Source: an uncultured Dehalococcoidia bacterium (GTDB taxonomy: Bacteria > Chloroflexota > Dehalococcoidia > Lucifugimonadales > UBA3495). From it: a DNA stretch of 23,074 bases. The stretch covers positions 1 to 23,074 of the forward strand of contig CATMOE010000056.1 in NCBI GenBank assembly GCA_950072105.1, written 5' to 3'. Shown one piece after another: positions 1 through 23,074 of the stretch. The translations under genes and the position numbers were made by a program. A model generated the notes under the pieces. That model was not told the DNA's origin. It saw only the letters and a program-made list of their open reading frames with translations, and made no database searches. Each line of letters opens with the position of its first letter. Position 1 is the stretch's first letter.

Positions 1-218
1 CTTGATCGATGTTGTTCTGAGACACTTCTGGCTCCTTTCTTGATGTGGATGATCTATACCCAACACCAGGAGTCCAACCCCACCACCACTCTCATGTTTT
101 TCTCCCCTTAAAAGTGTCCCATTATCGCTGAACGCCTACAGGTTATGTTGTTGAAAATAAATGTCTTCGAAGGCGAGGGGGAGTACAGAGCCTTTATTAC
201 CCTACTTCCAAACCTGAG

Positions 219-854
219 TTGCTTCAGGAATTCCAGAGGTTAAAGGAAACCTTTAGCTCTCCCGATGACCCAGGTGGAATATCTTCTTTCGCTAGACGTT
301 GGGGTCTTCTTGGTTTCTCTGCATCTTCACCGAATGAGCCTATTGAGTGGATAAAGTTGCATGTTTTTTCGGTCTGCAGAGTTGCCCTTCTTCTGGGCAT
401 AGCAAAAGACGAGTCGGACAATAATTTGGCACTTGCTCTCGATTATGCTACGAACCCGGATTATTACGCAGATGGGCGCACTGTGTTTAGCTTGGACCAC
501 ACTCAGTTGGTAGCCCCGAATGGGACGAGGAACGCCCTGCTTGCTATAACCGCTCACCTTATCAAACAGAACCTACTAGACACCAGTGGAACAGTCCGCC
601 CTGATTTTGACGCAAGAACAGTTGAATCAACTTTAGAATTCACTACCCTCATCGATGTAATTTGGTGGCACTTGCTGAAACTGGCCGAGAGCCGGGATTT
701 GAAGCTTTGTCCAGAATGTCGCAGCGTCTTTCCAGCGACCCGTTCCAACCAGGTCTACTGTCCTCCTCCCACTTATTCCAGCAGCACCTCTAGTCTCTGT
801 CGTGCTCGCCACAAAACAAGAACTTACAGAACCAGTCAAAGAGACAAGGAGTAA
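219..854 (+). CDS. Hypothetical protein with C-terminal CGNR-like zinc finger (island-encoded; true start uncertain)
   Basis: C-terminus CPEC-x3-F...RSNQVYC...LCRARHKTRTYR resembles the zf-CGNR pattern (CxxC...F...C...C plus basic tail). The frame is open upstream to 132, with an in-frame TGA at 129-131. Confidence 0.6.
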   Translation: MLQEFQRLKETFSSPDDPGGISSFARRWGLLGFSASSPNEPIEWIKLHVFSVCRVALLLGIAKDESDNNLALALDYATNPDYYADGRTVFSLDHTQLVAPNGTRNALLAITAHLIKQNLLDTSGTVRPDFDARTVESTLEFTTLIDVIWWHLLKLAESRDLKLCPECRSVFPATRSNQVYCPPPTYSSSTSSLCRARHKTRTYRTSQRDKE

Positions 855-860
855 TAAAAG

Positions 861-1991
861 ATGAACGGTTCGATTAGAAAACGAGGCAAAAATACCTGGG
901 AATTGACCGTAGAAGTAGGTCGAGACGCTGGAGGAAAAAGACTCCGGAAGTTCACTAACGTCAAAGGGACCAAGGCCCAGGCGGAGAAAAAACTTCGGGA
1001 GCTGCTAACATCCCTGGACAAGGGAATGCCCGTCAGTACAGACAAGATTTCATTCGGTCAGTGGCTGTCAAAATGGATGGCTGAATACATTATCCCCAAC
1101 AAACGCCAGAGAACCATTGAGCGCTATGAAGGTTTGATTAACAAGCACATAGCTCCGGAATTGGGTCACATTGGATTAATAAAGCTGACCCCAAGCGAGA
1201 TACGAACCCTAGAAACCAAGCTCATTGGCAAAGGTATGGCTCCCAAGGGTGTGGAGCTGGTGCACACCGTCATCTCAGGCGCATTAAAATTTGCTCTACA
1301 GGAGGAAGTGGTCTGGAGGAACTCTGCCAAGTCCGTCACACCGCCCCAGGTGATACGGAAAGAGGTGGAGCCACCGGAAATCGCCAAAGTGAAGGACATA
1401 CTGCGCTTAGCCGAGGAGGAGCACCACCCTTTGTACCCTTGCCTTTACCTCATGGCTTACACCGGTTTAAGACGAGGGGAAGCACTTGGACTCAGGTTTC
1501 AGGATTTGAATCTGGAGACGGGAATAATATCGGTAGTCCAGACCGTTGTACGGTCTCTGCACAAAGGCGTGATAATCGAACCCACCAAGACAACATACAG
1601 CAGGCGCAACGTTGACCTAGACGATGGTACTGTCGCTGTTCTTAGGGCGCACTTAGGCAATCAACTCCTCCATCGCCTGGAACTGGATGGACTCTACGAT
1701 GATAATGGCCTTGTATTTCCCGACCCTTTGGGGAAGCCGCTAAATCCTATGACCCTCACCAGAACGTTTCAGACCTACGCAACGAGGCTCGGACTGACAT
1801 CTGCCAAGTTACACGACCTCAGACACTTTCATGCCAGCGTTATGCTTCAGCATGGGCAAACCCTACTTTTGGTGAGCAAGAGGCTAGGGCATGCCAGCAT
1901 CGCCACTACTGGGGACATTTATGGACATTTGCTCCCAGGCTGGCAGAAAGAGGCCGCCAACGCCTTCGCCAAAGCTATGAGAGAGGGCTAG
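861..1991 (+). CDS. int: Tyrosine recombinase / site-specific integrase (ICE/phage-type)
   Basis: N-terminal arm-binding-like segment GSIRKRGKNTWEL; catalytic motifs YTGLRRGEALGL, KT, HDLRH, LGH...YGH; RBS AAGGAG at 846-851. Confidence 0.95.
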   Translation: MNGSIRKRGKNTWELTVEVGRDAGGKRLRKFTNVKGTKAQAEKKLRELLTSLDKGMPVSTDKISFGQWLSKWMAEYIIPNKRQRTIERYEGLINKHIAPELGHIGLIKLTPSEIRTLETKLIGKGMAPKGVELVHTVISGALKFALQEEVVWRNSAKSVTPPQVIRKEVEPPEIAKVKDILRLAEEEHHPLYPCLYLMAYTGLRRGEALGLRFQDLNLETGIISVVQTVVRSLHKGVIIEPTKTTYSRRNVDLDDGTVAVLRAHLGNQLLHRLELDGLYDDNGLVFPDPLGKPLNPMTLTRTFQTYATRLGLTSAKLHDLRHFHASVMLQHGQTLLLVSKRLGHASIATTGDIYGHLLPGWQKEAANAFAKAMREG

Positions 1992-2000
1992 ATGAATCTG

Positions 2001-2021
2001 ATGTCGGCAAAATGTCGGCAA
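2001..2021 (+). repeat. Tandem 10-bp direct repeat ATGTCGGCAA (putative integrase arm-type sites)
   Basis: Exact copies at 2001-2010 and 2012-2021, between the int stop and the tRNA. Confidence 0.6.
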
Positions 2022-2083
2022 TTGGGGGGGTTACCGATTTGGGGAAGAAGACTTAGGCTCAAATTTGGCCGGGAAGGGGGAAA

Positions 2084-2159
2084 TGGTGCCGAGGGACAGA
2101 CTCGAACTGTCGACACCGGCATTTTCAGTGCCGTGCTCTACCACCTGAGCTACCTCGGC
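2084..2159 (-). tRNA. tRNA-Phe (GAA)
   Basis: Reverse complement GCCGAGGTAGCTCAGGTGGTAGAGCACGGCACTGAAAATGCCGGTGTCGACAGTTCGAGTCTGTCCCTCGGCACCA: 76 nt, cloverleaf, anticodon loop CTGAAAA, TTCGA T-loop, encoded CCA. Confidence 0.98.
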
Positions 2160-2170
2160 GAACGACCTTC

Positions 2171-2200
2171 ATCTTAGAGCTACCCCTTTGAGCCTGTCAA
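2171..2200 (-). promoter_or_regulatory. Putative sigma70 promoter of tRNA-Phe
   Basis: TTGACA-N18-TAAGAT on the minus strand just upstream of the tRNA 5' end. Confidence 0.55.
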
Positions 2201-2257
2201 GACGACCCCTCTTGGGAAAAGCTCCCAAGACAGTCAACATTTACTCTGAGACCCCAA

Positions 2258-2287
2258 TTGATTACCCACAAGTAAGCATCGTATAAT
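2258..2287 (+). promoter_or_regulatory. Putative sigma70 promoter of the pdxS operon
   Basis: TTGATT-N18-TATAAT. Confidence 0.55.
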
Positions 2288-2357
2288 ACAGCTTGAAACG
2301 CGATATGATTCCCAGTGGGTTGTGTCTCGTGCGTTATCCCTTTGGAGGAAGTCAATA

Positions 2358-3248
2358 ATGGTCGATGTATTAACCGGTACCGATACAGTTAAAGCAGGCC
2401 ACGCCCAGATGCTCAAAGGTGGCGTCATCATGGACGTAGTGACGCCGGAGCAAGCCCGGATCGCTGAAGAAGCGGGAGCGGTAGCCGTCATGGCTCTGGA
2501 GAGAGTGCCCGCCGACATCCGCGCCGATGGGGGAGTCGCCCGCATGACCGACCCTTCCATCATCTGCGCGATCATGGACACCGTGAGCATTCCGGTTATG
2601 GCTAAAGTTCGCATCGGACATTTTGTGGAAGCTCAGATCCTGGAATCATTGGGAGTGGACTACATCGACGAGTCTGAAGTTCTTACGCCCGCCGATGAGG
2701 TCCATCACGTGTGGAAACACGATTTCAAGGTGCCTTTCGTTTGCGGCTGTCGAGACTTGGGAGAGGCCCTGCGCCGCATCTCCGAAGGGGCAACCATGAT
2801 TCGCACCAAAGGAGAAGCGGGCACCGGGGATGTGGTTGAGGCCGTTCGCCACATGCGGGCCGTTCAGGACAACATCCGAAAACTTCAAACCATGCCCGAC
2901 GACGAGTTGGTGGTTGAGGCTAGGGACCTGGGGGTTAGCCTTGATCTGCTAACCCAGACTCGAGAGTTGGGGCGCCTTCCCACGGTGAACTTCGCGGCCG
3001 GCGGAGTGGCCACCCCCGCCGACGCGGCGCTGATGATGCAGCTCGGCGCCGACGGTGTTTTCGTAGGCTCGGGTGTATTCAAGTCAGGAGATCCCGCCGA
3101 GCGCGGCTACGCCATCGTCCAGGCGGTCACCCACTACAAGGATGCTAAGATTCTTGCCGAGGTCTCCAAGGGCTTGGGTGAGGCGATGGTGGGCATCAGT
3201 GCCAAGAGCATACCGGCAGACCAATTGATGGCTCCCAGGAGCATTTAG
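2358..3248 (+). CDS. pdxS: Pyridoxal 5'-phosphate synthase lyase subunit
   Basis: [69 protein letters not shown]; start moved to ATG 2358 behind GGAGG (2344-2348). Confidence 0.97.
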
Positions 3249-3300
3249 CAATCAAACTAGCGGGCCGACGAGGAGCGATCAATCGGAGAAGAAGACCGAA

Positions 3301-3891
3301 TTGGAAGTAGGTGTTCTAGCCCTGCAGGGAGACTTCGCCGAGCATATCGCTGTTCTGAAACGTTTGGGCGTTACAGGCCGGGAGATCAGGCTACCCGAAC
3401 AGCTTGAAAACATCAACGGCCTAATCATCCCAGGCGGCGAAAGCACAACGCTCAGCCGCCTGATGAGCATCTACTCTATGAGGGAACCCATCGAGCAGAT
3501 GTCCCGTCAAGGTAAGGCTATCTGGGGCACCTGCGCCGGGATGATAATGGTGGCGCAGGAAATCACCGAGGACGACCCGGTTCCCTTGAACCTCATGGAC
3601 ATCGGTGTGCTCCGAAACGGATTTGGAAGGCAAGTGGATAGCTTTGAGCAAGACCTACAGGTGATTGACCTTGGTCCAGCTCCCTTCCACGGGGTCTTTA
3701 TCCGAGCTCCGGTAATCACCCGGGTCGGTCGAGAGGTTAAAGTAATGGCGACCCTTCCAGATGGACAACCGGTGGCAGTACGCCAAGGCAATCTGTTAGC
3801 TACATCTTTCCATCCAGAACTTACCGCGGACAACAGATTACATCAATATTTTCTTGACCTAATTCCCCAGGAGTCATCCCCTTCGGCGTGA
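3301..3891 (+). CDS. pdxT: Pyridoxal 5'-phosphate synthase glutaminase subunit
   Basis: GVLALQGDFAEH, PGGESTT, GTCAG nucleophile, FIRAP, SFHPEL; follows pdxS. Confidence 0.97.
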   Translation: MEVGVLALQGDFAEHIAVLKRLGVTGREIRLPEQLENINGLIIPGGESTTLSRLMSIYSMREPIEQMSRQGKAIWGTCAGMIMVAQEITEDDPVPLNLMDIGVLRNGFGRQVDSFEQDLQVIDLGPAPFHGVFIRAPVITRVGREVKVMATLPDGQPVAVRQGNLLATSFHPELTADNRLHQYFLDLIPQESSPSA

Positions 3892-4856
3892 TGATGCACA
3901 CGGTCCGCATCAGCGATGCAGTGCGGTGTTTTCTGCTGAACGTGCCCAAGGGGCCTAATCTGGCCTGCCCCAGGGAAACCTCTCTCAGTGGTAAACAGCC
4001 TGGCAACACGGTACTTTGGCGGGAGACGTTGGCCAGCCGCGGGGGTAGGGTCTCCCTGGTTTCCTGGCAGGGCTTCCGATTCACCGGGCTGGCTTCAGCC
4101 CACGCCATCAATGGTCACCGAGCTTGGGAGATTGACCGTCTTTTTGTATCCACCGGCCAGGACAAAATCCCGGAAGATTCTAACGGAGCCGGCGGCAAAC
4201 TTCAGAAATCGTGGGACCATGCCTTCACGGACTTCTTGGAGAAATTGGTCCAAGAAGCCGGAGAGCGATCAGGCGAGCGCGTGATGTTGCGCCTCCCCTT
4301 CGACAGCCCTTGCGTACACGACGCCAGGCTTGCCGGTTTTTATCCCTTTTTCGAAGAGGTCTTATTAGAGGGGCAAGTTGCTGAAGAGGGGCAAAACGGA
4401 GCGGCATCACCGCTGAGTCTGGATGTGCGTTTACCCCATGACGATTACGGTCTGTTCCAACTGTTCTACGCCGGTTCTCCTCAACAGGTCAGGGACGGCC
4501 TTGGGTCTACTTTCGACCAATGGCGCGATTCCCAGAATCCGTTCCGCCGGGAAATGCGAGAGTGGGTCATCAGGGAGAAGGAACGTATAATCGGCTGGCT
4601 AGGTCTGCGTACCGTTGATGGCTGGCAAGAAGGCGAGGTCATGTACCACCCGGATTTTCCGGACGCCTTACCGGTCCTCTTAGAAAAGGCGCTGGCCCGG
4701 CAGGGTATACAAAAGTGGTTGATTCCTGATTACCAGGAGATGTCGCAAGAGTTGCTGCTTCGGCGTGGTCTCGTTGAAACGGCCCGTTATGTTGTGCTAG
4801 TCAAAACGGTGGCCGCCCGGGTCATGGCGCCCGGTTTCGCGGCGGTGGAGGCGTAG
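3891..4856 (+). CDS. Hypothetical protein, possibly degenerate tandem GNAT-like folds
   Basis: Long ORF coupled to pdxT and the next gene. WEIDRLFV...LEKLVQEAG...VMLRLP...RLAGF and IIGWLGL...LLEKAL...LLLRRGL loosely resemble GNAT elements. Start could be 3888, 3891 or 3894. Confidence 0.55.
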   Translation: MMHTVRISDAVRCFLLNVPKGPNLACPRETSLSGKQPGNTVLWRETLASRGGRVSLVSWQGFRFTGLASAHAINGHRAWEIDRLFVSTGQDKIPEDSNGAGGKLQKSWDHAFTDFLEKLVQEAGERSGERVMLRLPFDSPCVHDARLAGFYPFFEEVLLEGQVAEEGQNGAASPLSLDVRLPHDDYGLFQLFYAGSPQQVRDGLGSTFDQWRDSQNPFRREMREWVIREKERIIGWLGLRTVDGWQEGEVMYHPDFPDALPVLLEKALARQGIQKWLIPDYQEMSQELLLRRGLVETARYVVLVKTVAARVMAPGFAAVEA

Positions 4857-4858
4857 GA

Positions 4859-6505
4859 TTGGCGATAGCGGAAGATCTGGTCCAGAAAGAACTCGGCCAG
4901 TTGCTGGACATCCTGCCCCCGCGCGTGGCGGATACGCTACGGGCCCGCGAGGATGTGGACGAGTTGTTGGAGGTGGTCTTGGACTTGGGACGCGTGCCCG
5001 AGGCCAGATTCCCTTCTGGCGACATCGCCTTGGATGATGAGGACGTCACCAGGGAGGACTTGGAGAACCTGGTAGCGCGCCTTGGCGAATTTGGTGACGA
5101 CAACCGGGCCGGCATCGAACGGACGCTACACCGCATCTCCGCAATCCGGAACCGAAAGGGCCAGGTCATCGGGATAACCTGCCGGGTGGGCCGGGCCGTC
5201 TTCGGCACCATCAAGATAATTGAAGACTTGGCTTTCTCCGGCAAAAACATCCTGCTCCTTGGCCGCCCCGGCGTGGGCAAGACCACCATGTTGCGCGAGA
5301 TAGCCCGTGTGCTGTCGGAGGACGCAAAGAAGCGGGTGGTCATCGTCGACACCTCGAACGAAATAGCCGGTGACGGTGACGTGCCTCACAAAGCCATAGG
5401 GCGCTCCCGCCGGATGCAGGTAACCACCCCGGCCCACCAACACGGGGTGATGATTGAAGCCGTGGAGAATCACATGCCCGAGGTTATCATCATCGATGAG
5501 ATGGGCACGGAACTGGAAGCAGCGGCAGCCCGTACCATCGCCGAGCGTGGGGTGCAACTCATCGCCACCGCCCACGGTAATACTCTGGACAACCTGGTGA
5601 TGAACCCAACCCTGTCCGACCTGGTGGGCGGCGTTCAATCGGTAACCCTGGGGGACCAGGAGGCTCGATACCGTGGGACCCAAAAGACGGTGTTAGAAAG
5701 GAAAGCTCCGCCCACCTTCGACGTGGTGATAGAGATTCAAGATTGGAGCCGGCTTGCCGTTCATGATGGCGTGGCCCACGTGGTAGACCAATGGCTCCGG
5801 GGATATCCGGTGGCTCCGGAAGTACGCTGGCTAGACGAAGAGGGGCAGGTAAACCGGAATAAAGAACCTGCCCGGCCCAGCGAAGCCTCCCTGGCGCCCT
5901 GGCGTCCCGACCAACCCAAGCGCTCCGGCCGAAACAGGCAGCCAGACCAGCAACAGATGGGCCAAGTGGGACCGGCGTCGTTCGTCCAAGAGGCCGAACC
6001 AGACGCTAATGACTTAGACCTCAGGGTTTTCCTATTCGGCGTCGGGCGCGATAAATTGGAGGCGGCCGGGGTGGAAGCCGGGGTCCCGGTACAAGTCGCC
6101 AATGAACTACGCCGCGCCGACGTAGTCTTGACCACCAAGACCCATTACCGGCGAGGGTCTCAGTTGGTGCGCACCGCCGAGTCTACCGGAACTCCCGTTT
6201 ACGTTCTCAGAAAGAATACCATGCCCCAAGTTCAGGAGTTTCTCCACACCATCTCCAAAGAGTGGCGGGACAACGGCATGGGACCCAGGTCGGGGGGAGA
6301 AGATTACAAAGCAACCCTTGAGCAGGCGATGCAGGAGGCCGAAGACGCGGCCCAGCGGGTGCTCAGCGGCGAGTTTTCTATCCAGTTAGCGCCCCAACGG
6401 TCCTACGTGCGGCGTCTCCAGCATATGCTGGCCCAACGTTACAATCTGGCTTCCACCAGCAAGGGCCGGGACCCAGCCCGGGCCGTGCTACTCTACAAGC
6501 CCTGA
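4859..6505 (+). CDS. Ycf45/SpoIIIAA-like AAA ATPase with C-terminal R3H domain
   Basis: Walker A GRPGVGKT, IVDTSNEIAGDGD, AVENHMPEVIIIDE, ATAHG; C-terminal R3H motif RRLQH. Confidence 0.9.
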   Translation: MAIAEDLVQKELGQLLDILPPRVADTLRAREDVDELLEVVLDLGRVPEARFPSGDIALDDEDVTREDLENLVARLGEFGDDNRAGIERTLHRISAIRNRKGQVIGITCRVGRAVFGTIKIIEDLAFSGKNILLLGRPGVGKTTMLREIARVLSEDAKKRVVIVDTSNEIAGDGDVPHKAIGRSRRMQVTTPAHQHGVMIEAVENHMPEVIIIDEMGTELEAAAARTIAERGVQLIATAHGNTLDNLVMNPTLSDLVGGVQSVTLGDQEARYRGTQKTVLERKAPPTFDVVIEIQDWSRLAVHDGVAHVVDQWLRGYPVAPEVRWLDEEGQVNRNKEPARPSEASLAPWRPDQPKRSGRNRQPDQQQMGQVGPASFVQEAEPDANDLDLRVFLFGVGRDKLEAAGVEAGVPVQVANELRRADVVLTTKTHYRRGSQLVRTAESTGTPVYVLRKNTMPQVQEFLHTISKEWRDNGMGPRSGGEDYKATLEQAMQEAEDAAQRVLSGEFSIQLAPQRSYVRRLQHMLAQRYNLASTSKGRDPARAVLLYKP

Positions 6506-6517
6506 TCCCGAACGTCC

Positions 6518-7123
6518 GTGGCGTGCTTCATTGTTTTCGAAGGTGGCGACGGCTCGGGTAAGAGCACCCAGGCGCGCAGCCTCAACCGGCGGCTACGCCG
6601 CCGGGGTCTCCCCGTTCTGTTGACCCGCGAACCCGGGGGCACGCCCGCCGGTGAGTCGATTCGCCGCTGGCTCAAAGGCCGGCTCAACCTCCAACCATTA
6701 ACCGAATTATTGCTGTTCGAGGCTGCCCGGACTCAACTGGTGGAGTCGGTAATACGACCCGGACTTGACGGCGGGAGCACCGTGATCAGCGACAGGTACA
6801 CCGCGTCAACCATGGCATATCAAGGCTATGGACGGGGGTTGGACTTGGGATTGATCCGGCAGTTGAACCTGATCGCCACCGGAGGATTAGTTCCCGATCT
6901 GACAGTGCTACTAGACCTGCCGGCTCAGATAGGATTATCCCGGAGGGAGACTGCGGTAGCCGACCGGTTTGAAAGCGCCCCGGATAAGTTCCAGCGCAAG
7001 GTACGGGAAGGATACTTGGCTCAGGCGGCGGCGGACCCCGCCAAGTGGTTGGTGTTGGATGGCGCCAAGCCACAACGCCAATTAAGCCGGGATATTTGGG
7101 CAAAAGTTCAGCCCCTTCTCTAA
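6518..7123 (+). CDS. tmk: Thymidylate (dTMP) kinase
   Basis: FIVFEGGDGSGKSTQ, TREPGGT, DRY..S..AYQGYGRG, PDLTVLLD, DRFE. Confidence 0.97.
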   Translation: MACFIVFEGGDGSGKSTQARSLNRRLRRRGLPVLLTREPGGTPAGESIRRWLKGRLNLQPLTELLLFEAARTQLVESVIRPGLDGGSTVISDRYTASTMAYQGYGRGLDLGLIRQLNLIATGGLVPDLTVLLDLPAQIGLSRRETAVADRFESAPDKFQRKVREGYLAQAAADPAKWLVLDGAKPQRQLSRDIWAKVQPLL

Positions 7124-7135
7124 GAGAAGGGGCTG
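7109..7135. terminator. Perfect hairpin between convergent tmk and selenoprotein genes (likely terminator)
   Basis: CAGCCCCTTCTC-TAA-GAGAAGGGGCTG: 12-bp stem whose loop is the tmk stop codon. Confidence 0.65.
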
Positions 7136-7191
7136 TTGTTACCTAGGTGTTTCGGGCATCCCCGCTAAGGAGTTGCCCAGACCGCTACCGG

Positions 7192-7476
7192 CTAGTTGTC
7201 GGCAGGGACCGGAACCGCGTTCGCGATTCTCTCGGCGATGACTTCGCGCATCTTCCGAACACGAGCCAGGTCCGGGTAGATGTTGCCTTCGCCCTTCTTG
7301 TCAAAAATCCGCTCGCCGTCTACGAAGACTTCCATGATCCCTTGCCCTCTCGGGGAGATGGCTACGGAAACATCGGGGCCGAAGTGACGGAAAAACTCAT
7401 TCGCCATCCACGTGGCGGTGCCGAGGTGTTGTCAAGGTACGCAGTAAGTGATCTCTAGTTGGACTTTTCCTTCCAT
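7192..7476 (-). CDS. Rdx/SelW-like selenoprotein (94 aa, CxxU motif, in-frame TGA read as Sec)
   Basis: AAGGAG RBS (7490-7485), ATG 7476, MEGKVQLEITYCVP-TGA(7434-7432)-QHLGTATWMANEFF...GIMEVFVDGERIFDKK...YPDL, matching the Rdx pattern I.YC..C/U...G.FEV.VDG..I.SK. Confidence 0.88.
7397..7431 (-). promoter_or_regulatory. Putative bacterial SECIS hairpin
   Basis: CGCCA-CGTGGA-TGGCG stem-loop (7417-7402) starting 15 nt after the UGA, G-containing loop, possible lower CTC/GAG pairing. Confidence 0.6.
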
Positions 7477-7516
7477 GGAAGCAACTCCTTCAACCTGAAG
7501 TTTGGGGTCATCCCTT

Positions 7517-7544
7517 AGTTTAACCGGATTTCCAGCACTGTCAA
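7517..7544 (-). promoter_or_regulatory. Putative sigma70 promoter of the selenoprotein gene
   Basis: TTGACA-N16-TAAACT on the minus strand, ~40 nt upstream of the ATG. Confidence 0.45.
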
Positions 7545-7625
7545 CTCCTGGAAAGCAGCTAAGGAGCGTGTTTATACGGCTCCGGAACGAGATTCTCGGA
7601 CGCACGTCCGCAACAATTCATGCAG

Positions 7626-8630
7626 TCAGCCGGACAGCGCCGCAACTTCACGCCCGAACCGTTCGATAATGACGTCCGGTTGGGGGCCGATGGCGGTGGC
7701 CAACAGGACATCGACTCCGGCCTCTGGTATGCCCCTAACCTTTTCCCGGCACTGGTCCGGTGTGCCAACTACGGCGAACCGGTCGGCTAAGAAATCGGTG
7801 AACCCCAGTTCATCGGACAGGGTGGCGTTGCGGGTGTGGCCCAGTTGCTCGTGCTCCACGGGCACGTAATCCCTTTGAAGCACGGCCACGGCCTCGTGGA
7901 GTTCTTCGGGGACGTGCTTACCTTCCAGAGTGTACCTGAAGGCGTGATGCCCGCTGGCCGCCAGGGCCATCTTAATCTCCTGGATGGCGGTTTCCTGATC
8001 GTTGGCGACGTTGCATTTGGCGAATGCCCAGATCTCCACCGAACCAACTGGTTTTCCGGCGTCGGCCTCACCTTCCCGGATCAGACTGATAGATCGTCGC
8101 AAGATATCTGGAGTAAGCCCTGTATGCACCAGCACGGCGTCGGCAATCTCCCCGGCCAGTTTCAGGGTGCGGGGGCCTTCGGCCGCCATGAGGATGGGAA
8201 CCGGCGCATCCGCCCACCGCACGTGGGTGTCCCGCCCTTGATAGGAATAAGAATCGCCAGACAGATGGGTACGCACAGCCTGAACGTATTCTTTAACCTG
8301 AGACATCCGGGCGGGGCGTAAGTTAAGGTTAAGGACGGCGCTGTCACCGCTACCGATGCCCAGAAAAGCCCGCCCGTGGGACAGTTCGTCTATTGAGGCG
8401 ATGGCCGACGATGTCACCGCTGGGTGGCGGGTCAACGGGTTGGTGACCGTAGGGCCGATTCGGGCGTGATTGGTCGCCTGAGCAACCACCGCCAGGCTTA
8501 CGTACAGCTCGCGAAATAGGGATTGGGAGTCGGCGACGCCGATGTATTCAAACCCTATCCCCTCGGCCAGTCTCGCCCGTTCCCCCAATTTGCCCAGATC
8601 GTCTGCCAGCAGCGTAACTCCGAACTTCAT
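7626..8630 (-). CDS. LLM-class flavin/F420-dependent oxidoreductase (Mer-like)
   Basis: MKFGV...AEGIGFEYIGVADSQ, IGPTVTNPLTRHPAVTSSAIASIDELSHGRAFLGIGSGD, AAEGPRTLKLAGEIADAV, VVGTPDQC. Confidence 0.92.
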   Translation of the reverse strand: MKFGVTLLADDLGKLGERARLAEGIGFEYIGVADSQSLFRELYVSLAVVAQATNHARIGPTVTNPLTRHPAVTSSAIASIDELSHGRAFLGIGSGDSAVLNLNLRPARMSQVKEYVQAVRTHLSGDSYSYQGRDTHVRWADAPVPILMAAEGPRTLKLAGEIADAVLVHTGLTPDILRRSISLIREGEADAGKPVGSVEIWAFAKCNVANDQETAIQEIKMALAASGHHAFRYTLEGKHVPEELHEAVAVLQRDYVPVEHEQLGHTRNATLSDELGFTDFLADRFAVVGTPDQCREKVRGIPEAGVDVLLATAIGPQPDVIIERFGREVAALSG

Positions 8631-8701
8631 ATACCTGTCCTGCAGAATCGTTCAATGATATCCAAAACGATCGGCACTAGCGTCCGGCGTAACGATGCAG
8701 G

Positions 8702-8751
8702 GTGGTTCGACAAGCTCACCATGAACGCATCAGTAAGCTCACCACGAACGG
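8702..8751 (+). repeat. Intergenic REP-like element (GGTTCGACAAGCTCACCA type), one full and one partial copy
   Basis: GTGGTTCGACAAGCTCACCATGAACG (8702-8727) followed by AAGCTCACCACGAACGG (8735-8751); related inverted copy at 20876-20902. Confidence 0.7.
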
Positions 8752-8791
8752 AGAAAGCCGGTGGCCCCGCGTCTGTCCAAAGGCTGGGATA

Positions 8792-9973
8792 TTACTGGTA
8801 TTTCAGCCGGGGGCCGACGGTGGCCATATATCCTTCGTAATTACGGCGGGTTTCCGGGATAGAGTCGCCGCCAAATTTTTCCATGAAGGCGCCGGCCAAA
8901 ACCAGAGCGACCATGGACTCGCCAATGACGCCGGCAGGGGGCACCTGGCAGACATCGGAGCGCTCGTAATGGGCTTGGACGAGGTCACCGGTGTCCAGGT
9001 CCACGGAAGGCAATGGGTTTGTTATGGTGGCGATGGGTTTGATAGCGAAGCGGGCGACCAAGGGCATACCGTCGGTCATCCCACCCTCGGTGCCTCCGGC
9101 CCGGTTGGTCTCCCTTTGCCACGGATTGTCGGGGTCGGTCACCGGCAGAATCACGTCATGGACCTGAGAGCCACGCAAGTCGGCGACTTCGAAGCCCGGG
9201 CCGATGGACACGGCTTTCACGGCGTTGATGGACATCAATGCCTGAGCTACAAGGGCGTCGATCTTCCGGTCCCAGTGGACGTGGGAACCCAATCCGATGG
9301 GCACATTTTCCGCGATGATCTCCACGGTCCCACCGACGGTGTCTCCAGCTTCCTTGGCAGCGTCGATCTCGGCCATCATCCTCGTGGCCGCCTCCGGATC
9401 GGCGCAGCGCACTGGGGACTCTTCAACCGCCTGCCAGTCGATAACATCCGGTATCTCGGCCTTGATGCCGCCGATGGAGATTACGTGGCTATGCAGCCGG
9501 ATGCCAAACTCTTCCAGCAAGCGCATCGCCACGGCGCCGGCGGCGACGCGGGCTGCAGTCTCCCGGGCGCTGGCCCGCTCTAAAACGTCGCGGACGTCCT
9601 GGAACCCATACTTCATCGCTCCCGGCAGATCGGCGTGGCCGGGGCGTATGCGAGTGACCCGCTTTGAACGCTCGTCGTGACTGGTATCCCCCACATCTTC
9701 CACGGCCATAGCAGTTTCCCAGTTGACCCAGTCCTTGTTCTCTATCGTCATGCCGATGGGACTGCCCAGCGTGCGACCGTGGCGAACGCCGGACATTATG
9801 TGGGCATGATCCTGTTCGATGAGCATCCGGCCCCCGCGGCCGTAACCCCGCTGACGCCGGGCCAACTGAGACGCGATGTACTCCTCGCCAATGGGCAAGG
9901 CTGCCGGGACGCCCTCGACGATTATTACCAATCCCTGACCGTGGGACTCACCTGCAGTGAAAAACCGGACCAT
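8792..9973 (-). CDS. aroC: Chorismate synthase
   Basis: RFFTAGESHG, RRQRGYGRGGRM, RPGHAD, ERASARETAARVAAG, TNRAGGTEGGMTDG, ERSD. Confidence 0.98.
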   Translation of the reverse strand: MVRFFTAGESHGQGLVIIVEGVPAALPIGEEYIASQLARRQRGYGRGGRMLIEQDHAHIMSGVRHGRTLGSPIGMTIENKDWVNWETAMAVEDVGDTSHDERSKRVTRIRPGHADLPGAMKYGFQDVRDVLERASARETAARVAAGAVAMRLLEEFGIRLHSHVISIGGIKAEIPDVIDWQAVEESPVRCADPEAATRMMAEIDAAKEAGDTVGGTVEIIAENVPIGLGSHVHWDRKIDALVAQALMSINAVKAVSIGPGFEVADLRGSQVHDVILPVTDPDNPWQRETNRAGGTEGGMTDGMPLVARFAIKPIATITNPLPSVDLDTGDLVQAHYERSDVCQVPPAGVIGESMVALVLAGAFMEKFGGDSIPETRRNYEGYMATVGPRLKYQ

Positions 9974-10065
9974 CTACGGCCCTCCCTGATACACATCACT
10001 AATTTGGCCGGAAAATACATCTGGGGAACCCTCTAGGCTCCCCAGACCATTGAAACCGTAAGAGA

Positions 10066-10917
10066 TTACCGGGCCGCCATTGCCTTGGTGGCTGCTTCCA
10101 GCATCACCGCTACCGGCGCGTCTTGGCCGGTCCACATCTCGAAAGAGGCGGCGCCCTGGTATATCAGCATATGTATGCCGCCCAGACATGCGGCTCCCGC
10201 CTCGGCAGCCGCTTTCAATAGCGGCGTCACCAAAGGATTATACACCAGGTCGTTTACCAGCACGTTGGATGGGATGCTTGCCGCGGGAAGGGGCGAGCCT
10301 GCCTCATCGGGGCCGTGGGACATTCCGATGGTGGTGCAGTTTACGATCAAGTCCGCCGCACCGGCCGCCTCCGTCAGATCCTTCACGTCTAAGGGAATGG
10401 CGAGGCCTTCAGTGTCCGCCGACTGCGCCAACTCAGCAAGGCGCTGACCTCTTTCCAAGGTACGATTGGCGATGGTAATGGTGGCAACCTTTGCCCGTGA
10501 CAGCGCCAACACCACGCCACGAGCCGCGCCTCCGGCTCCCAGAACCAACACGCGGCTTCCTTCCGGTACGAAGCCTCCCTCGTCCCGCAATGCCCTCAAG
10601 AAACCCAAGCCGTCGGTGTTATGGCCGGTAAGGCGTCCTTCCCGGTTGACGATGGTGTTTACGGCACCGGCGGCAGTCGCCCAATCGTCGACCTCATCAA
10701 TATAAGGAATCACCGCCTCTTTGTGAGGGACAGTGACGTTGATACCCCATGCGCCGTCCCGGCGCAGATCGCCGACGAATCGGCCCACTTGCTCCGGCGC
10801 AACCTCGAAAGCTTGGTAAGTCGCATCGATGCCGCAGTGGTCCAGGGCGGCTTGTTGGAAGATGGGTGAGATGGAGTGGGCTATGGGGTAGCCTATGATA
10901 CCCAAGCTGGCAGGCAA
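10066..10917 (-). CDS. aroE: Shikimate dehydrogenase
   Basis: GYPIAHSISP, GINVTVPHKE, GAVNT, GHNTDG, GAGGAARG, DLVYNP..TPLL, MLIYQGA.SFEMWTG; TTG start. Confidence 0.97.
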   Translation of the reverse strand: MPASLGIIGYPIAHSISPIFQQAALDHCGIDATYQAFEVAPEQVGRFVGDLRRDGAWGINVTVPHKEAVIPYIDEVDDWATAAGAVNTIVNREGRLTGHNTDGLGFLRALRDEGGFVPEGSRVLVLGAGGAARGVVLALSRAKVATITIANRTLERGQRLAELAQSADTEGLAIPLDVKDLTEAAGAADLIVNCTTIGMSHGPDEAGSPLPAASIPSNVLVNDLVYNPLVTPLLKAAAEAGAACLGGIHMLIYQGAASFEMWTGQDAPVAVMLEAATKAMAAR

Positions 10918-11104
10918 AACGGTCTTTCCTACGCCTAGTGGTTTGGGGTCTAGCGATGTGTAGGCGCCTCATTCGAGTATACAAGCAGCCTCATACCTCA
11001 GCAAGGCGGCTAGGAAGCCGCTACCATGGATGGGCGGATGGGCGCTTAGGCATAAACCGCTAGGGAGCGCACCAGACAGATGAGGCATGGATTCGAGCCA
11101 AGGC

Positions 11105-11135
11105 TTGACATTCTAGGGACTGGAAGGAATAAGCT
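11105..11135 (+). promoter_or_regulatory. MerR-type promoter/operator with 19-bp spacer
   Basis: TTGACA (11105-11110)-N19-TAAGCT (11130-11135), with imperfect dyad ACATTCT-N7-GGAAGGA (11108-11128) resembling the CueR box ACCTTCC-N7-GGAAGGT. Confidence 0.8.
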
Positions 11136-11152
11136 GATCTGGGAGGTCAGCC

Positions 11153-11602
11153 ATGCGAAGTACGCTTACCATCGGCCAGGTGGCCAAAGCAACCGGGATA
11201 AACGCCAAGACAATACGCTACTACGAGGAAGCCGGGGTGGCCCCGCCACCGCAACGGAGCCAATCTGGGTACCGGATGTACTCCGAGACGGATGTGCGGC
11301 GATTCGATCTCATCAGGCGGGCTAGGTCCTTGGATATGACGCTGTCAGACGTGAAGCAACTGGCAGAGTTGGCAGGTAGCGGAGGGTGCGACGCATTTCA
11401 GCAACAATTCCAAGAAGTAGTACGCCGTAAGCAGGAAGACGTGGACCGGCGTATCGCCGACTTGTTGGCTTTGAAGCAAGACCTGCAACAGGTGGAATCT
11501 CACCTCACCACGATGTCTGAAGGCGAAGCCGCGGCTTGCGATACGGTGCTGGAGTGTCCGCCGGAAGCGTGCGATTGCCTGGGAACCAAGGTTAGAGTTT
11601 AG
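11153..11602 (+). CDS. Heavy-metal-responsive MerR-family transcriptional regulator
   Basis: TIGQVAKATGINAKTIRYYEEAG...RSQSGYRMYS HTH; Cys79 at the start of the dimerisation helix; C-terminal C129, C135, C140, C142; GGAGG RBS. Confidence 0.93.
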   Translation: MRSTLTIGQVAKATGINAKTIRYYEEAGVAPPPQRSQSGYRMYSETDVRRFDLIRRARSLDMTLSDVKQLAELAGSGGCDAFQQQFQEVVRRKQEDVDRRIADLLALKQDLQQVESHLTTMSEGEAAACDTVLECPPEACDCLGTKVRV

Positions 11603-11629
11603 AGCTCAAAAAATATAGGAGGCTCCAAA

Positions 11630-11872
11630 ATGCCAGAAACAACAAACGTGGAAAGCGCGACTGAAGAGAATCTAAATCAGGATTGTGGTTGCGGCTGCGG
11701 CTGTAGCTCCGTTGCCGCCGGGAATAACGACTGTGGCTGTGGTTGCAGCGGAGACTCGTGTGGCTCAGATTGGCAAGAGTTGAATTTTGTGGGAGAAGCC
11801 CAGGTCACCGCCGCGCGCCAACAAGGTGCTGGGCAAGATTGCGGCTGCGGCTGTTGCTCATCGGCGGAATGA
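11630..11872 (+). CDS. Small Cys-rich protein, candidate metallothionein / metal-sequestering protein
   Basis: Strong RBS AGGAGG (11617-11622); 80 aa with 12 Cys in three clusters DCGCGCGC, DCGCGCSGDSC, DCGCGCC; 27 nt downstream of merR. Confidence 0.75.
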   Translation: MPETTNVESATEENLNQDCGCGCGCSSVAAGNNDCGCGCSGDSCGSDWQELNFVGEAQVTAARQQGAGQDCGCGCCSSAE

Positions 11873-11933
11873 TCCGCAGCCTATTTCATCGCATTGGCGA
11901 GGTTCCGGAGCAGCTTGGAGAGACGAGGTAAAA

Positions 11934-14630
11934 CTACCCCTCCAACTGCTCCAGAATCTCTTTCAGACGCTGCTGGCGTTCCTCCAAGGACTTGAACCTT
12001 TCTTCCGTTGTTTCCACAACTTCCGGTTTGGCTTTGGCGCGGAAATTCGGGTTGGCCACCAGCTTTCCGACCCTGGTTAAGTTGCTCTCACAGTCGGCCA
12101 GCTCGCCCCGCAGGCGTTCAGCCTCAGCCAAAATGTCCACCACCCCTTCCAATGGCAGCCGCACCACCAAGGGATCCACCACCAAGGTGATTCCCCGGGG
12201 CTGGTTGGCGGTTTCCCCGTCACCGGACACGACCTTCAGCGGGTCGATCCGGGAAAGGTTCCGGATAAGATCCGCCTCTTCTTCTATGGTGCTCTGGAGG
12301 CCGTTGGCATCCACTATCGCTTCCAAGAACTGGTTGGCGGGTATCTGCAACTGGGCACGGGTATTACGCACGGCGCGGATGGTCTGCATCACCAGAGAAA
12401 TCTCTCTCTCCGCATTTTCGTCTTGGAGTCCGGAATCGGCTAGAGGATATGGAGAAACCATGATGGACTCGGGCAGGCCGCCTTCGCTGGGGAGCCGTTC
12501 CATCAGGTTCTGCCAGATCTCCTCGGTAATAAAGGGCATAAAGGGATGCAGCAGGCGCAATGTGCGCTCAAGTACGTGGGTTAGTATGGGCAAAGGTGAC
12601 GGGGTCGCGCCGGACCGCAGGCGAATCTTCGCCATTTCGATGTACCAGTCGCAGTAGTCGTTCCAGATGAAGTCGTACAACTTCTGCTGGGCTTCACCAA
12701 GCTCGAAGGCTTCCAGCGACCTATTGACGTCTTCGATGGTCCGGTTCAGGCGGCTGATGATCCATCTGTCTTCCCGGTGTTCCGGAGCGGGCAGATCAAA
12801 CCAGCCATCAAGGCCGTCTTTGCCCTGGATGCTGGTGAGCACAAACCGTGAGGCGTTCCAAACCTTGTTGGCAAAGTTTCGCGCCGCTTCCAGCCTAGAC
12901 TCGGCAAAACGCAGGTCGTTACCCGGCGCGGTGCCGGTAGTCAGAGCAAACCGAAGCGCGTCGGTGCCGTATTTATCAATCAACTCCAGGGGGTCCATGG
13001 TGTTACCCCGGGTTTTGCTCATCTTGGCGCCAGAGGCGTCCCGGATGAGGCCATGAAGAAAAACGGTCTTGAAGGGCACTTGCCCGGTATTCTCGATGCC
13101 CATCATTATCATGCGGGCGACCCAGAAGAAGAGGATGTCGTAGCCGGTCTCAAGAACGGTAGTGGGGTAGAAGTAATCCAAGTCCTCGGTTTCTTCCGGC
13201 CAGCCAAGGGTTGAATGGGGCCAGAGTCCAGAGCTGAACCAAGTGTCCAGAACATCGGGGTCCTGTTCAAGTTTGGAGGAGCCGCAGGCAACACAGCTCG
13301 AGGGGTCCTCCATCAACGACATCATTTCCCCGCACTCTTGGCAGTACCACACCGGGATGCGGTGTCCCCACCAAAGCTGGCGGCTGATGCACCAGTCGCG
13401 GATGTTTTCCAGCCAGTTGAGATATACCCGGGTGAAACGCTCCGGCACCAGAGCAATATCCCCCTGGGCCACGGCAGCGTGGGCCCGGCCGGCGATGCTG
13501 TCCGGATCCTTATGGCTGCCAACGTTGACGAACCATTGAAGACTGATCAGCGGCTCCACCACCGTGTCGCACCGCTGGCAATGGCCCACGGAGTGCCGGT
13601 AATCTTCCACCTTTTCCAGCAGCCCCAGGGTCTCCAACTCAGCTACCACTTCCTTCCGAACCTCGAACCGCTCTTTTCCAGCGTATTTGCCAGCGGCATC
13701 CGTCATGTTACCGTCCAGTCCGATAACGGTCACAATCTCCAGACCGTGGCGCTGGCCTATCTCCAAGTCCACCGGGTCGTGGCCCGGGGTTACTTTCAGG
13801 GCGCCGGTTCCGAAATCCAGGGCAATGGCCTCGTCGCCGACTATGGGAATGGCTCGGCCCATGATGGGCAATACGACCTGCTTCCCTAGGAAGTCACGGT
13901 AGCGAGGGTCGTCGGGATGGACCGCCACACCAGTATCACCCAACATGGTTTCCGGACGGGTGGTGGCCACGGTGATGTGGGAGGTGGGATCGTCCGCCAA
14001 GGGATAGTGGATATGGTACAGAGCGCCATCTTGCTCTTCGTGATTGACTTCCAGGTCCGAAAGAGCGGTGGCGCACCGGATGCACCAGTTAATCATTCGC
14101 TCGTGGCGGTATATCAGGCCTTTGTTATACAGATTCACGAAGGTGGTGCGGACCGCCTTGACCGGGCCCGGATCCAACGTGAACTTATGTCGCGAAGAGT
14201 CGGCGGAAATACCGAGACGACGCGATTGCTCGTGGATAATACCTCCGTATTTCTCCACATGCTCCCAGACCAACTTCAGGAACTTCTCCCGGCCTAATTC
14301 GTGACGGTCACGGCCTTCCGCAGCCAGTTGACGCTCGACAGCCCACTGGGTGGCTATGCCGGCGTGGTCGGTCCCCGGCAGCCAAAGGGTCGGAACGCCC
14401 GACATCCGCCGCCACCGCACCAAAGCGTCCTCTAAGGCCTTTTCCAGAGCGTGCCCCAGGTGCAGTTCACCGGTCACGTTGGGCGGCGGCATGATTATCG
14501 TGTAAGGCGTTGCATTGGGGTCCCGGACGGCCTTGAAATAGTCCTTGGCCATCCAGGTTTCATAGATACGGCGCTCCACGTCGGCCGCGTTGTAGACGCT
14601 GGGTATATCAGCGGAAGGCTTGGCGGTCAT
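11934..14630 (-). CDS. valS: Valine--tRNA ligase
   Basis: PPPNVTGELHLGH (HIGH), PGTDHAGIATQ, ATTRPET, DWCISRQLWWGHRIP, KMSKT (KMSKS), C-terminal coiled coil. Confidence 0.98.
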   Translation of the reverse strand: MTAKPSADIPSVYNAADVERRIYETWMAKDYFKAVRDPNATPYTIIMPPPNVTGELHLGHALEKALEDALVRWRRMSGVPTLWLPGTDHAGIATQWAVERQLAAEGRDRHELGREKFLKLVWEHVEKYGGIIHEQSRRLGISADSSRHKFTLDPGPVKAVRTTFVNLYNKGLIYRHERMINWCIRCATALSDLEVNHEEQDGALYHIHYPLADDPTSHITVATTRPETMLGDTGVAVHPDDPRYRDFLGKQVVLPIMGRAIPIVGDEAIALDFGTGALKVTPGHDPVDLEIGQRHGLEIVTVIGLDGNMTDAAGKYAGKERFEVRKEVVAELETLGLLEKVEDYRHSVGHCQRCDTVVEPLISLQWFVNVGSHKDPDSIAGRAHAAVAQGDIALVPERFTRVYLNWLENIRDWCISRQLWWGHRIPVWYCQECGEMMSLMEDPSSCVACGSSKLEQDPDVLDTWFSSGLWPHSTLGWPEETEDLDYFYPTTVLETGYDILFFWVARMIMMGIENTGQVPFKTVFLHGLIRDASGAKMSKTRGNTMDPLELIDKYGTDALRFALTTGTAPGNDLRFAESRLEAARNFANKVWNASRFVLTSIQGKDGLDGWFDLPAPEHREDRWIISRLNRTIEDVNRSLEAFELGEAQQKLYDFIWNDYCDWYIEMAKIRLRSGATPSPLPILTHVLERTLRLLHPFMPFITEEIWQNLMERLPSEGGLPESIMVSPYPLADSGLQDENAEREISLVMQTIRAVRNTRAQLQIPANQFLEAIVDANGLQSTIEEEADLIRNLSRIDPLKVVSGDGETANQPRGITLVVDPLVVRLPLEGVVDILAEAERLRGELADCESNLTRVGKLVANPNFRAKAKPEVVETTEERFKSLEERQQRLKEILEQLEG

Positions 14631-14762
14631 ACTCCGGTCCTCTTAGCAACTCCTAGAAAAATCGCCCCCGCCGATGATAGGTGATCACTGGGGGCTGTCA
14701 GCAAATATACCACCGGTGCGTCTGGGCCGTCCATGGGAGCGAGCCGGGGTTTGAATGATCTA

Positions 14763-14790
14763 TGGATCCCGGCCTTCGCCGGAATGACGG
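14763..14790 (+). repeat. REP-like palindromic element (TGGATyCCGGC-TTC-GCCGGAATGAC type)
   Basis: TGGATCCCGGCCTTCGCCGGAATGACGG with a CCGGC/GCCGG hairpin, between the S1 gene and valS. Confidence 0.6.
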
Positions 14791-14843
14791 AGGTCCTGGC
14801 GATGCGTTGGCGGTATGGGGGATGGGTCGACGAGAAGTTACGA

Positions 14844-15938
14844 CTACATTCCGTAGGCTTGCCTGTAGCTCAATGCGATGCGGCGCTTCTCGGTATCTAT
14901 ATTCAGGATCATTACCCGTACTTTCTGGCCCCGGTAGACGCACTCACTGGGGTTGGTGACGACTCGCGAGGACAGTTCCGAGATGTGAACCAGACCTTCT
15001 ATCCCGTCTTCCAGGTTTACGAAAGCGCCGAAGGGGGCCAAGTTGCTGACAGTTCCCTCGGTCACCTGGCCCACTGTATACCGTTCGTTTACCGTATCCC
15101 ACGGTTCGGGCTGAGTGCGTTTCAAACTAAGGGTAAGGCGCCGATTGGCCGCATCCACCCGCAGCACGTACACCTCTACCGGGTCGCCGATGGTCACCAC
15201 CTCATCCGGCGTCTTTATCATCTTCCAAGAAAGCTCCGATATGGGAATCAGTCCGTCGATCTCCCCCAGGTCTACGAATGCCCCGAAATCCCGGATGGAG
15301 GTGATCCGGCCGGAAAGGATCGTACCCTCTTCAAGCTTGGCGAGAATACGGTCGTGGGCCTCAGCCTGGGCTTTCTGCCATATCGCCCTCTCGGATAGCA
15401 CTAGGCGATTCTGGTCCCGGTCTATCTCCAGAACGTTGAACTCTGATTGCAGTTTGACCCGAGCCGCCAATCCCTCTTCTCTGGTTACTCCGGGGGTTGG
15501 CGCCAGGTGGGAAAATGGTACGAACCCGCGGATTCCCAGGCAATCGACTTCCAAACCTCCCCGGTTCTGCCCGGTGACCAGTGCGGTAATCACAGTGTTT
15601 TCGTCCAGATGCTGCTGCAACGTCTGCCAACTCCGAACTTCTTGAGCCTGGTCGTAGGACAGCAAGGGCATGTCTCCGGGACCCCGCCCTCCGACGATGG
15701 CCACGGCGATCGCCTGGCCGGGTTCAAGCAGCATCTGGTCTTCAAGGGAGAGCATCCGCATTTCGTGGAGCGGCACCATGCCTTCCATTTTCAGACCCAC
15801 GCTCACAACGATACCTTCTTCGTCGACGCGAACTACTTCCCCTTCCACGATCTCGCCAGGCGTGTAGGATCTAGGAGACAGGTCCTCTTCGGTCAGTTCG
15901 GACATCTGGGAGGGTAAGTCTGAGTTTGCCTCAATCAA
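14844..15938 (-). CDS. rpsA: 30S ribosomal protein S1-like protein (four S1 domains)
   Basis: Four S1 repeats (GEIVEGEVV..., RGFVPFSHL, DFGAFVDLGEIDGLIPISELSW, PFGAFVNLEDGIEGLVHISELS). Could be a paralogue rather than the main S1; TTG start uncertain. Confidence 0.8.
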   Translation of the reverse strand: MIEANSDLPSQMSELTEEDLSPRSYTPGEIVEGEVVRVDEEGIVVSVGLKMEGMVPLHEMRMLSLEDQMLLEPGQAIAVAIVGGRGPGDMPLLSYDQAQEVRSWQTLQQHLDENTVITALVTGQNRGGLEVDCLGIRGFVPFSHLAPTPGVTREEGLAARVKLQSEFNVLEIDRDQNRLVLSERAIWQKAQAEAHDRILAKLEEGTILSGRITSIRDFGAFVDLGEIDGLIPISELSWKMIKTPDEVVTIGDPVEVYVLRVDAANRRLTLSLKRTQPEPWDTVNERYTVGQVTEGTVSNLAPFGAFVNLEDGIEGLVHISELSSRVVTNPSECVYRGQKVRVMILNIDTEKRRIALSYRQAYGM

Positions 15939-15987
15939 AGGGAGTTATTCTCCTTAAATTTGGTAGGGGGCGCCACTGATGACATTC

Positions 15988-16767
15988 TTATTCTACGCCT
16001 TCCCACTTGGGGATGGTCTGCACGCCCTGCTCCAACTGGCGCAGGCGGCGGAGTCCTTTGCGGGTGTCGCTGGCTACTCTGGCCGGGTCCCACATCTCTA
16101 CGCGGCGCTTGAACAGCCAGTAGGTGAACTGTTTTAGGTTGTCCAGAGTGAGGTTTTTACCACGGTGGAGGTGTTCCTTACGGCGAAACTCGTCCAGGAG
16201 GCCGGTCCTGGTTTCACCGTACAGGTGGGTAAATGCCTCTTCTACCATGTCTTCGCTGTCGGAGTAGCCGCGGGCCTTGTGCCGCTTTCTCACGTCTTCC
16301 TCGACCCCCAGTTGCAACGCTTCCTCCACCACCACGCCGTAGCAGTAGTTCAAGTACCCCCGGTATTTGCTCGTGCCCAACAGGTCCCGGAACGCCTCCG
16401 GTTCCACCGGCTCCGGCATCTTTCCATGGAACAGCAGACGTTCTTTCTCTTCGGCAGGTATGAATCCGTCCAACTCAACGCAGAGCCGCTCGGCCAGCAC
16501 CAGCCAATCGAAGGCCTCGCCTTGAATCATGTAACGGTAGGTACGACCCCGGTATACCTCATCAGGCAATGTCCACGCACCGATAGCTTCTAGTAAAGCT
16601 TGCTGCCAGGAAGTCCCAGACTGGACCGCCGACTTCAGGTGCAACACGGCCTCCGGGATATGGCCGTTGAGCGCGGATCCCGGCTGAACGGGATCCGCGC
16701 CAACCTCAGACTGGCCGCCGGGAGGAGAAGGAGCTGACGCTGCCGTGGAGCCTGGATGCTGACTCAT
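15988..16767 (-). CDS. Hypothetical protein translationally coupled to polX (259 aa)
   Basis: ATG 16767 overlaps the polX stop (ATGA) and follows GAAGG; globular-looking sequence (YRYMIQGEAFDWLVLAERL, ARVASDTRKGL). Family not recognised. Confidence 0.75.
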   Translation of the reverse strand: MSQHPGSTAASAPSPPGGQSEVGADPVQPGSALNGHIPEAVLHLKSAVQSGTSWQQALLEAIGAWTLPDEVYRGRTYRYMIQGEAFDWLVLAERLCVELDGFIPAEEKERLLFHGKMPEPVEPEAFRDLLGTSKYRGYLNYCYGVVVEEALQLGVEEDVRKRHKARGYSDSEDMVEEAFTHLYGETRTGLLDEFRRKEHLHRGKNLTLDNLKQFTYWLFKRRVEMWDPARVASDTRKGLRRLRQLEQGVQTIPKWEGVE

Positions 16768-18545
16768 GGGGAACCTTCTCCCTTTGACGCTGCGGCAAAT
16801 ACTCCCATACGTTCCGGTTTTGGGCTTCGGATAAAGCTCAGAAATTGGTCTCGGGGCAGAGAATTCAATATGTGACCAGGCTCGCACCAGGCCCGGCGCG
16901 CCACCGCAACGCCAAAACGACGATTGGTGAGGCCCGAGTGGTGGTGGGAATCGGTGCTGATCACCAGTGGTACCCCCAGTTCTCGGGCACGGTAAGCGTG
17001 GGTGTCTTTCAGATCCAGCCGTTCCGGAGCCGAATTTATCTCCAAGGCCGTCCCGGTGTCCCGAGCCGCTTGAAGCACCGCGTCTACGTCAAACTCAACC
17101 GGCTCCCGGCTGCCCAGGAGGCGAGTAGAAAGGTGACCGATGATGGTAACCGACGGATGAGCCATCGCTTTTATGATTCGGGCGGTCATCGTCTGGCTGT
17201 CTTGCCCCATGGCCGAGTGTACCGACGCCACAACAACGTCTAACTGGGCCAGCAGCTCGTCAGGGTAGTCCAGCGTCCCATCGGCCCGAATATCCACCTC
17301 CGACCCACAGAGAATGGCGATGGGGTATTTGCTTTGCAACGAGCGCAGGACTTGGATCTGCTGGGACAGACGTTCGTTGGAAAGACCGTTGGCTATTCCC
17401 AGACCGGAAGAATGATCGGTCAGGGCCATATAATCATAGTTCTGGTCGACGGCAGCCTGGACCATGACTTCTATAGGGTCTTGGCCGTCGCTCCAATCGC
17501 TGTGGAGATGCAGGTCGCCCCGTAGATCGGTTTCCTGCACCAGACTGGGCAATCGCCCTTCTATCGCCGCCTCCATCTCCCAAAGGCCAAGCCGCAGTTC
17601 CGGGGGAACGTATGGAAGTCCAAGGCGGGCGTAGAAGGAAACTTCGTCGGGGAATCTCTCCACCCTTCCGGTTTTCAGGTCGGTGATCCCGTACTCGTTC
17701 AGCGAAAGGCCCATGTGGTTGGCGTAGTCCCTAAGCCTCAAGTTGTGTTGTTGACTGCCGGTAAAGTATTGGAGCATGGCGCCGAAGGAATCTGGTTCGC
17801 CGATGCGTAGGTCCACCTGGATTCCGGGCTCGACCACCACGCTGGTTTTAGAGGGCCCATGAACCAGGACTTCCCGCACCATGGGCAGTGACGTCAGTGC
17901 GTTTCCAACCTGTTCCGGCTGGGCCGCCGTTCCCACCAGGTCGATATCGCCGATAGTCTCTTCCCAACGGCGCAGGCTCCCGGCGGGAAACAATTGGCCC
18001 AAGCCGGGGCATTCTTGACGTAACGCGCCGCCGATCTCTTCCGCCAACGACAGCGCTTGTCCGATCGGTGTCCGATGGTCCTTGGTAGGCATGGACCGGA
18101 TATGCCGGGCCACTGCATCGGCTGTTTTCTTACCCATTCGAGGCAGGGAGGCGACCCGGCCGTCGTTGACGGCTGCTTCCAGGGCTTCGACGGTATTGAC
18201 ACCCAATTCTTGAGCGAAAAGCATGGCTGACTTGGGACCGATGCCCGGTATAGCCATCAGATCTAGAACGCCCTCCGGCAGTTCGGTCAGAAGTTTCTGA
18301 TGAGTTGAGACCTGACCGGTGGACAGCAGTTCCCGTATCTTGTCGCTGATGGCCTTCCCAACTCCGGGAATCGTTTTGAGGTCAGTTCCGTCGTGCACCG
18401 CTTTGTCCAGAGAGAAGGACAAGTTTTCAATGGTGCGTGCCGCCCGCTGGTATGCGCGGATCTTGAAGACAGAGTCGCCCTTCATTTCCAAAAGAACGGC
18501 CATGTCCTCAAAAAGCTGAGCTATTTCATCATTGTTGACTGGCAT
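16764..18545 (-). CDS. polX: Family X DNA polymerase / 3'-5' exonuclease with PHP domain
   Basis: FKIRAYQRAA, HhH IPGVGK and IPGIGPK, GSLRR...GDIDL, QVDLR, YFTGS; PHP motifs HLHSDWSDG, TDHS, EVDI, TDSHH. Confidence 0.96.
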   Translation of the reverse strand: MPVNNDEIAQLFEDMAVLLEMKGDSVFKIRAYQRAARTIENLSFSLDKAVHDGTDLKTIPGVGKAISDKIRELLSTGQVSTHQKLLTELPEGVLDLMAIPGIGPKSAMLFAQELGVNTVEALEAAVNDGRVASLPRMGKKTADAVARHIRSMPTKDHRTPIGQALSLAEEIGGALRQECPGLGQLFPAGSLRRWEETIGDIDLVGTAAQPEQVGNALTSLPMVREVLVHGPSKTSVVVEPGIQVDLRIGEPDSFGAMLQYFTGSQQHNLRLRDYANHMGLSLNEYGITDLKTGRVERFPDEVSFYARLGLPYVPPELRLGLWEMEAAIEGRLPSLVQETDLRGDLHLHSDWSDGQDPIEVMVQAAVDQNYDYMALTDHSSGLGIANGLSNERLSQQIQVLRSLQSKYPIAILCGSEVDIRADGTLDYPDELLAQLDVVVASVHSAMGQDSQTMTARIIKAMAHPSVTIIGHLSTRLLGSREPVEFDVDAVLQAARDTGTALEINSAPERLDLKDTHAYRARELGVPLVISTDSHHHSGLTNRRFGVAVARRAWCEPGHILNSLPRDQFLSFIRSPKPERMGVFAAASKGEGSP

Positions 18546-18658
18546 GAAATCTTAAGGGATGGCGGCATTCTAGGGGAATGTAACCACCTGGGGAACATTT
18601 CTATTATACCGTCACCACCGGTCTAGCTAGCGCGGGAGACTTCGATTGGGGACGACCG

Positions 18659-19729
18659 CTAAATCGCGCCGTTGGCTGACCTAGGCGGACGATCAGCGTG
18701 GTCGGCATAACCGGCGCCCAAGACATCCACGACCAGCCGGCTCATGACCGAGGACAGATAACGGACACCGCTGATAGCCTCGGCATAGTCCATGCGGGTG
18801 GGGCCCACGACACAGATGGTGCCGCCCATATGGTTAGGAATACCGTAACGGCACAGGATCACCCCAAAAGACCGCAGGGCCTCATGGCGGTTCTCCCCAC
18901 CGATGTAGATCGCCAGGTCGTCGGCGTCCGGAGTCTCAGATAAGACACCTTCGACGAGGACCCGTTCCTCTGACATCTCAACCAGCTCGCGGGCGCGGTT
19001 TGACTGGGAGAATTCAGGCTGGTTTAGCAACAGGCGCAGGCCGTCCATATGATGGTCCAGCGGCCCTCCGGATTCCGCCTCACGCATCATATCGCTGGTA
19101 TCCCGTTTGACCCGCTCCTCGAGAGAGGAGAGTTCCAGACTATTCGATTCAATCTCAGTGTGGCTGAGCCCGCCAAGATACTCGTTCAGTCTGCTGGCCG
19201 AACGGTCTAACTCGTTGGCGGCAACGCCGTCTTCCAAAGGCAATAGCCGCCGCAGGAGGCGCGCCTCTTGCAACACCACGATAAGTAGGGCGAGACAGTC
19301 GGTTAAGTACACCAGTTGAATCTGTTTGATCCGGGGCGAGTTGGAGCGCGGTACGGTAACGATGGACAGATTGGCAGTAATTCCGGAGAGGATCGTGGCG
19401 CATTGCCTGCTCCAGGCGTCGCCATCCAGGTCTGCCCGCTCCAGGCTGTGGTGGATGCGCCGTCTTTCTTCGACCGGTAATTCCGGGACCTCTTCGATCG
19501 ACTCCAGATAGTGCCGATAGCCTAAGTCTGACGGAATGCCGCCAGCGGAAACGTGGGGCCTGGAGATATAGCCTTCCTCGGCGAGTTGGGACATGGCGTT
19601 ACGGACGGTGGATGAGCTAACTTTGGTCGGGGATAGACGCGCAATATCATCGGACGCTACTGGTATAGCGGTTTGAACATATTGATTGACCAATATGTTT
19701 AGAACGGATGCGGTTTTTGTTGAAAGCAT
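18659..19729 (-). CDS. hrcA: Heat-inducible transcription repressor
   Basis: IVNQYVQTAIPVAS-like N-terminus, VSSSTVRNAMSQL.EEGYI.RPHVSAG.IPSDLGYRHY, QPEF, IGGEN, VVGPTRMDY. Confidence 0.95.
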   Translation of the reverse strand: MLSTKTASVLNILVNQYVQTAIPVASDDIARLSPTKVSSSTVRNAMSQLAEEGYISRPHVSAGGIPSDLGYRHYLESIEEVPELPVEERRRIHHSLERADLDGDAWSRQCATILSGITANLSIVTVPRSNSPRIKQIQLVYLTDCLALLIVVLQEARLLRRLLPLEDGVAANELDRSASRLNEYLGGLSHTEIESNSLELSSLEERVKRDTSDMMREAESGGPLDHHMDGLRLLLNQPEFSQSNRARELVEMSEERVLVEGVLSETPDADDLAIYIGGENRHEALRSFGVILCRYGIPNHMGGTICVVGPTRMDYAEAISGVRYLSSVMSRLVVDVLGAGYADHADRPPRSANGAI

Positions 19730-19824
19730 AAGTACGCCGGAATATTCCTCTGCCTACTGCCGTTCTCGGCACACCCAGAGGCTTAATCTGGAAATATTTA
19801 ATGCTATGAATATGACGTGTTACG

Positions 19825-19854
19825 TTGACCGACCTATCGCCAGGTCATTATACT
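19825..19854 (+). promoter_or_regulatory. Putative sigma70 promoter, divergent from hrcA
   Basis: TTGACC-N18-TATACT, ~300 nt upstream of the next CDS. Confidence 0.55.
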
Positions 19855-19904
19855 ACTAATCTCACCGTAGGAACGAACCACCATGACTAGTTCAGGAGTG
19901 GGGC

Positions 19905-20125
19905 GGAGCGGGATGTTGAAGAAGGACACTGAGTTACACCGGCGGAAGTTTCCATTGCCTTCGTCCTCTTCGCCAACCGAGGGTCAAGCCGTATGCTGGT
20001 TGTGACTCGTCCCGGTTGGATTCCCCTTTTGCCTGCGTAGCCGATAGGTCTCGACGGCTGTCCAACGATAAGGATCGTCGATGTTGAAGAGACCAGAGGC
20101 ATCCGATCTTCCTAAAAGACTTCCG
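19905..20125 (+). ncRNA. Candidate structured RNA (6S-like rod or long 5' leader)
   Basis: No convincing ORF; several nested complementary segments found by eye (see findings). Family not identified. Confidence 0.3.
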
Positions 20126-20151
20126 ATACAGCAATTGAGCCGGAGGAATCA

Positions 20152-20796
20152 GTGGATATAACTTGGTTGGGTCACGCTTGCTTTCGCTTGAGGTCCGACG
20201 ACATAGTTGTCGTGACCGATCCCTTTCCCCTTTCCATCGGATTGCGGCCGGATGCCAGGCCGGCCACGATTGTCACCGTGAGCAACTCCCATCCGAACCA
20301 TTCTGGAACGGATGAGGTTCTGGGTGAGCCTCGGGTTTTCAACGCACCGGGTGAGTACGAGTTCCGCAGCGTTGCGGTCCGCGGAGTAATGACGCCCCAA
20401 CTACCGAACACGCCCCTGGAACAGCGCAGCGTCGCTTTTACGGTGGAGATGGACGGGGTAAACATCTGCCATCTGGGAGACATTACCGCTCCGCCCACCA
20501 CTCGGCAGATCGATGAGCTATCCCCGGTGGATGTCCTCTTGATCCCAACGGGCGGCGGATGCACGATGGACGTTGATCAGGTGCTGCAGACGATGCAGGA
20601 CTTAGCCCCTAAGGTGGTGATACCCATGCACCATAGCAATCCAGAGGTAAACGTACCACTACAAGCTGGGGACGTGTTCTTGAACCGGATGGGTTTGAGC
20701 GAGGTCCAAGCCCAACCCAGATTGAGCGCCACCGTTTCCAATCTGGGGTCAGACATGCGCGTGGTGCTTCTGGCGCCTCAAGCCCGGCCTGCTTAG
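20152..20796 (+). CDS. MBL-fold metallo-hydrolase (Lactamase_B_3-like) with degenerate metal motif
   Basis: MDITWLGHACFRL...TDPF, PGEYE, CHLGD, VDVLLIPTGG, PKVVIPMH; GGAGG RBS; HxHxDH appears as NSHPNH. Confidence 0.85.
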   Translation: MDITWLGHACFRLRSDDIVVVTDPFPLSIGLRPDARPATIVTVSNSHPNHSGTDEVLGEPRVFNAPGEYEFRSVAVRGVMTPQLPNTPLEQRSVAFTVEMDGVNICHLGDITAPPTTRQIDELSPVDVLLIPTGGGCTMDVDQVLQTMQDLAPKVVIPMHHSNPEVNVPLQAGDVFLNRMGLSEVQAQPRLSATVSNLGSDMRVVLLAPQARPA

Positions 20797-20835
20797 AGAC
20801 TATTTCGGACCGGCGTCGCTATATGGTGGACCAAG

Positions 20836-20902
20836 CTTCGAGAAGCCCAGGACGAAGGCCAAGGAATGATTTCTACCATTCGTGGTGAGCTTGCCGGGCC
20901 AC
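20836..20902. repeat. Degenerate, convergent pair of REP-like elements
   Basis: CTTCGAGAAGCCCAGGACGAAG on + and the reverse complement of 20876-20902 (GTGGCCCGGCAAGCTCACCACGAATGG), related to the element at 8702. Confidence 0.55.
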
Positions 20903-20944
20903 TTTTTGAAACAGTTGATCAGTACCGGTAACTTCCCGCTTCTT

Positions 20945-21505
20945 TTACGCAGCCCGGCGTCTTGCCGCCATTAGAATACCCATACCAAGCACTACGGAAA
21001 TCGCGCCAACTATCAACGCCATCCTGGGTATTGCCGTGACCGCAACGTCTCCCGGCACGGGCAAAGACGCGGTTGGTGTAACGGTGGGCAGGGGAGTAGG
21101 TACGGGTATCCTGTCGGAGAAATTCAGGTCCAACGTAAAGTTATCGGTAGCCGCCGCAAAATCCACTGTTTCCAACGCCTGGATACGCCCAAAATTATTG
21201 GCCAGGTAGAAGTAAATCGAATGGCCCACCAGAGAACGGTCGGTAGGATTTACTACCAATCCACTGTATGCGCCTCCCTCTTTTATCCCGACGACCTCGC
21301 TTTTGTAGATCAAGCAGTCATCGATGCAAGCGAAAAGCCTCATTCCTAGGGGAGGGGAGCTGCTTTGGACAACGGCGCGGCCGGAGAACGCGTCTGGGCC
21401 GAAGGGTTGTGGGGGTTTATCTTGACGTGGCGAAGCTGCCAAAGTAACAACCATCGCAAAATATAGGGCTAACGCAAATCCCAAGTAGGGAAATCCTTTC
21501 CGCAC
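20945..21505 (-). CDS. Exported protein with Pro/Thr linker and LPxTG-like C-terminal anchor
   Basis: Start moved to GTG 21505 (GGAGG at 21517-21513); signal-peptide-like MRKGFPYLGFALALYFAMVVTLAA; C-terminus PVPTPLPTVTPTAS-LPVPGD-...-MALIVGAISVVLGMGILMAA-RRRAA. Confidence 0.75.
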   Translation of the reverse strand: MRKGFPYLGFALALYFAMVVTLAASPRQDKPPQPFGPDAFSGRAVVQSSSPPLGMRLFACIDDCLIYKSEVVGIKEGGAYSGLVVNPTDRSLVGHSIYFYLANNFGRIQALETVDFAAATDNFTLDLNFSDRIPVPTPLPTVTPTASLPVPGDVAVTAIPRMALIVGAISVVLGMGILMAARRRAA

Positions 21506-21710
21506 CACCGCACCTCCCAGTCCTATGAGCACCGGCTCGACAAAGGACCTCACTCCGTCCTCTTTTATATACTGAAGCATGCGCGGCCTGATTTGCAACT
21601 GATGGGAGCACTGGTTGCGCCGACTTTATAAATAATGTGGTGATCCACGAAGGTCTGAGTTGGCAACTATCAGAGGTTTTTCGAATTCAAGTCCGGAGAA
21701 GAGCAAATAT

Positions 21711-21743
21711 AAAGGGCTCCCGGCTTTCCGCCGGGAGCCCTTT
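21711..21743 (-). terminator. Intrinsic terminator after the collagen-like gene
   Basis: AAAGGGCTCCCGGC-N5-GCCGGGAGCCCTTT, perfect 14-bp inverted repeat; T-rich tail on the minus strand. Confidence 0.85.
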
Positions 21744-21767
21744 GGCCTAAACTGGGATATCGTGGTT

Positions 21768-22499
21768 TTAAGACCGGCGACCCATCACGAAGGCGCCGCC
21801 CGCTCCTATCGCAGCCACGATGGCTATGATGAGAGCAATAACAGCCAGAGAACCGCCACCACCGGCAGCACCGACAGCCCCAGCAGGACCGGCGGGGCCA
21901 GCCGCTCCGTCCGAGCCAGCGGAACCGGCGGGGCCAGCCGCTCCAGCCGAACCAGAGGAACCGGCGGGGCCAGCGGCACCGGCGGAACCGGCAGGGCCTT
22001 TGGCGCCCGCAGCACCTGCGGCGCCTGCTTTACCGGAAGCTCCGCCAGGTCCGGCGGGTCCAGGTCCGCCTCCGGGTCCGGGGGCACCGGCCTTACCAGC
22101 TGGCCCAGCTGGCCCAGCCGGGCCAGCGACAGGCGAAGGGGCCAGGACGGGGGCCGCCGTCAGATTAATTACATCGCCACCATCAGGCTCCCAGGTCCCT
22201 CTTTCCGGAGCTTCGGACTCGGCGACCATGAACACGACTTCTTTGCCGGCAAAAGCCCCGCCCGGGGGTTGGGAGATCATCAAGGCATAGGCGCCGTCGG
22301 CCGCAGTGGTCAACGCAACTTGTTCACCGTCGATCCAAGCGGACACGGCAGTCCCATCGGGAGCGGGGGCGCCGTCCCAGGTGACAGTCCCACCGAATAC
22401 CGAAGGCAACGGTGGTTGCGCTTGAGCCAAGACCACAGCCGGGATGGCCAGTAGCAATGCTATTACAGCCAGTGAGGCCAGGATGCTAAATTTCGTCAC
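21768..22499 (-). CDS. Exported, membrane-anchored collagen-like protein (243 aa)
   Basis: GTG 22499 after AAGGAGG; signal peptide ending AVVLA-QAQ; ~90-aa globular domain; 29 uninterrupted Gly-X-Y triplets; GGGGS, TM helix, MGRRS. Confidence 0.88.
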   Translation of the reverse strand: MTKFSILASLAVIALLLAIPAVVLAQAQPPLPSVFGGTVTWDGAPAPDGTAVSAWIDGEQVALTTAADGAYALMISQPPGGAFAGKEVVFMVAESEAPERGTWEPDGGDVINLTAAPVLAPSPVAGPAGPAGPAGKAGAPGPGGGPGPAGPGGASGKAGAAGAAGAKGPAGSAGAAGPAGSSGSAGAAGPAGSAGSDGAAGPAGPAGAVGAAGGGGSLAVIALIIAIVAAIGAGGAFVMGRRS

Positions 22500-22729
22500 G
22501 GGTTCCTCCTTATATGTTAATGCGGGAGTGCAGATTGATCCCACAGCTTGGTCAATTAACGTAACGTATGTTACTTACGACGATCTATGATGCCCTATTA
22601 CGGTAGAATTTGCAACGCTTCGGGGATGTCGGATGTAACGAGTTTTTGTCCGTTCGGCGCTCCGAGAACCCGATGATGCTTCATTTGGCTGCGGGATAAA
22701 GCCTCCTGAGCAAGATTTAGCTTATAGAA

Positions 22730-22759
22730 AGGGCGCCCTGCAGCCTTGCGGGACGCCCT
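22730..22759 (-). terminator. Probable intrinsic terminator after the second collagen-like gene
   Basis: Minus strand AGGGCGTCCCGCA-AGGC-TGCAGGGCGCCCT followed by TTCTAT; imperfect stem. Confidence 0.55.
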
Positions 22760-22798
22760 ACACGTTCGCTATCAGATGGGAAATAGGTGGATGGCCCC

Positions 22799-23061
22799 TT
22801 AGCGCCTGCCACCCATCACTATGCCGCCACCCGCGGCAACCAAGGCTACGACAGCGACGATCAGAGCGATGATACTCATCATGCCACCACCGGTGGCAGC
22901 TTCTCCGGCGGCCCCGTCCGCACCGGCCGACCCGGCCGACCCGGCAGGACCGGAAGGACCGGCAGCTCCGGCAGGACCGGCAGCTCCAGCAGCGCCATCG
23001 GCGCCATCAGAACCGGCAACACCTGCGGTACCAGCCGCACCGGCATCTCCTTTCGCGCCGG
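22799..23061 (-). CDS. 3' fragment of a second collagen-like membrane-anchored protein (5' end outside the window; absent from the ORF track)
   Basis: Manual translation GAKGDAGAAGTAGVAGSDGADGAAGAAGPAGAAGPSGPAGSAGSAGADGAAGEAATGGGMMSIIALIVAVVALVAAGGGIVMGGRR-stop (TAA 22801-22799). Confidence 0.88.
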
Positions 23062-23074
23062 AGATCGGAAGAGC
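23062..23074 (+). other. Illumina adapter remnant (assembly artefact)
   Basis: The terminal 13 nt are exactly AGATCGGAAGAGC, the TruSeq adapter prefix. Confidence 0.93.

Follow-up and report, generated by a model that had tools for sequence, protein, structure and literature searches.

What might a MerR-family regulator be doing beside a gene for an acidic protein of only 80 residues, 12 of which are cysteine? The question is raised by a two-gene cassette in DNA from an uncultured Dehalococcoidia bacterium; ‘the window’ is used here for the whole stretch of 23,074 nucleotides that was analysed. An earlier note on this DNA had suggested a metal-inducible metallothionein system. Judged from sequence analysis, the reading that we prefer, at a probability of roughly 0.65, is that the MerR–peptide unit acts as a self-activating, metal-induced thiolate sink of a metallothionein-like kind. 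Metallothioneins are small, Cys-rich proteins with Cys-x-Cys and Cys-Cys motifs (PMC12193353), and as of 2020 two bacterial examples, SmtA and MymT, were counted as having a studied biological function (PMC7387436). If true, the preferred reading would add a His-free, repeat-built metallothionein family and a MerR subfamily with a metal site unlike all named models, carried by uncultured Chloroflexota in which metal handling is little known.

Layout of the cassette

The features of the cassette and its flanks are as follows.

10066-10917, minus strand: aroE, flank of the cassette
11105..11135, plus strand: MerR-type promoter (-35 TTGACA at 11105-11110, 19-bp spacer, -10 TAAGCT at 11130-11135)
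11111..11125, no strand: operator dyad TTCTAG-GGA-CTGGAA within the 19-bp spacer (family consensus TTCCAG-N3-CTGGAA)
11142..11147, plus strand: merR Shine-Dalgarno GGAGGT, read from the sequence
11153..11602, plus strand: merR, MerR-family regulator of 149 aa (Pfam MerR_1, 2.4e-20; invariant C79, H117, C135, C140 and C142)
11617..11622, plus strand: peptide-gene Shine-Dalgarno AGGAGG, 7 nt upstream of the ATG
11630..11872, plus strand: Cys/Gly-rich small protein of 80 aa with 12 Cys (DCGCGC repeats; purifying selection; relatives known; without a family match)
11898..11960, no strand: strong hairpin (folding energy against shuffles) between the convergent peptide gene and valS, overlapping the valS stop
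11934-14630, minus strand: valS, flank of the cassette

The whole MerR–peptide unit takes up less than 800 bp, and merR and the peptide gene have GC contents of 57.6% and 56.8%, against 57.6% for the genome. What had been reported earlier of the small protein, namely its coordinates, its 80 residues, the positions of its 12 Cys, three DCGCGC repeats and an acidic composition without His or Lys, is borne out by the sequence, as are the strong ribosome-binding site, the 27-nt gap between merR and the peptide ORF and the aroE and valS flanks. It also holds at this locus that the cassette contains no pump, reductase or peptide-modifying enzyme. The window's dyad is one mismatch from the consensus, and the cassette promoter was missed by a standard scan for 16-18 bp promoters, which a spacer of 19 bp would lead one to expect. 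Placed by the position of the -10 element, the start of transcription would lie close to the merR Shine-Dalgarno sequence. At the other end, positions 11873-11970 fold with -37.1 kcal/mol (z -3.7; 0 of 200 shuffles equally stable), and the hairpin at 11898-11960 is likely to end the cassette transcript; its U-tract is weak and it is absent from the list of the terminator scan. The left arm of this hairpin approximates an inverted copy of the final valS codons and is kept in L011 and L029. Towards the ends of the window, and unlinked to the cassette, lie a tyrosine integrase gene on the left (861-1991, plus strand) and a collagen-repeat ORF on the right (21768-22544, minus strand).

A family of Cys/Gly-rich peptides

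By its pattern of substitution the 80-codon ORF is a real gene under purifying selection: pN/pS is below 1 in 8 of 8 pairs (range 0.16-0.56), being lowest with two close relatives (0.16-0.17) and reaching 0.30-0.56 in the six pairs of greater distance. Substitutions are largely synonymous, codons are mixed in the conserved Cys and Gly columns, and indels among close relatives preserve the frame. When the whole genome was scanned for ORFs of 25-110 aa that had a ribosome-binding site, a CxCxC-type motif and no fewer than 6 Cys making up at least 10% of residues, six matched, and among them the window peptide alone has CG repeats. Selenocysteine read-through of its TGA was considered and rejected, relatives stopping at TAA or TAG. 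The peptide is built from a 17-residue lead-in, the DCGCGC repeats, a QELNFV motif (residues 49-54) and a C-terminal CGCGCC; its cysteines (19/21/23/25, 35/37/39/44 and 71/73/75/76) amount to 15% of residues and form CxCxC and CC motifs, and 12 Asp/Glu stand against a single Arg.

A profile search of 1.84 billion representatives (50% clustering) returned 34 proteins at E <= 0.001. The family alignment consists of 42 full-length members, fragments, fusions and near-duplicates (P0001, P0007-P0009, P0013, P0022, P0033, P0038) having been left out, and six weak single-sequence matches (E 0.01-0.1, five of them containing stops) were set aside as chance. The 42 members are 55-86 aa long with 4-13 Cys (median 9) and a Cys content of 6-17% (median 12.6%), some having just 4 Cys; Cys and Gly together make up 29% of their residues, Phe, Trp and Tyr 1.8% and His 0.6%. 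The top conserved columns are Cys and Gly. DCGCGC is found in 39 of the 42, a QEL-x-x-V type motif in 35, and a start exactly 17 residues ahead of DCGCG likewise in 35. The description of three evenly loaded four-Cys clusters holds for the window sequence and its lineage but not for the family, which is modular: many members lack the second repeat or the C-terminal cluster, and all three clusters occur in only about a quarter of members (10 of 42 by a scripted rule that undercounts by about 2). Few aromatic residues are a criterion for metallothioneins, and the family shows this trait together with Cys richness and Cys-x-Cys and Cys-Cys motifs. None of the 42 members has a relevant Pfam or NCBIfam match at E <= 1, and a PDB sequence search with the peptide returned midkine at E 1 alone; the nearest ESM Atlas cluster is named ‘Metallothionein family protein’ (score 0.84), which is a lead only.

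The fixed length of the lead-in could also be that of a leader, and the peptide would then be a RiPP precursor, with 17 residues of leader, a Cys-rich core and enzymes encoded elsewhere. Two radical-SAM peptide models each give a weak score with one of the 42 members (E 0.013 and 0.2), and a cyanobactin PatA/PatG-type protease (P0067) has two similar DCGCGCGG stretches in its linker (E 5e-3), probably by convergence. Linkage to radical SAM or YcaO enzymes, which the earlier note had named as the mark of such a precursor, was not found: no modifying enzyme is among the neighbouring ORFs that were scanned (39 chosen from 144 listed, and 3 more), and in genomes that are 78-92% complete the searches gave a SPASM radical SAM in 0 of 1, YcaO in 0 of 5 and PqqD as one weak, unlinked match in 5. 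In-frame fusion to a transcription factor, as described below, would moreover be unexpected of a precursor, and this explanation is considered very improbable.

Linkage, promoter conservation and distribution

The linkage survey was queried with the regulator, and hence the peptide was unselected. Close members of the MerR subfamily turned up in 7 of 150 genomes of the taxonomic family, in 4 of another 400 from the order and in 1 of 400 from the class; the carrier genomes are kin and incomplete, so that these counts are non-independent and absence is unproven. A DCGCG(C) peptide lies behind the subfamily merR in each of the 11 Dehalococcoidia genomes whose contigs continue past that gene (G000, G001, G114, G116, G132, G156, G191, G202, G285, G474 and G704), the metagenome contig L032 also has merR and then the peptide, and in a 12th genome (G010) the subfamily merR is cut by the contig end. 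The homologue search that had been proposed earlier thus found both the Cys/Gly motifs (conserved across the 42 sequences) and the link to merR (11 of 11 genomes) retained. The peptide profile itself matches 6 of 150 taxonomic-family genomes, once each and each time behind a subfamily merR, and in 401 genomes from across the phylum, few of them Dehalococcoidia, it matched nothing beyond G000.

The hallmark of a MerR promoter, a dyad within a -35/-10 spacer of 19-20 bp, is present at every subfamily locus scanned: TTGACA-TTCCAG-N3-(C)TGGAA-N4-(-10), with a 19-bp spacer, was found in 12 of 12, so the shared MerR-style promoter claimed for the window is confirmed there and kept elsewhere. The promoter of L051 is a one-base variant. 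The exact dyad pattern occurs in 6 of 150 taxonomic-family genomes, once each and always before a subfamily merR, and its reversed control gave 0 matches in the same 150. When G000 was scanned from ten seed pentamers with a matrix built from the 12 loci, the window's own site included, the cassette site scored best at 42.5 bits and the next 15.5. A wider regulon in G000 was rejected on this difference; the other 30 one-mismatch dyads of that genome are without an adjacent TTGACA and were not accepted as regulon sites. The regulon looks to be the MerR–peptide operon alone.

By gene order the cassette is accessory, because it is patchy within the genus, its site is empty in G010 and its neighbours in other carriers are unrelated. 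G002, which belongs to the same genus as the window's genome, did not yield it in the searches (these genomes being incomplete), and the other carriers hold it among unrelated genes. The valS–aroE junction is empty in G010, has a different small gene in G002 and in G114 appears to hold the cassette too, split over two contigs; this site takes accessory insertions. The carriers are presumably of the marine SAR202 lineage. Marine metagenome and metatranscriptome runs contain sequences close to the cassette, and four metatranscriptome runs (X1-X4, of 23 listed) cover 28-30 of 30 bins over positions 9500-13500; in the RNA-library contigs aroE, valS and intergenic DNA are covered like the cassette, so this coverage indicates presence only.

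At four of 11 carriers (L012, L014, L041 and L042) a second MerR, of a P-C-V-H-V type, lies divergently beside the cassette and has a promoter of its own. Regulators of MerA-like genes belong to the wider group of this second MerR, a grouping that is weakly supported (92/72). The membrane protein behind this divergent MerR, which we take to be DsbD/CcdA-like (no Pfam match at 1e-6), breaks at GVG-TGA-VGP in L012:2424-2999, L092:5053-5928 and L034:3030-3905, where the relative in L022 seems to continue through the site with a Cys; judged from these sequences, the site is likely to be a selenocysteine in a DsbD/CcdA-like protein.

The MerR regulator

The regulator matches Pfam MerR_1, MerR and MerR-DNA-bind, placing it in the winged-HTH MerR family. 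It had been called a metal-type MerR, and this is right in so far as the metal models of NCBIfam score highest (CueR, MerR, CadR/PbrR and ZntR at 78-89 bits, NmlR at 54 and SoxR at 49), but the metal site is non-canonical, with C79 four residues early, and the protein falls short of the cut-offs of all named NCBIfam MerR models (CueR: 89 bits against a cut-off of 147). C79, H117, C135, C140 and C142 are invariant across 19 regulator sequences, and the C-x4-C-x-C motif lies about 18 residues past the helix-end His. An alignment with CadR, 4ua1, ZntR and CueR (the last two from E. coli) places Q83 in the canonical helix-5 Cys/Ser column and C79 four residues ahead of the ZntR/CadR/MerR Cys; the aligned regulator has no Ser at the position of CueR Ser77 and, compared with the divalent sensors, no Cys at the start of the canonical metal-binding loop. 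The structural model (mean pLDDT 82) has a helix of 46 residues (79-124) starting at C79, and residues 121-149 are poorly modelled (pLDDT 44-54). The closest solved structures are 4ua1 (titled ‘Regulatory protein’, which we take to be Hg-MerR), CadR and CueR, and identity to any plasmid MerR listed is at most about 40%.

In a tree, the regulators linked to the peptide make up a clade of their own (14 rows, support 99/94) within a broader clade of Dehalococcoidia sequences that have the early Cys (34 rows, 96/93); the rows for E. coli and Lentzea have long branches, and the root serves for drawing only. Divalent sensors of the MerR family have a Cys in helix 5 and monovalent sensors a Ser (PMC11672702); going by its sequence, the regulator fits neither rule exactly and leans towards the divalent side. 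The metal is not readable from the regulator, because its metal site is non-canonical.

Such a site leaves room for another kind of signal. The unit might answer thiol, redox or electrophile stress, as NmlR/AdhR and SoxR do, with the peptide serving as a sacrificial thiol pool or an Fe-S carrier. MerR proteins are described as sensing oxidative, carbonyl and nitrosative stress too (PMC11672702, section 3.2.3), and redoxin-like and DsbD/CcdA-like genes occur in the neighbourhood of related regulators. Against this stand the lead of the metal models over NmlR and SoxR given above and the fact that 4ua1, CadR and CueR are the closest solved structures, and a variable number of CG repeats is ill-suited to an Fe-S site; the stress explanation is held to be quite improbable.

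Fusions of regulator and peptide

Twelve longer proteins among 8000 candidates scored match the peptide profile; ten are in-frame MerR–peptide fusions and the remaining two are weak and unrelated. All ten fusions retain a Met 17 (nine) or 19 (one) residues ahead of DCGCGC, against a background Met frequency of 1.1% in this comparison (in P0065 the Met at 17 was read straight from the sequence). In most of them Gly-Gly or Glu-Val comes right before the retained Met, residues that GGAGG or GAGGT would encode. From these protein sequences it seems likely that the fused genes yield a long regulator and, via the retained internal start, the free peptide as well.

The same fusions can be explained by taking the peptide to be a detachable part of the sensor, which would dock on the MerR dimer, perhaps via the QEL-x-x-V strand, and set the threshold by delivering or stripping metal, bulk sequestration being minor. 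All ten strong longer matches are MerR fusions and no other partner was found; the non-Cys motif and the length of the lead-in are conserved, the operon is without other output, and the C-terminal tail of Pseudomonas putida CadR is reported to form a second, cooperative Cd site (PMC11672702). However, the start Met is retained in every fusion and the split forms have a strong Shine-Dalgarno sequence, so the free peptide itself seems to be selected. Fusions can also arise passively from a change of frame, because the merR tail overlaps the peptide start in another frame at several split loci, and a unit with self-tuning as its sole target would have no useful output unless other targets were missed. 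On balance a role as sensor part is thought unlikely.

Proposed mechanism and inducing metal

MerR dimers sit on the dyad and untwist the 19-bp spacer once the inducer is bound (PMC11672702, section 3.2.3). In the preferred reading of the unit as a thiolate sink, the dimer on the dyad would bind a soft metal and activate the promoter, giving more MerR and more peptide. C79, at the start of the dimer helix, would combine with C135, C140 and C142, and perhaps H117, of the other subunit into a three- or four-thiolate site, which for that reason would favour Hg(II) or Cd(II), as divalent soft metals, over Cu(I)/Ag(I) or Zn. The Cys-Gly-Cys repeats of the peptide, its sole output because the operon is without pump or reductase, are predicted to trap metal as thiolate clusters, and by lowering free metal the peptide would switch its own promoter off. 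The variable repeat number (4-13 Cys) is more in keeping with a sink than with a fixed cofactor site. Against a sink stand the modest Cys content (15% in the window peptide) and the members with 4 Cys, and the QEL-x-x-V motif and 17-residue lead-in count against a pure sink because it would need neither. A more ambitious combination, in which a new metallothionein family built from repeats, under a distinct Dehalococcoidia MerR clade whose metal site has moved by one helical turn, is the main Hg/Cd defence of cells mostly without MerA and a ZntA-type pump, a nested start lets one gene encode sensor and sponge, and the peptide docks back to reset the sensor, is as a joint claim unlikely.

Within the metallothionein reading, the inducer would be Hg(II) or Cd(II) at slightly better than even odds, Cu(I) or Ag(I) at about one in three and Zn at about one in ten. 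The lean to Hg/Cd over Cu comes about because copA has its own CsoR-type repressor, the gene lying behind a CsoR/RicR-type gene in G000 and G001. G000 has one heavy-metal P-type ATPase, of CopA type, which is absent from the operator matches, and the sole P1B ATPase found in each of six out of six carrier genomes has CPC, YN and MxxSS, which we take to be copper-type motifs. The missing Ser at the CueR Ser77 position of the regulator speaks for a metal other than copper. The extra Cys in the regulator likewise points to Hg/Cd, as do regulators of the same operator type, forming a separate MerR clade, that precede MerA-like genes in three genomes of the taxonomic family (L017-L019; the MerA-like ORFs are partial, with TIGR02053 as best match, under its cut-off). 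On the other side, the cassette promoter is identical to E. coli PcopA at 21 of 31 bases and to PzntA at 12 of 31 (an ungapped count, which the 20-bp zntA spacer lowers), and a relative of the regulator drives CopCD. Zn would be less in need of a sink because a CDF pump was found in 5 of 5 genomes tested, a finding that also weighs against Hg/Cd.

MerA exceeds its cut-off in one of six carrier genomes (one of the five besides G000). For G000 a mer operon was discarded because its top MerA candidate scores 387 bits against a cut-off of 454 and has no C-terminal CC. The idea of reading the metal from the operator was rejected as well, the operator type being common to MerA-, CopCD- and peptide-linked regulators. 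Contig C27 of G000 also has a MerB-like ORF (L077:1270-2064, minus strand; PF03243, 46 bits) with two in-frame TGA inside the match; read with TGA as U it becomes one protein, and it is likely to be a selenoprotein.

Comparison with known systems

The earlier remark that the peptide was not recognised as a described family is upheld, as neither Pfam, NCBIfam nor PDB gave a match and the SmtA and MymT profiles stayed unmatched. Specifically, no Pfam or NCBIfam model of the SmtA/BmtA/PmtA type, the family that we take PF02069 (Metallothio_Pro) to represent, matched the window peptide or the 42 members at E <= 1. By composition and context the peptide is metallothionein-like, and by every sequence test it falls outside both SmtA/BmtA/PmtA and MymT.

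SmtA/BmtA and Pseudomonas PmtA resemble it in being small and Cys-rich, and the cyanobacterial gene, too, lies beside a metal sensor (PMC7387436, PMC12193353). SmtA is paired with the divergent repressor SmtB (PMC7387436), whereas the cassette has an activator-type MerR that is co-transcribed or fused. The Pseudomonas metallothionein is described in the same source as having a Cys9His cluster and is presented there without a linked regulator (PMC7387436), in contrast to the His-free window peptide with its CG repeats.

Among the members of the peptide family no MymT match was obtained with Pfam or NCBIfam. MymT is regulated by the CsoR-family repressor RicR; in the present genomes, by contrast, the CsoR/RicR-type gene goes with copA and the peptide stands behind a MerR promoter. 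As a small metal-sequestering protein, acting in copper detoxification in Mycobacterium tuberculosis, MymT is nevertheless alike in kind (PMC7387436, PMC11672702).

Precedent for a small Cys protein induced by a MerR-family activator is provided by CadR-Zrd of Pseudomonas aeruginosa, in which a previously unannotated protein is proposed to sequester Zn/Cd (PMC12301328). Zrd differs in having two CXXC-N10-CXXC zinc ribbons with mononuclear sites and in being unlinked to cadR, and CadR is described there as lacking autoregulation (PMC12301328), whereas the cassette promoter drives merR itself and the cassette family has the CGCGC motif and fusions. Of the published systems compared, CadR-Zrd comes closest in its logic and differs in motif and layout.

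The regulator shares the MerR fold and a long -35/-10 spacer with a dyad with E. coli CueR/PcopA and with ZntR, CadR, PbrR and Hg-MerR. CueR has a helix-5 Ser and two Cys in a short loop, where the cassette MerR has Q83, C79 nearby and three Cys far downstream; ZntR, CadR, PbrR and Hg-MerR have a helix-5 Cys, whereas C79 is at the predicted start of the helix, four residues off register.

Literature searches, mostly outside subscription journals, returned no paper on the peptide family by title or abstract start and nothing on SAR202 with metallothionein, and four supplement files of PMC11705764 contain neither DCGCGC nor CGCGCG. The MerR–peptide module is conserved and appears to be undescribed, and its peptide is a good candidate for a metallothionein; the metagenome-mined sets of Li et al. 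2020 or DeepMetagenome could contain a member.

Related Dehalococcoidia loci

Around 22 more distant Dehalococcoidia MerR genes there were seven short Cys peptides, three fused Cys tails, four instances of an ERxCC protein, one CopCD and one gene that we take to be AhpD-like; two loci ran into contig ends and at four nothing was recognised. The ERxCC protein has about 100 aa and ILACE and ERxCC motifs, and it stands behind or is fused to the MerRs of L053, L061, L070 and L073; those tested had no Pfam or NCBIfam match. The MerRs of L052, L054, L055, L057, L060, L062 and L067 are followed by peptides of 30-61 aa ending in CxCxC or CC, most of which have a hydrophobic stretch such as LIPVL ahead of the motif, and these are possibly the design of the cassette in miniature.
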